Part shown: positions 1-64,000 of the stretch, piece by piece
How positions within the stretch are numbered: position 1 is the first letter of the stretch
How the letters are laid out: every line of letters begins with the position of its first letter
Assembly: GCA_040902845.1 (NCBI GenBank)
Contig: JBBDWM010000042.1
Location: forward strand, 73,825-137,824
Reading direction: 5' to 3'
DNA length: 64,000 bases
Source of the DNA: Acidimicrobiia bacterium
Lineage (GTDB): Bacteria > Actinomycetota > Acidimicrobiia > Spongiisociales > ZC4RG35
Made by a program: the position numbers and the translations under genes
The notes under the pieces: generated by a model
The model's database searches: none
Told to the model about the DNA's origin: nothing
Seen by the model: the letters and a program-made list of their open reading frames with translations, nothing else

Positions 1-106
1 TTCGGGGAAAGGCAAGGGCGGACAGAACAGCCCCACCGACAACCAGCAACAGGCCAGTCACCGCCGAGAGGGTAGGGATGCAGGCGCTTCCGTAGAGTGC
101 GCCGGC

Positions 107-916
107 ATGTGGGAAGGTGATCTATGGGTCGCGGTCAGGGCGGCACGCGCCGGAGCCGAAGTGGTTCGGCGCGGATTCGAGGAGCCGTTCGACACCGAGA
201 TGAAGGGCGCCGTGGACCCAGTGACCGATATCGACCGGGAGGCCGAAATCGCGGTCACCGACGTCATCGCCGCCCATTTTCCCAATGATTCCATCCTCGC
301 CGAGGAGGGCGGCGGTTATGCCGATTGGCGTGGTCCGCGGGTGTGGATCATCGATCCCCTCGACGGGACCGTGAACTTCGTGAACCGGATCCCACACGTG
401 GCGGTGTCGGTGGCTCTCTGGGACAACGGCGAGCCTCTCGTGGGGGTGGTGATCGACGTCAGCCGCCAGGAGGAGTTCGTGGCCGCCGTCGGCGAGGGAG
501 CGCGCAGCAACGGTCAGCCGATCCACGTCTCCAACACCGCCTCCTTGGAAGATTCCGTGCTGGTGACAGGCTTCCCTTACGACCGTCAGGAGCACGCCCG
601 CGCCTATCTCGATGTGATGGAGCAGGTGATGACCCGGACCCGGGGGACCCGACGTATGGGCGCCGCAGCCCTCGAACTGGCCTGGGTGGCATGCGGGCGG
701 TTCGACGGCTACTGGGAGCATGGTGGCCCGCATGGTGTGAAACCGTGGGACGCCGCGGCGGGGATGCTTCTCGTGACCGAGGCCGGCGGCACCGCCACCA
801 ACAGCAAGGGGGCCGTCTTCGATCTCGAACCGGCAGCCTTCGTCGTCACCAACGGAAAGATCCACGAGGATCTCCGGGTGATTGTCGACGAGTACATGCC
901 GGCCCACCTCCGATGA
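107..916 (+). CDS. inositol monophosphatase family protein (SuhB/ImpA-like)
   Basis: 269-aa ORF with the IMPase-family motif pattern (WIIDPLDGT, metal-binding Asp/Glu). Stop overlaps the next start (ATGATG). Confidence 0.8.
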   Translation: MWEGDLWVAVRAARAGAEVVRRGFEEPFDTEMKGAVDPVTDIDREAEIAVTDVIAAHFPNDSILAEEGGGYADWRGPRVWIIDPLDGTVNFVNRIPHVAVSVALWDNGEPLVGVVIDVSRQEEFVAAVGEGARSNGQPIHVSNTASLEDSVLVTGFPYDRQEHARAYLDVMEQVMTRTRGTRRMGAAALELAWVACGRFDGYWEHGGPHGVKPWDAAAGMLLVTEAGGTATNSKGAVFDLEPAAFVVTNGKIHEDLRVIVDEYMPAHLR

Positions 917-2154
917 TGTACCACGACCACCATTTCCATCCTCTCGGCTACGCCCAGATGGTCACCGGTCTGGAGTTGATGGACTCGGCGAATCTGGAGG
1001 AGGTCAAGACGCGGGTCGCGGCCCGGGCCGAAGTAACCACAGGCGCGGTCATCGGACAGCGTCTCAACGACGAAGGATTGGCCGAGCTCAGACTTCCGAC
1101 CAGGTTGGACCTCGATGAGGCCATTCCCGACCGGCCAGTCGTCCTCTACCGGTACTGCGGGCACATCGCCGTCGCCAACACCGCGGCCCTATCCCTTGCC
1201 GGTATAGACGCCGATACTCCTGATCCTCCAGGGGGAAGCTTTGATCGTGACAGAACCGGTTTTCCCACCGGCGTCCTCAGGGAGACCGCCCTGTTGGTGA
1301 TAGGGAACGCGATTGCCCCCCTCGCTGAGGCACCCACCGACGTCGACGTGCTCGATGCCCTACGCGGCCTCCTCGACTACGGGCTGGGCTCGGTCACGGG
1401 AATGGTCTCGACCACCGACCCGATCTGGTGTGGGGTCGGTGACGAGTTGGAGACCCTCTGCCGTCTTGCGCCCGATCTCCCCGTCGATATCGATGTCTAC
1501 GTGATCACGGAGACCCCGTCAGATCTGGTCTCGGCGGCCAAACGGATCACAGAGGCCGACGGTCGGCTTCGCTTCTCGGGGTGGAAGGGCTTCGCCGACG
1601 GAAGCTTCGGCGGTCACACCGCTGCCATGTACGAGCCGTTCGCCGACCGCCCTGACACCACGGGGACTCTTCGGCTCTACCCGGGACAGGCGTTCGCGAT
1701 GGCGAACGCCTCATTAGAAGTCGGGGGAGGGGTCGCCGTCCACGCCATCGGGGACCGGGCCAACGACGTCGCCCTCGATCTGTTCGAAAGCCTCATCGAA
1801 GATGGCGCCGACCCCTCGATGCTCCGCGTTGAGCACGCCTCGCTTCTCACCGAACCCGGCATCGAGCGTATGGCGAGGCTCGGGGTCACCGCCTCGGTGC
1901 AGCCCGCCTTCCTCGCCTCAGAGGCTTCATGGCTTCATAAACGGCTCGGTGAGGAGAGGATGCAACGGGTCTACCCATTTCACACCTTGCAGGAGGCCGG
2001 CGTGCCCCTCTTGGGCGGGAGCGACTCCCCAGTCGAGCTACCGGACCCCCAGGTGGGGATCCGGGCGGCGGTCAACCGTCACGGGTTCAACCCCTCCCAG
2101 GCGTTGAGCATGGAGCAGGCCAGCGCCCTTTTCGCACCTCCAGTTGGGTCCTGA
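913..2154 (+). CDS. metal-dependent amidohydrolase (amidohydrolase-3 family)
   Basis: In-frame ATG at 913 overlaps the suhB stop. N-terminal HDHHFH metal-binding motif and C-terminal GSDSPV motif typical of the amidohydrolase superfamily. The longer 325 start is an antisense-frame artefact. Confidence 0.7.
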   Translation: MMYHDHHFHPLGYAQMVTGLELMDSANLEEVKTRVAARAEVTTGAVIGQRLNDEGLAELRLPTRLDLDEAIPDRPVVLYRYCGHIAVANTAALSLAGIDADTPDPPGGSFDRDRTGFPTGVLRETALLVIGNAIAPLAEAPTDVDVLDALRGLLDYGLGSVTGMVSTTDPIWCGVGDELETLCRLAPDLPVDIDVYVITETPSDLVSAAKRITEADGRLRFSGWKGFADGSFGGHTAAMYEPFADRPDTTGTLRLYPGQAFAMANASLEVGGGVAVHAIGDRANDVALDLFESLIEDGADPSMLRVEHASLLTEPGIERMARLGVTASVQPAFLASEASWLHKRLGEERMQRVYPFHTLQEAGVPLLGGSDSPVELPDPQVGIRAAVNRHGFNPSQALSMEQASALFAPPVGS

Positions 2155-2197
2155 TGACCTGGAGTGAAAGTCGGCATTTGCACTACCGTCCATTGCC

Positions 2198-4171
2198 ATG
2201 AGTGATCTGGATCTTGGCTTCTCGACGGTCGACGCGGCCGCGGTTGAAACCGGGGTGAGCCGTGCTCTCGATGAGGCAAGACGTGTGATCGACGAAGCTG
2301 CCGCCACCAAAGAAGAGCGGACCTTCGAGAACACCCTGATGCCCCTGGACCGCATGGCCGACGTCATGGGCAAGGCATTCACCCGGTATGTCTTCATGGG
2401 CTACGTCCACCCCGACAAGGAGGTGCGAACTGCAGCCAAGGCCGCCGAGGAGAAGCTCGACAGTTTTGCCGTCGACGTCATTTTCAGGGACGACCTCAAT
2501 GCCGGAGTAAAGGAGTACGCCGCCACCGATGAGGCCCAGAGTCTCGAAGGTGAGAGGGCACGGCAGCTCGAGTTCGTACTACGTGACCTGCGTCGGGCGG
2601 GCCACGACCTTCGACCCGAAGTCCGGGCCTCGGTGAAGGAGAAAACTCGGCGTCTCGTCGAGCTGGGGGTTCGTTTCCAAAGCAACATCGACGAGTGGGA
2701 TGACTGGCTGCTCGTCGATCGGGCAGATCTCGAGGGCCTTCCTGACAGCTTCGCCGACTCGCTGGAGGTTGACGAGGAGACCGGTCAGCTCAAGGTGACC
2801 CTTGCCTATCCCCACCTGATCCCCTTCGTCGAGAACGCAAGGCGCCGCGACCTCCGCGAGCAGCTGCTCTTCAAGTTCAACACCCAGGCGGTTGACGCCA
2901 ACCGGCCGATACTCGAAGAAGCCCTCAGACTTCGCGACGAGATCGCAAGGGACTTCGACGTGAAGAGCTGGGCACATCATCGGCTCGAGGACCGGATGGC
3001 GAAGAACCCGGAACGGGTTGCAGTCTTCTTCGACGACCTGATCCCACCCCTCATCGATCAGGGCCGCAAGGACATCGCAGTCATGAGCGGGCTCCTCGAA
3101 GCCGACAGCGGTGACACCACGGTGCAGACCTGGGACTGGCGCTACTACGACACCCAACAACGTCGCACCGACTACGGCGTGGATCCCTTCGAGGTCGCGG
3201 CCTATCTGCCTCTGGATGCGGTTCTCGACGGGATGTTCGACATGGTGCAGGAGGTGTTCGGCCTGGATTTCCGCGAGGTGGCCGCCCCCGATGTCTGGCA
3301 CCCCGATGTTCGGCTCTACACCATCCATGACAGCGAATCTGGGGAGGAGTTGGCCCACTTCTACCTCGATCTGTTCCCCCGGGAAGGCAAGTACTCCCAC
3401 GCCGCCGAGTTCCCAATGGTGACCAGCCGCCGTTTGGAGGACGGCTCCTATCAGAACCCGGTGTGCGCCATGGTCGCCAACTTCACCAAGCCGGCCGGCG
3501 AAACGCCATCACTCCTCCAGCATGGCGAGGTGGAGACGCTGTTCCACGAGTTCGGGCATGTCCTCCATCAAAACCTGGGGCGGACCGAGCTCGCCCGTTT
3601 CTCGGGCACCAACGTCGAGACCGATTTCGTCGAGGCGCCGAGCCAGATCATGCAGAACTGGGTCTGGAGAGCCGACGTCCTCAAGAAGTTCGCCCGACAC
3701 CATGAGACCGGCGAACCGATCCCGGATGCCCTGGTGGACCAACTGGTGGCGGCTCGTCGTCTCAACATTGCCGTTCATCAGCTGCGCCAGCTCAAGTACG
3801 GATGGCTGGATCAGACCATTCACGCCCCGGGCGTCGAGAAGGACCTGGACCAGATCTCACGGGAAGCGTCCGATCTGAGTTTGATCCCGCTCCACGAGGG
3901 GACTTTCGACCTCGCCTCGTTCGGCCATCTCATGGGAGGCTACGACGCCGCCTATTACAGCTACATGTGGGCCGAGGTCTTCGGCGATGACATGTTCGGG
4001 CGTTTCGAGGAGGAAGGGGTCACCAATCCCGCCGTGGGAATGGCGTACCGACGCGAAGTGTTGGAGAAGGGCGGCTCGGTCGACGCCGACCAGATGCTGG
4101 TCGGGTTTCTCGGTAGGGAACCTGACAACGGCGCTTTCTTGCGTAAACTGGGGATCACGGGAACCGACTGA
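2198..4171 (+). CDS. M3 family metallopeptidase (peptidyl-dipeptidase Dcp / oligopeptidase A-like)
   Basis: 657 aa with the HEFGH zinc motif and a thimet oligopeptidase-like C-terminal region. Confidence 0.85.
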   Translation: MSDLDLGFSTVDAAAVETGVSRALDEARRVIDEAAATKEERTFENTLMPLDRMADVMGKAFTRYVFMGYVHPDKEVRTAAKAAEEKLDSFAVDVIFRDDLNAGVKEYAATDEAQSLEGERARQLEFVLRDLRRAGHDLRPEVRASVKEKTRRLVELGVRFQSNIDEWDDWLLVDRADLEGLPDSFADSLEVDEETGQLKVTLAYPHLIPFVENARRRDLREQLLFKFNTQAVDANRPILEEALRLRDEIARDFDVKSWAHHRLEDRMAKNPERVAVFFDDLIPPLIDQGRKDIAVMSGLLEADSGDTTVQTWDWRYYDTQQRRTDYGVDPFEVAAYLPLDAVLDGMFDMVQEVFGLDFREVAAPDVWHPDVRLYTIHDSESGEELAHFYLDLFPREGKYSHAAEFPMVTSRRLEDGSYQNPVCAMVANFTKPAGETPSLLQHGEVETLFHEFGHVLHQNLGRTELARFSGTNVETDFVEAPSQIMQNWVWRADVLKKFARHHETGEPIPDALVDQLVAARRLNIAVHQLRQLKYGWLDQTIHAPGVEKDLDQISREASDLSLIPLHEGTFDLASFGHLMGGYDAAYYSYMWAEVFGDDMFGRFEEEGVTNPAVGMAYRREVLEKGGSVDADQMLVGFLGREPDNGAFLRKLGITGTD

Positions 4172-4351
4172 TCGGTCCGCAACGTCTTATCACAGACAAA
4201 ACGGGGGAATTGTTTACCTTCGTTTTAGGGGTGGCGTCGCAAAGTTGGAGGCAACAAGGGGTGATCGTCAGCGACCCGCTTCCCGAAATCACGAAAGACA
4301 CTTCAAGGTATCAATTTGGAGAACCGGCCCACAACCAGGAGGGCCATCAAC

Positions 4352-4549
4352 ATGACAGACATCGTAAAAGGGGCAGCCATCAAGGGAATGACCAGACCGT
4401 CACGGCGTTTTAGCCAGGACCGGATCTGTTCGAAACCCGGCTGCACCACCAAACTCTCGCAATACAACAAGGCCGAGTACTGCCACGCCCATGCGCCGGT
4501 CCGCTTCCCGCGGGTCCGGGGCAAGATCATGGACGAACAGGACGCCTGA
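4352..4549 (+). CDS. small Cys/His-rich putative zinc-ribbon protein (hypothetical)
   Basis: AGGAGGG SD lies 8 nt upstream of the ATG at 4352. Cx4C...CHxH motif (CSKPGC...CHAH). Followed by its own terminator. Confidence 0.4.
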   Translation: MTDIVKGAAIKGMTRPSRRFSQDRICSKPGCTTKLSQYNKAEYCHAHAPVRFPRVRGKIMDEQDA

Positions 4550-4602
4550 TTTCTCTGGCCGGGACAGGTCCTCTCCCCCTCCCAGTCCCATGCCAGACAA
4601 CC

Positions 4603-4640
4603 AGAGAGCCCCGGTTTCGATCGGGGCTCTCTCTTTTGTC
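4603..4640 (+). terminator. rho-independent terminator (AGAGAGCCCCG-loop-CGGGGCTCTCT + TTTTG)
   Basis: Perfect 11-bp stem with a T-tract immediately downstream of the small gene. Confidence 0.6.
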
Positions 4641-4691
4641 CCGGTCTTCGCCCGGAATAATTCACCGGCCCCGGCCGTACACTCATGTGAG

Positions 4692-4901
4692 ATGAAACAG
4701 GTACTTCTTCAAGCACCCGAGATCCATTGTGATCACTGCAAAATGAGCATCGAGGGTGCGGTCGGCGCTCTGAATGGGGTCTCGTCCGTCGAAGTGGCTA
4801 TCGCCGATGCGACCGTAGATGTCACCTACGACGACAACACCACCGACCTCGAAGTCATCAAGCACGCCATCGAGGAGCAGGGCTACGCCGTCTTCGGCTG
4901 A
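4692..4901 (+). CDS. copZ: copper chaperone CopZ (heavy-metal-associated domain)
   Basis: 69-aa HMA fold with a CxxC metal site (HCDHC) and a ferredoxin-like pattern. Adjacent to copA. Confidence 0.75.
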
Positions 4902-7074
4902 TATCCATAGCGAGCACACCGAGACCGTCCTCTTCGACGTTGACGGCATGACCTGTGCCTCCTGTGCGATGCGCATCGAACGCGTCCTTGGCCGCCAGGA
5001 AGGCGTCGAGAACGCCTCGGTGAGCCTGGCAGGCGCTTCGGCTCTGGTCCGGGTCACGGAGGACGCCGACCTCGACTCGCTGTCCGCCGCCGTGGACAGG
5101 ATCGGATACACCATCTCGCCACATGAGTCCGGCGAGCACGGTCGGGACCTCATGGAGCACTACCACGACAACGAGGACGTGCAATGGCGCCGCTTCTGGA
5201 TCGCCGCCGCATTGACCACTCCCGCGGTGTTGCTCGCCATGTTGGGGCCGGAGACTTTCTGGAACCTCGCGCTTCAGGGAATCCTGGTGACACCCGTCGT
5301 CACCTGGGGTGGGTGGCAGTTCCACCGGGTGGCCCTCAAACAGGCGCGCAACCTCAGCGCCAACATGGACACCCTGATCTCGCTGGGCTCGGTCACCGCC
5401 TACGTCTACTCGATCTGGGCCCTTTTCACCGGCCAGCCGGTTTTCTTCGAGATCTCCGGAGTGATCGTCACCCTGATCACGCTGGGTCGGGCTTTTGAGG
5501 CGCGGGCCAAGGGACGTGCCTCGACCGCGGTGCACCGTCTCGTCGAGCTCGGCGCCAGAGAGGCCCGGGTGCTGGATGAGGGAGGCGAAGCTTCGGTCCC
5601 CATCGAACAGGTGCTTCCCGGAGACGTCATGGTGGTGTTGCCGGGGGAGAAGATCCCCACCGACGGGGTCATCGAAACCGGAACCTCGTCGATCGACGAA
5701 TCGATGCTCACCGGCGAGTCGCTCCCTGTCGACAAGACGGTCGGTGACATGGTGTTCGGGGCAACCATCAACCAAGTGGGCATGATCCACGTCCGCGCTA
5801 CCGCGGTCGGGGCCGACACCGCCCTGGCCGGCATCGTGCGAATGGTGGAACAGGCGCAGAACTCCAAGGCCCCTATCCAGCGACTGGCCGACCGGGTCTC
5901 GTCGATCTTCGTCCCGATCGTGATCCTGTTGTCGATCGCCACCACCGTGGTCTGGCTGGCGCTCGGAAACGAAGTCCCCGAATCAGTGCGGGCCGGGGTG
6001 GCGGTGCTGATCATCGCCTGTCCCTGTGCCCTGGGGCTGGCGACTCCGACCGCGATCATGGTCGGCAGCGGCCGCGGCGCCGAGCTCGGGATCCTCTTCA
6101 AGCAGGCCGAGGTATTCGAGAGTGCCCGGCACGTCGACACCGTCCTCTTCGACAAGACCGGCACCCTCACCACCGGGGTGATGGACCTCACCGATGTCGT
6201 CAGTGATGTCGCCGAGGACGAGTTCCTCCTCCTGGTGGCGTCGGTCGAGGCGGCGTCGGGTCACCCAATCGGCAAGGCAGTCGCTCTTGGCGCAGACGAG
6301 CGCGGCATTCAGCTTCAGCAGCCCGATCGAGTGGACAGTCTCGCCGGCCTGGGGGTGGTCGGTTCGATCGGGGGCCACGAGGTGGTTGTCGGTAAGGAAA
6401 AGCTGGTGGTCGACAGGGGTCTCCTGGTGGCCAACCGTTGGCTTGACTCGTTGGCACAGTATGAAGGAGAGGGGAAGACAGCCTTTCTCGCCGGTTGGGA
6501 CGGTGAGGTGAGGGGGGTCATCGCGGTCGCCGACACGGTCAGGGAGGAGTCACGGGTGGCGGTGGGCCGCCTCAAGGCATCAGGGATCTCCACCCGCATG
6601 GTCACGGGAGACAACCAGCGGACCGCGGCGCGGATCGCCGAGCAGATCGGTATCAACGAGGTCGACGCCGAAGTCTTGCCCGGTGACAAGGCGGATCTTG
6701 TGCGACGGGTCCAGGGCGAAGGCCGGAAGGTTGCCTTCGTCGGCGACGGGATCAACGATGCTCCGGCCCTGACCCAAGCCGACCTCGGCATGGCGGTGGG
6801 GTCGGGAACCGAGGTGGCGTTGGAAGCCGGCGACGTGGTCCTCCTCAACGGTGACCCCCGGCTGGTGCCGACAGCCATCGACCTGGCCGATGCCACATTC
6901 CGCACCATTCGCCAGAACCTGTTCTGGGCCTTCGGCTACAACGTGGCCGCCATCCCCCTGGCAGCAGTTGGGCTCCTCGACCCGATGATCGCCGCCGCAG
7001 CGATGGCGTTCTCCTCGCTCTCCGTCGTGCTCAACGCACTTCGATTGAAGAGGTTCACGCCCCATTGGTCGTGA
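4819..7074 (+). CDS. copA: copper-translocating P1B-type ATPase
   Basis: N-terminal HMA (GMTCASC), CPC transmembrane motif, DKTGT phosphorylation site, GDGINDAP. Start uncertain: it overlaps copZ by about 80 nt in another frame. Confidence 0.9.
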
Positions 7075-7107
7075 CCGTATCCGTGGTCGTTGTGTAGGTT
7101 GACGGGC

Positions 7108-7929
7108 ATGGCCTCGTTGCAATGGCTTGACAGACCGATCCTCCAGAACCCGGTCGCGCTGATTGCCTTTGAGGGCTGGGGTGACGCCGGTGAATCGGCG
7201 AGCCAGGCGGCAACCGAGTTCCTCAAGAAGCTCGACGCCGAGATCTTCGCCATCATCGACCCCGACGACCATTTCGACTTCCAGGTGCGGCGCCCGATCG
7301 TCGAACTCGACTCCACGGGGATCCGCTCCATCACCTGGCCTCGCAACGAGATCTATGCGGTGCGTGGGTCGGAACAGGACCTGGTGATCGTGCTCGGCGA
7401 GGAGCCGCACTATCGCTGGAAGACCTTCACCAACGATCTCGTGGAGACCTTGCGTGCGGTGGGAGTCAAGAGGGCGGTGACGATGGGGGCCTTCATCGGC
7501 CAGGTGGCGCACACCCTCCCGGTGCCGCTGGTGGGGTCCGCCAACCGCCCCGACGATCTCACATTCCATGGTCTGCTTCCGTCGGGTTATGAGGGCCCGA
7601 CCGGCATCGTCGGCGTCCTCAATCACGCCCTGGGAAATGCCGGAATCGATGTGATCTCGGTGTGGGCCGCGGTTCCCCACTACCTGTCGAATCAGGAGTA
7701 CCCGCCTGCCGCCGAGGCCCTGGCGATCAAGGCGTCCGAGTTGGTGGGAGTGACTCTCGACATCGAGGAGCTCGCCACGGCCTCGCGCGCCTTCCTGTCA
7801 ACCGTTGACGCCGCCATCGAGGGCAACGCCGAGTTGGAGCAGTACGTCGAGCGTTTAGAGCAGGAAGCCGACGACGATGAGGCAGTACATCTCGTCGACG
7901 AGATCGAGCGGTTCCTGAAGGGCAAGTAA
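7108..7929 (+). CDS. PAC2 family protein
   Basis: About 270-aa protein matching the actinobacterial PAC2 family pattern from memory. ATG at 7108 is more plausible than 7090. Confidence 0.65.
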   Translation: MASLQWLDRPILQNPVALIAFEGWGDAGESASQAATEFLKKLDAEIFAIIDPDDHFDFQVRRPIVELDSTGIRSITWPRNEIYAVRGSEQDLVIVLGEEPHYRWKTFTNDLVETLRAVGVKRAVTMGAFIGQVAHTLPVPLVGSANRPDDLTFHGLLPSGYEGPTGIVGVLNHALGNAGIDVISVWAAVPHYLSNQEYPPAAEALAIKASELVGVTLDIEELATASRAFLSTVDAAIEGNAELEQYVERLEQEADDDEAVHLVDEIERFLKGK

Positions 7930-7930
7930 A

Positions 7931-8010
7931 CCGCTTACCTGAGGTACGTAGCGCCACATGTGGCGCTACGTACACAAAGAAAGGACCGGGCGTTGCCGGT
8001 CCTTTCACAA
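7931..8010. terminator. two adjacent perfect hairpins acting as a bidirectional terminator
   Basis: GGTACGTAGCGCCAC-ATG-TGGCGCTACGTAC and AAGGACCGG-GCGTT-GCCGGTCCTT lie between the convergent PAC2 and bS22 genes. Confidence 0.5.
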
Positions 8011-8012
8011 AG

Positions 8013-8102
8013 TCACTTCCGCTTGTGGCGATTTGCCTTCAGACGCTTGCGGTACTTGTGCTTCGACATCTTCTTACGACGCTTTTTGACCAACGATCCC
8101 AT
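8013..8102 (-). CDS. small basic ribosomal protein bS22-like (29 aa, MGSLVKKRRKKMSKHKYRKRLKANRHKRK)
   Basis: Tiny Lys/Arg-rich ORF with an ATG start and a terminator hairpin after its stop. Resembles the mycobacterial bS22/AURKAIP1-like micro-protein. Below the ORF-track cutoff. Confidence 0.65.
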   Translation of the reverse strand: MGSLVKKRRKKMSKHKYRKRLKANRHKRK

Positions 8103-8186
8103 GCAAAAACCTCACGAGGAAGGGGGACGACGCCCCAATGGTCGCGTGAACCGTCAACTAGGTCAAACCGGAAGCGGTCATGACGC

Positions 8187-9752
8187 TCAGCCCCCAGACC
8201 GCAGCAGGCCCACCGTGATCCCCTCGCTGAGGGCTTGCCATGAGGCCTGGATGATGTTCTGATGAACCCCGACTGTTCCCCAGGTCGAATCGCCGTCGGT
8301 GGTCTCGATCAGGACCCGGACCCGGGCCGCGGTCCCATCGGATGAATCCAGGTCACGCACCTTGAAATCGGTGAGCCGGAGACGTTTCACGTCGGGATAG
8401 GAGGCCTCCAACGCCTTACGCAGCGCCTCGTCCATGGCGTTGACCGGGCCGTCGCCTTCGGTGGTCACCTCGATCTCGTCCTCATCCACAGCCACCACCA
8501 GATGAGCACGAGCCGTCACCTTTCCAGCTTGGTTGGTCTGGATGTTCACCGACAACGACCTCACCTCGAACAACTCCTCGAAGTCGGCGGTGGCCCGTCG
8601 CATCAGCATCTCGAAAGATCCGTCGGCCGCCTCGAACTGATATCCGGCGTGTTCCAGTTCCTTGACCTGGTCGACCAGGGCCTGAGCCTCGTCCGCGTTG
8701 AGATCCCACCCCTTTTCCTCGGCCACCGCCAGCACGGTCGACCTTCCCATCAGCTCACTGAACAACATCCGTGCCGAGTTCCCCACGGCGCCTGGGTCGA
8801 TGTGCTCGTAGGCACCTTCGAGCCGGGCCATGCCCGAGGTGTGCAGCCCGGCCTTGTGGGCAAAGGCCGAAGCACCCACGTAGGGACGGCGGGAATCAAT
8901 AGGGGCGCCCAGGATCTCAGCGATCTGCTGGGCGATCGGGTAGAGCCGAGCCATCGACTCCAAGGGAATGGTCTCCACACCGGACTTGAGGCTGAGGTTG
9001 GGGATGACCGAGCACAGGTCGGCGTTGCCGGTCCTCTCCCCGTACCCGTTGACACAACCCTGCACCTGATGGACCCCGTGAGCCAGGGCCGTCATCGAAT
9101 TGGCCACCGCACAGTCCGAGTCATTGTGGAAATGGACCCCGAGGGTGGTGTCGATCCGTGACGACACCGCGTCTATGGCGGGGATGATGTGGGATGGCAG
9201 GGCCCCCCCGTTGGTGTCACAGAGCACCACCCGCTCGGCGCCGGCAGACGCGGCAGTCTCCAACACCGACAGGGCGTACTCGGGGTTGGAGCGGAAGCCG
9301 TCAAAGAAATGCTCGGCGTCGAAGAAGACCTGCTTCCCCCGTTCACGGAGGAACGCGATGGACTCGCCGACCATGGCCAGCCCTTCCTCGAGCGAGGCGT
9401 TGAGGGCCCCAATCACATGACGGTCCCATGCCTTGCCCACGATGCAGACGTAATCGGTGTCAGCGGCGAGCAGTGCCTGGAGCTGGGCGTCTTTGGCCAC
9501 CGGTCCCCTCGGCCGTCGGGTTGAACCGAACGCCACCAGGATCGACCGTTCCAGGGACAGCTCAGTTTTCGCTCGCTGGAAGAATTCGTCGTCCTTGGGG
9601 TTGGCCCCGGGCCAGCCCCCTTCGATGAAATGCACCCCCAACTCATCGAGGAGACGGACCACCCGGAGCTTCTCACCCACGGTCGGGGAAAGCCCCTCGG
9701 CCTGGGTGCCGTCCCTGAGCGTCGTGTCGTAGATCTCGGCTGTCGGATTCAT
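8187..9752 (-). CDS. cimA: (R)-citramalate synthase / 2-isopropylmalate synthase family (CimA-like)
   Basis: 521 aa. N-terminal DRE-TIM barrel (LRDGTQ, HFHNDSDCAVANS) plus a LeuA-dimer regulatory domain. Short form typical of CimA. Confidence 0.75.
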   Translation of the reverse strand: MNPTAEIYDTTLRDGTQAEGLSPTVGEKLRVVRLLDELGVHFIEGGWPGANPKDDEFFQRAKTELSLERSILVAFGSTRRPRGPVAKDAQLQALLAADTDYVCIVGKAWDRHVIGALNASLEEGLAMVGESIAFLRERGKQVFFDAEHFFDGFRSNPEYALSVLETAASAGAERVVLCDTNGGALPSHIIPAIDAVSSRIDTTLGVHFHNDSDCAVANSMTALAHGVHQVQGCVNGYGERTGNADLCSVIPNLSLKSGVETIPLESMARLYPIAQQIAEILGAPIDSRRPYVGASAFAHKAGLHTSGMARLEGAYEHIDPGAVGNSARMLFSELMGRSTVLAVAEEKGWDLNADEAQALVDQVKELEHAGYQFEAADGSFEMLMRRATADFEELFEVRSLSVNIQTNQAGKVTARAHLVVAVDEDEIEVTTEGDGPVNAMDEALRKALEASYPDVKRLRLTDFKVRDLDSSDGTAARVRVLIETTDGDSTWGTVGVHQNIIQASWQALSEGITVGLLRSGG

Positions 9753-9765
9753 GGTTCACACCTTG

Positions 9766-9894
9766 CCAAAGAAAAGACCCCCGCGGTTTGCGGAGGTCTG
9801 AAAAGGGGCGGCGCCTCTCGTGAGGCGCGAACCCCTAGGGAATGATGATGTGCGCTGTTGCCTGGATTCTTTCTCGCATCGAGGGGCCAGTATG
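9766..9894 (-). promoter_or_regulatory. Ile leader-peptide attenuator: promoter, 14-codon leader ORF (9835-9879, MRERIQATAHIIIP), terminator hairpin 9777-9799 plus T-tract
   Basis: On the minus strand: CTTGAC, 18-nt spacer, CATACT, then a near-leaderless ATG. The leader ends His-Ile-Ile-Ile-Pro. GACCTCCGCAAACCGCGGGGGTC + TTTTCTTTGG precedes the cimA start. Confidence 0.55.
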
Positions 9895-9924
9895 CGTGGG
9901 AGTTGTCAGATCGTCAAGACGCGG

Positions 9925-9957
9925 AAGAGGAGAGGCCCTCACCGGTCTCTCCTCTTC
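9925..9957 (-). terminator. terminator hairpin for the anti-sigma gene (GAAGAGGAGAG-loop-CTCTCCTCTTC)
   Basis: Perfect 11-bp inverted repeat just downstream of the stop at 9977. Confidence 0.5.
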
Positions 9958-9976
9958 CGTTCTCCGAGTCAGGCGT

Positions 9977-10591
9977 TCAGCTGGTGAAGGCTTCCTCGAA
10001 GGCTGCGCGCAGCTCCGGGGTGCTCTTTCCGCTGAAACCGCAGTAGTTGACGTTGCCCTCGGTGGCGGTGATCAAGTATTGGCCACCTTCTTCGAAGGCG
10101 AACCCGTCGATCAGCGCTTCCAAGCCCTGGGGCGCGTTGAGCACCACCTGGCTGGCATCACCACCCTTGAACCAGGTGTCAACTTCGAGGGTGACCGCGT
10201 CGCCGTCCACCGAGGCGACGGTTCCCTCAAAGGCAACAGGCATCGGTGCGAGGTACTCGATGCTGAACATGATGCACATCGCCATCGGGTCCTCGCCGCC
10301 GGCGTTCAGCTCGAGTGGGGGGGTCGCCGCGATCGTGTCGCCGCCCCCATCGCCGTCGCCGGAGAGGAGGCCTACGGCGCCGATGGCCACGATGACGACA
10401 GCGGCTGCCGCCACGGCGACCAGCCACGGTCTCTTGCTTGGGGTGCCCGAGGATCCGGGTTGCTCCACATTGGGGCTGCTCATGATTTCCTCCAGAAGTT
10501 GTCGGGACGATTCGGTCGTCACTGGCTCCGTCGGCACATCGGAAGCCATCGGGTCGAGCCGGCTGAGGCGATTGCGCAATTCGTCGGTCAC
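9977..10591 (-). CDS. anti-sigma factor (single-pass membrane protein)
   Basis: 4-nt overlap with the upstream ECF sigma gene. Cytoplasmic N-terminus, one TM helix, extracytoplasmic C-terminal domain. Confidence 0.6.
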   Translation of the reverse strand: MTDELRNRLSRLDPMASDVPTEPVTTESSRQLLEEIMSSPNVEQPGSSGTPSKRPWLVAVAAAAVVIVAIGAVGLLSGDGDGGGDTIAATPPLELNAGGEDPMAMCIMFSIEYLAPMPVAFEGTVASVDGDAVTLEVDTWFKGGDASQVVLNAPQGLEALIDGFAFEEGGQYLITATEGNVNYCGFSGKSTPELRAAFEEAFTS

Positions 10592-11127
10592 GGTCGATGC
10601 TCCTCGGTGTGTCGGTTCCGTTTCTGTCCGTCAACGGAGGAATCCTGTCGGGAGAGCTTCGATTCGAGCTTGGCCTTGGCCCGGGTGAGCCGGAGACTCA
10701 CCGCGTTCGGGGTGGTATCGAGCACCAGTGCGATCTCACGTGGCTCCAACTGCTCCCAGGCCCAGAGTCTGAGTAGCTCCTGATCCGGCTCCGACAACTC
10801 GGAGAGGGCAGCCTCCAATGCGGGATCGTCGACCTCATGGGAAGGCGAGGCGGAAGCCTCGGCGGTGATGCGCTCGACCAGCCGGAGATGACGCTGCGCC
10901 CCTCGACGTTGATTGGCCAGACAGCGTCTCGCCACGCCGTAGCACCAGGGCAGTGGAAGGTCACCTGGGACGTTGTCGAGGCGCCGCCAGATGGTGAGTA
11001 GGACCTCACTGAGGGTATCGGCCGCGTCATCGGGCGTGGCGCGTCGTCGCAGATAACGCTGGAGCGGCTCGTACACCTGAGCGGCGATGAGTTCGAAACG
11101 CTGCCGCCGCTCGATGTCGGAGTTCAC
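10588..11127 (-). CDS. ECF RNA polymerase sigma factor
   Basis: Sigma-70 region 2 and region 4 patterns (ELIAAQVYEPLQRYLRRR, TPNAVSLRLTRAKAKL). Confidence 0.85.
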   Translation of the reverse strand: MNSDIERRQRFELIAAQVYEPLQRYLRRRATPDDAADTLSEVLLTIWRRLDNVPGDLPLPWCYGVARRCLANQRRGAQRHLRLVERITAEASASPSHEVDDPALEAALSELSEPDQELLRLWAWEQLEPREIALVLDTTPNAVSLRLTRAKAKLESKLSRQDSSVDGQKRNRHTEEHRP

Positions 11128-11234
11128 TGGATGATTCTGTCCGGCACAGGGCTGATTCTGTCAGGCCTCAAAGAGAAGCGCTTCGTGAGGGGTAGCCTCG
11201 ACCATTCGAGCATTACAGGTTTGGAGAGATCAAG

Positions 11235-11390
11235 ATGGAAACCGAGCGTGAGAGGGCGGACCGCCAGGAGCGGGAGCGCAAGGAAGAGGGAGAGAAGTAC
11301 GAGCGGGAGCGCAAGGAGGAGGGAGAGCGCAATGAGCGGGAGCGCAAGGAGGAGAGCGAAAGATACGAGCGGGAGCGTAAGGGCACCTAG
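11235..11390 (+). CDS. 51-aa highly charged repeat micro-protein (3 x ERERKEEGEKY)
   Basis: GGAGAG SD 6 nt upstream of the ATG. The frame is kept across a 33-bp tandem repeat. The alternative track ORF 11131-11448 is Arg/Ser-rich junk. Confidence 0.35.
   Translation: METERERADRQERERKEEGEKYERERKEEGERNERERKEESERYERERKGT
11268..11384. repeat. 33-bp tandem repeat x about 3.5 (GAGCGGGAGCGCAAGGAGGAGGGAGAGCGCAAT)
   Basis: Direct reading of the sequence. Repeat units differ only at a few wobble positions. Confidence 0.9.
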
Positions 11391-11406
11391 CCGCCTGGGG
11401 TCAACT

Positions 11407-12273
11407 TCAGCCGCAGACCAACCCGCTGGTGGCGATGGTGGCCTCTAGAACCTCGACCCCTGATTCTCGCAGCGCCCCCGCCACCCGACCCGCCTGATCC
11501 ACCGTGCACAGGGCCAGAACCGAAGGGCCGGCACCCGACCGGGCGGCATGAAGGGCTCCGGCCCGTTTGGCGATCTCAATCAGATCGTTGACCTCGGGAG
11601 ACAACTCGGCCCTCGGAGCCTCGTGGATCTCGTCACCATGTGCCGCGGCCAGGGTTTGGGGGTCCCCCGTGATCAGACCCGCGGTAAGAGCCGCTACTCG
11701 GGCCAGACTTCTCCGAACCAGGTCATGGGCGTGGACGGAGTCGATGACACGACGGGCGTCGTCGGTGGGGAGGTTTCTCTCTGGGATGACCACCACCACC
11801 CTCAGCGTGGGGTGGATCGGCAAGCGAATCGGCATGCCCTCGGCCGGCACCAGGACCAGGCCCCCGTAGACCGCGGCAGCGACGTTGTCGGGATGGCCTT
11901 CGAGCTCGGCGGCGATACGGAAAACATGGTCGGGGTTGGCCTCGTCACCCACTGCCCGCAGGGCGGCGGCAGAACCGGCGACAAAAGCCGCTGCCGACGA
12001 GCCAAGCCCCTTGCCCATGGGGATGCCGGCGTCCACCTCCAACGCCAGCGGCCGATCATCACCTACGACCCGTCGGGCCGCACTCAGCACACCATCACCC
12101 TCACCCGGCGCCGGTCGAAATAGCCCTACGTGATTCACGGTCCAGCTCTCAGCGCGTCGGGCGCTCACCTTGCATCTCATTTCCAGCGCCAGCCCGAGAC
12201 AATCGAACGCCGGCCCCAGATTGGCTGAGGTGGCCGGCGCCGAGGCAAAGCTGACCGATTGCTCCTGAATCAC
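11407..12273 (-). CDS. thrB: homoserine kinase
   Basis: GHMP kinase motif PMGKGLGSSAA and an N-terminal SANLGPAFDCLGLAL pattern. Confidence 0.85.
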   Translation of the reverse strand: MIQEQSVSFASAPATSANLGPAFDCLGLALEMRCKVSARRAESWTVNHVGLFRPAPGEGDGVLSAARRVVGDDRPLALEVDAGIPMGKGLGSSAAAFVAGSAAALRAVGDEANPDHVFRIAAELEGHPDNVAAAVYGGLVLVPAEGMPIRLPIHPTLRVVVVIPERNLPTDDARRVIDSVHAHDLVRRSLARVAALTAGLITGDPQTLAAAHGDEIHEAPRAELSPEVNDLIEIAKRAGALHAARSGAGPSVLALCTVDQAGRVAGALRESGVEVLEATIATSGLVCG

Positions 12274-12298
12274 GAGCGGAGATTATGCAGGGTTACCG

Positions 12299-12526
12299 TT
12301 GACCGAAGTGGGCGACCTCCTCGACATCGAAAACCTGCTCCCTGAGCTGGTGATTGGGCTAGGGCTGGCTTTGCTGGTCGGCAACGGGTTGGCCTGGTGG
12401 AAACATCGCCATGGAGAGACCCCACAAGGAGTGGAGGACGCCCAGTACCGGGCCGGACGGGTGGTGTTCCTGGTCGTCGTCGGGGTGCTGATGACGACCT
12501 GGGGTGCCGTCTCGCTGTTCACCTGA
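12299..12526 (+). CDS. small membrane protein (hypothetical)
   Basis: 75 aa with two hydrophobic helices. No recognisable family. Confidence 0.35.
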   Translation: MTEVGDLLDIENLLPELVIGLGLALLVGNGLAWWKHRHGETPQGVEDAQYRAGRVVFLVVVGVLMTTWGAVSLFT

Positions 12527-12583
12527 GGGTTCTGCCACAGCCCTAGCATCCCGACCTCGAACCCGAGGACGGATCAGGAGCAC

Positions 12584-13549
12584 ATGTCAGCCGGTGGCGG
12601 AACCAGGGCGATCATCGCCGCGATGCTGGCCAACGCCGGAATCGCCCTCGCCAAATTCACCGCCTATCTGGTCACCGGCTCGGCCTCGATGCTGGCCGAA
12701 TCGATCCACTCGGTGGCCGACACCTCGAACCAGGGGTTGCTCCTCCTCGGAGGCAGACAGTCCCGCAAGGTCGCCGACGACCACCATCAGTTCGGATACG
12801 GACGGGAGCGCTATTTCTGGTCGTTCGTGGTGGCGCTGGTGCTGTTCTCCTTGGGTGGGCTCTATTCGATCTACGAAGGGGTCTCCAAGATCCTCTATCC
12901 CCACGAGTTGACGTCGATCGGCTGGGCCATCGGCGTGCTCGTAGTGGCCATCGGATTGGAGACGTTCAGCTTCAGGACCGCCATCGGGGAGGCGCGCAAG
13001 GTCAAAGGCGAGCGAGAGTGGCTGGGCTACATCCGAACCTCCCGCTCCCCCGAGTTGCCGGTGGTACTGCTCGAAGACGCCGGTGCCTTGCTCGGTCTTC
13101 TCTTGGCTCTGACCGGGGTGGGGCTCTACGTGGTCACCGGTGACGAGGTCTGGGATGCGGTCGGGACACTCTGCATCGGCGTGCTGCTGGTGGGAATCGC
13201 CATCTTCCTCACGGTCGAGATGAAATCGCTGCTGATCGGGGAGGCTGCCCTGGACGACCACATCAGGGCGATCGACCAGGCCTTGACGGCCAGCCCTCAC
13301 GTCGTGCGGGTTATCGATCTCCGCACCCAACACATCGGCCCCGAGGAGCTGCTGGTGGCTGCCAAGGTCGAGTTCACGAAGCGCCTGACCAGCCCTCAGC
13401 TGGCGGCCGCAATCGACGTCGCCGAGGCATCGATCCGTAAGGCCCTTCCCTATGCCAGCCGGATCTATCTCGAACCAGACGTGTGGAAGGGAGGGCATGT
13501 CCCCACCTCGGACGGGGCGCCCGGGACCGAGGGCGAGGCTCGTGGGTGA
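12584..13549 (+). CDS. cation diffusion facilitator family transporter (CzcD/ZitB-like)
   Basis: Six TM helices, HSVADTSN motif and a C-terminal cytoplasmic domain. Confidence 0.85.
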   Translation: MSAGGGTRAIIAAMLANAGIALAKFTAYLVTGSASMLAESIHSVADTSNQGLLLLGGRQSRKVADDHHQFGYGRERYFWSFVVALVLFSLGGLYSIYEGVSKILYPHELTSIGWAIGVLVVAIGLETFSFRTAIGEARKVKGEREWLGYIRTSRSPELPVVLLEDAGALLGLLLALTGVGLYVVTGDEVWDAVGTLCIGVLLVGIAIFLTVEMKSLLIGEAALDDHIRAIDQALTASPHVVRVIDLRTQHIGPEELLVAAKVEFTKRLTSPQLAAAIDVAEASIRKALPYASRIYLEPDVWKGGHVPTSDGAPGTEGEARG

Positions 13550-13609
13550 GGTTTCCCCTGGCCCCGACAGCCGGTATCGTCCTGTGCTGAACGTGGACGA
13601 CACGGACTC

Positions 13610-13683
13610 GCGGGTGTAGTTCAATGGTAGAACACGAGCTTCCCAAGCTCGGGGCGAGGGTTCGATTCCCTTCACCCGCTCCA
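13610..13683 (+). tRNA. tRNA-Gly (anticodon CCC)
   Basis: Cloverleaf folded by hand: acceptor GCGGGTG/CACCCGC, anticodon loop TTCCCAA, TTCGATT T-loop, CCA encoded. Confidence 0.9.
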
Positions 13684-13685
13684 GA

Positions 13686-14264
13686 ATGATCTTTTCCGAC
13701 AGGTCCATACGAGAGGCGATCGAGAGCGGGGTTATTGTCATCGATCCGTACGAGCCTTCCCACGTCCAGCCCTCTTCGGTGGATCTCCGGGTTGGCAATG
13801 GGTTCCGGGTCTTCGTCAACCATCGTTACAGCCAGATCGACCCCCGGGCCCCCCAATCGGATCTGACCCAATTGGTGGAGGTCGAAGCCGAAGAGCCATT
13901 CATGCTCCACCCCGGCGAGTTCGTGCTCGGCTCCACCCTGGAGCGGATCAAGCTCAGTGACGACCTGGTGGCCCGGCTCGAGGGCAAGTCCTCCCTGGGC
14001 CGTCTCGGATTGCTCATCCACTCCACCGCCGGGTTCATCGATCCCGGGTTCGAAGGTCACATCACCCTTGAGCTCTCCAATGTGGCAACGCTGCCCATCG
14101 CCATCTACCCGGAGATGAAAATCGGCCAGATCAGCTTCTATCGGATGACCACGGCAGCCGAGTTCCCTTACGGCTCGCCTGAGCTGGGATCGAAGTATCA
14201 GGGCCAGAGCGGGCCCACCGCCAGCCGATCTCATCAAGATTTCGATCGATCGGGCACTGACTAG
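13686..14264 (+). CDS. dcd: dCTP deaminase
   Basis: 192 aa of the dUTPase-like fold with typical Dcd motifs ([15 protein letters not shown]). Starts directly after the tRNA. Confidence 0.85.
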
Positions 14265-14402
14265 CGCGTTTGCGTATAGTTCGATTTAGACCCGTTCTGC
14301 TCGACCCAGGGGGTTCGGGAGGCACAGACTGGGTTTTGGCGCCACGCCCTAATGAGTCCCCCCTCAGGAGCTTCCCCGGCTTCACAGGGCAAGTGGCAAC
14401 CC

Positions 14403-14434
14403 CTCCAAAATGCGGCGACCCCTTGGGTCGCCGC
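14403..14434 (-). terminator. terminator for the rpsF-dnaB operon (GCGGCGACCC-CTT-GGGTCGCCGC + T-tract on the minus strand)
   Basis: Perfect 10-bp stem followed by TTTTGG on the minus strand. Confidence 0.55.
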
Positions 14435-14444
14435 GCGCGAGGGC

Positions 14445-14660
14445 TCAACCGCGCTCGTTTCCCCGCTTGTAGTCGCCGGTGAAGCGGGCCATCACCTGCT
14501 GCGGGTCCAGGGTCGTCACCCGGATAATGAACTTCTTCTTGACCGCATCGCCACGGAGGATCGTCACCTCCACGCCGTGGCGGCTGATCACGATCTCACC
14601 CGACTTCCTAACCTCATAGGAGTACCCGAGATCGGCCGCCAACGCATCTTCCCGGCTCAA
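14445..14660 (-). CDS. hypothetical 71-aa protein translationally coupled to dnaB
   Basis: ATGA overlap with the dnaB stop. Protein-like composition. Last gene before the terminator. Confidence 0.45.
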   Translation of the reverse strand: MSREDALAADLGYSYEVRKSGEIVISRHGVEVTILRGDAVKKKFIIRVTTLDPQQVMARFTGDYKRGNERG

Positions 14661-16012
14661 GAGACATCCCGACCCAGATTGGCGAATCGGGTGAACTCGG
14701 GCTGGAAGGTCATCTCAACGGTCCCGGTGGCGCCGGAGCGATGCTTCTCGATGATGAGCTCGGCGATCCCCTTCTTCTCCTGATCCTCGGGGTGGTAGTA
14801 CTCATGGCGGTAGACGAACATCACCACGTCCGAGTCCTGCTCGATAGCGCCCGACTCACGAAGATCGGAAAGACGAGGACGTCTGTTCTCCCGGGACTCC
14901 ACCGAGCGATTGAGCTGAGAGACGGCGATGATCGGAACCGCGAGCTCCTTCGCCAGGTTCTTCAGGTTTCTGGTGATCTCGGAGATCTCCTGTTGGCGGT
15001 TCTCTCGGGTCGAAGCCTGTAGAAGCTGGAGATAGTCGACAATGACCAGAGACAGCCCACGCTTTCGCTTCAGACGCCGGCATTTGGCCCTGATGTCGGT
15101 CACCGTGACCGACGAGGAGTCGTCGATGAAGATCGGCGCCTTGTACATCTTCCCCGCCGCATCGACAACCCGTTGCCAGAGCGGCCCGAGTTGGCCGTTG
15201 CGAAGCTTCTTGGAATCGACCTGGCCCACCGATGACAGGATCCTCTGAACGATTTCCTCCTTGGACATCTCGAGCGAGAAGATGGCCACCGGCTCCCCCT
15301 TGGCGGCGACGTTGGTGGCGATGTTCAATGCGATGGCCGACTTGCCCATGCCCGGCCTACCGGCAATCACCACCAGGTTCGCCGGCTGGATCCCGGCGAG
15401 CTTCTGGTCGAGGTCGACAAAACCGGTGGCAAGCCCGTTGATCTCCGACCCAAGCTGTTCGAGCGCCTCGATGTGCTCGAGGACGTCACTGAACAATGGC
15501 CCGACCTCGAGCAGGGTCTGTGAGCTGCGTCGCTCGGCGACACCGAGCACTGTCTGCTCGGCGCGGTCGAGGACGATCGCGATTTCTTCGTCGATGTTGA
15601 AGGCGACCTCGGTGACCGACGCCCCGGCCCGGATCAGCTCCCGCCGTTTGCCGTGCTCCTCGACGATCCCGGCGTAGTAGACGATGTTGGACGTGGAGGG
15701 GACTATGTCGACCAGCCGGGTCAGGTAATTGACCCCACCGATCTTCTCCAGCTCCCCACGGCGACGGAGCTCCTCGGAAACCGTGACCGCGTCGATCGCC
15801 TGGTTACCGTCGAACAGCTGTCGCATTGACTCGAAGATGGCCTGATGGGCCGGGATGTAGAAGTCCTCGGGGTGAAGCCGGTCCATCACCTCGTTGACCG
15901 CATCCTCGGAAAGGAGCACCGCCCCGATCACCGATTCTTCCGCCTCACGGGAATGCGGAGGGCTCCGGTAACCGGGCCTCATCTCCGTCTGGTCGGTCAA
16001 GCTGCTCATCAA
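14657..16012 (-). CDS. dnaB: replicative DNA helicase DnaB (no intein)
   Basis: 451 aa with Walker A GRPGMGKS and the DnaB N-terminal domain. Confidence 0.95.
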   Translation of the reverse strand: MMSSLTDQTEMRPGYRSPPHSREAEESVIGAVLLSEDAVNEVMDRLHPEDFYIPAHQAIFESMRQLFDGNQAIDAVTVSEELRRRGELEKIGGVNYLTRLVDIVPSTSNIVYYAGIVEEHGKRRELIRAGASVTEVAFNIDEEIAIVLDRAEQTVLGVAERRSSQTLLEVGPLFSDVLEHIEALEQLGSEINGLATGFVDLDQKLAGIQPANLVVIAGRPGMGKSAIALNIATNVAAKGEPVAIFSLEMSKEEIVQRILSSVGQVDSKKLRNGQLGPLWQRVVDAAGKMYKAPIFIDDSSSVTVTDIRAKCRRLKRKRGLSLVIVDYLQLLQASTRENRQQEISEITRNLKNLAKELAVPIIAVSQLNRSVESRENRRPRLSDLRESGAIEQDSDVVMFVYRHEYYHPEDQEKKGIAELIIEKHRSGATGTVEMTFQPEFTRFANLGRDVS

Positions 16013-16218
16013 CCCTTTTCTACCAACACCGTGGGACAGTTTTCGCGAACCGACGCGTCAAACCCTGACGGGTTAGGGGAAGATCGGCCAGCTTCGGGGG
16101 AAGCCAACGGAACATAGACCACATACGGGCCGTATTCCAAAACTCCGCGAAACACTGTCAAAAGACGCGAATCTTCCCCGAAAACCGCGAAATCAAGGGC
16201 TAAATCGGGATCGCTCAA

Positions 16219-16272
16219 CCGTAATTGGGACGCACAGGTGCCATATACGGACCTGTGGCTCCCAATTAGGGG
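16219..16272. repeat. palindromic MITE/REP-like element, copy 4 (inverted orientation)
   Basis: CCGTAATTGGGA-CGCACAGGTGCCATATACGGACCTGTGGC-TCCCAATTAGGGG. Its reverse complement closely matches the 29591 copy. Confidence 0.8.
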
Positions 16273-16276
16273 TGAC

Positions 16277-16726
16277 CTAAGACGCGGGAATGACGTCGAG
16301 GATGAGGGGGAATTCGACCTCGGGATGAAGCTTGATCTGGATCTCGTGGAGCCCGATCGCCTTGATCGGGGCGGGAAGCACCACGGTCTCACGCTCCAAC
16401 TCGATCCCGGTGAACCTCTTGATCCCCTCGACCACGTCGTGGATCGAGATCGAGCCGTAGAGCCTGCCCTCGTCGCCCGCCTGAGCGGCCAGAACGACCC
16501 TCGTGCCCGCCAGATGGGTGGCGAGATTCTCGGCCTGTTCCCGGGCCCGCTGCTCGGCCTCGATGCGGGCCTCGCGGGTGGCTTCGGCCTGGGCCAAGGA
16601 GCCCTCGCTGGCCTTGACCGCCTTCTTCCTCGGCAGCAGGAAGTTGCGGGCGTATCCCTCCGCAACCTCGACTACGTCACCACGCTTGCCCAGCTCGTTG
16701 ACATCGGAGGTGAGTATCAGCCTCAT
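16277..16726 (-). CDS. rplI: 50S ribosomal protein L9
   Basis: Clear L9 sequence ([21 protein letters not shown]). Confidence 0.95.
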
Positions 16727-16995
16727 CGGGTGCTGAGATACGGGAGCAGGGCCATCTCACGGGCGCTCTTGATGGCGACGGCCACCTCACGCTGGTGACG
16801 CGGGCAGTTGCCGTTGACCCGACGCCCACGGATCTTTCCCCGGTCGGATATGTACTTGCGAAGGACCGAGGCGTCCTTCCAGTCGATGAACTCCACCCTT
16901 GCCTTACAAAACGCACAGGGTTTGGGCCGACCCCGGCGCACTTCCATCCCACGACGCCGCTTGGGTCGTGGGTTATTGGTCGATTTGCGTGCCAT
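16723..16995 (-). CDS. rpsR: 30S ribosomal protein S18
   Basis: Clear S18 sequence ([15 protein letters not shown]...[11 protein letters not shown]). Confidence 0.95.
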
Positions 16996-17015
16996 CTAGT
17001 TTGAAACTCCTGAAA

Positions 17016-17465
17016 TCAGAACGGGGCCTCGTCGGGCCCGAAGCTGTCACGGGCGACCGGGGCCGGAGGGACGTCGCTGCCCTGGGCAGCGGCGAAATCA
17101 CCACCTCCGGTGCGCGCCGTCTTGTTGACTGTGGCTGTGGCCCACCGCAGAGAGGGGCCGATCTCGTCGATTTGAACTTCGACTACAGATCGCTTGTCCC
17201 CTTGGTCGGTCTCCCAGGTCCGCTGCTCGAGCCGGCCGGTGACGATCACCCGGGCGCCCTTCTGCAGCGACTCGGCGGCGGATTCGGCCTGCTCCCTCCA
17301 CACGGTTCCGGTGAAGAAGCTGGTGTCTTCCTGCCACTCGCCGTCGTTGCCCCGCCAGCGGCGGTTCACCGCCATGCGGATCTTGGCCATTGCGACACCC
17401 GAGGGGGTGAAACGCAGCTCCGGGTCGTCGACAAGGTTGCCGATGAGTGTGACATTGTTCGACAT
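17016..17465 (-). CDS. ssb: single-stranded DNA-binding protein
   Basis: OB-fold N-terminus (VTLIGNLVDDPELRFT), Gly-rich linker and an acidic DEAPF tail. Confidence 0.95.
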   Translation of the reverse strand: MSNNVTLIGNLVDDPELRFTPSGVAMAKIRMAVNRRWRGNDGEWQEDTSFFTGTVWREQAESAAESLQKGARVIVTGRLEQRTWETDQGDKRSVVEVQIDEIGPSLRWATATVNKTARTGGGDFAAAQGSDVPPAPVARDSFGPDEAPF

Positions 17466-17525
17466 TGAGATCTCCTCTTCTCACGTCCACCGACGATCAT
17501 GCCGCGCCGGTGTGACGTATTCCAG

Positions 17526-17813
17526 TCAGCCGCCGAGCCGAACGATCTTGTGTCGAAGCACTTCGTCGGCGAGTGAAAGCATCCGGTCAAGTGAGTCGAC
17601 GGCTCCCGCCTCAGCCTGGAAGTTCACCACCGAGTAATAGCCCTCGGAGAGATGCTCGATCTCGTAGGCGAAGCGACGCTTCCCCCAGAGATCCTTGCTC
17701 TTGACGCTCGCCCCGTGTTCGGAGAGATACGACTCGAGTTCGCCAATCTTGGCGCCGAAGTCGTCCTCTGCAAGATCAGGACGATGAATCGTCATTACTT
17801 CATAGTCGCGCAT
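17526..17813 (-). CDS. rpsF: 30S ribosomal protein S6
   Basis: 95-aa S6 sequence starting MRDYEVMTIH. The longer track ORF is an upstream extension. Confidence 0.9.
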   Translation of the reverse strand: MRDYEVMTIHRPDLAEDDFGAKIGELESYLSEHGASVKSKDLWGKRRFAYEIEHLSEGYYSVVNFQAEAGAVDSLDRMLSLADEVLRHKIVRLGG

Positions 17814-17925
17814 TCGACCTCCTGTGGACATCCGATTCGGAAGGCCCCATCTCTTTGATGGAGCAGGGGTTGCACGCATCCGAACGGCGCGAGACGTCGG
17901 TGCGGTCGCTGAAGTGTATCCGGAT

Positions 17926-18351
17926 TCACCCGTTTGCCCCATTCGGGGCGCCGCTCAGCAGTGCCCCATCTTCGAACTCGTAGACCCCGGCTGGGGTCTC
18001 CAGCACCCAGGAGACATCGCCCGGTGACGCATAGAGGGGGCAGGGCTCGGCAGGACAGGGCGCCATCTCAGCACTCCCGATCAGGGCCCCGTTCTGCTCG
18101 AAGAACCAGATGTCGAGTGGGATCGGCACGTCCAACATCACGTAACGGACCGGGGCCGGAGTCTCGTAGACAAAGAGCATCCCGTCGGCACCGCCCGGGA
18201 TCTCCTCGGCGTCCTTCAAACCGACTTGGCGCTCCTCGGGGCTATCGGCGATCAGTACATCGAGTTGCGTAGCCGAGATCTCGACAGGCACGGCTTCAGA
18301 GCCTTCAACCCGGTCGCCACTACAGGCAGCCACCAGGACGACCCCACACAA
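17926..18351 (-). CDS. DUF192-like lipoprotein
   Basis: Signal peptide with lipobox (VAACSG) and a DUF192-like pattern (GMLFVY...LDIWFF). Confidence 0.55.
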   Translation of the reverse strand: MCGVVLVAACSGDRVEGSEAVPVEISATQLDVLIADSPEERQVGLKDAEEIPGGADGMLFVYETPAPVRYVMLDVPIPLDIWFFEQNGALIGSAEMAPCPAEPCPLYASPGDVSWVLETPAGVYEFEDGALLSGAPNGANG

Positions 18352-18356
18352 GACGC

Positions 18357-19205
18357 TTACCCGGACGACTGGCCCCTCAACAACTCCGCCACCACCTCGT
18401 CAGAGATGTGATAGCTCTCAGCTTCCCCGGGGAACGCACCGGATTGGATGTCGGCAGCAAACCGCTTCAAAGCCTCGATCGACTCCTCCCCCACGCTGGC
18501 ATAGCTGCGCACGAATTTGGCGTGGTGCCCGAGACCGATCCCCAGCACATCGTGATAGACGAGAACCTGACCATCGGTGCTGGGCCCGGCGCCGATGCCG
18601 ATGGTGGGGACGTCGACCTCCTTGGTGATCAACTCGCCAAGGACATCGGGCACCCCCTCGAGCACGATCGAGAAGCAACCCACTTCGGCCAGGGCCCGGG
18701 CATCGTCGATCATCTCACGGGCAGCGTCGACCACTTTGCCCTGCACCTTGAAGCCACCCATTGCATTGACCGACTGGGGAGTGAGGCCGAGATGGCCCAT
18801 GACCGGGATCTCCGCATCGAGGATGCGCTCGATGACGGGAATCCTCTTCCGACCCCCTTCCAGTTTCACCGCCTCGGCGCCACCCTCCTGGACCAGACGG
18901 CCGGCGTTGCGGACCGCATCCTCGGGCGAGATGTGGAAGCTGAGCCAGGGCATGTCGACCACGAACAGGGAAGACGGCTGGGCCCGTCTGACCGCCCGGG
19001 CGTGGACGATCATCTCGTCGAGCCCGATCTCGAGGGTCGTGCTCATGCCGTGGACCACGTTGGCGACCGAATCGCCCACCAGGATGATGTCAAACCCGGC
19101 ACGATCGGCGATCACTGCCGACGGGTAGTCATAGGCGGTGACCATCGTGATCTTGGGCCCACCCTTGCGAGCCCGGATGTCAGGAGCCGTCAGTTTCTTG
19201 GTCAT
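18357..19205 (-). CDS. panB: 3-methyl-2-oxobutanoate hydroxymethyltransferase
   Basis: Typical PanB sequence (MVTAYDYPSA...ILVGDS). Confidence 0.9.
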   Translation of the reverse strand: MTKKLTAPDIRARKGGPKITMVTAYDYPSAVIADRAGFDIILVGDSVANVVHGMSTTLEIGLDEMIVHARAVRRAQPSSLFVVDMPWLSFHISPEDAVRNAGRLVQEGGAEAVKLEGGRKRIPVIERILDAEIPVMGHLGLTPQSVNAMGGFKVQGKVVDAAREMIDDARALAEVGCFSIVLEGVPDVLGELITKEVDVPTIGIGAGPSTDGQVLVYHDVLGIGLGHHAKFVRSYASVGEESIEALKRFAADIQSGAFPGEAESYHISDEVVAELLRGQSSG

Positions 19206-19249
19206 GGTGGGGAAATGGTACTTAGGGGCGCCGGTGCCGGGAGACGGGG

Positions 19250-19560
19250 CCCCCAGTTAGCGGTCCACTCGTTATGGGAGTGGTTCGGGGGTTTGGGGGT
19301 CCAGCTGGCAGCGTACTCGGCGGGGGTGAGCCCACCGAGGCTGCTGTGGGGACGCCAGGTGCGATGTTCAACAGTTCGTCTCGGGCGCGGCCGTTGAACG
19401 ATTCGATCCAGGGGTTCTGTTCTTCTCGGTCGTGTCCAAGGCCCCGGTTGCGGTCACCACGAGCGACGTGATGGGTCGACTGCCAGTTGTGAAGCGTCGG
19501 CTTTCGCAGGGTGGAATCGGTTGACCAGCCTTGCGAATGGATGTCCACTTTGGTGGTTGG
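19250..19560 (-). mobile_element. IS3-family transposase (OrfB) C-terminal remnant, frameshifted
   Basis: Reverse-strand translations give NPWIESFNGRARDELLN and, in another frame, EHRTWRPHSSLGGLTPAEYAA. These are hallmark IS3 integrase-core C-terminal motifs. No intact ORF and no N-terminal part. Confidence 0.6.
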
Positions 19561-19728
19561 GATGCCGATAGGTGCCTGGTGGTAGCCGAACCTGACTCTT
19601 CTCCCCTGTTGGTGGTGGTCCGAAGCTGGCTCAGCCACATCTGCGCGACTGGCCACTCGGTTGGCTCGTCGACGCCGGTTCGCCGTGGCGGTGTCCGACC
19701 TTTGCTTGATGTGTTACTGCTCGGGTCC

Positions 19729-20784
19729 ATGATCGGTCTGGCGGTGACGGACCAGACGGTGGTGTTCTTTCATCTTGCGTTCCTTGGGGTGCTGGTAGGC
19801 GCCATGTGCCTCCCGCTCAAGGCGTTCGTGCTTCGAGCTGTGGTCGTTGGGTCGGTTGCGTCGTTGGAGCTGGTCAGGGCGGTCGATGACGGCAGGGCGG
19901 TTGTCGACGAGCTGTGGGAGATCCCGCTGATGGGGCTGCTGTTGGTGCTCGCATACGGGCTCAAATCGCAGCAGGAGCAGGCGCAACGGCGGTTGGATAA
20001 GACGCGGTTTCGAGTGATCGCCGGCGTGGTACACGACATCCGCAATCCACTGACTTCCGCGTTGGGCTTTTCCCAATTGATGGCCCAAGGGGTCCATGCC
20101 ACTCAGCCGGAGGAGATGGTGGCGATGGCCGGGTTGATCGCCGACGCCACGTCCGAGGCCAATGAGATCATCGACGATCTACTCGCGGCGTCCCGTCTCG
20201 AGGCAGGGGAACTCACGGTGGCGTCGGTGCCGGTCGATGTGTTGAGGATAGCCGACTCGTTGGTAAGTCATTACCAGCAGGAGGGCGATGAGATTCCGGT
20301 GCGTCGTCTGGTCGAGGTCGGCGAAATCGTTGGCCTCGGCGATGAGCTTCGTATTCAACAGATCCTCCGAAACCTGCTGACCAATGCCTGGCGGTACGGC
20401 GGTCCACACGTCGAGGTTCGGGTCGGACGGGACGAGTCGGCGGTGCTGGTGCAAGTGGTCGACGACGGTGCAGGAGTCCCCGACCATGACCGGGACCGAG
20501 TGTTCGAGCCTTTCACTCAGAGCAGCAGAGCCGACCAGTCTGTCCTCGAGTCGGTGGGAGTGGGCCTGTACACCTCACGTCGGCTGGCCCAAATGATGGG
20601 CGGCAACCTCACCTACCGGTATGGAGGTGAAGAGTGCGTTTTCGAGCTGCGACTTCCGGTCGTCGAGCAGAGAACCCCGGCGGCGGCCGCTGACCGGCTC
20701 ACCCCGACTGGCGGCCCCTCCATCTCAGCCTCCGAACGGCTTGCGGGATCGCAGCCGGACGCTAACGGCTCAGCATCGTTGTAA
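19729..20784 (+). CDS. membrane sensor histidine kinase (HisKA + HATPase_c)
   Basis: TM helices, H-box VVHDIRNPLTSALGF, and N/G1/G2 boxes. Start placed at the internal ATG 19729. The 19531 extension overlaps the IS remnant. Confidence 0.7.
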   Translation: MIGLAVTDQTVVFFHLAFLGVLVGAMCLPLKAFVLRAVVVGSVASLELVRAVDDGRAVVDELWEIPLMGLLLVLAYGLKSQQEQAQRRLDKTRFRVIAGVVHDIRNPLTSALGFSQLMAQGVHATQPEEMVAMAGLIADATSEANEIIDDLLAASRLEAGELTVASVPVDVLRIADSLVSHYQQEGDEIPVRRLVEVGEIVGLGDELRIQQILRNLLTNAWRYGGPHVEVRVGRDESAVLVQVVDDGAGVPDHDRDRVFEPFTQSSRADQSVLESVGVGLYTSRRLAQMMGGNLTYRYGGEECVFELRLPVVEQRTPAAAADRLTPTGGPSISASERLAGSQPDANGSASL

Positions 20785-20991
20785 AAGCTGGAGCCGGTTC
20801 GGTCGCAGCGCATGCGAGACCAGCAAACGTGTTCAACCAGCTCGTCGGCCACTAACAACACCTCCTGGGCCACCTCACGCCGCGAGGGTCGAGGTGGTGC
20901 TGACTGCGGCGGAAAGGGTGAATCGATAGACTGCGGGGAGCGGTGGACAATTGTGGCGTGCACCTTATGTCGTGTCTGGAGGTGCGACGGT

Positions 20992-22500
20992 TTGAGTCCC
21001 GTGGGCCAACGTAGGAACGTTTCGACCAGCGAGCGTTGGGACTCCGGATTCCCGGCGGAGCATCGGGCCCTCTTTGACGCGGTTGGCGACGCTTTGGTTG
21101 TTGTGGATGCAGAACAGCGAATCGTGGTGTTCAACGAGGCGGCACAGCGTGTCTTCGGCTACCAACGCGAGGAGGCGTTGGGTGAGCCGCTCGGCGTGCT
21201 TCTTCCCGACCGGCTCCGGGGCAGCCATAACGGGCAGGTCAAAGCGTTCCCGTCACACGGCGTGGGTCACCAAGTCCCGGCGTCGGGACGTTCGAGGGTG
21301 ATGGGCCGCCGTAGGGATGGCACCGACTTCCCTGCGGAGGTGACACTGTCTGTCCTGGAGGTGAGCGGTGAGGTGATGTCGGCTGCGGTAGTTCGGGATG
21401 TGTCTGCTCGGGTGGCAACAGAGCGAGCTCTGGCGGAGAGCGAGGAGCGGTTCCGGGTGGCTTTCGAGCATTCGCCGGTGGGGATGGCGCTGGTGAGTCT
21501 CGAGGGCAAGTGTATCCGGGCCAATCAAGCGCTGGCCAAGCTGACCGGCTATCCAGATTCAGCATTGGAGGGCATGCTGATGGTGGATCTCATCGATTCG
21601 GATGATCTGCCGGTTGTGGTGGACAGCCTGAACCGAATCCTCTCTGGCGACAGCTCCACAGCCCGCATGGAGGTACACCAGCATTGCGCTGACGGAACAG
21701 CGATGATGATCGACTTGAACCTGGCGATGATGGTGAACGAGGACGGAGAGCCTCAGTACATGATCGGCCAGTCGCTGGATATCACTGAACGGGTGCAGTC
21801 ACAGACCCGCCTCGAGGAACTGCTGCATTTCAAGGATGAGCTGATCGCTTCCGTCTCTCACGAGCTCCGTACTCCCTTGACGGCCCTGGTTGGTTTCGCT
21901 CAACTTCTCCACGACGACGCTTCCACTCTGTCACCCGAGCTGCGTTCCGAGATGATCGATTCGATCATCACCGAGTCAGTCGACTTGACCAACATCGTCG
22001 AGGACCTTCTCGTCGCGGCGAAAGCGGAGACCGGCACTCTTGCCGTTGTCCATGTCCCCGTCAATCTACGTGCTCAGACCTCTCAAGTACTGGAAGCTTG
22101 GAGCCGGTCAGAGGTGAATCACGTCGAGATCTTCGGAGCGCCTGTCAGCGGACTGGGGGATCCGGCCCGGGTGCGCCAGATTCTGCGCAACCTGGTCTCC
22201 AACGCCATCCGCTACGGCGGAGTGCGAGTTTCAATCCGGGTAAGCGCCGATAAGACTACCGCCCGCGTGGGGGTCGGCGACAACGGTTCTCCAATCTCCC
22301 CGGCGGATCAGGACCGGATCTTCCAGCCTTACCAGCGAGCCCACCAATCCGTCGGGGTCACCCCCTCGTTAGGTCTCGGTCTGGCCGTCTCCCGCCAGTT
22401 GGCCAAGCTCATGGACGGCGACCTCACCTACCAGCGCGAAGGCGACGAGAATGTCTTCGAACTCACACTCCCGAGAGCAAGGCGGGCTCAAACCGGCTGA
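20992..22500 (+). CDS. cytoplasmic sensor histidine kinase with two PAS domains
   Basis: Two PAS-like segments, H-box SHELRTPLTAL, HATPase_c. Start proposed at TTG 20992 with GGAGGTG SD. The 20812 extension is not protein-like. Confidence 0.75.
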   Translation: MSPVGQRRNVSTSERWDSGFPAEHRALFDAVGDALVVVDAEQRIVVFNEAAQRVFGYQREEALGEPLGVLLPDRLRGSHNGQVKAFPSHGVGHQVPASGRSRVMGRRRDGTDFPAEVTLSVLEVSGEVMSAAVVRDVSARVATERALAESEERFRVAFEHSPVGMALVSLEGKCIRANQALAKLTGYPDSALEGMLMVDLIDSDDLPVVVDSLNRILSGDSSTARMEVHQHCADGTAMMIDLNLAMMVNEDGEPQYMIGQSLDITERVQSQTRLEELLHFKDELIASVSHELRTPLTALVGFAQLLHDDASTLSPELRSEMIDSIITESVDLTNIVEDLLVAAKAETGTLAVVHVPVNLRAQTSQVLEAWSRSEVNHVEIFGAPVSGLGDPARVRQILRNLVSNAIRYGGVRVSIRVSADKTTARVGVGDNGSPISPADQDRIFQPYQRAHQSVGVTPSLGLGLAVSRQLAKLMDGDLTYQREGDENVFELTLPRARRAQTG

Positions 22501-22655
22501 CAAGGTCGATTGACCCGCCGAGCCTTGAGTGCCGAGACGTCTTCTCCCTCCTACGAGCGCGGCAAGACACCCGAGTGTGCAGGTCACGGGACGTGCGATG
22601 GATTCAAGGAGCGGCACTGTCCAGTCGATCTACTTGGTCTGTCGGCGAGGCGGCG

Positions 22656-22811
22656 ATGGAACAGACACTTGCGAGACTGGAACTTCATCACGGTCCAGGG
22701 TTTGGTGACCATCGATCGCGTGTCTCGGTGCTCTCGCTTGCCACGGCCAGATGTCTCGGCCTCAAGAACCGCGAGATCGACCGGCTTCGCTTCGCCGTGA
22801 CGGGGCGCTAG
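22656..22811 (+). pseudogene. truncated HD / HD-GYP domain N-terminal fragment
   Basis: MEQTLARLELHHGPGFGDHRSRVSVLSLATARCLGLKNREIDRLRFAV matches the start of an HD domain. It stops before the expected LHDIGK where the convergent nfo gene ends. Confidence 0.4.
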
Positions 22812-23590
22812 CCAGATGTCAGTCTGGCTCTGACCCATTCGATGTCGACACCCTGTTCGAAGGCGCCTCCAGGGGTCTCCACCACGACGGGGGCATCAGC
22901 CTCAACGATGGCGCGGGCCAGTTGATCGATCGGGATCGTCCCCTGCCCCAGGTTCTCGTGCCGGTCCCGCCTCGAGTCGAAGGGGTCCTTCGAGTCGTTG
23001 GCGTGGACCAGATCGATCCGCCCCGTCGCCTCCACCACCCTCGGCACCAGCTCGTCGAACGGCTCGCCGCCCGCCCAGACATGACAGGTGTCGAGCACGA
23101 AGCCGACACCGAACTCACCGACCTCGTCGAAGAGCCTGGCGATCCATTCGACACGCCGGGCAAGCGCCTTGTCCCCGCCGGCGGTGTTCTCGATGAGCAC
23201 CGGGATTTGGGTGTCCAACGGCTCCAGCGCTTTGCGCCAGCGCAGGATCCCCTCCTCTTGGGGCCCGTTCCCGGTGACATGACCGCCGTGGACCACCACC
23301 GCGGTGGCTCCGATCTCGGATGCGGCGTCACATGTCTCCTGAAGGATGCGCCGGGAAGGCACCCGGATCTTGTTGTTGTCGGCGCAGACATTGATCAGAT
23401 AGGGGGAGTGGACATAGATCGGGATCGAGGAGGCCCGCAATTCGGCGGTGTCCGGTCTGGGGAGCGGCTTCTTCCACCCCTGTGGGTCAGAGAGGAAGAT
23501 CTGCACCAGGTCTGCCCCGCGCTCTCGTGCCTCCTCGATCGGCCTTTCGGACGGCACGTGGGCGCCCACCGCCCTCAAGAGGAGTCCCAC
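22808..23590 (-). CDS. nfo: deoxyribonuclease IV (endonuclease IV, AP endonuclease family 2)
   Basis: TIM-barrel xylose-isomerase-like motifs (VHSPYLINV, VLIENTAGG, HANDSK). Confidence 0.85.
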   Translation of the reverse strand: MGLLLRAVGAHVPSERPIEEARERGADLVQIFLSDPQGWKKPLPRPDTAELRASSIPIYVHSPYLINVCADNNKIRVPSRRILQETCDAASEIGATAVVVHGGHVTGNGPQEEGILRWRKALEPLDTQIPVLIENTAGGDKALARRVEWIARLFDEVGEFGVGFVLDTCHVWAGGEPFDELVPRVVEATGRIDLVHANDSKDPFDSRRDRHENLGQGTIPIDQLARAIVEADAPVVVETPGGAFEQGVDIEWVRARLTSG

Positions 23591-24162
23591 ACCCGCGCCA
23601 CTTTGGCTCGTTCGGCCCGCCGGGTTGCATCCACTGCGTAGTCACCGATCAGTTTGGCGGCCTCCTTGGGGGTGACCGCCCAGTCCTGAGCGAGGACACC
23701 CAGCCAGCGGGTCTCCAGCCAGCGGGCCCCCCAGGGGTGAGGGGGAAGGGTCCCACGATCCAGGACCCTTACGCGGAGCAGGGGCAGGACCTCTCTCTCG
23801 TCCTCGATCTCACCAGCGTCGACGTCCACGACTTTGGCCCAAGGGATGACATCGTGACGACGGAATGGCCCGCGCAACTTCAGGGCGAGGCCTTCATCGC
23901 GGCATTCGATCACCCGGGTGGGCACGAACAGCTCCTTGAGCCCCCAGATCACGAGGAAAGCCGCGAACAACAGGATGGCCCAGGCATAGATGATGTCGCG
24001 TGGCTCATAGATTTGGGTGTCGGCAGGAGTGAAGAGCATCTCTCGAAGCCAATTGGTGATCCGCCGATTGGTGAGGACATCCACCGCGATGATGAGCAGC
24101 GGGATGGCCCCGATCGCCATCAGCCACATCCGAATCGCCGATCTCTGGACCACGACCTTCAT
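23575..24162 (-). CDS. membrane protein (hypothetical)
   Basis: Two N-terminal TM helices followed by a soluble domain. No recognisable family. Confidence 0.45.
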   Translation of the reverse strand: MKVVVQRSAIRMWLMAIGAIPLLIIAVDVLTNRRITNWLREMLFTPADTQIYEPRDIIYAWAILLFAAFLVIWGLKELFVPTRVIECRDEGLALKLRGPFRRHDVIPWAKVVDVDAGEIEDEREVLPLLRVRVLDRGTLPPHPWGARWLETRWLGVLAQDWAVTPKEAAKLIGDYAVDATRRAERAKVARVWDSS

Positions 24163-24704
24163 TCCCCTACCCCGAGGTCAGAGGGCATGACCAGGGCCAG
24201 GTAAGGGATACCTCTGCCGGCAAAGGCGTCCCGGGCCTGATCACCAGACCGGTCGACGAGGGCAACCGCCTGAATCACGTGCAAACCCTCGGCGGTCGCG
24301 GCGTCGGCGGCCTCGATGGCTGCACTCCCGGTCGTGGTGGTGTCCTCGAGGATCACCACCCGTGCTCCGGGCTGCACCGGGCCCACCACCCGGCCTCCCG
24401 TGCCGTGATCTTTGACCGCCTTCCTGATCGAGAAGGCACTCAGGTCCCGTCCTTCCCGGGCAGCGACCATCGCGGTTGCCACCGCGATCGGGTCGGCCCC
24501 CATGGTCATCCCACCGATGGCCTGGGCAGCCGGGTCGATCACCTCGAGCACGGCGGCCCCAACCAGCCAGGCCCCGTCGCCACTGAAGGTGGTCTGCCGG
24601 GCGTCCAGGTACCACGAGGTGACGGCGCCGGATCGAAGGGTGAATGGGCCGTCGGTTCGAATGGCGTGGGTGCGCAGATGCTCTATCAGGGAATCGCGAG
24701 GCAC
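24159..24704 (-). CDS. pyrE: orotate phosphoribosyltransferase
   Basis: PRPP-binding motif VVILEDTTTTGSA. Confidence 0.9.
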   Translation of the reverse strand: MPRDSLIEHLRTHAIRTDGPFTLRSGAVTSWYLDARQTTFSGDGAWLVGAAVLEVIDPAAQAIGGMTMGADPIAVATAMVAAREGRDLSAFSIRKAVKDHGTGGRVVGPVQPGARVVILEDTTTTGSAAIEAADAATAEGLHVIQAVALVDRSGDQARDAFAGRGIPYLALVMPSDLGVGE

Positions 24705-24776
24705 TCACACATGGTATTGGGCCGGGATCGGTACCCGTTGCCGCTGGAGCATCGCGTGTGGTCTAGGTTTGCGGTC

Positions 24777-25463
24777 ATGGATCTCTTCCTCGTTCGTCAT
24801 GGGCAGCCGGACTGGGCCCCGGATCGCCTCGCGCGCAACGACCCCGACCTGACCGAGCTGGGTCACGAGCAGGCGAGACGGGTGGCTCATCGTCTCGCCA
24901 GCCTCGACCGATTCGACGAGCTATGGGTCTCTTCGATGAACCGGGCGGTGCAAACCTCCAACCCGATCTCAGCCGACCTTGGGACCAAGCCCGAGGTTTA
25001 CGATTGGCTTCAGGAGATCAACAACCCACCTGAGTGGGACGGGTCCCCGGTCGACGAGATCGAAAAGGCCCTCAGGGACTCGAACTTCCGCTCGATACAG
25101 GAGATGTGGGACGGGCTTCCGGGGGGCGAGACGTTCCGGGCATTTCACCAACGTGTGGTGTCCGGTCTCCAGGAGACGCTCGACACCCACGGGATCCATC
25201 CCCTCCAGGAGGAGCACCGGCATCTATGGGCGGTCGACGATCCCGACCGCCGGGTCATCATCGTGGCCCACGCCGGCACCAACGCGGTAGTCCTCGGTCA
25301 TCTGTTGGGTCTTGAGCCAGTGCCCTGGGAATGGGAGCGTTTTCGCCAGCCCCACACCGGAGTTTCCCGGCTCACGATGACCAGAATCAGCACCGGTTGG
25401 GCATTCTCACTTCGCCAACTCGGTGACGTCACCCATCTCCACCCAGGGATGGTCACCGCTTGA
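24777..25463 (+). CDS. histidine phosphatase family protein (phosphoglycerate mutase-like)
   Basis: N-terminal LVRHGQ catalytic His motif and a C-terminal AHAG motif. Start set at the ATG preceding MDLFLVRHGQ. Confidence 0.75.
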   Translation: MDLFLVRHGQPDWAPDRLARNDPDLTELGHEQARRVAHRLASLDRFDELWVSSMNRAVQTSNPISADLGTKPEVYDWLQEINNPPEWDGSPVDEIEKALRDSNFRSIQEMWDGLPGGETFRAFHQRVVSGLQETLDTHGIHPLQEEHRHLWAVDDPDRRVIIVAHAGTNAVVLGHLLGLEPVPWEWERFRQPHTGVSRLTMTRISTGWAFSLRQLGDVTHLHPGMVTA

Positions 25464-25579
25464 AGCGGGTCGACTTCGCCCCTCAGTCAGGGTGAGTTGA
25501 TCAGCAAAAACTCGGTTGGAAACCTTGACGCCTCGGGCGAATGGACGCCCATCGGTCGGATCCCTGTTTGAGCTGGTGG

Positions 25580-26347
25580 CTACTTCCCGAAACGGCGGTC
25601 GCGACTAGTGAAGTCACGCAGGGCCCGGAGGAAGTCGACACGGCGGAAGGCGGGCCAGTTGACATCGACGAAGATGAACTCGGCGTAGGCCGACTGCCAG
25701 AGAAGAAAACCGGAGAGACGGGACTCACCGGAGGTTCGGATCAGGAGGTCGGGATCGGGGATGTCGGCGGAGTACATATGGGAAGCCAGAGCGTCGGCGT
25801 CGATGTAGGAGGCCACCTCCTCAGGGGGCACGCCATCGGAGAGCAGGGTGGAGACCAGGTCCTTGGCAGCGTCCACGATCTCCTGGCGACCGCCATATCC
25901 CATGGCGACGTTGAGACGCCGGGACCCCCTCGGATGCGCCTCCTCTGCGCTCTTGGCGGCCGACACCAGCTGATCGGGGAGTAGGTCGAGGCTTCCAATG
26001 AACTTGATCGCCATGTCGTACTTCTCGCACAGTGCCGGGAGACGCTCGAACAGTTCGATGAGGACCTGGAAATAGGGCTCCAACTCATCCTCCGGCCGGC
26101 TCAGGTTCTCCTTGGAGAGGACCCAGGCGGTGACCGCCGGGATCTCCAGTTCGTGAGCCCAGCCCAGAAACTCCTCGAAACGACGCATCCCGACCCGGTA
26201 AGAGTCGGTGTAGGAGGGAAGTCTCTCCTCCCGTGCGTGACGACGATGACCGTCGAGGACGATGCCGATATGACGGGGCAGACGGTCCTTATCAAGGCCG
26301 TTGAGCAGATTTCGCTCGTAGATGCGGTAGAGAAGACCGAGAGCCAT
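25580..26347 (-). CDS. uppS: isoprenyl transferase (cis-prenyltransferase, UppS family)
   Basis: HIGIVLDGHRR and RTSGESRLSGFLLWQ motifs. Confidence 0.85.
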   Translation of the reverse strand: MALGLLYRIYERNLLNGLDKDRLPRHIGIVLDGHRRHAREERLPSYTDSYRVGMRRFEEFLGWAHELEIPAVTAWVLSKENLSRPEDELEPYFQVLIELFERLPALCEKYDMAIKFIGSLDLLPDQLVSAAKSAEEAHPRGSRRLNVAMGYGGRQEIVDAAKDLVSTLLSDGVPPEEVASYIDADALASHMYSADIPDPDLLIRTSGESRLSGFLLWQSAYAEFIFVDVNWPAFRRVDFLRALRDFTSRDRRFGK

Positions 26348-26451
26348 GGCGAATCCTCAGATGCTACAGGCGGCGGTCGCTCTCACCAGCCCGGCTTTTG
26401 AGTCCGACACCGGCTTACCACTTACCGGTGAGGCGAAATAACCTGTCACTC

Positions 26452-27114
26452 ATGGAAAGGCTCACCTTGGGGCGGATGCAGAACCCGATTCGGGGGTTCC
26501 TCCACGGAACCGCGGCGATGGCCGCCATCGTCGGGCTTTTCGTCCTTCTCGGTCGGGCCTGGGGCAACCTGGCGGCTGCCATCGGGTCGCTGGTGTTCGG
26601 TCTAGCCATGCTCGCCATGTTCACGGTCTCTTCGCTCTATCACTCGATCCCCTGGAGTAGCGAGTGGAAGACCCGTCTCCAAAGGGTCGACCATTCGATG
26701 ATCTTCCTCCTGGTGGCCGGGACTTTCACCCCGATCGCCATCGCCACAGTCGACGGGGCCGTCTTGGTCCTGGCACTCACTCTGGTATGGGCGGCTGCCC
26801 TGACCGGGATTCTGCTCAAGGTGTTTCTCCCCAATGTGAAGACGTCGCTTTCGGTCACCCTGCAATTGCTGATGGGATGGTCGGCCCTGATCCTGATGCC
26901 GTGGGTGTTCAGCAGGCTTGGGGTAGGAGCGGTGGTGCTGATCGCGCTTGGAGGGCTTTGTTACACGATCGGGGCGGTGATCTTCATGAAGAAGCGCCCG
27001 AAGCTGTTCCCGAAAACCTTCTCCTATCACGAGCTGTTCCACGTCCTCGTGATCGGCGGAACCACATTCCACTTCCTGGCAGTCCTCTGGTACGCCATCC
27101 CGGCCACCGTCTAA
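26452..27114 (+). CDS. hemolysin III family channel protein (PAQR)
   Basis: Seven TM helices with conserved His positions. Start uncertain between 26398 and 26452. Confidence 0.75.
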   Translation: MERLTLGRMQNPIRGFLHGTAAMAAIVGLFVLLGRAWGNLAAAIGSLVFGLAMLAMFTVSSLYHSIPWSSEWKTRLQRVDHSMIFLLVAGTFTPIAIATVDGAVLVLALTLVWAAALTGILLKVFLPNVKTSLSVTLQLLMGWSALILMPWVFSRLGVGAVVLIALGGLCYTIGAVIFMKKRPKLFPKTFSYHELFHVLVIGGTTFHFLAVLWYAIPATV

Positions 27115-28562
27115 CCGACCCGGACCGTCGACTCCTCGGCGCATAGGCCTTCGACTTCTTCCCACCCGGTGGGCACCGCCAAGGTCAGGTTGTCATGTCC
27201 CTGGTCGGTTATGACCACGTCGTCCTCGATCCGGATTCCGATCCCGAGTAAGGCTTCGGGCACCTTGTGGGTGATCTTCTCCGCGGCCTCTCGGGCCTTG
27301 TTCTCCTCGATCATCGCCGCGGTCCGACCCTCAAGGATCCTGCGCTGTGCCCATTCGTCGAGGTCGTACTCGAGGAGGCTGAGCTCGATCTCGACCTTGT
27401 CTGGCGCCACATAAAGCCCCGGCTCCACGGTGAATGCCATCCCCGGCTCCAGTTTGCGCGACACCCCGTCGATGCGATAGGCGCCCGAGTCGTGCACGTC
27501 GAGGCCAAGCCAATGACCGGTTCCGTGGAAATAGAACTGGTTGTAGTGATGCATCGCCAGGCTGTCGTCCAGGGATTTCGGGAGAAGGCCGAGCTCGACC
27601 ATCCCCTCGGTGAGGATTCGGGTGGCGGCGTCGTGAATCGCGCGCATGCTCGATCCCGGGGTCGACATCTCCAGACCGGTTCGTTGGGCCGCGAGCACCA
27701 CCTCATAAACGGCCCGTTGTGGCCCGGTGAACCTGCCGTTGGCGGGAAAGGTGCGGGTGATATCCGATGAGTAACCGTCGAATTCGGCGGCGGCGTCGAT
27801 GAGAATCAGGTCACCGTCCTCGATTAGCCGGTCGTTCTCGACGTAGTGGAGCACACAGGCATTAGGGCCTGAGGCCACGATCGACGGGTACCCGTTGTGC
27901 CTCGCCCCTGCACCGCGCCAGGAATACTCCATGACGGCCTGCACCTGGTATTCGTAGACACCGGGTCTGGCAAACCGCATCGCCTCCATGTGACCCCATG
28001 CCGAGAGCTCGCAAGCACGACGCAGGCTGGCTACCTCGTCATCGGTCTTGAACAGCCTCATCTCCCCCAGCGTCACCGAGAGGTCCCTCACCTGCGAGGG
28101 CACGGCGCCGCCATATCGAACACGTTGGTTGCGCGCCTTCTGGATGAGGGTGGTGATCCGGGCGTCGTGATGCTCGTTGCCGGTCTCGTACCACAAGACC
28201 TCCCGACCCATCATGAGTCGAGCCAGCACCTCGTCCAGTTCCCCCAACTCGAAAGCGGCATCGGCGCCGAATCGGTCCCTGGCGCCCTCCACCCCGGCCC
28301 GGTAGCCATTCCAGGCTTCCATCTCGGGATCACGGGGTCGGACGAAGAGGGTGTAGTCGCCCTCAGAGTGGCCGGGCGTGATCACCGCCAGCGCCTCGGG
28401 CTCGGGGAAGCCGGTCAGATAGAGAAAGTCGGGGTCCTGGTGGAAGTCGAAGCTGGTGTCGTAGCTGCGGATCACCTCTTTGGAGGCCGGGACCACCGCG
28501 ATTCCGTCGCTCCCGATGAGCTCGGCCAGCCGACTCCGGCGTGCTGCAAAACGATCAGACAT
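27111..28562 (-). CDS. pepP: Xaa-Pro aminopeptidase (M24B)
   Basis: N-terminal creatinase-like domain plus an M24 pita-bread domain (HGTGHWLGLDVHD). Confidence 0.85.
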   Translation of the reverse strand: MSDRFAARRSRLAELIGSDGIAVVPASKEVIRSYDTSFDFHQDPDFLYLTGFPEPEALAVITPGHSEGDYTLFVRPRDPEMEAWNGYRAGVEGARDRFGADAAFELGELDEVLARLMMGREVLWYETGNEHHDARITTLIQKARNQRVRYGGAVPSQVRDLSVTLGEMRLFKTDDEVASLRRACELSAWGHMEAMRFARPGVYEYQVQAVMEYSWRGAGARHNGYPSIVASGPNACVLHYVENDRLIEDGDLILIDAAAEFDGYSSDITRTFPANGRFTGPQRAVYEVVLAAQRTGLEMSTPGSSMRAIHDAATRILTEGMVELGLLPKSLDDSLAMHHYNQFYFHGTGHWLGLDVHDSGAYRIDGVSRKLEPGMAFTVEPGLYVAPDKVEIELSLLEYDLDEWAQRRILEGRTAAMIEENKAREAAEKITHKVPEALLGIGIRIEDDVVITDQGHDNLTLAVPTGWEEVEGLCAEESTVRVG

Positions 28563-28585
28563 GGGTTCAACGGTACTTGAGCCCT

Positions 28586-28638
28586 CCGTAATTGAGACCC
28601 ACAGGGCCGTATATGACCCCTGTAGATCCCAATTTGGG
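28586..28638. repeat. palindromic MITE/REP-like element, copy 1
   Basis: CCGTAATTGAGACC-CACAGGGCCGTATATGACCCCTGTAG-ATCCCAATTTGGG, 24 nt upstream of the pepP start. Confidence 0.8.
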
Positions 28639-28680
28639 AAGGGGTTGCCCCCCGGCCAGGCTCCCAGTAAGAAACCAGGA

Positions 28681-29619
28681 ATGGGAGAAGGGAACGAAGC
28701 TGCGCTGGCACAGCGAGCGGCCGAGCGTCACGGGGTGTTTCACCGCGACGAATGGCTCTCGCTCAGCCTGAGCGAGACAACCTTGAAGCGCCGAACCAAC
28801 GCGGGTCTCTTCATACGAGTCAGGCCTGAGGTATATGCGTTCAGTAGCGCGCCGAGAACCTGGTACCTGGAGGTCGCGGCGGCGGTGCTCGCCTCCGGCT
28901 CCAAAGCGGCTGCCTCGCATCGGACGGCGGCTCATCTCCATGGCCTGGTTGACCGGCCTGAACGCATCGAGGTGGTCAGCCTCCGGACAGGTCGGCGGCC
29001 GTCGGAATACGTACTGCACCAATCGACCGACCTGGCTCGAGCCCACATAACGACGGTGGAAGGAATACCAACGACGACCCTCGCCCGCACCATCGTCGAC
29101 ATCGGCGTCCCCCACGGAATCGGGGCCACCGGTTCCTGCCTTGATGAAGCTCGCCGTCGTGAGTTGGTGACTCTCGAGGACGTGGCCCGGGTGCTCCACC
29201 AGGTGGCGAGGAAAGGCCGCAACGGGGTCGGCCCGGCCAGGCGGATCCTGTCGGAACGTCTCGCATGGGACCAGATCACCGACTCCCAACTCGAGGATCG
29301 GTTCTTGAGGCTGATCCAGCGATCCGACATGCCCCAACCGGAGTCCCAGTTCGTCGTCTGCGACAGCGCTGGGGCCTTTGTTGCCCGGGTCGACTTTGCC
29401 TATCCCCATTCTTCGCTGATCATCGAGCTCGACGGAGCTGCCTTTCACAGCGACCCAGACACATTCCGGCGGGACCGACTCCGTCAGAATCGGTTGGTCG
29501 GCCTCGGGTACACGGTGCTGCGTTTCACGTATTGGGACATCCTCGCCGGAGCGGACTTCGTGGTGGACACGGTGGCATCGTTTCTCCCCCGGAATTGGGA
29601 GCCACAGGGCCGTATATGA
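28681..29619 (+). CDS. AbiEi-like N-terminal domain + DUF559 (restriction-endonuclease-like fold) protein
   Basis: Family pattern typical of actinobacterial DUF559 proteins. ATG at 28681. The last 8 codons and the stop are encoded inside repeat copy 2. Confidence 0.65.
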   Translation: MGEGNEAALAQRAAERHGVFHRDEWLSLSLSETTLKRRTNAGLFIRVRPEVYAFSSAPRTWYLEVAAAVLASGSKAAASHRTAAHLHGLVDRPERIEVVSLRTGRRPSEYVLHQSTDLARAHITTVEGIPTTTLARTIVDIGVPHGIGATGSCLDEARRRELVTLEDVARVLHQVARKGRNGVGPARRILSERLAWDQITDSQLEDRFLRLIQRSDMPQPESQFVVCDSAGAFVARVDFAYPHSSLIIELDGAAFHSDPDTFRRDRLRQNRLVGLGYTVLRFTYWDILAGADFVVDTVASFLPRNWEPQGRI

Positions 29620-29643
29620 CCCCTGAGCGTCCCAATTACGGGC
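29591..29643. repeat. palindromic MITE/REP-like element, copy 2
   Basis: GGAATTGGGAGC-CACAGGGCCGTATATGACCCCTGAGCG-TCCCAATTACGGG. Abuts the stop of the downstream EEP gene. Confidence 0.8.
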
Positions 29644-29645
29644 AG

Positions 29646-30578
29646 CTATGACGCCACGTACTCCAGGTCCACCACGAGTGCAAAGTGGTCTGAACCGATG
29701 CTGGGGCCGAGGTTTCGGTCCCGGACCCGGAGTGCGTCACTGTGGAGAAGGTGATCGATGGGCACTCGGAGCAAGCCAAACGCGGTGGCGGAGAAGGTTG
29801 GTTGCAGCCCGAAGCCGATCTGAGAGTTTCGCAATCCGCCCTTGGAGACCAGGTTGCGGAAAGGCCACGACCAGGGGGTTGCGTTGAGGTCGCCCACCAC
29901 GAAGTAGGCGCCTTCCTGCTCGGCGGCCCATTTCGCGGCAAAGGCCAGTTGGGCGTCCCGGAGCGAAGCTCGTTCCTCCGTGGTGGGAGCCAGGGTGTGA
30001 GTCGAAAGCACCTCCACCGAAACGGGCCAGCCATCGGGCTGGTAGTCCAGCGCCACCGCACGCGGCTGTGCCTCGGCAAACCCGTGTGACACGGCCTCCA
30101 CCTCGTCACGGGCCAGAACCAGGCTGCCGAAGATCAGGTTGTCGGACCGTGCCCTGATGATCTCGTAGTCGAGTTCGGCTGCCTCCAGCGCAACCTCCCA
30201 GGGCCGGCTCGCCTCGTGCAAGAAGACCAGGTCGGCTTGCACCGTCTCGATGTATTCGATGACCTCGTTGTAGCTCTCGTTGGTGGAGAGGAGGTTGAAA
30301 CTGAGCACCCGAAGGTAGGGGGCAGCAGGATCGGACTCCCCGGGCGAGCCGAAGTAGAGCGGCGCTACGAAGAACAGGTTGATCAGGGCAACCGCAAGTA
30401 TCGCCATGCCGGTCCGCCTCCACCGCGACAACACCACGATCCCACCGAGGACCATGAGCACGACGACATATTGCGCCCGAAAGTTGGCGAGGACATCGAG
30501 CCACCAAACCCAACGCCCGGCGAACGAGGCCAGACTCGCCGCGACAATCGCCGCCGCCGGGATGATGACGAGGATCAC
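29646..30578 (-). CDS. endonuclease/exonuclease/phosphatase family membrane protein
   Basis: N-terminal TM helices and an EEP-fold pattern (SFNLLSTN ... GDLNATPWS ... SDH). Confidence 0.7.
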   Translation of the reverse strand: MILVIIPAAAIVAASLASFAGRWVWWLDVLANFRAQYVVVLMVLGGIVVLSRWRRTGMAILAVALINLFFVAPLYFGSPGESDPAAPYLRVLSFNLLSTNESYNEVIEYIETVQADLVFLHEASRPWEVALEAAELDYEIIRARSDNLIFGSLVLARDEVEAVSHGFAEAQPRAVALDYQPDGWPVSVEVLSTHTLAPTTEERASLRDAQLAFAAKWAAEQEGAYFVVGDLNATPWSWPFRNLVSKGGLRNSQIGFGLQPTFSATAFGLLRVPIDHLLHSDALRVRDRNLGPSIGSDHFALVVDLEYVAS

Positions 30579-30584
30579 AGCGGC

Positions 30585-31949
30585 CTAGTTCGGGTCCGCG
30601 CCGATCCGGGCACGGATCGCCGCAACCTGACGGTGCACCGAATTGGCCGTCCCCGATCCGGGAGAACGTTCCCCCTTCACCGACCGCTCAACGTCGACCA
30701 CGGCCAAGTCCGCCTCCTCGAAGCTGCCGTGAACCGATCTCAGGTCGTCGAAGTTGGCCTCGGCCAGGCTCCGACCACCCGCCTCCAGAGCGACGATCAG
30801 CCGACCGACCGTCTGATGCGCCTCTCGGAAGGGAACGCCACGTCTGACCAGGGCCTCGGCGAGGTCGAGGCTGGCGGTCTCCCCTTCGGGCGGAGGCGGG
30901 TCGAACACGATGTGACCGAGCATTTCGGTCATCGCCAGGAGTGAGGAGGCCAGGACGTCGTCGGCGTCGAATACCAGCCCCTTGTCCTCCTGGAGGTCAC
31001 GGTTGTAGCTGAGGGGAAGTCCCTTCTGCAGAGTGATCACTGCGGTCAGATCGCCGGCGACCCGGGCGCTGCGCCCCCTGACCAACTCGGCGATGTCGGG
31101 GTTCCGTTTGTGAGGGAGGGCCGACGACCCGGTGCTGACGGAGTCGGCAAGCCTTGCCCATCCGAACTCGGTTGATGTCCACAACACCACCTCCTCGGCC
31201 AACCGGGAGAGGTCGACCATCGCCTGCGCACAACAGAAGACGTACTCGGCAACATGGTCTCTCGAGCCAACCGCGTCGAGGGAGTTCTCGAACACACCGC
31301 CCATGCCGAGGAGTCGGGCGCTCTCGTCGGGATCGATTCCCAGCGACGTGCCCGAGGAGGCTCCCGCTCCCAGCGGTGAGACGTCGATCCTGACGGTGGC
31401 CTGGGAAAAGCGCTCGGCGCTCCTCATCGCCATCCACGCGTAGGCGAGCAGATGATGACCAAGGGTGCTGGCCTGCGCTTGCTGGAGATGGGTGTAGGAG
31501 GGAACCGGGACTGCGGCATTGGCCTCGGCGAGTGAGCACAGATGAAGCGAGAACTGTTCGAGCTGGCCCACGCGTTGGGCCGCCGCCCGCCGTAGATAGA
31601 GCCTCAGATCCAGGGCGACCTGATCATTGCGGGAGCGACCGGTGTGCAGTTTCCCGGCGACCGGGCCGACGATTTCACCGAGTCTTCGTTCCACGGCACT
31701 GTGGACGTCCTCGTCTCCTTCCAGGAAGGTGAATTCCCCGCGCTCCACCTCAGAGCGGAGCGACTCGAGACCGTCGATGATCGCCCGCGCATCCTCGGCT
31801 GCAATGACCCCGGTGGTGCCCAGCATGGTCACATGGGCAATCGAGCCGTCGATGTCGTCGGGGAGAAGCCGCCGGTCGCTCAAATCGGCGGTGTAATCCC
31901 ACAACACGGTCCCGGGTGCGCTCTCGAAGCGCCCATCCCACAGGGTCAT
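30585..31949 (-). CDS. argH: argininosuccinate lyase
   Basis: Fumarase/aspartase family signature GSSALPHKRNP. Confidence 0.9.
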   Translation of the reverse strand: MTLWDGRFESAPGTVLWDYTADLSDRRLLPDDIDGSIAHVTMLGTTGVIAAEDARAIIDGLESLRSEVERGEFTFLEGDEDVHSAVERRLGEIVGPVAGKLHTGRSRNDQVALDLRLYLRRAAAQRVGQLEQFSLHLCSLAEANAAVPVPSYTHLQQAQASTLGHHLLAYAWMAMRSAERFSQATVRIDVSPLGAGASSGTSLGIDPDESARLLGMGGVFENSLDAVGSRDHVAEYVFCCAQAMVDLSRLAEEVVLWTSTEFGWARLADSVSTGSSALPHKRNPDIAELVRGRSARVAGDLTAVITLQKGLPLSYNRDLQEDKGLVFDADDVLASSLLAMTEMLGHIVFDPPPPEGETASLDLAEALVRRGVPFREAHQTVGRLIVALEAGGRSLAEANFDDLRSVHGSFEEADLAVVDVERSVKGERSPGSGTANSVHRQVAAIRARIGADPN

Positions 31950-33136
31950 CCGCCGCTCCCATCACCGAAACCACGTATCCTGAGGGCGTTGAGGTTGATG
32001 AACCCCTCGGCATCGGCCTGGCGGTAAACATCGTCCGCCTCGAACGTGGCCGATCCCGGATCGTAGAGACTGTTGGGAGCCCTTCTTCCGGTCACGGTGG
32101 CCGAGCCCTTGTAGAGCACCACCCTCGCCTCGCCCGTCACCGGCTCCTGTATTTCGTCCATGAAGCTCTGCAACGAGACTCGCTCCGGACTGAACCAGAA
32201 ACCGTTGTAAACCATGTCTGCGTATTTGGGCACCAACTGGTCTCGGAGATGCATCACTTCACGGTCGAGCGTGATCGACTCAACCGCCCGATGGACCAGG
32301 TGCAGCAGCGTTCCCCCTGGGGTTTCGTAAACCCCCCGGCTCTTCATGCCGACGAATCGGTTTTCAACGATGTCGATTCGGCCCACCCCGTGACGCCCGG
32401 CGATCTCGTTGGCCGTCTCCAGCAACCCGACCGGGTCGAGGTCCCGCCCATTGATGGAGACCGGGTTCCCATTCGAGAAGCCGACGAGCACTTCCTCGCC
32501 CTCGTCCGGGGCATCCTCCGGATCGGTAGTCATGCGGAACATCTTTTGCGGTGGCGCGGTCCAAGGGTCTTCGAGGACACCGCCCTCGTAGGAGACATGG
32601 AGCAGGTTGGCGTCGGTCGAGTAAGGGGCCTCCTTGGTGACCGGAACCGCGATGCCCCGCTCCCGTGCGTAGTCCATCAGGTCGGACCGACCCTTCAGGT
32701 CCCATTCCCGCCATGGCGCGATGATCCTTAGCTCGGGGGCGAGGGCGGCGATCGAGAGCTCGAACCGGACCTGGTCGTTGCCTTTGCCCGTTGCACCATG
32801 GGAGATGGTGTCGGCGCCGAACTCCCGAGCGGTGCGAACCAGGCCTTCACTGATGATCGGGCGGGCCAACGAGGTGCCCATCAGATAGTGGCCTTCGTAG
32901 ACGGCTGCAGCCCGCAGGGCCGGGAACACCGCACCGGTCACGAACCGATGGCGAAGATCATCGACGACCGCCTCGGACGCCCCGGTCTCAAGTGCCTTGA
33001 CCCGGGCCTCGCCCACTTCGGCGCCCTGGCCGACATCGGCGGTGTAGGTGACAACCTCGGCCGCGTGCTCTTCGCGAAGCCAGGCCAGGATCACCGAGGT
33101 GTCGAGACCTCCCGAGTAAGCCAGTACGACCTTCAT
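31946..33136 (-). CDS. argG: argininosuccinate synthase
   Basis: AYSGGLDTS PP-loop. Start set at MKVVLAYSGG, which gives a 4-nt overlap with cca. Confidence 0.9.
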   Translation of the reverse strand: MKVVLAYSGGLDTSVILAWLREEHAAEVVTYTADVGQGAEVGEARVKALETGASEAVVDDLRHRFVTGAVFPALRAAAVYEGHYLMGTSLARPIISEGLVRTAREFGADTISHGATGKGNDQVRFELSIAALAPELRIIAPWREWDLKGRSDLMDYARERGIAVPVTKEAPYSTDANLLHVSYEGGVLEDPWTAPPQKMFRMTTDPEDAPDEGEEVLVGFSNGNPVSINGRDLDPVGLLETANEIAGRHGVGRIDIVENRFVGMKSRGVYETPGGTLLHLVHRAVESITLDREVMHLRDQLVPKYADMVYNGFWFSPERVSLQSFMDEIQEPVTGEARVVLYKGSATVTGRRAPNSLYDPGSATFEADDVYRQADAEGFINLNALRIRGFGDGSGG

Positions 33137-34551
33137 TCCTCCTCCTCTGACACCGGAGGTTGCCCCGGGTCGGAAATTCCCTTTTCCAGCGCCCACTCCC
33201 GCACCAACCGGTAGGCCTCTTCCTCCGAAAAGGGCCCGTCCTCGATACGACGTTCGAGCAGTAGGTCCATGATCCCACCAACCGTGGGCCCCGGCTGAAT
33301 CCCGAGATACTCCATCACCTGGTGGCCATCGATCGGGGCCCGGAGGGCGGCCAGTTCCTCCTCTTCGGAGAGCTCAGCAATCCGAAGCTCCAGTTCGTCG
33401 ATCCTCTGGGTGATCTCCCGCTCTCGTTTCGGGTTGGCGGTCGTTATGTCGCACCTAACCAACTCGTTCAAGGGCTCGAGAAGATGCCCGGCGTCCCTCA
33501 CATAACGACGAACGGCAGAATCGGTCCAGCCCATCTTCAGGGTGTGCGGTCGAAGGTGAAGAAACACCAGTTGGGAGACGTTGTCCACGACCTCCGTGGG
33601 ATAGCGGAGCGCCTTGAGACGCCGCCGTGTCATTCGCGCCCCAACCACCTCGTGATGATGGAACGCCACCCCGCCTGGGCCGAATTGACGGGTGTCCGGC
33701 TTCCCGATGTCATGAAAGAGGGCGGCCAGCCTCAGTGTCAGGTCTGGAGACACCTTCTCGACGACGGCGAAGGTGTGGGCCAGCACGTCCTTGTGACGGT
33801 GCTGCGGGTCTTGTTCCATGGCCAGAGCGGGAAGCTCGGGGAGAAAATGATCAGCGAGCCCGGATGCCACCACTCCGTGGAGGGCGAGACCAGGTGCGGG
33901 GGACAAGAGCAGTTTCGAGAGGTCGTCTCGAATCCTCTCTGCAGAGACGATCTCGAGACGATCCCCCATGGAGGCAACGGCTTCCAGCGCTGTCGGGTCG
34001 GGGTCGAATCCCAGGGTGGCCTGAAAACGAAACAGCCTGAGCATGCGCAGGGGATCATCCGAGAACGACACCGCGGGGTCGACCGGTGTTCGCAGCCGTC
34101 GCGCGGCCAGGTCGGCCAAACCCCCGAACGGGTCTACCGGTTCCAGGGCCATCAGGGAGAGAGCGATGGCGTTGACGGTGAAGTCGCGCCGGGCGAGATC
34201 GTCTTCGATGCGGTCCGAGAAGGTGACGTGGGGCTTGCGCGAGTCGTCGCGATAGATCTCGTCGCGAAATGTCGTCACTTCGACAGTCCTCCCGTCCTTG
34301 CGGGCGGCGATCGTGCCGAAGGTGGCGCCCACGGTGTAGACGGCGTCCGCCCAGCCTCTCAGGATCTCGACTATTCGGTCGGGGCGGGCATCGGTTGCAA
34401 AGTCGTAGTCCTCGATCGGGCGCTCGAGAAAGGCGTCGCGGACCGACCCACCCACCAGGAACAGCTGATGACCCGAGCCCGAGAACCGCGGCGCCAGTTG
34501 GGCCGGCGGCAGCTCGGGGGACACCAGGAATTCAAGTCGCTTCGGAATCAC
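33133..34551 (-). CDS. cca: CCA tRNA nucleotidyltransferase with HD domain
   Basis: PolyA-polymerase head domain (GGSVRD) and a C-terminal HD motif (HHDIGK-like). GTG start. Confidence 0.85.
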   Translation of the reverse strand: MIPKRLEFLVSPELPPAQLAPRFSGSGHQLFLVGGSVRDAFLERPIEDYDFATDARPDRIVEILRGWADAVYTVGATFGTIAARKDGRTVEVTTFRDEIYRDDSRKPHVTFSDRIEDDLARRDFTVNAIALSLMALEPVDPFGGLADLAARRLRTPVDPAVSFSDDPLRMLRLFRFQATLGFDPDPTALEAVASMGDRLEIVSAERIRDDLSKLLLSPAPGLALHGVVASGLADHFLPELPALAMEQDPQHRHKDVLAHTFAVVEKVSPDLTLRLAALFHDIGKPDTRQFGPGGVAFHHHEVVGARMTRRRLKALRYPTEVVDNVSQLVFLHLRPHTLKMGWTDSAVRRYVRDAGHLLEPLNELVRCDITTANPKREREITQRIDELELRIAELSEEEELAALRAPIDGHQVMEYLGIQPGPTVGGIMDLLLERRIEDGPFSEEEAYRLVREWALEKGISDPGQPPVSEEEE

Positions 34552-34565
34552 CCGATGAGGTTAAA

Positions 34566-34618
34566 GGGACCCTTCGGGTCCCCGTATCACGTATTGCGTA
34601 TTGCGTATTGCGTATTGC
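34566..34618. repeat. hairpin GGGACCC-TTCG-GGGTCCC followed by (GTATTGC)x4 tandem heptamers
   Basis: Direct reading. Lies between the pilT stop and the cca start. Confidence 0.85.
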
Positions 34619-35698
34619 CTAAATCGCAATCCCGGCGGCCATGGCCTTGGCTCGCAACTCATGCACGTTGCGGGAGTGGGGAAGTGCCGTCGGGAGCTCA
34701 ATGACCCGATTGACCACCAGTTTGAGCATCGACTGGTCGAAGGTCTGCATGCCGAAGAATTCGCTGTCCTTCATGATGTCGAGCAGGAAGCTGGCGTCCT
34801 TGCCGCCCATTATCCATTCCTGAACCCGCTCGTTGTTGTTTACGACTTCATAGGAAAGGACGGAAGTGCCCTCCTGACCCTCGAGCAAACGCTGGCTGAT
34901 GATGCCCAACAACTGGGACGCCAACTGGGCGCGGACGATTCCCTGTTCGGTCTCGGGGAAAAGGGAGATGACCCGATGGATGGTGTCGGCGGGATCGGTG
35001 GTGCGCATCGAGGAGACCACGAGGTGCCCGGTTTCTGACGCTGCGATCGCCGCCCGGGCGGTCTCCAGGTCTTCGATCTCGGAAACAACGATCACATCGG
35101 TGTCGTGTCGCATCGCGCTGCGAATTGCCTGCGCGTAGTCGGCGGTGTCCACCCCGACCTCCCGCTGCACGACGACACTGCGCTTGTCACTGTGAAGCAC
35201 CTCGATCGGATCCTCGATGGTGAGAATGGATACTCCCCGGTTCGAGTTGATCCAGTCGATGATCGAGGACATTGTCGAGGTCTTACCCGACCCCGAGGGC
35301 CCGGTGACGAGAAGTAATCCCGATTTCTCGGCGGCGAACTTCTCGATCATGTTGGGGAGGCCCAAATCCGAGAACGTCTTAGGTTCCCGGACCACCTTGC
35401 GGAGCACGAGGGATACCGATCCACGCTGACGGAAGGCAGACACCCTGAATCGGCCCAACTCCTGGCGGCCATAGGCGAAGTCAGCAAACCCGTAGCTCTT
35501 GAAGTCCGACTCAGCCTGTGGAGTGAAGAGCGTGTCGGCAAATGCTTGGGTGTCCTCGGGACTCAAGGACTCATAGCCGTCGAGCCGGCGGATCTCACCG
35601 TTGATACGTGCGACCGGGGCCGATCCGACCTTCAAGTGGATGTCGGTGGCTTCCTGAGAAACAGCCTGGCGCAAGAGCTCGTCGATGTTGTTTTCCAT
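34619..35698 (-). CDS. pilT: type IV pilus retraction ATPase, PilT family
   Basis: 359 aa from the internal ATG (MENNIDELL). Walker A GPSGSGKTS, Asp box, Walker B and His box typical of PilT/GspE ATPases. Confidence 0.8.
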   Translation of the reverse strand: MENNIDELLRQAVSQEATDIHLKVGSAPVARINGEIRRLDGYESLSPEDTQAFADTLFTPQAESDFKSYGFADFAYGRQELGRFRVSAFRQRGSVSLVLRKVVREPKTFSDLGLPNMIEKFAAEKSGLLLVTGPSGSGKTSTMSSIIDWINSNRGVSILTIEDPIEVLHSDKRSVVVQREVGVDTADYAQAIRSAMRHDTDVIVVSEIEDLETARAAIAASETGHLVVSSMRTTDPADTIHRVISLFPETEQGIVRAQLASQLLGIISQRLLEGQEGTSVLSYEVVNNNERVQEWIMGGKDASFLLDIMKDSEFFGMQTFDQSMLKLVVNRVIELPTALPHSRNVHELRAKAMAAGIAI

Positions 35699-35766
35699 TT
35701 CCCTTCCCGGAATTGACCCAGATGGCCTTTTATCGGTCCACGGAAGGTGGAATTGAAGGACTTTGG

Positions 35767-36771
35767 TCAGATCGGCCAGTGTCTCGCGACGGCCTCGAAG
35801 ACAGGGTCTAGTGCCAGAGATGCATCGTGCGGTGAGAACAGCCCGTCCGTGAACTGGCCCCGACCCGACACCCCGCGCAGAGTCTCCGACGTCGAATCGC
35901 GCAAAGCATCGAGGTCGTAGCCCCCTTCGAGGGCGAACACGATCCGATGAGCTGGATGGGCTGCGACCAGCTGAGCGGCCATCCACCCGTAGTCCGATGC
36001 GACCAGGCGCAACTCGGCCATGTGATCGGCGACATGGGCATCGAAACCGGAGCTCACCAGCACCCAATCCGGTGCGAACGCCGTCACAACGGGGATCACG
36101 ATCTCACCCCAAGCCCTGCGATAGAGGTCACCGGCGGTTCCAGCCGGGACCGGGATGTTGATGGTCGTCCCCTTTGATTCCCGCTCGATGTCCGCAACGT
36201 CGCCCTGGAACGGATAGAAAGCGTCCTGGTGAACGGAGACATATAGGATCCCCGGGTCTTCCATGACCATCTCCTGGGTCCCGTTCCCGTGATGAACATC
36301 CCAGTCGAGGATGGCCACCCGATTTCCCTGAGAACGAAGCAGAGCCGCGCCCACCGCCACGTTGTTGAAGAGGCAGAACCCCATGGCCCTGCTTCGGAGC
36401 GCGTGATGCCCTGGAGGCCGGGCAATTACAAACGCGGTGGCGTCGGTGCGGTCCTCAAGCTCCTCGATGGCTGCTGACACGCCTCCGGCAGCGGTCAGAG
36501 CCGCAACCCAACTCTCCTCCGAGGCGAACGTGTCACTATCGAGCAGCCCTCCTCCCATCCGACAGAAAGTCTCGATCATCTCGATGTAAGAGGGGTCGTG
36601 AACCAGTGCCAACTCGCTGCGACGAATCTGCGGTGACTCGATTTGCACCACGTCCAGCCCGCTCTGAAGTACGCCCTGCTGAACCGCCCCCACCCGTGCC
36701 GGACGCTCCGGGTGAAAGTCGGTGGTGTTGTGCTCCAGCGACGACGGGTGGGACGCGACTACGACTTCCAT
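35767..36771 (-). CDS. histone deacetylase family protein (AcuC/HDAC-like)
   Basis: HDAC motifs (RPPGHHA, DWDVHHGNGT, GGGY). Start set at MEVVVASHP. Confidence 0.8.
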   Translation of the reverse strand: MEVVVASHPSSLEHNTTDFHPERPARVGAVQQGVLQSGLDVVQIESPQIRRSELALVHDPSYIEMIETFCRMGGGLLDSDTFASEESWVAALTAAGGVSAAIEELEDRTDATAFVIARPPGHHALRSRAMGFCLFNNVAVGAALLRSQGNRVAILDWDVHHGNGTQEMVMEDPGILYVSVHQDAFYPFQGDVADIERESKGTTINIPVPAGTAGDLYRRAWGEIVIPVVTAFAPDWVLVSSGFDAHVADHMAELRLVASDYGWMAAQLVAAHPAHRIVFALEGGYDLDALRDSTSETLRGVSGRGQFTDGLFSPHDASLALDPVFEAVARHWPI

Positions 36772-36900
36772 GCCCGTACCCTTTCGCGGGTGCCAAACCG
36801 TCTCCATATGGATGGTGTCTGGCCGGGACCGGTCGACCTGCGGAGGGGATGGGCGCGGGCCTCGGCTAGACCCTGGAATGACGATCTTCCGGACGTGGCG

Positions 36901-37509
36901 ATGAGACTGATTCGGGGGTCGCACGAATTCCTCGGCGAAGCCTCCCACCAACTCGCATCGCTGGCCATCCGTGACATCTTCTCTCCGGCTCTATACCCGA
37001 TGGCGACCCGGATCTGGACCCGGGCGGGGTACGTGGAACACACCTCGCTCTCCGTGATGGAGCGCCACTTGAGTGGGAACATAACCGAACCGGCTCACCC
37101 GGTGCGGCCGAGCGACACTCCCGATTGGCCGGCCCTCGCCAGGGTCGATCGTTCGGCGTTCACCGAGTTCTGGAGGATGAGCGTCGCCGGGCTCGCAGAG
37201 GCGATGAAGGCCACACCCAGGTCGGCGCTGCTTCAGGTTGAGGAGCCCGAAGGTGTCGTGGCCTACGCCATAGTGGGCACCCAGTTGACAGTCTCCTATC
37301 TGCAGCGGGTGGCGGTCCTGCCGACCCGATCAGGCAAGGGCCTGGGGACGGCACTCATCAGGGCATCCTTGCTCTGGGCCCGGAGCAAGGGGGCGAGGAC
37401 GATGGTCCTCAATGTTCGACCCGAGAACATGAGGGCGACCGAGGTCTACGCCAGGGAGGGCTTTTCCCACACCGGGACCGCCTTGCACGTTCTCAGGTTC
37501 GGCCATTGA
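36901..37509 (+). CDS. GNAT family N-acetyltransferase
   Basis: Acetyl-CoA-binding motif (RSGKGLGTALI). Start at ATG 36901. The longer ORF overlaps the divergent HDAC gene. Confidence 0.7.
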   Translation: MRLIRGSHEFLGEASHQLASLAIRDIFSPALYPMATRIWTRAGYVEHTSLSVMERHLSGNITEPAHPVRPSDTPDWPALARVDRSAFTEFWRMSVAGLAEAMKATPRSALLQVEEPEGVVAYAIVGTQLTVSYLQRVAVLPTRSGKGLGTALIRASLLWARSKGARTMVLNVRPENMRATEVYAREGFSHTGTALHVLRFGH

Positions 37510-37535
37510 CGGCCGCCGCCTGCTGGACTGAGTAG

Positions 37536-38825
37536 ATGCCGGCCGCAGTACCCGACCGCTATCGCCTCGAAATGCGTCTCGGGCGTGACGGTGACATCGA
37601 GGAGTGGCTGGCGACCGACACCTCGTTGGAACGCCCAGTCCTCGTAAGGTCATTGGGCCCGGAGAGCAGAACTGACCGACGTGCCCAGTTCGTGGCTAGC
37701 GTCAGCGACGCGGCCAAGACCACCCATCCCCACCTCGCCCGGGTCTTTGCGGTCGAGGTGGTTGCAGGCGGCGCCTACTCGGTGTCGGAGTGGACCGGGG
37801 GTGCCACCGCACAGGACCGGGTCGACGCCGCGCAGACTTTCGAGTTCGAAGAGTTCTTGCCCAATGCCGCCGGGTTGGCCGGCGCCCTGGCCGCGCTTCA
37901 TCAAGTCGGAGGGGTCCATGGCGGTCTCGATCTCTCGGCCATCTACTACTCCGTGGCCCACCCGGCGAAGCTGGGTGCCTTCGGTCGCCCCACGAAAACC
38001 GACGCCAACGGCGACGTGCGGTCGCTCTCCGCAGCCCTGGAGACCGCACTCACCGGCTCACCACCGGGTGGCCCGCCACCTTCGGAGAGGATTGACGGCA
38101 TCCCACGCACTCTCGATGCGGTTCTCAGATCCGGTCAATCCGGGAGACTGAGCTCGGCAGATCTGGCCAAGGCGCTCCTGTCCTCTCCCACTCCGCGCAT
38201 GCCCCGCCCCGAACCACATTCCACTTCGCGCCGACTTCTCTTGGCAGCAGGGATCCTGGTCGTCCTGGCGGTTGCTCTGGTCGCCGTGGGCCTGCTATTC
38301 ACCGGTGGCTCGCCGGTGGTCCGGGTTTCGCCGACGGCCACACTGCCGGACACCCCAACCACGACCGTCTTGCCGACCACGACATCGCCGCCGGTCGCCC
38401 CGGTCACGATTCTCGGAGCCGCCTCCGTCGACCCTTTCGGTGAAGGAGGCGAGAGTGACACCTTGATCCCCAATCTCTTCGACGGCGACGGATCTACCTC
38501 ATGGCGAACCGAGCGCTATCAGGACCCACTTCCTTTGCTCAAACCCGGGGTGGGTGTTCGCTTCGAGATCGAGGGAGAGCCACGCCGTCTTGAGCTCCTC
38601 GATCTCAGCTCCGGCACCGTTTTCGAGCTCTACTGGTCCGACGATCCCGAAGCCGACCTTCCTGATTGGGAGCGGATCGCCGGTGCCAAGGCACCACCGG
38701 GCACGACGTCCGTCGATCTGCCGGGACGGCCCAATGGCTACTGGCTGATCTGGATGGTGGACCTTCCACAGCAGTCGGAAGGCACCTATTCGTCATCCAT
38801 CGCAGAAGTACGCTTCATAGGGTGA
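37536..38825 (+). CDS. pseudokinase - TM - extracytoplasmic domain protein (resembles the C-terminal module of mycobacterial MviN/MurJ)
   Basis: Kinase-like N-terminal fold lacking the HRD/DFG catalytic residues, a Pro-rich linker, one TM helix and a Thr/Pro-rich stalk with a beta-rich C-terminal domain. Immediately upstream of the sigM-like gene, as in the Mycobacterium tuberculosis genome. Confidence 0.55.
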   Translation: MPAAVPDRYRLEMRLGRDGDIEEWLATDTSLERPVLVRSLGPESRTDRRAQFVASVSDAAKTTHPHLARVFAVEVVAGGAYSVSEWTGGATAQDRVDAAQTFEFEEFLPNAAGLAGALAALHQVGGVHGGLDLSAIYYSVAHPAKLGAFGRPTKTDANGDVRSLSAALETALTGSPPGGPPPSERIDGIPRTLDAVLRSGQSGRLSSADLAKALLSSPTPRMPRPEPHSTSRRLLLAAGILVVLAVALVAVGLLFTGGSPVVRVSPTATLPDTPTTTVLPTTTSPPVAPVTILGAASVDPFGEGGESDTLIPNLFDGDGSTSWRTERYQDPLPLLKPGVGVRFEIEGEPRRLELLDLSSGTVFELYWSDDPEADLPDWERIAGAKAPPGTTSVDLPGRPNGYWLIWMVDLPQQSEGTYSSSIAEVRFIG

Positions 38826-39397
38826 CGACGCCAGGGACCGAGACCGACCTATTGGCTCGTGTCATCTCCGGCGACAGGGACGCCTTCGACGCCATCATGA
38901 AGGCCCAGGAGGACCGTGTATTCTCAGTCTGCCTGCGGATCCTGGGGGACCGCAACAACGCCCTCGACGCCACACAAGAGACATTTCTGACTGTCTTCAG
39001 AAAGGCCGCCCAGTTCAAGGGCGACTCGGCTCTCGGGACCTGGATCTACCGGATCGCGGTCAACACCTGTTACGACCAGATTCGGAAATCGAGCCGGAAA
39101 CCCACCGTGTCCCTGCCCGACCATCTCGAGCCACCCGACGCCTCGGCCGAGGACGCCATCGAGGCGGCCGGGCTGCGGCCAGAAATCGAGCGGGCTCTGG
39201 CGGCGCTGCCGCCAGAGTTCAGGGCAGCGGTGGTGTTGTCGGACCTCGAGGGTATGTCGCTTCCCCAGACCGCCGAGGCGCTGGGTATCCCGGTGGGAAC
39301 TGTGAAATCGCGGGTGTTCAGAGCGCGCAGGCTGCTGGCGCAGCATCTGGGGAACCAAACAGCTTCACGAGACCATCAAAGAGACACGGATGCATGA
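38822..39397 (+). CDS. ECF sigma factor (SigM-like)
   Basis: Regions 2 and 4 present. GTG start overlaps the upstream stop (GTGA). The longer track ORF starts inside the upstream gene. Confidence 0.85.
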   Translation: MTTPGTETDLLARVISGDRDAFDAIMKAQEDRVFSVCLRILGDRNNALDATQETFLTVFRKAAQFKGDSALGTWIYRIAVNTCYDQIRKSSRKPTVSLPDHLEPPDASAEDAIEAAGLRPEIERALAALPPEFRAAVVLSDLEGMSLPQTAEALGIPVGTVKSRVFRARRLLAQHLGNQTASRDHQRDTDA

Positions 39398-40130
39398 CCA
39401 CGACCTCGACCTGATCGCCTCCCTGGCCGACGGCTCGCTCGACGACCAGACGCAAGCCCGCGCCCTGGTCGAGACCTGTCAGGAGTGTCGTCAGGAATAC
39501 GAAGCCCAGGTCACGGTCATCGCCGCCATAGCCACGATCGAGTCGGTCAGGATGACCGAGCTCGAAAGGGCCGCCCTCCATCGCGACCTCTGGACCGAGG
39601 TCCGGAGCGAGCCGACCAAGAAGCCCTCCGCCACTCCATGGTGGTACCGATTGCCCTATGCAGCCGCCGGGCTCTTCGTGATGGTGGGGTTGGTGGCGGT
39701 GGTCAACCAGTTGGGAACAGAAGTGTCTGAGACCTTGTCCGAGGTTTCCTCCGGTCTCGACGGCGGCGCCGACGCACAAGGCGAGGAGCCGATGAACCCG
39801 GCCGCCTTCGACGAGGGAGCGGCGGAGAATGCATCTTCCACCACAATCGCAGCAGCCGGCGAGACCACAGTCGTGACTTCGGCCGAATTCAAAGCACTGG
39901 CCTCCGAAACCCGGCTCCAACAACTGCCGGCAACGGTTCGAGCAGCGCCGAGCGACGACCAGTCTGCTTGTCTGACCGACGCCGGGCTCGAAGACCACGA
40001 GTTGGTTGGGATCGTCGACAATGGCCGGACCTATCTGATCGTGATCCCGGCAGGGGTCGATCTCGACACCGATACCCCCGTCAGCTTCGTCGACGCCGAC
40101 ACCTGTGAGGTCGTGCACGTCGAAGAGTGA
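39390..40130 (+). CDS. anti-sigma factor (zinc-finger, single TM)
   Basis: Overlaps the sigma gene. N-terminal HxxxCxxC-like motif (CQECRQEY) and a TM helix. Confidence 0.65.
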   Translation: MHDHDLDLIASLADGSLDDQTQARALVETCQECRQEYEAQVTVIAAIATIESVRMTELERAALHRDLWTEVRSEPTKKPSATPWWYRLPYAAAGLFVMVGLVAVVNQLGTEVSETLSEVSSGLDGGADAQGEEPMNPAAFDEGAAENASSTTIAAAGETTVVTSAEFKALASETRLQQLPATVRAAPSDDQSACLTDAGLEDHELVGIVDNGRTYLIVIPAGVDLDTDTPVSFVDADTCEVVHVEE

Positions 40131-40163
40131 TTCTCGACGGCCGCAAACTAACCTCGCCAACTG

Positions 40164-40430
40164 ATGGAGGACTTCGCAGCCAAGTTCGCCGATTTGCTGG
40201 AACAAGTCGCGACCAGGATCAGGTCGGTGACGGTGGACCGGGTCGCTCGTGGCATCCGTCTCACCGGTCTGGGAATCCTCGCCGTCACTCTGGGGTTTAC
40301 CGCGGTGCTGTTCCTGTTATTCGCCATTTTTGGAGCCCTCGAGATCCCACTGACGACGGCAGGAGCCCTCGCATTGATAGGAGCCCTACTCGTCGGGCTG
40401 GGCGCCTATCTCTGGATCAAGAGAACCTGA
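40164..40430 (+). CDS. small membrane protein (hypothetical)
   Basis: 88 aa with two TM helices. Confidence 0.4.
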
Positions 40431-40437
40431 AAGCGCC

Positions 40438-41364
40438 ATGAGCCACGAGAAACTCGTCATCATCGGATCCGGTCCGGCCGGTCTCACCGCCGCCCTGTAT
40501 GCGGCCCGGGCCGACCTCCAGCCCATGGTCTTCGAGGGATCGGCCGCCGGCGGCCAGCTCATGATCACCACCGATGTGGAGAACTACCCCGGTTTCCCGG
40601 ACGGGGTCATGGGACCCGACCTCATGGACCAGTTTCGCAAGCAGGCGGAGCGATTCGGAGCCCGTCTCCGCCAAATCGATGTCACGGCGGCCGACTTGGG
40701 CTCACGTCCATTCCGCCTCGAGGTCGGAGCCGACGAGTTCACCACAGATGCGATCATCATCGCCACCGGCGCCTCGGCCAAGTGGCTGGACGTCCCTGGC
40801 GAGGAAGAGCTGACAGGTCGTGGTGTCTCGGCATGTGCCACCTGCGACGGCTTCTTCTTCCGTGACCAGGAGTTGATCGTCGTGGGTGGTGGCGACACTG
40901 CCATGGAGGAGGCCCTATTTCTCACCAAGTTCGCCTCGAAGGTGACCATCGTCCACCGGCGCGATGAGTTCCGGGCTTCGAAGATCATGGCTACCCGTGT
41001 CCTGGAGCATCCGAAGATCGCTGTTTCGTGGAACACCATCGTGACCGAGATCCAGGGTGACAACAAGGTGACCGGGGTGATCCTGGAGGACACTGTCACC
41101 GGGAAGCAGTTGGTGGTGCCCGTCGATGGGGTGTTCGTGGCTATCGGTCACAAACCCAACACCGAGATCTTCGCCGGCCAACTCGACCTCGATCCCAACG
41201 GGTATCTGCTCACCGCCGGTGACGGGTCCACCCGCACCAAGCTGGACGGGGTGTTTGCCGCGGGAGATGTGGTCGACCACATCTATCGTCAGGCAGTCAC
41301 TGCGGCGGGAACCGGATGCATGGCCGCGATCGACGCTGAACGGTGGCTGGCGGACCAGGAATGA
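40438..41364 (+). CDS. trxB: thioredoxin-disulfide reductase
   Basis: FAD motif GSGPAG, redox-active CATC, NADPH motif. Confidence 0.95.
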
Positions 41365-41417
41365 ACTCGTGGTGAGCACCGTTCACCCAGAGAGCGCACA
41401 AGGAGAAATACCAGGAC

Positions 41418-41735
41418 ATGGCCGAGATCGTCACTCTCAATGACGGCACCTTCAACGAGGCGATAAGCGCCGACAAGCCGATACTCGTCGACTTCTGGGC
41501 AGAGTGGTGTGGGCCGTGTCATGTCATTGCTCCCGTCCTCGAGGAGATGGCGACCGAGAGTGACAAGATCACGATCGGCAAGTTGAACATCGACCACCAC
41601 CCGATGCCGGCCGCCGACAACGATGTGATGAGCATTCCCACCCTGATCCTGTTCAAGGATGGAGTCGAGAAGAAGCGCATCGTCGGAGCCGTTCCCAAGC
41701 ATCGACTCGTACAGGAACTCGCGGAGTTCCTGTAG
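41418..41735 (+). CDS. trxA: thioredoxin
   Basis: WCGPC active site. Confidence 0.95.
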   Translation: MAEIVTLNDGTFNEAISADKPILVDFWAEWCGPCHVIAPVLEEMATESDKITIGKLNIDHHPMPAADNDVMSIPTLILFKDGVEKKRIVGAVPKHRLVQELAEFL

Positions 41736-41818
41736 CGAGCGAAGCTCGGCTACAGGAACGCCATACGCATAATGCATAACGCCGCGTTTGGCGTATTGCG
41801 TTTTGCGTATTGCGTATC
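41711..41818. repeat. nested inverted repeats (ACAGGAACTC/GAGTTCCTGT; CTGTAGCGAGC-GAA-GCTCGGCTACAG), imperfect palindrome, and a GTATTGC heptamer array
   Basis: Direct reading. Spans the trxA stop and the cwlM upstream region. Confidence 0.8.
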
Positions 41819-41859
41819 TTGGATCACGCTAAGCCCGTCTCTCGTGCCAGCATGTCCGC

Positions 41860-42828
41860 ATGCGGCTCTACCGCCTTGGTGACGTGGGTGCCCCGGTGCG
41901 GGACATCCAGGATCGCCTCAGCTCTCTCGGCTACGAATCCGATCCCGACCCACGCTCGGTGTTCGACGAGAGCACGGTGGCTGCGGTCAGGGAATTCCAG
42001 AAGGCAAAGGGCCTCGTCGTCGACGGCATCGTCGGACCGGAAACATGGAGGTCGCTATACGAGGCCGGCTACCGGTTCGGTGACCGGCTTCTCTTCTTCC
42101 GACGCCCCATGTTCCGTGGCGAGGACGTCTCCGAGCTCCAGTCCCGCCTCAGCTCACTCGGATTCGATGCGGGCAAGGTGGACGGGATCTTCGGCCCCAA
42201 GACCGAAGCGGCGGTGCTCGAGTTCCAGCACAACAGAAACCTGGCAGAAGATGGAAAAGTCGGCCCAGAGGTGGTGACCGAGATCCATCTCGTGACCAGG
42301 GGAGAGATGAAGGAGGGGCGTCACGCAGTTCGGGAGCGGGAATGGCTACGCCGTCTCCCGACGACCGTGGCCGGGGCGAGGATCTACCTCGACGCCGGCT
42401 GTCGTGATCCCCACGAAGCCACGATGGCCTGGGAGGCCGCCTCGGTGGCGGCGCTTAATCTCCAGGAACTGGGCGGGCTCCCCGTCATGTCGAGGTCACA
42501 GGATGCCTCGCTCCCGGAGCGAGTCCGTGCCCGTCGCGCCAACCGGGTGGGCTCCGATCTCATCGTCGCCTTCCAGATGAGTCCCGACGGTGATGACTGT
42601 GTCTTCTTCTTCGCCACCGAGCACAGCAGATCCTCCGCGGGCGAGATGCTGGCCAGATCGATCGCCTCGATCACCGGGGGCCGGGTCGAAGGTCGAGCCA
42701 GCGCACTTCTAAAGGACACCAGCGCCCCAGCGGTGGTGGTCTCCAGGGCGAAACTCGACGATGAGGTGGGCCTCGCCGTGGTCGACGGGATCACCCTTTT
42801 CTTCGCCAACGCGGCTGCTACGCGTTGA
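41860..42828 (+). CDS. cwlM: CwlM-like N-acetylmuramoyl-L-alanine amidase with two peptidoglycan-binding domains
   Basis: Two PG_binding_1 repeats (GIVGPETW / GIFGPKTE) followed by an amidase_3-like domain. Conserved position next to trxA. Confidence 0.75.
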   Translation: MRLYRLGDVGAPVRDIQDRLSSLGYESDPDPRSVFDESTVAAVREFQKAKGLVVDGIVGPETWRSLYEAGYRFGDRLLFFRRPMFRGEDVSELQSRLSSLGFDAGKVDGIFGPKTEAAVLEFQHNRNLAEDGKVGPEVVTEIHLVTRGEMKEGRHAVREREWLRRLPTTVAGARIYLDAGCRDPHEATMAWEAASVAALNLQELGGLPVMSRSQDASLPERVRARRANRVGSDLIVAFQMSPDGDDCVFFFATEHSRSSAGEMLARSIASITGGRVEGRASALLKDTSAPAVVVSRAKLDDEVGLAVVDGITLFFANAAATR

Positions 42829-43669
42829 AGGTGCGGTAGATCCGTTCCAGCTCTTCCAGAGAGCCGAACCTGATCTCAAGCTTTCCCTTCTCGTTTCGAT
42901 AGTCGATCTTCACCGCAGCCCCGAGCCGCTCGCCCAGTCGCTTCTCCAGTTCGATGATCTCGACCGGGCGAAGCGCCCGGACCCGAGTCGAGGGCCCGGT
43001 CTCGATCGACTTGCGGGTTCGCACCGCCTCCTCCATCTGACGGACACTCCACCCCTCGGCTATGGCTCGCTCGGCGATATGGGTGGCATAGGCAACGTCC
43101 TCCATCCCCACCAGAGGCCGCACATGACCCGCGGAGAGCTCGCCGTTGTCGACGAAGGCCTGGATCGCCGGCGGCAGTTGCAGCAGACGGAGGGTGTTGG
43201 AGACGGCGGGTCGGGACTTCCCCACCCTATCCGCCACCTGCTCTTGAGTCATTCCATAATTTTCCAGGAGGTGGCGGTAAGCGTTGGCTTCCTCGAGCGG
43301 GCTCAGATCCTGACGTTGCACGTTCTCCACCAGCGCCTCGACCAGGGTCGAGGAACCGGTTGCTTCCCGCACCACCGCCGGGATCGAAGTCATTCCGGCC
43401 CGTTTCGCCGCCCGCCATCTTCTCTCGCCGGCGATCAACACGAACCCGTCACCGGTCTCGGTGAGCACGATCGGTTGCAAAACGCCCACTTCCCGCATCG
43501 AAGCCGCCAACTCCTCGAGAGTGTCGTCATCGAAGTGGGTCCGTGGCTGATCGGGATTGGCCACGATGTTGTCCACTAGGACCATTCTGAAACCGGTCGG
43601 TTCGGCGGTGATTGTGGTTGGGATCAGGGCATCCAGACCCCGACCCAAACCCGAGCGTCGTGTCGACAT
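42818..43669 (-). CDS. parB: chromosome partitioning protein ParB
   Basis: ParB box GERRWRAA and an HTH. Confidence 0.9.
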   Translation of the reverse strand: MSTRRSGLGRGLDALIPTTITAEPTGFRMVLVDNIVANPDQPRTHFDDDTLEELAASMREVGVLQPIVLTETGDGFVLIAGERRWRAAKRAGMTSIPAVVREATGSSTLVEALVENVQRQDLSPLEEANAYRHLLENYGMTQEQVADRVGKSRPAVSNTLRLLQLPPAIQAFVDNGELSAGHVRPLVGMEDVAYATHIAERAIAEGWSVRQMEEAVRTRKSIETGPSTRVRALRPVEIIELEKRLGERLGAAVKIDYRNEKGKLEIRFGSLEELERIYRTFNA

Positions 43670-43671
43670 CG

Positions 43672-44484
43672 CTATTTCTCCTTCATCCCGTGACGTTCTC
43701 GGAACTCCTTGCCCAGATGGCGATAGGCGATAGCCCCCCGACTCATGGGATCAAAAGCCTCAATCGGCTCGCCATAGGAGGGAGCCTCGGAAAGACGCAC
43801 CGATCGTGGGATGACACTGCGATAGGTGATCTCTCCAAAGTGCTCTCGAACCTGTTGCGCTACATCCTTGGAAAGTTTGGTCCGACCGTCGTACATGGTT
43901 AGCACCACTCCCCCAACCTTCAAGTTTGGATTTAGGTTTGTGGTCACCAATTGCACGTTTTTCATAAGCTGAGTCAGACCTTCCAATGCGTAGTACTCGC
44001 ATTGGATCGGGATCAACACCTCATCGGCCGCGGTGAGGGCATTCACGGTGAGCAGCCCCAGGGAAGGCGGGCAATCGACGAGAACGACGCTATAACCGTC
44101 ACCGGAGGCCTGAATCGCATTGCGGAGACGGGTTTCACGTGAAAACAGCGAAACCAACTCGATCTCGGCACCGGCGAGGTCGATGGTCGCCGGCACCACG
44201 AACAAGTCTCGCACCGAAGTGGGCTCGATGGCATCGACCAGCTCCGCCTCCTTGAGCAAGACGTCATAGATGGAGACATCGATCGTCGAACGATCGATAC
44301 CCAAACCACTGGTGGCATTTCCCTGGGGGTCGAGATCGATGAGGAGGGTGCGTTGACCCTGGAATGCCAAAGCGGCGGCCAGGTTGATGGCAGTCGTCGA
44401 TTTGCCGACACCACCCTTCTGGTTGGCGAGGGCTACGACCAATGGTCCACGGTCGGTCACGTTCGACGCATGATAAGAAGCCAA
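43672..44484 (-). CDS. parA: chromosome partitioning ATPase ParA/Soj
   Basis: Deviant Walker A KGGVGKST. Confidence 0.9.
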   Translation of the reverse strand: MASYHASNVTDRGPLVVALANQKGGVGKSTTAINLAAALAFQGQRTLLIDLDPQGNATSGLGIDRSTIDVSIYDVLLKEAELVDAIEPTSVRDLFVVPATIDLAGAEIELVSLFSRETRLRNAIQASGDGYSVVLVDCPPSLGLLTVNALTAADEVLIPIQCEYYALEGLTQLMKNVQLVTTNLNPNLKVGGVVLTMYDGRTKLSKDVAQQVREHFGEITYRSVIPRSVRLSEAPSYGEPIEAFDPMSRGAIAYRHLGKEFRERHGMKEK

Positions 44485-45005
44485 ATCGTATGGTCAAGGA
44501 CCGAAGCCGGGATCTCCATCGTCACCCACCCCACGTGGTCGGGTCGATTCGCCCAGGAACCACCGAGGACTGCCACTCCTCCAGGGCGAAGCCGGGAGGC
44601 AATTAGGTCCCGGGCCCGGTCCGGGGGAAGGGTGGCCCGGGACACCACTGCTGGCACCTGGTCAAGTCTATGCTCGATTTCCCCTTGTTCCACCGTCACA
44701 TTCTCCAGTCCCAGGATTCGGATCGCCCGACGCATCAGATCAACCCGACGTCGCGACCGATCGAGAAGGGTGAATCGGGTCGCCCCCAGGAGGATGGCGA
44801 GGGGGATACCGGGAAGACCAACCCCGGACCCGATATCCAACACCTGATCCGGAATCGAATCAAACCCGGCAGCAAACAGGATCGAGTCCCCGATGTGCCG
44901 ATCATGGAGACGGTTGAGCTCGCCAGGGCCGAGTCCCCCGGCCTGGATCGCCTCCTCGGCCAACCATTTCTGATAGACCTCGAGCCGTTCCAGGGCGGCT
45001 GCCTC
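44457..45005 (-). CDS. rsmG: 16S rRNA (guanine527-N7)-methyltransferase RsmG
   Basis: GidB family SAM motif (LDIGSGVGLPGIPLAI). Start uncertain; the track ORF extends to 45200. Confidence 0.75.
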   Translation of the reverse strand, partial: EAAALERLEVYQKWLAEEAIQAGGLGPGELNRLHDRHIGDSILFAAGFDSIPDQVLDIGSGVGLPGIPLAILLGATRFTLLDRSRRRVDLMRRAIRILGLENVTVEQGEIEHRLDQVPAVVSRATLPPDRARDLIASRLRPGGVAVLGGSWANRPDHVGWVTMEIPASVLDHTIWLLIMRRT

Positions 45006-45159
45006 CATCTCGACACCGACCCACTCTGCGCATCTCAGCCAGATCTCCGGATGTTTCACGTGAAACCCGACTCTAAAGGTGTTGGGTTGGGTAGAGACCG
45101 CACGAGGGGGCCCCGGAAGGCCCCCTCGTGTCATCAATCTCGCGAAGGTCAGTGGTTGA

Positions 45160-46038
45160 TCATTCCTCTTCGGAGAGGTACGGGGTGTCGTCGACAGCAT
45201 CCTCGTCGTCGTTGTCGGTCTCGACCCGGGTCAGAACCACATAACGTCGCGGTGTCTCGCCTTCTGAATAGGACTGGACACCGTCGTGGGCGGCAGCTGC
45301 GTCATGGATCACCTTGCGATCGGCAGGGCTCATCGGCTCCAACATGATCTCGCCACCCTCGGCCAGCAACTGATCGATGAGTTGCTCTGCGTAGATGGTC
45401 AACGCCTGACGACGTCTTTCGGCGTACCCGGCAATGTCGAGACGGAGCCGGGCAGTGTCCTGGGCATATCTCTGCATCACGGTCCGGGTCAATTCGTGAA
45501 TCGCCGAACGCACCGACCCCCGCACCCCGACCAGGGCCTCGGTCTGCACACCGTTGACATCGGCCACGATCACATCCTCGATCACCGAAGTCGCCACCGA
45601 TCCCTCCAACCCATATGCGGCGACCAGTCCCTCTAGGAACTCGCCGGCGATTCGTGCCTGGTCTTCGATCGTCATGACCGGACGATCATCAACCCTGGGT
45701 TGGTCATTTTGCTCCTGACGATTCATGTCGCGACCCTTGCTGTTTGTGTTGCTCTTCTGTCGGTTCTCCCCATTGTTACCCGATCTCGGCGTTTCCTGTC
45801 GGGCTCTTTTCTCGGTCCGTGGTTCCCGGGGGTTGCGACGGCGCTCGTTGCGTCGTCGTCTCGCCTTGCGTTGGGTGACCCGAACCAGGGCATCCTGTCC
45901 CCCCAACCCGAGAAAACCCTTCTCCGGTTCCTGAAGCACTTCGACGTCGATCTGTTCACGGTCTGTGATCCCCAACTCGGTCATCGCAGCTTCGACGGCG
46001 AGATCGACCGTTCTTGCCCGCACCTCTAAATAATCCAC
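45160..46038 (-). CDS. jag: Jag/KhpB-type RNA-binding protein (Jag_N + KH + R3H)
   Basis: GTG start at 46038 with AGGAGG SD 7 nt upstream, right after the yidC stop. Basic linker and a C-terminal R3H domain. Confidence 0.8.
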   Translation of the reverse strand: MDYLEVRARTVDLAVEAAMTELGITDREQIDVEVLQEPEKGFLGLGGQDALVRVTQRKARRRRNERRRNPREPRTEKRARQETPRSGNNGENRQKSNTNSKGRDMNRQEQNDQPRVDDRPVMTIEDQARIAGEFLEGLVAAYGLEGSVATSVIEDVIVADVNGVQTEALVGVRGSVRSAIHELTRTVMQRYAQDTARLRLDIAGYAERRRQALTIYAEQLIDQLLAEGGEIMLEPMSPADRKVIHDAAAAHDGVQSYSEGETPRRYVVLTRVETDNDDEDAVDDTPYLSEEE

Positions 46039-46039
46039 G

Positions 46040-46939
46040 TCATCTCCTCCTGCGCCTACGGCGCTTGTCAGCTGCCCCAGTCTGCGGTTTCTTGGGGTCG
46101 CCATCGTCCGACTCGGCTTCCTGGCTCGACTCGGTCTTGGCAGCACCCGGATTGGGGCGTCCATCCATCTTGAAGATCAGCGCCTGCTGACCGAGACGGA
46201 AAAAGTTGGAAGTAGTCCAATAGAGGACCAGTCCCGCAGGAAAATTCCAGGAGATAAACCCAATGAACAGAGGCATTATCTTGGTGATCGCTTGTTGGGC
46301 CCCCGCTCCCTTTTGATCGGTGGGACGATCCTGACCGTAGGTCGAGTGCCATTGCTGGACGTATTGAGTGGCCACCATGATCGTCATCAGGATCAGATAG
46401 GGCACCGCAGTGGCCAGGCTGAGAGCAAAGGCGTCACTGGGGCTAAAGCTCAGGTTCATACCGAGGAAAAGCTTGTCGGTTCCATCGAGAAGGGCCATTC
46501 CCAATGAGGACGTCGGGTTGATGGGATGAGCCGCCCCTGCGACCAGGGCCTTGGTCACCGGATCGAGGACAAGCGGTGCCCGCAACAATTGGAAAAGCGC
46601 AAACCAGATCGGCATCTGGACCAGCAACGGGAGCAGACAACCGCCGGGGGTGGCTCCCGCCGATTTCTGCAACTCCATGAGACGCTTCTGCATCTCTTGG
46701 GGGTCGTCCTTGTAATCCTTCTGCAACCGTTTGATCTCAGGTTGAATCTCGGTGAAGGCCCGGGTGGCCCTGGTTTGTTTCAGGGTCAGCGGGAAAACGA
46801 CCAGGTTGATGAAGATCGTGAGCAGGATGATGGAAAGGCCAAGCCCGTTGCCCTCACTGAATGGTGGGACCAGGATCTCGTAGAAGAAGGCAAGCACCGA
46901 GCCCAGTGCTTGCTTCAAGATGTCGAACAGCCCACCCAT
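46040..46939 (-). CDS. yidC: membrane protein insertase YidC
   Basis: Short actinobacterial YidC with five TM helices and a basic C-tail. Confidence 0.9.
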   Translation of the reverse strand: MGGLFDILKQALGSVLAFFYEILVPPFSEGNGLGLSIILLTIFINLVVFPLTLKQTRATRAFTEIQPEIKRLQKDYKDDPQEMQKRLMELQKSAGATPGGCLLPLLVQMPIWFALFQLLRAPLVLDPVTKALVAGAAHPINPTSSLGMALLDGTDKLFLGMNLSFSPSDAFALSLATAVPYLILMTIMVATQYVQQWHSTYGQDRPTDQKGAGAQQAITKIMPLFIGFISWNFPAGLVLYWTTSNFFRLGQQALIFKMDGRPNPGAAKTESSQEAESDDGDPKKPQTGAADKRRRRRRR

Positions 46940-47184
46940 TATTGAGTTCTCCAGGTTTCGGGTACGGGGTCATAGCCACCAGGTCGGAGCGGGTGACACC
47001 TACCAATCCGCTTCATGCCGAGCCAGCTGCCACGAATGACGCCAAAGCGGGTGATCGCCTCGGCGGTGTAGGAGGAACAGGTCGGCTGGTACCGACAATT
47101 CGCCCTCAAGAAGGGAGCTACCAATTTCTGGTAAATCCGTATCAGCCCGACGGCCAGGGACCGGGGTCGCAACCACCTAAACAT
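46939..47184 (-). CDS. yidD: membrane protein insertion efficiency factor YidD
   Basis: YQ..SP...CRY.PTCS.Y motif. Confidence 0.8.
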
Positions 47185-47509
47185 CGCGGCTCCCCTCGAG
47201 GGCGCGCTCCAACCATCCCACGAGACTGGGATGGGACACGTCTGCTACCTGGCTGGCGCCGATGATCACGTAGTCAATTCCTGGTTTGAGCGGCAACGTC
47301 CGCACGATATGGCGCAGACGGCGTTTGATCCGGTTCCGGGTCACCGCGTTCCCGGCACTCTTCGAGACGACAAGCCCGACACGAGGCGGTCCCGTCTGAC
47401 CGGGACATTGAACCATGACCACGCCACCGGAGCGACGTCTGGTTCCCTCTTTGAAGACCCTCCGAAAATCGCGTGGGGAGCGAAGGGGCTCGATGTCAGG
47501 CAGCGAGAC
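47177..47509 (-). CDS. rnpA: ribonuclease P protein component
   Basis: RnpA RNR motif (RNRIKRRLR). The real start lies downstream of the rpmH stop. Confidence 0.8.
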
Positions 47510-47630
47510 GCTTCCGGCCCTTGAGGCGACGTGCCTTGAGGGTGGCACGACCAGCTCGAGTTTGCATGCGATGACGGAAGCCGTGTCGGCGCTTCCGACG
47601 TCGAACCTTTGGTTGGTAAGTCCTTTTCAT
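47496..47630 (-). CDS. rpmH: 50S ribosomal protein L34
   Basis: [44 protein letters not shown] translated by hand. Below the ORF-track cutoff. Confidence 0.9.
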
Positions 47631-47639
47631 GGCCAGCAA

Positions 47640-48097
47640 TCCGGTGGAGGAACCACAGGTTACGAACTGTGCCGAAGTTATGTCAAAGCGTCACGATCGC
47701 GAGAAAGGGCACCCGCACCATCACGGAGATCACCTGGTCCGCGAAGAATTCGGATGGTTCGCGAAAAGAACCCATGCGTCATTCATCGTCCCACGGCCTC
47801 GAAATAGGCATGGCAATCTATGGAAAAACCTTTTACTACCTGGGGTTTTCTTGTGGAAAGATGCAGGGCAAGTCTTCCACACCGTTGATTCTCGCGTTCT
47901 TGACGACCCAGTGACACGGAGCCGATACTCGCCTCCCTTGACCTTGGGAGCGCGATCGACTTCCCCTGTCGTAATTGGATGACTGGACCGCTCTCGGTGA
48001 CAACCTGGATGACATCCCGGTGGGATGTTCACAGTCCTTTCCACAGATGTGGATGTGTCTGTGGACAACTCGAGACCGGACTTGGAGGAGTGGCCCA
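47640..48097. promoter_or_regulatory. oriC region with a DnaA-box cluster (rpmH-dnaA intergenic)
   Basis: Multiple TCCACA-core boxes, including a perfect TTGTCCACA (revcomp at 48060-48068), ATCCACA and TTCCACA variants. Low coding potential and the canonical position. Confidence 0.7.
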
Positions 48098-49480
48098 TTG
48101 ACACAACCAAATACGACGCCCGACGGATGGAACCAGTTTCAAGACATTCTCAGGGCGGGAGCCTCCAAGGGAAACTGGGAGACCTGGCTTTCGCGCATTG
48201 AGCCTGACTTCCAGGGACGAACTCCGGTCCTGACCGCCCCCAGCGAATTCCACCTGAGGTGGGTCCGAGACAAACACGGCGATCTGATCGAGGACGCTTT
48301 CAAGGAGATCTACGGGATTGATTCGACACCCCGATACAAGGTGGTCGAAGTCGACCTCGCCGATCAACTCCCTCTCGACCGCGAGCCCCAGGGTGAGCAG
48401 GGCGAGCTAGGCCAGGATCGGACGGGCAAGGGAACACCACCGAACCTCTTTTCGCGTTATCGCTTCGAGAGCTTCGTCGTCGGTCAATCGAACCGATTCG
48501 CATGGGCAGCCGCCATGGCCGTCGCCGAGCAACCCGGGGCTCATTACAACCCTCTCTTCATCTACGGCGGCGCCGGTCTGGGCAAGACCCATCTGTTGAA
48601 TGCGGTTGGCCACCAGGCTCTCGAGATGTACCCGAACCTGGTGGTTCGTTACATATCGTCGGAGAACTTCCTCAATGACTTCATCGACTCGATCCGGAGA
48701 AAGCGTCCCGACGCCTTCAAACACCGGTACCGCGGGGTCGACATCCTGCTTCTTGACGACGTCCAGTTCTTTGAGGGCAAGGAGCAGATCCTCGAGGAGT
48801 TCTTCCACACCTTCAACTCGCTCTACGAGTCGGGCAAGCAGATGGTCATCAGCTCGGATCGCCATCCCCGCAACCTGTCCTCGCTGGAAGACCGACTTCG
48901 GAGCCGTTTTGAGTGGGGTCTCCTCACCGACATCCAACCACCGGATGTGGAAACGAGACTGGCCATCCTGAAGCGCAACGCCGAATTCGCTCCGCGCCCG
49001 GTGCCCATTGACGTCCTCGAGCACATAGCCGGACTGGTCTCTGACAACATCCGGGAGCTAGAAGGAGCCCTGACCAGGGTCACCGCCTGGTCGGCTCTGA
49101 ATCGTCGTGACATAGACTTGGAGACTGCCGAGCGTGTCCTACGCGACATCGTCACCCCATATGAGCCGATCCCCTTGGGACCCGACACCATCATCCGAAC
49201 CACGGCAACCGCTTATGGGTTCTCGGTCGAAGACGTTCTCAGCCCGAGCAGGAGACAACCTCTGGTCCTCTGCCGTCAGATCTCGATGTACCTCTGCCGT
49301 GAGCTGACCGACCTCTCGTTGCCCAAGATCGGCGAGCACTTCCAGCGGGACCACACCACCGTTCTCCACTCGGTGGAGAAGGTGAAGCGGATCCTGCGCT
49401 CGGATCGGGCGGTCTTCGATCGGGTCACACAACTCACACAGGACCTGAGGAAAGGTGGGGTTGTATCCACAGCCAGTTGA
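48098..49480 (+). CDS. dnaA: chromosomal replication initiator DnaA
   Basis: Domains I-IV, AAA+ Walker A GGAGLGKTHL. Start proposed at TTG 48098 with GGAGGAG SD. The 47975 extension is not DnaA-like. Confidence 0.95.
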   Translation: MTQPNTTPDGWNQFQDILRAGASKGNWETWLSRIEPDFQGRTPVLTAPSEFHLRWVRDKHGDLIEDAFKEIYGIDSTPRYKVVEVDLADQLPLDREPQGEQGELGQDRTGKGTPPNLFSRYRFESFVVGQSNRFAWAAAMAVAEQPGAHYNPLFIYGGAGLGKTHLLNAVGHQALEMYPNLVVRYISSENFLNDFIDSIRRKRPDAFKHRYRGVDILLLDDVQFFEGKEQILEEFFHTFNSLYESGKQMVISSDRHPRNLSSLEDRLRSRFEWGLLTDIQPPDVETRLAILKRNAEFAPRPVPIDVLEHIAGLVSDNIRELEGALTRVTAWSALNRRDIDLETAERVLRDIVTPYEPIPLGPDTIIRTTATAYGFSVEDVLSPSRRQPLVLCRQISMYLCRELTDLSLPKIGEHFQRDHTTVLHSVEKVKRILRSDRAVFDRVTQLTQDLRKGGVVSTAS

Positions 49481-49569
49481 GTTGTCCCCCGCGCACCGGG
49501 AGATCTCCCCACTCGATCAACAGCCCCGTGCACAGGACAATCGCCAATGGCCACCACGCCATTCACGAG

Positions 49570-49590
49570 GAATCCACAAATCCACAACCC
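49570..49590. promoter_or_regulatory. tandem ATCCACAA DnaA-box-like pair (dnaA-dnaN intergenic)
   Basis: AATCCACAAATCCACAA read directly from the sequence. Confidence 0.4.
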
Positions 49591-49652
49591 CCTACTACAA
49601 CTAATACTCTTTAAATGCCACTCAGTAGCAAGAAACGAAGGGACACCCACCT

Positions 49653-50735
49653 GTGAGAATCCGAGCTCAGCGAGACGACCTGGCTGATGTACTCGCCAGG
49701 GCAAACCGCGCCGTGGGGACTCGGACCGCCCTGCCGGTGCTGCAGGGTCTCCTCTGTGAGGTGTCGGGGACCAGTCTCCGGGTGACCGGGACCGATCTCG
49801 ATATCACGGTGCGGACCTCCGCTGAAGTGGAAGTGATGGAGGAAGGGCGGGCGGTCATCCCCGGGAGGCTGCTCTCCGAGGCGGTGCGGAAGATGCCGGC
49901 CGGTTCGGTCACAGTGGGCACCACCGACAACGACATCGAGATTCAGGGCAACGGACCACGTTTCACGCTGCGACCGCTCTCGCTGGACGATTTCCCACTT
50001 CACGAGGAGATCGTTTCCGACGGGGTCGAAGTCGACGGGGAGGAACTAGCCGAAGCGATCAACCAGGTCACCATCGCCGCTTCCGGGGATGGGGCACGCC
50101 CCATCCTCACCGGGGTGCTCTTCGAGGGGTCGGACAGTGGTTTGCGGATGGTCGCCACCGACTCCTACCGCCTGGCGAGGCGGGACCTGGTCGGGGTAGG
50201 GCTCGAGGGCACGGCTTTGGTGCCGGCGCGCGGGCTGAGAGAGCTGCCGCGGACGATCGGGTCGACCAAGGTGACAGCGCAACTCCTCGATCGGGAGGCG
50301 GTGTTCACCTCCGACAAGGGCCTGCTTCGTCTCCGCCTCATCGATGGGAGTTTCCCGAAGTATCAATCGCTGTTGCCAGACACCTATCCCAATCAGGTAG
50401 TGGTGGAAAAGGAGACCCTGCTCGACGCCTTGGGTCGGGTCAGCCTGGTCGCCGAAGATCACATCCCGGTCCGCCTCAAGCTCATGGAAGGTGGGATCGA
50501 AGTCACCGTCACCCGCCAGGACGTAGGCGCCGAAGCCGAGCATCTCGACGGTGTGTACACCGGTACCGACGAGGAAGTCTCGATCGCCTTCAACCCGAGA
50601 TACCTCCAGGACGGGGTATCGGCGATTCCCGGTGACTCGGTGCGGATACGAGTGATCGATGCGTTCAAGCCGAGCGTGATCGATCAGGGCTCAGACGATG
50701 CCTTTCTCTACCTGCTGATGCCCGTACGGGTGTGA
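49653..50735 (+). CDS. dnaN: DNA polymerase III beta sliding clamp
   Basis: Three-domain beta clamp. GTG start. Confidence 0.95.
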   Translation: MRIRAQRDDLADVLARANRAVGTRTALPVLQGLLCEVSGTSLRVTGTDLDITVRTSAEVEVMEEGRAVIPGRLLSEAVRKMPAGSVTVGTTDNDIEIQGNGPRFTLRPLSLDDFPLHEEIVSDGVEVDGEELAEAINQVTIAASGDGARPILTGVLFEGSDSGLRMVATDSYRLARRDLVGVGLEGTALVPARGLRELPRTIGSTKVTAQLLDREAVFTSDKGLLRLRLIDGSFPKYQSLLPDTYPNQVVVEKETLLDALGRVSLVAEDHIPVRLKLMEGGIEVTVTRQDVGAEAEHLDGVYTGTDEEVSIAFNPRYLQDGVSAIPGDSVRIRVIDAFKPSVIDQGSDDAFLYLLMPVRV

Positions 50736-51830
50736 ATGCAGGTCGACTGGTTATCGCTCTCCGATTTTCGGTCCTATGAGACTCTCGAATGGAGCCCCGA
50801 GCCGGGGGTGAATCTCTTGCTCGGACCGAATGGGTCCGGCAAGACCAATCTCCTCGAGGCCATCGGCTTCTTGGCCACTCTCAGGTCGTTCCGTTCCGTC
50901 GAGGAGGCCTCATTGATCAAGGATGGGGTGGATGCCGCCATCATCCGCGCCGGCATCTCAACCGGCGAACGGTCGCGGTTGGTTGAGATCGAGGTGAACC
51001 GGATCGGGCCCCGTCGGGCCCAGGTCGACAAGACCCGGCTGCGCCGGACGTCGGACCTGTTGGGTGTGGTCAGGGTCATCGCCTTCCTCCCCGAGGACCT
51101 GGATCTGGTGAAGAGGGGGCCGGCCTACCGACGTGACCTGATCGACCAAGTCGCTCTCCAGTTGTGGCCGGCGGCCCATCTCGACCAGGCTGAGTTCGAT
51201 CGTGCGTTACGACAACGAAACGCATTCCTACGAGCAGGGGAGCGCGACGAGGCCACCCTTTCGGTTTGGGATTCACGATTCGCCCAATCCGGGGGACGGG
51301 TGATGGCGAGAAGAGTGGCTGTGTTGGAGACCCTCGCCCCCTGGCTCGAGGAGACCTACATGTCGGTCTCACAAAGGGGTGATCGGGCGTCTCTTGGGTA
51401 TGTGTGCTCCTGGACCACGAAGGAGATCTCCACCAGTTCCTCGGGGGAGTTCGGCGCCGAGATCGCTTCGGCTCTCGAGAGGTCACGAAAGGCGGATTAC
51501 GACCGCCGTCTGACCACCACCGGGCCGCATCGTGATGAGCCGGCGTTCCGGATCGACGGGGTCGAGACGAGGACGCACGGGAGCCAGGGAGAGCAGCGGA
51601 CCATGGCGTTGGCGGTGAAGTTGGCCGCCCACCGTGCGGTTGCGGATGTGATCGGGGAGCAGCCGGTGCTGCTCCTCGACGACGTCTTCTCGGAGCTCGA
51701 CCCGGACCGGGCCAAGGCGTTGGCTGGGGCAATCCCCGAGCAGGCTCAAACCCTCGTCACCTCGGCGCGGCCTGAGGACGTCCCAATCCCCGGAACTGTG
51801 TGGTGGGTTGGGGACGGGGTGCAACGATGA
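50736..51830 (+). CDS. recF: DNA replication and repair protein RecF
   Basis: Walker A GPNGSGKTN and an SMC-like signature. Confidence 0.95.
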   Translation: MQVDWLSLSDFRSYETLEWSPEPGVNLLLGPNGSGKTNLLEAIGFLATLRSFRSVEEASLIKDGVDAAIIRAGISTGERSRLVEIEVNRIGPRRAQVDKTRLRRTSDLLGVVRVIAFLPEDLDLVKRGPAYRRDLIDQVALQLWPAAHLDQAEFDRALRQRNAFLRAGERDEATLSVWDSRFAQSGGRVMARRVAVLETLAPWLEETYMSVSQRGDRASLGYVCSWTTKEISTSSSGEFGAEIASALERSRKADYDRRLTTTGPHRDEPAFRIDGVETRTHGSQGEQRTMALAVKLAAHRAVADVIGEQPVLLLDDVFSELDPDRAKALAGAIPEQAQTLVTSARPEDVPIPGTVWWVGDGVQR

Positions 51831-52132
51831 CCGGTGGTGACTTGTCGTCATTCGAGTCCTCTCTGGGTGAGGTGTTCCGAAAGATGGGTCTTCCCGACCC
51901 GGTGCTCATGTCCCAGCTCCTCGACGAGTGGGACGAGCTTGCCGGCACCCCTTGGGTAGGGAGGTCGCGGCCGGTGGTGATCAGGGGGCGAACATTGGTC
52001 GTGGAGGCGTCTTCACCGTCGATGGTGGCATTTCTGCGATACGGGGCTACCCAGCTGGTGGAGACCCTGAGAGCCCGTTTCGGGGAGGGGGTAGTCGATC
52101 AGGTCGAAGTCACACCACCGTCGCGAAATTGA
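51827..52132 (+). CDS. DUF721 / DciA-like protein
   Basis: About 100 aa in the conserved recF-gyrB position. Start overlaps the recF stop. Confidence 0.65.
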   Translation: MTGGDLSSFESSLGEVFRKMGLPDPVLMSQLLDEWDELAGTPWVGRSRPVVIRGRTLVVEASSPSMVAFLRYGATQLVETLRARFGEGVVDQVEVTPPSRN

Positions 52133-52180
52133 ATGATCGTCGCAACGGATGGATTGGGTTTTGTCAGTAGTTATCGGTAA

Positions 52181-54160
<1,980 letters not shown>

Positions 54161-54164
54161 GCTC

Positions 54165-56603
54165 ATGAGCGAAGACACACTCGATCCAGTTATCCCCAGC
54201 TCCGATATCGAGATCACCGATGAGATGGAGCAGAGCTTCATCGACTATGCGATGTCGGTCATCGTCTCCCGGGCGTTGCCGGATGTCCGCGACGGCCTGA
54301 AGCCGGTGCAACGCCGGATCATCTATTCGATGTTCGAGAACAACATCACCACTGCCTCGGCGCATCGCAAATGCTCCAAAGTGGTCGGAGATGTCATGGG
54401 CAACTACCACCCCCACGGCGATCAGGCGATCTATGACGCGCTGGTCAGGATGGGTCAGGATTTCTCGATGCGGCATCTCCTCATCGACCCCCAGGGCAAC
54501 TTCGGGACCATCGACGACCCACCCGGCGCGGCGCGCTACACCGAATGCCGTCTCACCAAGCTCTCCAACCATCTACTCGACGGGATCCGGGAGGACACGG
54601 TCGATTTCATCGACAACTACTCCGGCGAGATGCAACAGCCCTCGGTTCTTCCGGCCCGATTCCCCAATCTCCTGGTCAACGGCTCTCAGGGGATCGCGGT
54701 GGGTATGGCCACCAACATCCCTCCTCACAACCTCAACGAAGTCATCGACGCCAGTATCCATGTGATCGACAACCCCGACGCCACCTCCGAGGAGTTGATG
54801 CAATTCGTCAAGGGCCCCGACTTCCCGACCGGCGGGTTCCTGGTGGGGGTCGGCGGGATCCATGACGCTCTCACCACCGGCCGGGGCTCGGTGAAGATCC
54901 GTGCCGTGTGTGACGTGCAGGAGATCCGCAAGGGTCGCACCGCGATCATCGCCACCGAGCTCCCCTACCAGGTCTCGATCGAGCGGATCGTCGCCAAGAT
55001 CAAGGAGTTGGTCGATTCGAAACGGATCGACGGGATCGCCGAGGTTCGCAACGAGAGCTCCGATCGGGTTGGCATCCGACTGGTCATCGAGTTGAAGGCC
55101 AACGCCATCCCCCAGGTGGTGCTCAACCAGCTTTACAAGAACACCCCACTCCAGGATTCGTTCGCATACAACATGGTTTCCCTGGTCGACGGAGTCCCGA
55201 GGACGCTCAACGTGGCCGAGATGATCGGCTACTACCTCGACCACCAGATGGAAGTCGTCGAGCGGCGAACCCGGTTCCGTCTCGAAGAGGCGCAGGCCCG
55301 GGCTCACATCCTCGAGGGTCTCATCATCGCCGTCGACAACATCGACGAGGTGATCCAGGTCATCCGGGGCTCTGCGGACACCAGCGAGGCGCGGGCCAAC
55401 CTGATCGAACGATTCGAGCTTTCCGAGATCCAGGCCAATGCCATCCTGGACATGCCGCTGCGGCGTCTGACCGCCCTCGAGGTTGACAAGCTGCGCACCG
55501 AGCTGGCCGAGCTGGCGGAGGTGATCGCCGAGTTGGAGAAAATCCTCGCCGACCCCAAGATCCGTTGGGGAATCATCAAGGACGAGCTGGGAGAGATACG
55601 GTCCACGTTCGGCGAGAACCGACGCAGCCGCATCATCCCTGACGAGGGCGACCTCTCCCTCGAAGACCTGATTGCCGACGACGAGTTGATCGTCACCGTT
55701 TCCCAAACCGGTTACATCAAGTCGGTCCCGGCCTCCACCTATCGGACCCAGGCCCGCGGTGGGCGTGGAATCAAGGCGGCCGAGGTGCAAGGTGATGACG
55801 TGATCCAGCACCTGGTCCACACCACCGCCCACGCCTATCTCCTGTTCTTCACCAACAAAGGCCTGGTCCATCGGCTGAAGGCCCATGCCATTCCCCGCCA
55901 GTCACGGACAGCCAAAGGCGTGCTGGGGCAGTCGGTGCTCCCCTTGGAGCCCGAGGAGACGGTGCAGGCGATCATCGACACCCGTGACTACGAGACCGGC
56001 CGCTATCTGGTGATGGTCACCAAACTTGGGGTCGCGAAGAAGACCGAGTTCAAGGAATACGACTCCCGGAACCAGACCCTGGTTGCGATCAAGCTGGTTG
56101 GCGACGACGAGGTGGTGTCGGTTCGCCCGACCAGCGGAGCCAATGACATGCTGATCTTCACTCGTGACGGGATGGGGATCAGGTTCGCCGAAGCAGACCT
56201 CAGGAGTATGGGGCGGAGCACCCAGGGAGTCCGCGGGATCCGGTTGCGCGAGGGTGACCAGGTCGTGGCCGCCGTTTCCAACGTCGAGGGTGACGAGGTG
56301 TTGCTGTTGAGCTCGGCCGGTTACGGCAAGCGGACTGCCATGGGGGAGTTCCGCCGTCAGACTCGTGGCGGGCAAGGAATGAAGGCCTTCAAGCTGACGC
56401 GGGTACGAGGCAACCTGGTCGGAGCGCTCGCCGTGTCCAAGGAAGGCGACGTCTTCCTGGTCTCATCGGCCGGCATCGGGATCCGGACCCCGATCGCCAA
56501 GATCAGCCGTCAGAAGCGGGACACGACCGGGGTCAGGGTCATCGATGTCGGCGAGGGAAATGAGCTCTCGGCCATCGCCACCGTCCACGATGTCGAGGAA
56601 TGA
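54165..56603 (+). CDS. gyrA: DNA gyrase subunit A
   Basis: Active-site Tyr region, QRDR (HPHGD), C-terminal beta-pinwheel repeats. Confidence 0.97.
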   Translation: MSEDTLDPVIPSSDIEITDEMEQSFIDYAMSVIVSRALPDVRDGLKPVQRRIIYSMFENNITTASAHRKCSKVVGDVMGNYHPHGDQAIYDALVRMGQDFSMRHLLIDPQGNFGTIDDPPGAARYTECRLTKLSNHLLDGIREDTVDFIDNYSGEMQQPSVLPARFPNLLVNGSQGIAVGMATNIPPHNLNEVIDASIHVIDNPDATSEELMQFVKGPDFPTGGFLVGVGGIHDALTTGRGSVKIRAVCDVQEIRKGRTAIIATELPYQVSIERIVAKIKELVDSKRIDGIAEVRNESSDRVGIRLVIELKANAIPQVVLNQLYKNTPLQDSFAYNMVSLVDGVPRTLNVAEMIGYYLDHQMEVVERRTRFRLEEAQARAHILEGLIIAVDNIDEVIQVIRGSADTSEARANLIERFELSEIQANAILDMPLRRLTALEVDKLRTELAELAEVIAELEKILADPKIRWGIIKDELGEIRSTFGENRRSRIIPDEGDLSLEDLIADDELIVTVSQTGYIKSVPASTYRTQARGGRGIKAAEVQGDDVIQHLVHTTAHAYLLFFTNKGLVHRLKAHAIPRQSRTAKGVLGQSVLPLEPEETVQAIIDTRDYETGRYLVMVTKLGVAKKTEFKEYDSRNQTLVAIKLVGDDEVVSVRPTSGANDMLIFTRDGMGIRFAEADLRSMGRSTQGVRGIRLREGDQVVAAVSNVEGDEVLLLSSAGYGKRTAMGEFRRQTRGGQGMKAFKLTRVRGNLVGALAVSKEGDVFLVSSAGIGIRTPIAKISRQKRDTTGVRVIDVGEGNELSAIATVHDVEE

Positions 56604-56679
56604 AGGAACCCGCACTGACCTGGAGTCGTTGGTCAACTGTGGCGGTCTCGTAGACTTGTCCCACAGCTAGGGAGCCGGT

Positions 56680-57180
56680 ATGGCAACTGTTCGTCGTGTT
56701 CGACGCATAATCAGAAAGGTCGATCCCTGGACCGCGCTGAAGGTTTCGGCGGTGGTCTGGGCCGTTGTGGCCATCGCCATGGTGCTCGGCGGTGTCATCT
56801 TCTGGTCGGTATTCGATCGGGCCGGAATCCCGGATCGTCTCACCGCCTTCATGGTCGAGATCACGCTGATCGACGAGGGCTCCCAACCGTTTGCCAACGT
56901 GGAGCAGTTCTTCAGGGTCATTGTGTTCGGGTCTGTGGCGTGGTGGGTCCTGGCCACAGGTGCGACCGTGCTGCTGGCCATCACCTACAACCTGGTCTCT
57001 GACGTCGTTGGTGGGATCGAGATCGTGGTTCTGGAAGAGACTCTCAACCCGGTCACAATGCCGCAACAGGTCCTGCACCCGCCGACCGACTACCGCCCGG
57101 GCAACGGCTCTACGGCGCCCTACGACCAGGCAGACATCCCCACCGAGGAAACCGCGCCGGTCAGCGTTCCACTGACCTGA
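56680..57180 (+). CDS. DUF3566 family transmembrane protein
   Basis: Basic N-terminus, two TM helices, Pro-rich tail. Conserved position after gyrA. Confidence 0.65.
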   Translation: MATVRRVRRIIRKVDPWTALKVSAVVWAVVAIAMVLGGVIFWSVFDRAGIPDRLTAFMVEITLIDEGSQPFANVEQFFRVIVFGSVAWWVLATGATVLLAITYNLVSDVVGGIEIVVLEETLNPVTMPQQVLHPPTDYRPGNGSTAPYDQADIPTEETAPVSVPLT

Positions 57181-57186
57181 ACCCCC

Positions 57187-57242
57187 GCCGTAATTGGGAT
57201 ACACAGGGCCGTATATGACCCCTGTAGATCCCAATTAGCGGT
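57187..57242. repeat. palindromic MITE/REP-like element, copy 3
   Basis: CCGTAATTGGGAT-ACACAGGGCCGTATATGACCCCTGTAG-ATCCCAATTAGCGG with perfect 13-bp termini. Overlaps the stop codons of both convergent flanking genes. Confidence 0.85.
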
Positions 57243-57870
57243 CGTTGGCCATCACCAAGCCCATGTCCGTGGCTGTCTGAAGATAGGTCAGCGCGTCGTC
57301 GAAGACCATCAGGGGCGTGTCACCGGCAAGATCGACTCCGGCCGCCAGGGCGATACCCGAGAGGAATGCCCCATCGTCGACGATGGTCACACTTCGACCG
57401 GCTCCGACGGCGAGACAGGCTGCGAAACGGTTTGGGGAGTTGGCCATGGCCACCCGCCGCTGTGAATAGGTGGTGTCGGCCACAGTCGCCCTGCCCACCG
57501 GCTCCGGGAACCGCACCGCGTGATCCGAGCCCTCTGCATAGTCGGGGTGGGCCACTGCAACTAGACGTGGATCCGGCTCGCGTGAGGCCATCGCCAGGGC
57601 CAGACCGGCCGGTGACCCGCCGGCCACGATGACTCCCTCCTCGGTCGACTCGCCGTCCCAGATCAGACGCACCCCGTGATTTCGGGCCAGAGCGGGCGCA
57701 TCGGGGCCGGTGCCTACGAGAAGGTCGCAGCCTTCAGCCGAGGGTACGACCCGAAAGCTCTTGCTCCGCGCCGGTCCGACCACTACCACCTCGTCTACGG
57801 TGCGATGGGCGCTCAGTGAGTGGGCTGCCCGAACCGCGGTATCCCCGGTGACGAGCACACCGACGATCAC
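57235..57870 (-). CDS. hypothetical protein (Rossmann-like N-terminus)
   Basis: 211-aa protein-like ORF with no recognisable family. TAA stop lies inside repeat copy 3. Confidence 0.45.
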   Translation of the reverse strand: MIVGVLVTGDTAVRAAHSLSAHRTVDEVVVVGPARSKSFRVVPSAEGCDLLVGTGPDAPALARNHGVRLIWDGESTEEGVIVAGGSPAGLALAMASREPDPRLVAVAHPDYAEGSDHAVRFPEPVGRATVADTTYSQRRVAMANSPNRFAACLAVGAGRSVTIVDDGAFLSGIALAAGVDLAGDTPLMVFDDALTYLQTATDMGLVMANDR

Positions 57871-58053
57871 GAGGGGTGGGTCGGGCTCCAGGCGGAGTCA
57901 GGCTCCACCGGGTCGCCGCCACGTCGACGCATCAACACGAAGGCGACGACGGCGCCGAGGATGAGAAGAGGAGAGAGACGTTTCACAGGGCAAGTCTACG
58001 GTGGATCCAACGGCAACAATCGAACTCCTGCAAGCCGACAGGAATCTCAGCCC

Positions 58054-58675
58054 ATGGCGACATCCGACCTCACGATCGATCATGTGATCGTGTGCGTCCC
58101 CGACCTCGAGCAAGCAGCGGATGTGTTCTTCAAGCGGTATGGCCTGCGGTCAGTGGCTGGGGGCCGTCATGCCGGTTTAGGCACTGCGAATCGGATCATC
58201 CCTTTGGGTGACAACTATCTCGAGTTGCTGACTGTCGTCGACCGGAGGGCCGCCAGGGCCAACCCGTTCGGGATGTGGGCCACCGTTTCGATCGAGGAGA
58301 GTCCGATGCGCTCGGTTGGGTTGTGTCTGCGAACCGACCACATCCGGGAGGTGACCAGTCGTCTCGGGTTGAAACCGATTTCGATGTCCCGCAACACGTC
58401 CGATGGGTTGGAGTTGCGATGGCAATCGGCCGGTCTGGAGCAGACCCTGACCCGTGGGCATCCCTTCTTCATCCAATGGGACATCGACATGGCCGATCAC
58501 CCCGGGCCGCTCGCTCGAGGGTCAGGGGCCGATCGAGAGCGTGGTTCTCTCCGGGCAGCCCGTTGAGCTTCGGAGTTGGCTGGGCGCAGCCGACGCTGGG
58601 CTGTCGATCATCGAAGGTCCGCCCGGGGTGGCCGGCCTTGCCATCAGGCATCCCTCTGGTCTTATCGACTTGTGA
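58054..58675 (+). pseudogene. VOC/glyoxalase-like domain protein with an apparent frameshift near 58490
   Basis: N-terminal part runs in one frame to ...DIDMADHPG. A protein-like C-terminus (SLEGQGPIESVVLSGQPVELRSWLG...) continues in another frame. The shift maps to a CCCCGGG run. Confidence 0.5.
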
Positions 58676-58704
58676 TATTGACTCAGGAGTAGGTGAGTCA
58701 ATAT
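58676..58704. promoter_or_regulatory. perfect 11-8-11 inverted repeat ATATTGACTCA-N8-TGAGTCAATAT (ArsR-type operator candidate)
   Basis: Lies 11 nt upstream of the arsR-arsC fusion start. Confidence 0.5.
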
Positions 58705-58714
58705 AGTTTGAGCT

Positions 58715-59389
58715 ATGGAGAGAATCGAGAGGGCAGCAATCCATCGAGCCCTGGGCGACGATGGCCGTCTCCAGATCGTCGACGAGTTGTCTCTATCCGA
58801 TCGCACCCCACATGACCTCGCCCGTATCACTGGTTTCGAAACCAACCTGCTCGCACACCATCTGGGGGTGTTGGAAGCAGCAGCGTTGATCCGGCGTCGG
58901 GTTTCATCGGGCGACCGTCGTCGTCGCTACATCTCCCTCGACACCGAGTTGGTCCGTGGCTTCCTACCGGGACGCCTACTGGCGGCGACGTCGGTGGTTT
59001 TTGTCTGCACCCATAACTCCGCCCGTTCCCAGGTCGCTGAGGCCCTGTTTCGGTCAAGATGTGGGGCGTTGGTGCAGAGCGCAGGCCCCAATCCCAGACA
59101 GGCCGTGCACCCCAAGGCGATCAAGGTCGGTACCGAGATGGGCGTCGACCTCTCGACCCACAAGCCGAAGGGCTTCTCGGAGGTGACCGGGTCACCCGAT
59201 CTGGTGGTGTCGGTGTGTGATTTGGCGGTCGAGTCGGATATCCCGTTCGAGGCTCGAATCCTGCATTGGTCAATTCCTGACCCGGTCGAGACCGGCCGAA
59301 TCGGGGACTTTCGGAGCTCATTCACCGAGATTGACAGACGAGTCGGCCAAATGGTCGGTGCAATCGAGAACGAGAGGCAGCAAGCATGA
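58715..59389 (+). CDS. ArsR-family HTH fused to an LMW-PTP-type arsenate reductase/phosphatase domain
   Basis: N-terminal ArsR wHTH, then a CTHNSARS P-loop and a DP motif. Confidence 0.75.
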   Translation: MERIERAAIHRALGDDGRLQIVDELSLSDRTPHDLARITGFETNLLAHHLGVLEAAALIRRRVSSGDRRRRYISLDTELVRGFLPGRLLAATSVVFVCTHNSARSQVAEALFRSRCGALVQSAGPNPRQAVHPKAIKVGTEMGVDLSTHKPKGFSEVTGSPDLVVSVCDLAVESDIPFEARILHWSIPDPVETGRIGDFRSSFTEIDRRVGQMVGAIENERQQA

Positions 59390-60039
59390 CCATCAGCAGA
59401 ACTCAACTGACGACCGCGGAGCAACTGCATGTGCGTGAGGGTGCGGAGCGGCTCAAGCGCCGTTTCGAGGGCCAGCTCAACACCGAGACCATCGAACGAT
59501 TCCTCTACGACTCGCTCGACCGACTGCTGGGCCAGGCGCAGACGACAGCGTGGGTGCCCCTTCTGGCGGAGAGGTTCGCCGCCGATCGGGTCAGGGCGAT
59601 GATTCGTCTCGAGTCAGACGTCACGACCCTCAACCCCAGTGTGCTGTTCCTGTGCGTTCACAACGCGGGCCGTTCCCAAATGGCGGCTGGTTTGATGCGA
59701 AAGCTCGCCGGGGAGCAGGTAGACGTGTTCTCTGGTGGCTCAGAACCGGCGGATACGGTGAATCAGGCGGCGGTTGCCGCCATGGCCGAGGTAGGGATCG
59801 ACATCAGCAGGGAGATCCCCCAGCCCTGGGCCGACGAGATCGTTCGCGCTGCCGATGTGGTGGTGACCATGGGATGTGGGGATGCCTGTCCCATCTACCC
59901 CGGGAAGAAGTACGTCGACTGGGAGCTCGACGATCCATCTGGAAAGTCCGTCGATGAGGTGCGCCCGATCCGAGACGAGCTGGAAATACGGGTGCGGGCC
60001 CTCATGGGGGAGCTGGGGGTTACTCCCGTCGAGAGCTGA
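59386..60039 (+). CDS. arsC: thioredoxin-coupled arsenate reductase (LMW-PTP family) with an 85-aa N-terminal extension
   Basis: CVHNAGRS P-loop, GCGDACP redox Cys pair, DDP motif. Overlaps the upstream gene by 4 nt. Confidence 0.75.
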   Translation: MTISRTQLTTAEQLHVREGAERLKRRFEGQLNTETIERFLYDSLDRLLGQAQTTAWVPLLAERFAADRVRAMIRLESDVTTLNPSVLFLCVHNAGRSQMAAGLMRKLAGEQVDVFSGGSEPADTVNQAAVAAMAEVGIDISREIPQPWADEIVRAADVVVTMGCGDACPIYPGKKYVDWELDDPSGKSVDEVRPIRDELEIRVRALMGELGVTPVES

Positions 60040-60059
60040 ACCGAAAGTCTTCACGCTGC

Positions 60060-60090
60060 TCATATCATCTTGATATCATCGTGATATGAC
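60060..60090. promoter_or_regulatory. near-perfect palindrome TCATATCATCTTGATATCATCGTGATATGA (operator candidate)
   Basis: Direct reading. Lies 15-45 nt upstream of the SPFH start. Confidence 0.45.
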
Positions 60091-60103
60091 AGAAAGGCAA
60101 TCG

Positions 60104-60976
60104 ATGTCCGCCGAGCGGTTGATCGTCGGTATTTCCGGCTGGTTGATGGCAAGTGTCGCCCTGGTCCTCCTGTTGGGTGGGGCTGTCGCTTTCGTGGTGG
60201 CCCTGGAGCAAGAGAACGGGTTGTTGATTGCAACCTGTGGGCTGGCCCTCCTGATCGGTTCCGCGCTGATTCCAGGGCTCTTCGTCAATCAGCCGAATCA
60301 GTCGCGGGTGGTGACCCTCTTCGGTCGCTATCTGGGGACGGTGCGGGAAAACGGTTTTCGGTGGGTCAACCCGTTGACGCAGCGCATGCCGGTGTCGCTT
60401 CGAATCCGGACCTTCGACTCGGATGTGTTGAAGGTGAACGATGCCGTGGGCAATCCGGTAGAGATCGCGTCTGTGATCAACTGGCAAGTGGTGGACACCG
60501 CCCGGGCGGCATTCGACGTCGAGGATTACGAGCATTTCGTCAAGGTGCAGTCGGAGGCGGCGATCCGTCACGTGGCAAGCGAATACCCCTACGACAATAT
60601 CGAGGACGAAGGCCCTTCATTGAGGGCCAACGCCGACGATGTGACCGCCACCCTGCAGCGCGAACTCCAAGACCGATTGGACGAGGCTGGGGTGTCGGTG
60701 CGCGATTGCCGTTTGCGCCGGCTGGCCTATGCCCCCGAGATCGCCGGTGAGATGCTGCGTCGCCAACAAGCTGGAGCCGTGATTGCAGCCCGCAAGCTGA
60801 TCGTGAAGGGTGCGGTGACCATGGTCCAGGACGCTTTGAAGCAGCTTGCAGACGAGAACATCGTCGAGTTGGACGAGGAGCGCAAAGCCGCCATGGTGTC
60901 CAACCTGATGGTGGTCCTCACGGGAGATCGCAGCGTCCAGCCTGTGGTCAACACCGGCACCCTTTATCCGGGATGA
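60104..60976 (+). CDS. SPFH/band-7 domain protein
   Basis: N-terminal TM region plus an SPFH domain. Start at ATG 60104 is preferred (SD AAAGG); 60086 is the alternative. Confidence 0.8.
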
Positions 60977-61155
60977 CGGATCGCAAGAGTTTTCTCTTGC
61001 GCATCAATCCGAGGCTGCATCGGGTTCTGGAACGATGGGCAGCCGAAGACCTGCGCAGTCTCAACAGCCAGATCGAGTTCCTCCTGGTCGAGGCGGCGAG
61101 GAAGAACGGGAGGTGGGGTGTCGATGATTCGGTTAGGGATCGAGACGAGGATTGA
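60973..61155 (+). CDS. ribbon-helix-helix (Arc/CopG-like) protein
   Basis: [33 protein letters not shown] fits the beta-strand plus two-helix RHH pattern. ATGA overlap with the SPFH gene. Confidence 0.55.
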
Positions 61156-61161
61156 ACTGGC

Positions 61162-62397
61162 TCAGAGGTCAGCCAGCGCTTCCAGGACCCGGTCGACCTC
61201 GGCGGCCGTGTTGTAGTGGACGAACCCGACCCGGACCAGACCGCCCTCGTCGAGGACCCCGAGCCGATCCATGGCATTGACCGCGTAATAGTGACCGGAC
61301 CAGACGTAGATCCCGGCTCGGGCCATGTGAGCCGCAACCACCTCCGACCGGTGCCCTTCGACCCCGATGGCGAAGGTGGCCACCCGCCGTCGGTCCGCCG
61401 TCGGCACTCCATAGACCTTCACGCCAGGGAACGATGCCACCCCGTCGAGAAACCTCTCCGATAAGGATCGCTCGTGGTCGTTGATCAGGGAATAGGCCTG
61501 CACCAGGTGTTCCCGTCGCGACCCAGCGGTGTCTCCGGCGAGCCCAGCCAGGTATTCGACGGTGGCGGTGACTCCGGCCATCGATTCGAAGGACTGGGTG
61601 CCGGTCTCCAGCTTCCCGGGAGGGTCGGAGGGCGCCGGGCGAACCTTGTAGGCGTCGAGGCCTTCCAGACGATCCAGCCTGCCGTAGAGGATCCCGGTGT
61701 GAGGGCCGAAGAACTTGTAGGACGAGGCGACCAGGAAGTCACAGTCGAACGCCTTGACATCGAGGAGCCGATGAGGACAGGCGTGGACCGCGTCCAAATA
61801 GACCAGGGCACCCGATTCGTGGGCCATCGCAGCAATGGTCCCCACATCGACAACCGTGCCGATCGCATTGGAGGCGACACAGACCGCCACCAAGCGGACC
61901 CTGTCGTCGAGCAAGCGGCCCACCGCCGAAGGATCGAGTTCACCGGTGACCGGGTCAAACTCGGCGATGCGCACCTCGGCTCCCGCATCCGCGGTGGCCC
62001 GCACCCAGGGGGTGTAGTTGGCGTCGTGGTCGAGACTGGTGACCACGACGGCGTCACCCGGCGCCCAGGTGGTGGCGAGGGCTCGGCTCACCGCAAACGT
62101 GATGCTGGTCATGTTCTGGCCAAACGAGATCTCGTTGGGATCGGCGTTGAACATGTCCGCCATCGCCCGACGGGCCTCGGCGGTGATGAGGTCTGCGTAA
62201 TCCGAGGTGGTGAACCCGCCACCGCTGTTGCTGATGCCGTCGCGGAGGACTGCCGACATGGCATCGATGACCTGTTGGGAGACCTGGGTCCCGCCCGGGC
62301 CATCCAGGTACGCCGCCTGTCGGGTGCCTTCAAGGCGGTTCAAGGCAGGGAACCGGGCGCGGACGGCCTCGACGTCCAAAGATGTCGTCAGACTCAT
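61162..62397 (-). CDS. class V aminotransferase (cysteine desulfurase-like)
   Basis: 411 aa from the internal ATG (MSLTTSLDVEAV...). PLP-fold pattern with SSYKFFGPHTG. The reading frame stays open upstream into a kinase remnant. Confidence 0.7.
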   Translation of the reverse strand: MSLTTSLDVEAVRARFPALNRLEGTRQAAYLDGPGGTQVSQQVIDAMSAVLRDGISNSGGGFTTSDYADLITAEARRAMADMFNADPNEISFGQNMTSITFAVSRALATTWAPGDAVVVTSLDHDANYTPWVRATADAGAEVRIAEFDPVTGELDPSAVGRLLDDRVRLVAVCVASNAIGTVVDVGTIAAMAHESGALVYLDAVHACPHRLLDVKAFDCDFLVASSYKFFGPHTGILYGRLDRLEGLDAYKVRPAPSDPPGKLETGTQSFESMAGVTATVEYLAGLAGDTAGSRREHLVQAYSLINDHERSLSERFLDGVASFPGVKVYGVPTADRRRVATFAIGVEGHRSEVVAAHMARAGIYVWSGHYYAVNAMDRLGVLDEGGLVRVGFVHYNTAAEVDRVLEALADL

Positions 62398-63404
62398 GAT
62401 GTCTGTGTAGCAGCCGTCGACCTCGACCGCCCAAGAGGCGAGAGAGTCGAGTATCTCGTCGATCACGGCGATGGTCAGCGGGCGCTCGAGGTGCATCTCG
62501 AAGCGGGCGATGGCATGGGCCCGGTCGGCTTCGATGGAGGCCGGGTCGAGCCATTCCACTGCCGCGGCTTCGACAAAATGGCTGAATTGGGCAATGACCA
62601 TGCTGAAATCAGCGCGGCTCCGCAGCCGGCCCGGGCCACCCGCCTCCCGGTATGCGCCAACCAGAGCGGCGCCCCGTGCCTTGTCGCGGTATCCGAAGTC
62701 AAAGACGGGCATGGCTAACTCATGGCTTGGATCCTCGAGACCGCAGTTCTCCCAATCGACAACGTAGAGGCCACCGCCGGGAGTAGGGAGGATGTTGTCG
62801 GCCCAGAGGTCACGATGACAGCCTCCGCGGTGCTTCGATCAAAGCCTCGAGATCCATGAGATTGGGTAGCTCGGCGGAGAAACTTTCGGCAAAAGGGGCT
62901 TTGGCGTCGGTCAACTCGCGGTCCAGTTGACTCCAGCGGTCCACCCCGACCGGGTCGGTGTACCACCCATCGAGTGGTCGGGTCGTGGCCGATCCGGTGA
63001 ATCGCAGCCACGGTTTCGCCCACCAGCACCGGATCGAGGTCGACCGTCATCGGGAGCAGGTCGACCCACTCATACACTCGGACGCGACGTTCGCCAGCAT
63101 TCCCGAGAATGGTGCCGTTGAGCGGTCTCATCGGCTGGGGCATCGGGACCGACCCGGATGCCAGCACCTTCTCCTGATAGTCGAAATCGGCGGCGGCCTC
63201 CTTCTCGATCAACTCTTGAAATGACTCCTTGACCGCATAGATCCCGCGAGCGGTGTCGAGATGCCACACCTTCCCCTGCTCACCCCGGGCGGCGACTTCG
63301 AACCTGGTCGGCGACCCCAGTCCAAAGTCCGCGGCGATCTGATGCCAAACCGCCGCCCCGGATCCGCACCCAAGAAGGGTCGGTCGACCCTCCCCGGCGT
63401 TCAA
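62398..63404 (-). pseudogene. APH/choline-kinase-like phosphotransferase, frameshifted (pieces in three frames)
   Basis: Hand-translated pieces: ...VAAIHRIGHDPTT / PLDGWYTDPVGVDRWSQLDRELTDAKAPFAESFSAELPNLMDLEALIEAPRR / HRDLWADNILPTPGGGLYVVDWENCGLEDPSHELA... The last frame continues without a stop into the aminotransferase. Confidence 0.5.
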
Positions 63405-63434
63405 GGAAAACGGCCAGATTTCCGATTAGATGCC

Positions 63435-64000
63435 ATGACTCCCTTATCAGGCCTAACCATGCCTGAAGTTGGGTCGGAAGAACCCGACCGTCGGACCTCT
63501 AAGGACAGGCTGAGCCTGGGGATTCGGCCGGCATTGATTGCTGCCGTCGTGGTAGCGGTGACGGCCGGCGCCCTGTTCGGAGCCGTCCAGTTGAGTCGAA
63601 ACGTGGCGCGAGCCACGGTCGAGCTCCACAACGCCGACGAGGCAGCGAGGGCGGCCACGGTTGTCCGCTCCCACATCGCCCTTGCTGCATTGGGGTCCGA
63701 GGATCAGCAGCAACTCTCGGCACAAGAGGCGACAACTGCGTTGGAGGCTCTCAACTACTCGCTGGCGAATCTCGAAGGGTCAGCCGACGCTGCAGCTTCG
63801 TTGGTGGCCGGTCTGAGGTTTGCTGACGCCGCCGGAGAGATCGTCGACACCATCGGAACGGTGGCGGTCGACCAGGAGACAGCCGATCTCCGATTTCAGG
63901 AGATGATGGCCGACCTCGACCAGCTCCGAGTCGGCTTGGTGGCCTACGTCGATCTCTTGAGTTCGTCCTACAGCGCGCTCGGCATCGTTCTCGGCGTGGC
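63435..64000 (+). CDS. membrane protein with TM - helical extracytoplasmic domain - TM (sensor-like), partial at window end
   Basis: ATG at 63435, open to the end of the window. Hydrophobic helices at residues about 30-50 and at the end. Confidence 0.35.
   Translation, partial: MTPLSGLTMPEVGSEEPDRRTSKDRLSLGIRPALIAAVVVAVTAGALFGAVQLSRNVARATVELHNADEAARAATVVRSHIALAALGSEDQQQLSAQEATTALEALNYSLANLEGSADAAASLVAGLRFADAAGEIVDTIGTVAVDQETADLRFQEMMADLDQLRVGLVAYVDLLSSSYSALGIVLGV

Follow-up and report, generated by a model that had tools for sequence, protein, structure and literature searches.

A conserved isoleucine-codon leader upstream of cimA in Acidimicrobiia suggests ribosome-mediated attenuation without an antiterminator helix

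The citramalate synthase gene cimA of an Acidimicrobiia bacterium is preceded, on the minus strand of the 64-kb stretch of DNA that we analysed (hereafter, the window), by a short and putatively leaderless ORF ending in a run of Ile codons, a hairpin that opens on the stop codon of this ORF (hairpin 1) and a terminator hairpin a few nucleotides further on. We propose, with a probability of about 0.5, that this element is a ribosome-mediated attenuator that would raise cimA expression when charged tRNA-Ile is scarce, and that it would do so without an antiterminator helix. Judged from its sequence and that of its relatives, the element very probably acts as an Ile-sensing leader-peptide attenuator at the terminator upstream of cimA. 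That it would do this specifically by a steric mechanism of the "tug-of-war" type, an analogy with certain transcriptional riboswitches, seems to us slightly short of an even chance; and it is more tentatively still that we suggest it to be the first natural ribosome-gated tug-of-war attenuator, in which the steric block would be a hairpin set tightly between the stop codon and the terminator.

All the elements listed in a preliminary description of this DNA are present on the minus strand. The promoter, which had been read as CTTGAC-18-CATACT, starting one base earlier, consists of a -35 hexamer TTGACG (positions 9912–9917) and a -10 hexamer CATACT (9889–9894) with a 17-nt spacer between them; the promoter scan retrieved a single promoter-like site in 1.6 kb, versus 0.1 expected from shuffled sequences. 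The motif TTGAC(G/T/A) with a 17-nt spacer is kept in 30 of the 35 leaders that were parsed from related loci, the promoter being present in at least 30 loci, and CATACT itself occurs in 25 of these 35 leaders. The ATG of the leader ORF (9879–9877), earlier called almost leaderless, lies 9 nt 3′ of the -10 hexamer and has essentially no leader; this gap is of 8–10 nt in 28 of the 35 parsed leaders, with a mode of 9, and 33 of them begin with ATG. A gap of 8–10 nt leaves no room for a Shine-Dalgarno sequence before the leader ORF. Given the established geometry of promoters, we infer from the sequence that this uORF is leaderless and that the mRNA begins at the AUG or some 3 nt from it at most. 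Leaderless uORFs are a common arrangement in actinobacteria.

The leader ORF (MRERIQATAHIIIP plus a UAG stop codon; 9835–9879, minus strand) comprises 14 codons and ends in Ile-Ile-Ile-Pro-stop, with the candidate regulatory codons AUC AUC AUU at 9841–9849 and the stop TAG at 9837–9835; the 14 codons, the ATC ATC ATT run and the stop agree with the preliminary description. An ORF with a terminal Ile run is found 50–130 nt 5′ of cimA in 40 of 80 related loci. The corresponding peptides are 10–16 residues long and have unrelated N-terminal parts, so that only the Ile run is conserved: they nearly always end in Ile-Ile-Ile followed by zero to two residues, and 35 of the 40 contain a run of at least three Ile, with II or IGI in the remainder. 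The Ile codons vary synonymously between AUC and AUU, and the start and stop frames are fixed. Among the Ile codons of the 37 high-GC leaders, around 30% are AUU, a rare codon with a share of 8–10% in long ORFs.

Usage of the stop codon is also biased, with UAG closing 31 of the 40 leader ORFs versus 6 of the 34 long ORFs of the window (18%; binomial P < 1e-8, a value that overstates the evidence since the leaders are related). Additionally, many leaders end in Ile-Pro-stop, Asp-Pro-stop or the like, and Hayes et al. reportedly found in 2002 that Pro-stop contexts terminate slowly. The UAG bias and the Pro-stop endings suggest selection for a long dwell of the ribosome at the stop codon, where it would hold hairpin 1 open.

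An unbiased scan of about 0.95 Mb, on both strands, for a short ORF ending in a triple residue and followed by an abutting hairpin and a terminator retrieved 16 Ile leaders and four unrelated matches, none of the latter resembling a leader for a different amino acid; across the window and the 80 loci there was no convincing case of a run of any other amino acid in the same architecture. The spacing between the Ile run and the hairpin resembles a signal for programmed frameshifting, a candidate that we discarded because the sequence AUC AUC AUU does not allow re-pairing of the tRNA in the -1 or +1 frame.

The stem-loop, the terminator-like hairpin and the U run ahead of cimA were equally confirmed, the loop of the terminator being AAACC. 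Hairpin 1 (9804–9836, minus strand) has 13 bp and a predicted energy of -23.9 kcal/mol; its core, GCGCCUC-ACGA-GAGGCGC, is extended at the base by AGGGGU/GCCCCU, and pairing starts with the A and the G of the UAG stop codon. A spacer of 4 nt (UUUC, 9800–9803) separates it, in the predicted fold, from the terminator hairpin AGACCUCCGC-AAACC-GCGGGGGUCU (9775–9799; 10 bp, -18.0 kcal/mol), which is followed by the interrupted U-rich tract UUUCUUUGG (9766–9774). The fold of the 138-nt leader is more stable than those of shuffled sequences (z = -3.3), with only 1 of 200 shuffles being equally good.

This geometry is a property of the family. In 39 of 40 leaders, the start of hairpin 1 falls between -2 and +2 relative to the final nucleotide of the stop codon, and 2–9 nt (median 5) separate the last Ile codon from the first paired base of the hairpin, which has a median length of 10 bp, a median energy of -19.3 kcal/mol and a base rich in GC. 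From hairpin 1 to the terminator there are 0–7 nt (median 3), a spacer that is shorter than 5 nt in 35 of the 40 leaders. Terminator energies show a median of -16.6 kcal/mol and reach -15 or lower in 34 of the 40, the exceptions coming mostly from low-GC genomes. The terminators of these leaders have weak A-U or G-U pairs at the bottom of the stem and an interrupted U tract, in which the family median is six U among the first 9 nt past the stem. There is a weak trend for stronger terminators to have shorter spacers (rho = 0.30, p = 0.07, for the high-GC leaders only and uncorrected for phylogeny), and the distance from the Ile codons to the hairpin showed no compensation with the length of the spacer (rho = 0.03).

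The gene cimA itself (8187–9752, minus strand) codes for a product of 521 aa that matches TIGR00977 with 636 bits, against a cutoff of 450, which confirms its earlier identification as a citramalate synthase. A Shine-Dalgarno-like sequence, AAGGUG (9759–9764), lies 6 nt before its ATG and is unsequestered in the predicted folds. The genes downstream, for a PAC2-family protein and a P-type ATPase, are on the plus strand and thus convergent with cimA, which would therefore be the only gene controlled here, as a monocistronic unit. On the other side, 5′ of the promoter, there is a GC-rich hairpin of 12 bp that lacks a U run (9958–9923, minus strand), and then a co-directional ORF of 204 aa, ending at 9977, that shows only weak, anti-sigma-like matches and sits downstream of a gene for a sigma-70-family factor (regions 2 and 4).

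To place the element among its relatives we drew on the 80 cimA loci that lie closest in a genome collection at species level, almost all from Acidimicrobiia MAGs, whose products are 49–84% identical in amino acid sequence. A covariance model covering the Ile codons, the stop codon, hairpin 1 and the terminator matched 43 of these 80 loci, a strongly positive outcome of the check for the Ile-rich leader in relatives that the preliminary description had suggested, and it gave a single match in the whole window (E = 3e-11). The family spans genomes from around 70% GC down to the 32% of 'Ca. Actinomarina', whose leader peptide is MKKIIIII. The genes 5′ of the leader differ among loci, indicating that the element travels with cimA; in one locus (L070) it precedes a leuB-cimA operon. 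The approximately 37 loci without the element mostly have cimA right after ilvE, and no leader was found in the 1.5 kb upstream of these ilvE-cimA pairs. Our literature searches found no report of a cimA leader peptide.

With MAFFT followed by RNAalifold, the terminator alone was recovered, as the register of hairpin 1 differs between clades, and realignment to the covariance model brought out both hairpins. In the resulting alignment of 45 sequences, 17 of the 18 stem pairs of hairpin 1 and the terminator show compensatory double changes: all 10 modelled pairs of hairpin 1, which also include G-U pairs, and seven of the eight modelled pairs of the terminator, where 95.5% of the alignment cells are paired. 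None of 500 shuffles reached this covariation score, which collapses when the registers are slid. The G-U pairs in the stems indicate that the structure acts at the RNA level, and on the same ground we ruled out that it is a DNA palindrome or operator. The cimA leader element is, in sum, real, conserved and Ile-specific.

The preliminary description regarded the element as a "classic attenuation architecture", in which an antiterminator would share bases with the terminator. Our analysis does not support this: no antiterminator complementarity beyond chance was found, and the co-transcriptional signature of such a device appears in none of 40 leaders. We cut these 40 leaders into six segments, i.e., the ORF, the 5′ arm of hairpin 1 (A), its 3′ arm plus the spacer (B), the 5′ arm (C) and the 3′ arm (D) of the terminator, and the tail, and compared the duplex energies of the segment pairs with those of composition-matched shuffles. 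Only the pairs that make up the two hairpins exceeded what composition predicts (A:B, z = -4.7; C:D, z = -4.4). The other 12 segment pairs showed no complementarity beyond chance in the 40 leaders (z from -0.4 to +0.8), and B:C (z = +0.77) and A:C (z = +0.57) pairings are, if anything, avoided. Likewise, no alternative pairing was found among the ORF, the arms of hairpin 1, the spacer, the arms of the terminator and the tail up to the cimA start, an outcome that the preliminary description, in suggesting a search for mutually exclusive folds, had itself counted against its reading. An apparent pairing between the purine-rich 5′ end of the ORF and the U tract, in the clade of the window, was rejected as not general in the family. 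In each of the 40 leaders the MFE fold contains both hairpins, which have no sequence in common; they are independent, abutting structures that do not compete for shared bases. The regulatory logic proposed in the preliminary description is probably right, and the mechanism probably not the textbook one.

The same result was obtained when the position of the ribosome was taken into account. Equilibrium folding with ribosome masks predicts the terminator in every state, as it also does for E. coli thrL, trpL and hisL, and is thus not discriminating; for the cimA leader, the equilibrium probability of the terminator was unchanged by the state of hairpin 1. We therefore relied on a co-transcriptional test, which takes a transcript ending at the 5′ arm of the terminator and asks if this arm is already paired upstream; in the classical signature, the arm is sequestered with the ribosome on the regulatory codons and free once it has reached the stop. 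All three E. coli controls showed this signature, with pairing probabilities of 0.32–0.66 on the regulatory codons and 0.00–0.14 at the stop, whereas in the cimA family these values were 0.15–0.20 and 0.26–0.32, respectively, and none of the 40 leaders displayed the signature with footprint edges of 9, 12 or 15 nt. The bases that are free in the stalled state, bar a few under the ribosome, are also free in the stop state. The former being approximately a subset of the latter, the only entity specific to the stall is the folded hairpin 1.

Counting from the P site, a ribosome requires its mRNA to be unpaired up to around +11 to +13 and protects it as far as about +15 or +16. With these standard footprint numbers, an Ile codon in the A site leaves hairpin 1 intact and the stop codon in the A site covers its whole 5′ arm; the corresponding calculation gave a probability for hairpin 1 of 0.96 with the ribosome mask at the Ile codons and of 0.01 at the stop codon. 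Since its folding in the stalled state versus the stop state is the only difference between the two, hairpin 1 is, by elimination, our candidate for the switch.

The mechanism that we propose would operate as follows. From the near-consensus promoter, the mRNA would start at the AUG of the 14-codon ORF, or about 3 nt off, and a ribosome would translate it towards the Ile-Ile-Ile-Pro-UAG end, where the final two nucleotides of the stop codon already belong to hairpin 1. Relative to the P site of a ribosome stalled on the Ile codons, hairpin 1 would have its base at around +12 to +18, at or just outside the mRNA entrance, allowing the hairpin to stay folded, wedged between the ribosome and the RNA polymerase. 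At only 4 nt (0–7 nt in the family) from the terminator, it would keep the terminator stem from being completed in the exit channel of the polymerase, with readthrough into cimA. When Ile is plentiful, conversely, the ribosome would reach the UAG and unwind the whole 5′ arm of hairpin 1; the freed 3′ arm would be a flexible linker of roughly 15–25 nt, the terminator would form and transcription would stop. Hairpin 1 may also pause the polymerase around 10–13 nt downstream, within the 5′ arm of the terminator, and so synchronise both machines. Synchrony between ribosome and polymerase does require a pause, a caveat to this explanation. It also counts against it that the predicted OFF folds of the E. 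coli his and trp leaders have structure 2–5 nt from the terminator and terminate nonetheless.

This proposal builds on the "tug-of-war" (TOW) transcriptional riboswitches described by Bushhouse, Fu and Lucks (bioRxiv 2026, 10.64898/2026.06.17.733018), in which a stable structure lies less than 5 nt 5′ of a terminator whose dG is below -15 kcal/mol, with no overlap between the two and with an imperfect U tract after the terminator. The effect was found to be independent of sequence, was confirmed by in vitro transcription and was attributed to steric competition in the exit channel of the RNA polymerase; natural cases are known only for ZTP riboswitches, and in these natural examples a perfect U tract locks the switch OFF (10.64898/2026.06.17.733018). 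The cimA leader has every TOW feature that can be tested on sequence, namely the lack of overlap, the short spacer, and the energy of the terminator together with its U tract. The two differ in that the TOW structure is a ligand-stabilised aptamer, whereas in the cimA leader it would be a plain hairpin whose folding is set by the position of the ribosome, and a ribosome-gated case is absent from the preprint (10.64898/2026.06.17.733018). In that study, suppression by a plain upstream hairpin was confined to the weakest terminator, stable ones being affected little or not at all (10.64898/2026.06.17.733018), so that hairpin 1 alone may not suffice. The bulk of the abutting ribosome may thus be essential, which is our own addition to the TOW model.

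A variant of this proposal would make the stalled ribosome itself the antiterminator, with hairpin 1 as a tether that brings it to within a few nucleotides of the terminator; an untranslated transcript would then terminate (superattenuation). The same evidence from geometry speaks for it, as do the weak effect of a bare hairpin and the structure present near the terminator in the E. coli OFF folds, but it leaves unexplained the UAG bias and the slow-termination endings, the dwell time at the stop codon being irrelevant to it. We consider it doubtful in its own right, and it is a sub-variant of the preferred explanation and not truly exclusive of it. Less probable, and in our view unlikely, is that hairpin 1 is a mere pause, synchronisation or stabilising element and that the terminator is constitutive or under the control of NusG, NusA or a protein, with the Ile run affecting only timing or the stability of a short leader RNA. 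Hairpin 1 is indeed well placed to hold the polymerase in the 5′ arm of the terminator, around 10–13 nt downstream, and plain hairpins had small effects on strong terminators (10.64898/2026.06.17.733018). However, a pause offers no route from the supply of Ile to the output of cimA and does not account for the conserved Ile run, the enrichment in AUU or the fixed distance to the hairpin; as a role, it is compatible with ribosome-gated attenuation and does not exclude it.

Two alternatives remain. In a classical attenuator, an undetected antiterminator would share bases with the 5′ arm of the terminator, for instance by means of a pseudoknot or of non-canonical pairs. The regulatory logic is that of the classical systems, as are the leader peptide and the terminator, ilvB leaders of actinobacteria have been modelled in this way in M. 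tuberculosis (ilvB1; PMC13236596) and C. glutamicum (PMC11857589), and a moderate pairing of the terminator 5′ arm (P of about 0.45) was predicted in five loci (L002–L004, L037 and L042). Even so, this alternative is highly improbable: the 12 non-hairpin segment pairs are at or below the shuffled controls across the 40 sequences, the co-transcriptional signature is missing at all three footprint edges, and a stall-specific helix would have nothing but hairpin 1 to form from. Hardly credible, finally, is a ligand- or protein-binding RNA (a riboswitch, a T-box or an operator-like palindrome) in which the small ORF is incidental. The two conserved stem-loops in a 5′ leader would fit such an RNA, and T-boxes responsive to Ile reportedly occur upstream of cimA in Geobacter. 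Nevertheless, the region 9000–11000 has no relevant match in Rfam 15 even at E ≤ 10, in agreement with the preliminary description, which had discounted a T-box or a known riboswitch, and at the gathering threshold Rfam finds only a tRNA in the whole window. The sequences of stems and loops vary freely, without conserved unpaired bases, conservation of sequence is confined to the in-frame Ile codons, and the G-U pairs exclude a DNA palindrome.

Comparison with the known leaders shows what the cimA element shares with them and where it departs. Like E. coli trpL, hisL, thrL and ilvL/ivbL, it combines tandem codons for the end product, a terminator and a biosynthetic gene, and in both cases a ribosome at the stop codon would mask the structure that prevents termination, as we propose for cimA. 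Two classical features are present, the predicted ORF with tandem codons and the terminator, and the overlapping antiterminator is absent: the enterobacterial ORFs are led by a Shine-Dalgarno sequence and their 2:3 antiterminator shares bases with the terminator, whereas the cimA ORF is predicted to be leaderless and no bases are shared. Closer in phylum and in pathway family are the actinobacterial ilvB leaders, among them the C. glutamicum ilvBNC/ilvB-II motif and M. tuberculosis ilvB1, in which a uORF rich in codons for branched-chain amino acids (BCAA) is followed by a hairpin and a terminator with a U-tract (PMC13236596, PMC10272879, PMC11857589, PMC1262725). In the model for M. tuberculosis ilvB1, a ribosome at the stop codon masks the antiterminator (PMC13236596). 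The ilvB leaders respond to mixed Ile, Leu and Val codons, act on ilvB and are described by models in which antiterminator and terminator overlap, and in Corynebacterium the P1 loop pairs with the shoulder of the terminator; the cimA leader, by contrast, has a pure Ile run, would act on cimA, and has no such overlap and no Rfam match.

For the polycysteine uORFs of mycobacteria, control of downstream translation instead of termination has reportedly been proposed. These uORFs (10.1101/834739; leader peptides also in PMC1262725) resemble the cimA leader in being short, leaderless actinobacterial ORFs with a codon run for the amino acid that the downstream operon makes. No conserved terminator hairpin was found in those leaders, whereas the terminator of the cimA leader is clear and covarying. 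Attenuation by leader peptides in BCAA biosynthesis is thus well known, from E. coli ilv to actinobacterial ilvB, and we rate the cimA leader as a new variation on it.

The cimA leader provides a natural test case for the blocking of a terminator without sharing of bases, which so far has been shown mainly with engineered RNAs. If our reading is true, antitermination without overlap would reach beyond ZTP riboswitches into translation-coupled control, widening the repertoire of attenuation, and it would explain some of the actinobacterial elements with a leader peptide and a terminator that resist classical modelling; searches for attenuators that demand a predicted antiterminator helix miss such elements. 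With a length of around 115 nt and a modular organization, comprising the promoter, a leaderless ORF of 10–16 codons and two hairpins, the element would also be an attractive amino-acid-responsive part for high-GC hosts. The Acidimicrobiia are a largely uncultured class of actinobacteria that is abundant in soil and marine environments. For these organisms, the conserved leader gives regulatory support to the citramalate route to isoleucine, and a control specific for Ile suits the committed enzyme of the Ile pathway, in one locus (L070) also covering leuB.

Across the family of Ile leaders, sequence conservation of the terminator is unusually high relative to that of hairpin 1, the stem-loop at the leader stop codon (family alignments A1/A2; window positions 9790–9799 and 9775–9784 for the two terminator arms). 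In these alignments, the 5′ arm, (A)CCCUCCGC (9790–9799), includes the anti-Shine-Dalgarno-like motif CCUCC, and the 3′ arm, GCGG(A/G)GGG (9775–9784), resembles a Shine-Dalgarno sequence; these resemblances may represent something beyond a GC-rich stem, or the element may be a GC-rich stem only. In the leaders of two related cimA loci, L037 and L042, the 3′ arm of hairpin 1, freed when a ribosome footprint is masked on the stop codon, is similar to the terminator 5′ arm, and folding predicts that it disrupts the terminator (terminator probability 0.00–0.11). Such an outcome would run counter to the logic expected of the leader, and the similarity is probably a chance one.

Of the 40 leaders, 31 end in a UAG stop codon (loci L001–L078; window stop at 9835–9837, minus strand), whereas TGA predominates as the stop of the long ORFs of the window (27/34). 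Additionally, the leader peptides of the family frequently end in Pro or Asp-Pro at the C-terminus. The UAG bias and these endings may have been selected because they slow the release of the peptide, with the ribosome keeping hairpin 1 open.

A 12-bp GC-rich hairpin (GGAAGAGGAGAG...CUCUCCUCUUCC; 9923–9958, minus strand), lacking a U run, lies 19 nt past the stop of an upstream 204-aa ORF and 5 nt before the −35 element of the cimA promoter. The ORF shows weak anti-sigma-like matches and is preceded by a gene for a sigma-70-family factor; the hairpin probably serves as a terminator without a U run, shielding cimA from transcription that arrives from upstream. Elsewhere in the window, two adjacent hairpins followed by UCUUUUGUC (4554–4631, plus strand) occur directly past an ORF end and likely constitute an ordinary intergenic terminator; an HMA-like reading frame follows after ca. 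60 nt, and a P-type ATPase ORF, with its listed start at 4819, after ca. 190 nt. Because a tRNA gene (13,610–13,680, plus strand; Rfam RF00005, 72.6 bits) sits within it, the long mechanical ORF 12,587–13,819 of the opposite strand is probably spurious.

In the related locus L016, the Ile triplet of the leader is replaced by Leu-Ile-Leu (MTALHLRNGLILT; 1321–1433; 56 bits with R1, the covariance model of the Ile codons, stop and both hairpins), with the two-hairpin layout otherwise unchanged; this variant may sense both Ile and Leu. In the related locus L070, the same Ile leader (VKAFLTAVIIIS) with both hairpins (287–380) is located upstream of leuB (3-isopropylmalate dehydrogenase; 443–1432), whose 3′ end overlaps the start of cimA; therefore, a single Ile sensor is predicted to control two steps of the citramalate route.

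What the first reader, a model, noticed from the sequence alone, without database searches (positions are those of the whole stretch)
28586..29643. DUF559/AbiEi-like gene exactly bracketed by two copies of a palindromic MITE/REP-like element
Two copies of a roughly 55-bp element (13-bp termini CCGTAATTGGGA / TCCCAATTACGG around a CAGGGCCGTATATGACCCCTG hairpin core) sit at 28586-28638 and 29591-29643. Together they flank a single gene encoding an AbiEi-like plus DUF559 protein, inserted between the pepP start and the stop of the EEP-family gene. The last 8 codons and the stop of the DUF559 gene are supplied by the right-hand repeat. This looks like a small repeat-bounded cassette or a hotspot created by the repeat family. 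Two further copies exist at 16219 and 57187.
Basis: seen in the sequence. Interest (0 to 1): 0.6.

Follow-up and report, generated by a model that had tools for sequence, protein, structure and literature searches.

The report
Nuclease gene bracketed by its own palindromes
A gene for a DNA-binding nuclease sits between two copies of a 53-bp palindrome that is also scattered through the genome, and relatives of this gene across the Actinomycetota are bracketed in the same way by their own lineage-specific palindromes, which points to a previously undescribed protein-and-repeat partnership resembling the REP/RAYT systems of other bacteria.

Summary
Two direct copies of a 53-bp palindrome (28586-28638 and 29589-29641) bracket one 312-aa gene (28681-29619). 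Its product is a full AbiEi-like DNA-binding module fused to a Vsr/DUF559 nuclease. The stop codon lies inside the right copy, and solo copies sit at 16219 and 57188.

It is not a recent cassette. Orthologues down to 53% identity occupy the same pepP-EEP junction, each with two copies, and dN/dS is 0.09-0.14. One relative has only a single palindrome there and no gene.

The palindrome is a dispersed, mostly extragenic family in many Acidimicrobiia genomes. It has lineage-specific variants and no target-site duplication.

The main result is family-wide. In 70 of 84 homologous loci (34-85% identity, different genomic contexts, including a cultured Tsukamurella), the gene is bracketed by its own ~50-bp palindrome, against 1 of 279 controls. 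The upstream copy ends about 44 nt before the start codon. The downstream copy abuts or overlaps the stop.

Most likely the protein recognises these palindromes. The upstream copy would be its operator, and the nuclease would maintain or spread the repeat family. This is REP/RAYT-like, but with a different enzyme class. No description was found in the literature searched.

The parts
28586..28638 (+). Upstream (left) copy of the 53-bp palindromic element. It is non-coding, lies between the pepP start and the DUF559 gene, and is the putative operator.
   Evidence: Orthologous copies are present in L002, L004, L005, L018, L029, L093, L112, L125 and L126.
28645..28673 (+). Putative promoter: -35-like TTGCCC (28645-28650), 17-nt spacer, -10-like TAAGAA (28668-28673), then 7 nt to the ATG (probably a leaderless mRNA). 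It starts 7 nt after the palindrome.
   Evidence: The GGTTGCC-N17-TA motif is conserved in the alignment of 10 orthologous upstream regions. It is not detected by the strict E. coli-type scan. This part is inferred.
28681..29619 (+). Gene for a 312-aa protein: an AbiEi-like two-domain DNA-binding module (about residues 1-180) fused to a Vsr/DUF559 (EDxHD-like, PD-(D/E)XK) nuclease domain (about residues 200-300). The disordered C-terminal tail and the stop codon are encoded by the right palindrome.
   Evidence: Pfam; PADLOC AbiEi over residues 6-178, E 1e-25; AF2 model with pLDDT 90.4; Foldseek hits to 6Y8Q AbiEi and to 3R3P I-Bth0305I / 3HRL. Residues S79, H80, D140, E205, D238 and H256 are invariant in 69 homologues; E249, D251 and D265 are conserved in at least 90%. 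dN/dS is 0.09-0.14.
29589..29641 (+). Downstream (right) copy of the palindromic element, in direct orientation relative to the left copy. Its first 31 nt overlap the last 9 codons and the TGA stop of the gene. It ends 4 nt before the stop of the convergent EEP gene.
16219..16271 (-). Solo copy of the element (core in the opposite orientation), intergenic. It is conserved at the orthologous site in the CAZSMJ MAG (L051).
57188..57240 (+). Solo copy of the element between convergent genes (a DUF3566 gene after gyrA, and a 211-aa gene). The TAA stop of the 211-aa gene (57235-57237, - strand) lies inside the element terminus. The site is occupied in JBBDQO (L085), holds a variant in L205, is degenerate in JBOGET (L203) and is empty in L206.
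27111..28562 (-). Left boundary gene: pepP (Xaa-Pro aminopeptidase), divergent from the DUF559 gene.
29646..30578 (-). Right boundary gene: an EEP-family (Exo_endo_phos) protein, convergent with the DUF559 gene.

Best explanation
The unit palindrome - promoter - gene - palindrome is a conserved, vertically inherited module. In it, a sequence-specific DNA-binding nuclease is encoded between two copies of its own recognition element.

Shown:
- The protein is an AbiEi-type DNA-binding module fused to an apparently catalytically intact Vsr/EDxHD-type nuclease.
- The gene is bracketed by palindromes in most members of a large protein family. Each lineage has its own palindrome sequence.
- In the window's clade the palindrome is a dispersed, mainly extragenic family of constant 53-bp length. 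Its half-sites (AATTGGGA/TCCCAATT) are highly conserved and switch together between lineages.
- The left and right copies evolve in concert.
- The gene can be absent, leaving one palindrome in its place.

Inferred:
- The protein binds the palindrome as a dimer through its winged-helix domains, one per terminal half-site.
- The upstream copy, which ends just before a conserved -35/-10-like motif, acts as an autoregulatory operator, as in canonical AbiEi.
- The nuclease domain nicks or cuts at or near the palindromes, and the resulting repair or gene conversion keeps the dispersed copies homogeneous and occasionally creates or removes copies.

The system therefore behaves like a REP/RAYT pair (a single-copy domesticated enzyme plus its dispersed palindromes), but with a PD-(D/E)XK nuclease instead of a HUH transposase. 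Solo copies may additionally serve the host as U-tract-less hairpin terminators between genes.
For: 1. Synteny. Orthologues at 85, 82, 71 and 53% identity all lie between pepP and EEP, each with two copies and the stop codon in the right copy.
2. Family-wide bracketing. 70/84 loci score >=20 against 1/279 shifted-window controls. The median repeat length is 53 nt. The upstream copy ends a median of 44 nt before the start codon, and the downstream copy starts a median of 6 nt before the stop. The pattern is also seen in the proteasome-operon paralogue L119, the purine-operon paralogue L122 and cultured Tsukamurella.
3. Dispersal. Solo copies of other clades' palindromes occur in flanks (10 in 336 kb against 0 in 736 kb of mismatched controls). 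Elements are depleted from long open frames (26% against 71% of random 53-mers).
4. Concerted, lineage-specific evolution. Within-genome left-versus-right core identity is 0.90, against 0.79 for orthologous copies between genomes. Positions 4 and 50 switch together, T:A in 72 copies and A:T in 15. Genomes differ in their family consensus.
5. Protein. The AbiEi fold plus the fold of the I-Bth0305I homing-endonuclease catalytic domain. I-Bth0305I is a homodimer with a ~60-bp footprint on a pseudopalindromic site (PMC3239194). AbiEi proteins repress their own promoters via inverted repeats (PMC7319586).
6. Selection. dN/dS is 0.09-0.14 with dS 0.8-1.8, yet the palindrome termini stay identical.
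7. Gene-less state. L023 has one palindrome that aligns to both window copies.
8. Hint of decay. The palindromes are degenerate in the two genomes where the gene is absent or frameshifted.
Against: - No binding or cleavage has been shown, so the protein-palindrome recognition is inferred from co-location and co-variation only.
- Solo copies are stable at orthologous sites in relatives with ~85% nucleotide identity. Only one empty solo site was found (L206), so mobility, if any, is slow.
- Hairpin covariation is weak. Central positions 13-17/37-41 pair in only ~45% of copies, so a REP-like single-strand hairpin substrate is not supported.
- Simple recombination between two 53-bp direct repeats 1 kb apart could alone explain the left-right homogenisation.
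- The genome scan was truncated, and whole genomes could not be searched for gene copy number or for another candidate mobiliser such as a RAYT.
- The invariance of the termini among scanned copies is partly imposed by the search pattern.
- 14 of 84 homologous loci show no bracketing repeat.
- The -10-like hexamer lacks the usual final T.
Confidence: 0.55

Rival explanations
1. Selfish free-standing homing-endonuclease cassette. The nuclease cuts unoccupied palindromes. The gene, together with one palindrome, is then copied or integrated into them (homing or Campbell-type integration), which gives two flanking copies. Solo palindromes are empty target sites or excision scars.
For: - The nuclease domain matches the catalytic domain of the homing endonuclease I-Bth0305I. 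That enzyme footprints ~60 bp on a pseudopalindrome (PMC3239194).
- Two direct copies flanking an insert are the expected product of integration at a repeated site.
- L023 shows the occupied/empty alternative at one locus.
- Related genes occur in unrelated housekeeping contexts. One pair is 83% identical at the nucleotide level with unrelated flanks.
- No target-site duplication is found.
Against: - Only one gene copy was seen per genome sample, although many intact putative targets persist.
- Synteny at one site is deep, and dN/dS is about 0.1.
- There are no hits in phages and only one among 72,556 plasmid records.
- The flanking copies are not disrupted, so the gene would not be protected from its own enzyme.
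- The homology arms would be only ~26 bp each.
Confidence: 0.2
2. Self-contained autoregulated toxin-antitoxin-like or defence module. An AbiEi-type repressor/antitoxin is fused to a nuclease effector. The upstream palindrome is only its operator and the downstream one only a terminator or second operator. The dispersed copies are an unrelated REP-like family that the regulator happens to use.
For: - Residues 6-178 match full-length AbiEi models of the AbiE abortive-infection system, and the fold matches 6Y8Q.
- AbiEi proteins bind inverted repeats in their own promoters (PMC7319586).
- The palindrome ends a conserved ~44 nt before the start codon, next to a -35-like motif.
Against: - There is no AbiEii (DUF1814) partner, and the gene is not in a defence island. 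The neighbours are pepP, EEP and argH/argG.
- It does not explain why the downstream copy has the same sequence and abuts the stop codon in most lineages.
- It does not explain why dispersed copies co-vary with the lineage.
- The gene is in conserved core-genome synteny, which is unusual for defence genes.
Confidence: 0.17
3. Coincidence or hotspot. The palindromes are ordinary REP-like hairpin terminators that accumulate in intergenic DNA, and the DUF559 gene merely lies between two of them.
For: - The copies fold into stable hairpins (z = -1.9 to -5.9).
- They lie between genes, often at convergent gene ends, and sometimes supply stop codons.
Against: - Bracketing is seen in 70/84 loci against 1/279 controls, across unrelated contexts and different palindrome sequences.
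- At the observed density of ~0.3 solo copies per 10 kb, double flanking by chance is negligible.
- The distances to the start and stop codons are conserved.
- No U-tract terminator signature is present.
Confidence: 0.04

Closest known systems
REP/REPIN-RAYT systems (REP-associated tyrosine transposases; Nunvar 2010, Bertels & Rainey 2011, PMC3337134, PMC5581495)
   Same: - A gene that is apparently single-copy, vertically inherited and chromosomal, flanked by copies of a short palindromic repeat.
- The same repeat is dispersed through extragenic DNA.
- Each protein lineage is paired with its own repeat sequence type.
- No target-site duplication.
- Rare on plasmids.
   Different: - The enzyme is an AbiEi winged-helix module plus a Vsr/PD-(D/E)XK nuclease, not an IS200-like HUH/Y1 transposase.
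- The repeat is one 53-bp unit with invariant 8-12-bp terminal half-sites and a constant length. It is not a 20-30-bp REP with a GTAG head arranged in doublets.
- Hairpin covariation is weak.
- Copy number appears lower (tens to perhaps ~100 per genome).
- The host group is Actinomycetota.
EDxHD / Vsr-like homing endonucleases (I-Bth0305I, PDB 3R3P; PMC3239194, PMC2677866)
   Same: - The predicted nuclease fold matches (Foldseek TM 0.75, 24% identity).
- The architecture is multidomain.
- The characterised enzyme is a homodimer that footprints ~60 bp on a pseudopalindromic site, similar in size and symmetry to the 53-bp element.
   Different: - The gene is free-standing and chromosomal, not in an intron, an intein or a phage.
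- The DNA-binding part is AbiEi-like.
- The gene is flanked by two intact copies of the presumed site rather than interrupting it.
- It is single-copy and syntenic over long evolutionary distances.
AbiEi antitoxin/repressor of type IV AbiE toxin-antitoxin systems (PDB 6Y8Q; Rv2827c; PMC7319586, PMC3985639)
   Same: - The N-terminal ~180 residues match full-length AbiEi in sequence and in predicted fold.
- Inverted repeats lie just upstream of the gene's own promoter region.
   Different: - There is no AbiEii nucleotidyltransferase partner.
- A nuclease domain is fused instead.
- A second copy of the repeat lies at the 3' end of the gene.
- The repeat is dispersed genome-wide.
MITEs / composite arrangement of two MITEs around a gene
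   Same: - Short, non-coding elements with 12-bp terminal inverted repeats.
- Multiple copies.
- One presence/absence polymorphism.
- Two copies flank a gene.
   Different: - No target-site duplication at any boundary offset.
- The bracketed gene is always the same protein family and co-varies with the repeat.
- No DDE transposase is involved.

Membership tests
REP/REPIN-RAYT system | Short palindromic repeat dispersed in many extragenic copies | tested here: met
The window holds 4 copies in 64 kb. Only 26% of elements lie inside long open frames, against 71% of random 53-mers.
REP/REPIN-RAYT system | Associated gene flanked by copies of the repeat | tested here: met
   Seen in the window and 9 syntenic genomes and in 70/84 family loci against 1/279 controls.
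REP/REPIN-RAYT system | Gene present as a single copy per genome, vertically inherited, rare on plasmids | tested here: inconclusive
   Synteny holds down to 53% identity. One plasmid record out of 72,556 has a hit, and no phage does. One full-length copy was found in the Tsukamurella records held. No whole genome could be searched.
REP/REPIN-RAYT system | Each protein lineage paired with its own repeat type | tested here: met
   Each protein clade has distinct termini: AATTGGGA, GTTCTTGCGT, TTTTGGCG, GTTCTTGTCA, TGCGGTGGAT.
REP/REPIN-RAYT system | Enzyme is an IS200-like HUH/Y1 tyrosine transposase | tested here: not met
   Pfam gives AbiEi_4 + DUF559/MTES_1575. The fold matches AbiEi and a Vsr-like nuclease.
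MITE | Terminal inverted repeats | tested here: met
   CCGTAATTGGGA / TCCCAATTACGG.
MITE | Target-site duplication flanking each copy | tested here: not met
   None of the 113 copies has a direct repeat of 4 bp or more, and at most 3 have one of 3 bp, at any boundary offset from -6 to +4.
MITE | Insertion polymorphism between related genomes | tested here: inconclusive
   One empty orthologous site was found (L206). The other orthologous sites examined are occupied, but that sampling was biased towards occupied sites.
EDxHD/Vsr-like homing endonuclease | Vsr-like nuclease fold with conserved catalytic acidic and His residues | tested here: met
   Foldseek hits to 3R3P (E 1.5e-3, TM 0.75) and 3HRL. 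D238 and H256 are invariant, and E249, D251 and D265 are conserved in at least 90% of 69 homologues.
EDxHD/Vsr-like homing endonuclease | Gene resides in an intron, an intein or a phage and interrupts its own target; occupied and empty alleles coexist | tested here: not met
   The gene is free-standing, there are no phage hits, and both flanking sites are intact. A gene-less allele with one palindrome does exist in L023.
EDxHD/Vsr-like homing endonuclease | Site-specific double-strand cleavage of the target | not testable with these tools
   Needs biochemistry.
AbiE type IV toxin-antitoxin system | AbiEi two-domain antitoxin/repressor | tested here: met
   PADLOC AbiEi models cover residues 6-178, E 1e-25. 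Foldseek hit to 6Y8Q, E 2e-6.
AbiE type IV toxin-antitoxin system | Adjacent AbiEii (DUF1814) nucleotidyltransferase toxin in an operon | tested here: not met
   The neighbours are pepP and an EEP-family gene.
Intrinsic terminator | GC-rich hairpin followed by a U tract | tested here: not met
   The terminator scan finds none at the elements. The flanks are C-rich on the left and G-rich on the right.

The most novel reading that the evidence does not exclude
AbiEi-DUF559 proteins define a second class of 'domesticated enzyme plus dispersed palindrome' system, independent of RAYTs. The family has at least 747 50%-identity clusters with the full architecture and is widespread in Actinomycetota. 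In this reading, a single-copy, autoregulated, winged-helix-guided Vsr-like nuclease recognises a ~40-55-bp palindrome and, by nicking and repair, maintains, homogenises and slowly propagates that palindrome family through the chromosome. The gene's own two flanking copies would be the ancestral ends of the unit.
Probability: 0.35. Interest if true: 0.85.

Novelty: new variant of a known kind. Interest (0 to 1): 0.78.

Why it matters
DUF559 fused to AbiEi is a large, uncharacterised protein family, routinely annotated as an 'endonuclease domain-containing protein' or an 'AbiEi antitoxin'. This work gives it a concrete and testable substrate: the palindrome on either side of each gene.

If confirmed, it would show that the REP/RAYT logic (a single-copy enzyme co-evolving with its own intragenomic repeat population) has arisen independently with a different nuclease fold. 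It would also account for dispersed palindromic repeats in high-GC Gram-positive genomes, where RAYTs are not the known agents.

The proteins would form a natural library of nucleases with long (~50 bp) recognition sites that differ between lineages.

For annotation, these genes should not be called antitoxins. The palindromes also create gene-end artefacts, because they supply stop codons and C-terminal tails.

Tried and rejected
- Rfam (gathering thresholds) finds only a tRNA in the window and nothing at the elements.
- A classical MITE is rejected because there is no target-site duplication.
- A structured RNA or strict hairpin is not supported. Covariation is weak and the central stem is paired in only ~45% of copies.
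- An intrinsic terminator and an E. coli-type promoter are not detected by the consensus scans.
- Recent horizontal acquisition is rejected. GC content matches the surroundings and synteny is deep.
- A phage or plasmid origin is rejected, with 0 phage hits and 1 plasmid hit.
- An empty-site search among the pattern-selected loci was uninformative, because those loci were chosen for having the element.
- I tried to locate the pepP locus of the genome with the empty solo site (L206). It was not among the listed hits. The last look-up went instead to the L205 genome, which showed a frameshifted gene.
- Literature searches for DUF559 with palindromes, or for AbiEi-Vsr fusions, found nothing relevant.
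Full report
**1. Observation**

- A 53-bp element lies at 28586-28638 and again, in direct orientation, at 29589-29641. The two copies are 85% identical.
- The consensus is CCGTAATTGGGA-N3-ACAGG(T/G)-CCGTATATGAC-CCCTGT-N3-TCCCAATTACGG.
- The 21-nt core occurs four times in the window, against 0 expected. The other two copies are at 16219-16271 (core inverted) and 57188-57240.
- All copies fold as hairpins, with z-scores from -1.9 to -5.9.
- Between the two copies lies one gene, 28681-29619. Its product carries Pfam AbiEi_4 and DUF559/MTES_1575.
- The gene's last 9 codons and its TGA stop are inside the right copy.
- pepP starts at 28562 on the opposite strand, and the convergent EEP-family gene stops at 29646.
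- Rfam has no family for the element.

**2. Not a recent insertion**

The identical protein is found in an Acidimicrobiia MAG. Orthologues at 85%, 82%, 71% and 53% identity all lie between pepP and the EEP gene in the same argG-argH neighbourhood.
- Each orthologue is bracketed by two copies of the element, with the stop codon in the right copy.
- Five GTDB representative genomes show the same arrangement.
- Among orthologues dN/dS is 0.09-0.14, with dS 0.8-1.8. The gene is therefore old and under purifying selection.
- GC content matches the surroundings.

One syntenic relative (JBOGET, L023, ~74% nucleotide identity) has no gene at this junction. It has a single element between the EEP gene and pepP, and the EEP stop codon lies inside the element terminus. 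That single element aligns to both window copies. More distant lineages carry the gene at this site. Deletion by recombination between the two direct copies is therefore the simplest reading, although insertion at a pre-existing palindrome is not excluded.

**3. The element is a dispersed family**

- Almost all blocks come from Acidimicrobiia MAGs, with 14-16 or more copies in single fragmentary MAGs. A few chance-like hits fall in other phyla.
- I aligned 113 distinct copies without gaps. Length is constant at 53 bp. The half-sites AATTGGGA/TCCCAATT are essentially invariant, although this is partly imposed by the search pattern. The asymmetric centre CCG-AT-TGAC occurs in both orientations.
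- Hairpin covariation is weak. Overall 76% of cells are paired, but the score is 0.103 against 0.086 for shuffles, and positions 13-17/37-41 pair in only ~45% of copies.
- Positions 4 and 50 switch together: T:A in 72 copies and A:T in 15. This looks like a symmetric protein-binding site more than a selected hairpin.
- Copies avoid long open frames: 26% lie inside one, against 71% of random 53-mers.
- No target-site duplication is present at any boundary offset.
- Lineages differ in family consensus. DATDPT, JBBDQO and CAZSMJ have T4-A50 with core TCCGTATATGACC. JAICNB, JAICRU and JBMDXS have A4-T50 with core GTCGCATATGGCA.
- The two bracket copies within a genome are more alike (0.90 in the variable core) than orthologous copies between genomes (0.79).
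- Solo copies are conserved at orthologous sites in ~85%-identical relatives.
- The site orthologous to 57188 carries a variant in L205 (AATTTGGA/ACCAAATT), is degenerate in JBOGET and is empty in L206.

**4. Family-wide bracketing (the key result)**

Eighty metagenomic loci encoding homologues of 34-85% identity were fetched, in addition to the loci obtained by look-up.
- I aligned the region upstream of the start codon against the region around the stop codon. A repeat scoring 20 or more was found in 70 of 84 testable loci, against 1 of 279 shifted-window controls in the same loci.
- The repeats have a median length of 53 nt and are mostly palindromic. The upstream copy ends a median of 44 nt before the start codon. 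The downstream copy starts a median of 6 nt before the stop, and it overlaps the coding 3' end in 30 of 59 distinct loci.
- The sequences are lineage-specific:
  - GTTCTTGCGT...ACGCAAGAAC
  - GTTTTGGCGG...CCGCCAAAAC
  - GTTCTTGTCAAGA...TTGACAAGAAC
  - and others.
- The genomic contexts differ. A 48%-identity homologue sits in the proteasome/Pup operon, and a 40%-identity homologue in a purine operon.
- Extra solo copies of these other palindromes occur in the flanks: 10 in 336 kb, against 0 in 736 kb of mismatched controls.
- In cultured Tsukamurella tyrosinosolvens (Mycobacteriales; 29.5% identity), the annotated DUF559 gene is bracketed by a 41-nt palindrome. Solo intergenic copies lie on two other records of the same strain, which hold only that one full-length gene.
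- The full-length architecture has 747 representatives at E<=1e-30 in a 50%-clustered library.

**5. The protein**

- PADLOC AbiEi models cover residues 6-178 (E 1e-25).
- An AlphaFold model (pLDDT 90.4) matches S. agalactiae AbiEi (6Y8Q, E 2e-6) over the first ~200 residues.
- Over the last ~100 residues it matches the catalytic domain of the homing endonuclease I-Bth0305I (3R3P, TM 0.75) and the DUF559 structure 3HRL (sequence-level hit to 3HRL).
- S79, H80, D140, E205, D238 and H256 are invariant in 69 homologues; E249, D251 and D265 are conserved in at least 90%.
- The tail encoded by the palindrome is predicted to be disordered.
- I-Bth0305I is a homodimer that footprints ~60 bp on a pseudopalindromic site (PMC3239194).
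- AbiEi proteins repress their own promoters through inverted repeats (PMC7319586).
- There is no AbiEii partner here.
- A conserved GGTTGCC-N17-TA motif lies between the left palindrome and the start codon. Its spacing fits a leaderless transcript. The strict E. coli-type scan does not call it a promoter.

**6. Interpretation**

The co-location, the conserved geometry, the lineage-specific pairing and the domain composition together indicate that the protein recognises the palindrome that flanks its gene.
- The upstream copy is best explained as an autoregulatory operator.
- The genome-wide, lineage-specific and concerted behaviour of the repeat family suggests that the nuclease also acts on the dispersed copies. 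This would resemble RAYTs and REP/REPINs (PMC3337134, PMC5581495).
- Both of these steps are inferences. No binding or cleavage has been shown.
- In the two genomes where the gene is missing (JBOGET) or frameshifted (L210), elements identified by position have degenerate termini. This is the pattern expected if the protein maintains them. However, there are only two such genomes, both are relatively divergent, and the frameshift may be a sequencing error.

Rivals, in order of remaining weight:
- A selfish homing or integrating cassette fits the nuclease fold and the occupied/empty locus. It does not fit the single copy, the deep synteny and the many intact 'targets'.
- A self-contained AbiEi-nuclease regulatory or defence module fits the upstream copy. 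It does not fit the downstream copy or the dispersed copies.
- Chance is excluded by the controls.

**7. Novelty**

Searches of the held literature for DUF559 with palindromes, for AbiEi-Vsr fusions and for actinobacterial REP-like systems found no description of this association.
- The kind of system, a single-copy gene flanked by its cognate dispersed palindrome, is already known from REP/RAYT.
- The enzyme class, the repeat architecture and the host phylum are different.
- I therefore rate it a new variant of a known kind, with high interest.

Noticed in passing
window 47499-56600: The window contains the chromosomal origin region: rpmH (47630-47499, - strand), dnaA (48098-49471), dnaN (49653-50732), recF (50736-51827), gyrB (52250-54157) and gyrA (54165-56600). 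GC content is lowest (0.58-0.60) and the cumulative GC skew reaches its minimum at about 46-50 kb. The solo element at 57188 lies just past gyrA and a DUF3566 gene.
   Followed up: partly
window 57235-57237; L023 5060-5062: Element termini supply stop codons to neighbouring genes. The TAA of the 211-aa gene in the window, and the TAA of the EEP gene in L023, both lie inside the CCGTAATT terminus.
   Followed up: partly
L210 4955-5870 (same contig as L205, ERZ25039469 contig_14096): The DUF559 orthologue at the pepP-EEP junction is split into two reading frames near codon 161, apparently by a 1-nt insertion. Its bracket palindromes and the solo copy on the same contig have degenerate termini. 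This could be a real pseudogene or a long-read sequencing error.
   Followed up: partly
L014, L019, L028, L034, L041, L066, L068, L074, L075, L088, L095, L101 (MFD bins): Several MAG records titled 'uncultured Acidobacteriota bacterium' carry the Acidimicrobiia-type element. One of them (CAVVCY, 1.14-Mb contig) encodes a protein 81% identical to the window's 211-aa gene product. The record titles look taxonomically wrong.
   Followed up: no
L119 4823-4938/5929-6044; L137, L139, L149: In some clades the bracketing repeat is a 110-120-nt double unit (two palindromes in tandem) rather than a single ~50-nt palindrome. Several loci also carry an extra tandem copy next to the gene.
   Followed up: no
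L186 vs L198: Two homologues are 83% identical at the nucleotide level but have unrelated flanks on both sides. Neither shows a bracketing repeat. They may represent a mobile or otherwise different sub-branch of the family.
   Followed up: no
window 41757-41802: A different, AT-richer palindrome (AACGCCATACGCATAATGCATAACGCCGCGTTTGGCGTATTGCGTT) is unrelated to the element studied.
   Followed up: no
window 13610-13683: tRNA-Gly(CCC). It is the only Rfam or ARAGORN hit in the window.
   Followed up: no
flanks of the 113 elements (-5..-1 and +1..+5): The 5 nt left of the element are C-rich (45-65% C) and the 5 nt right of it are G-rich (47-74% G). The palindrome therefore extends weakly beyond the 53-bp core.
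   Followed up: no
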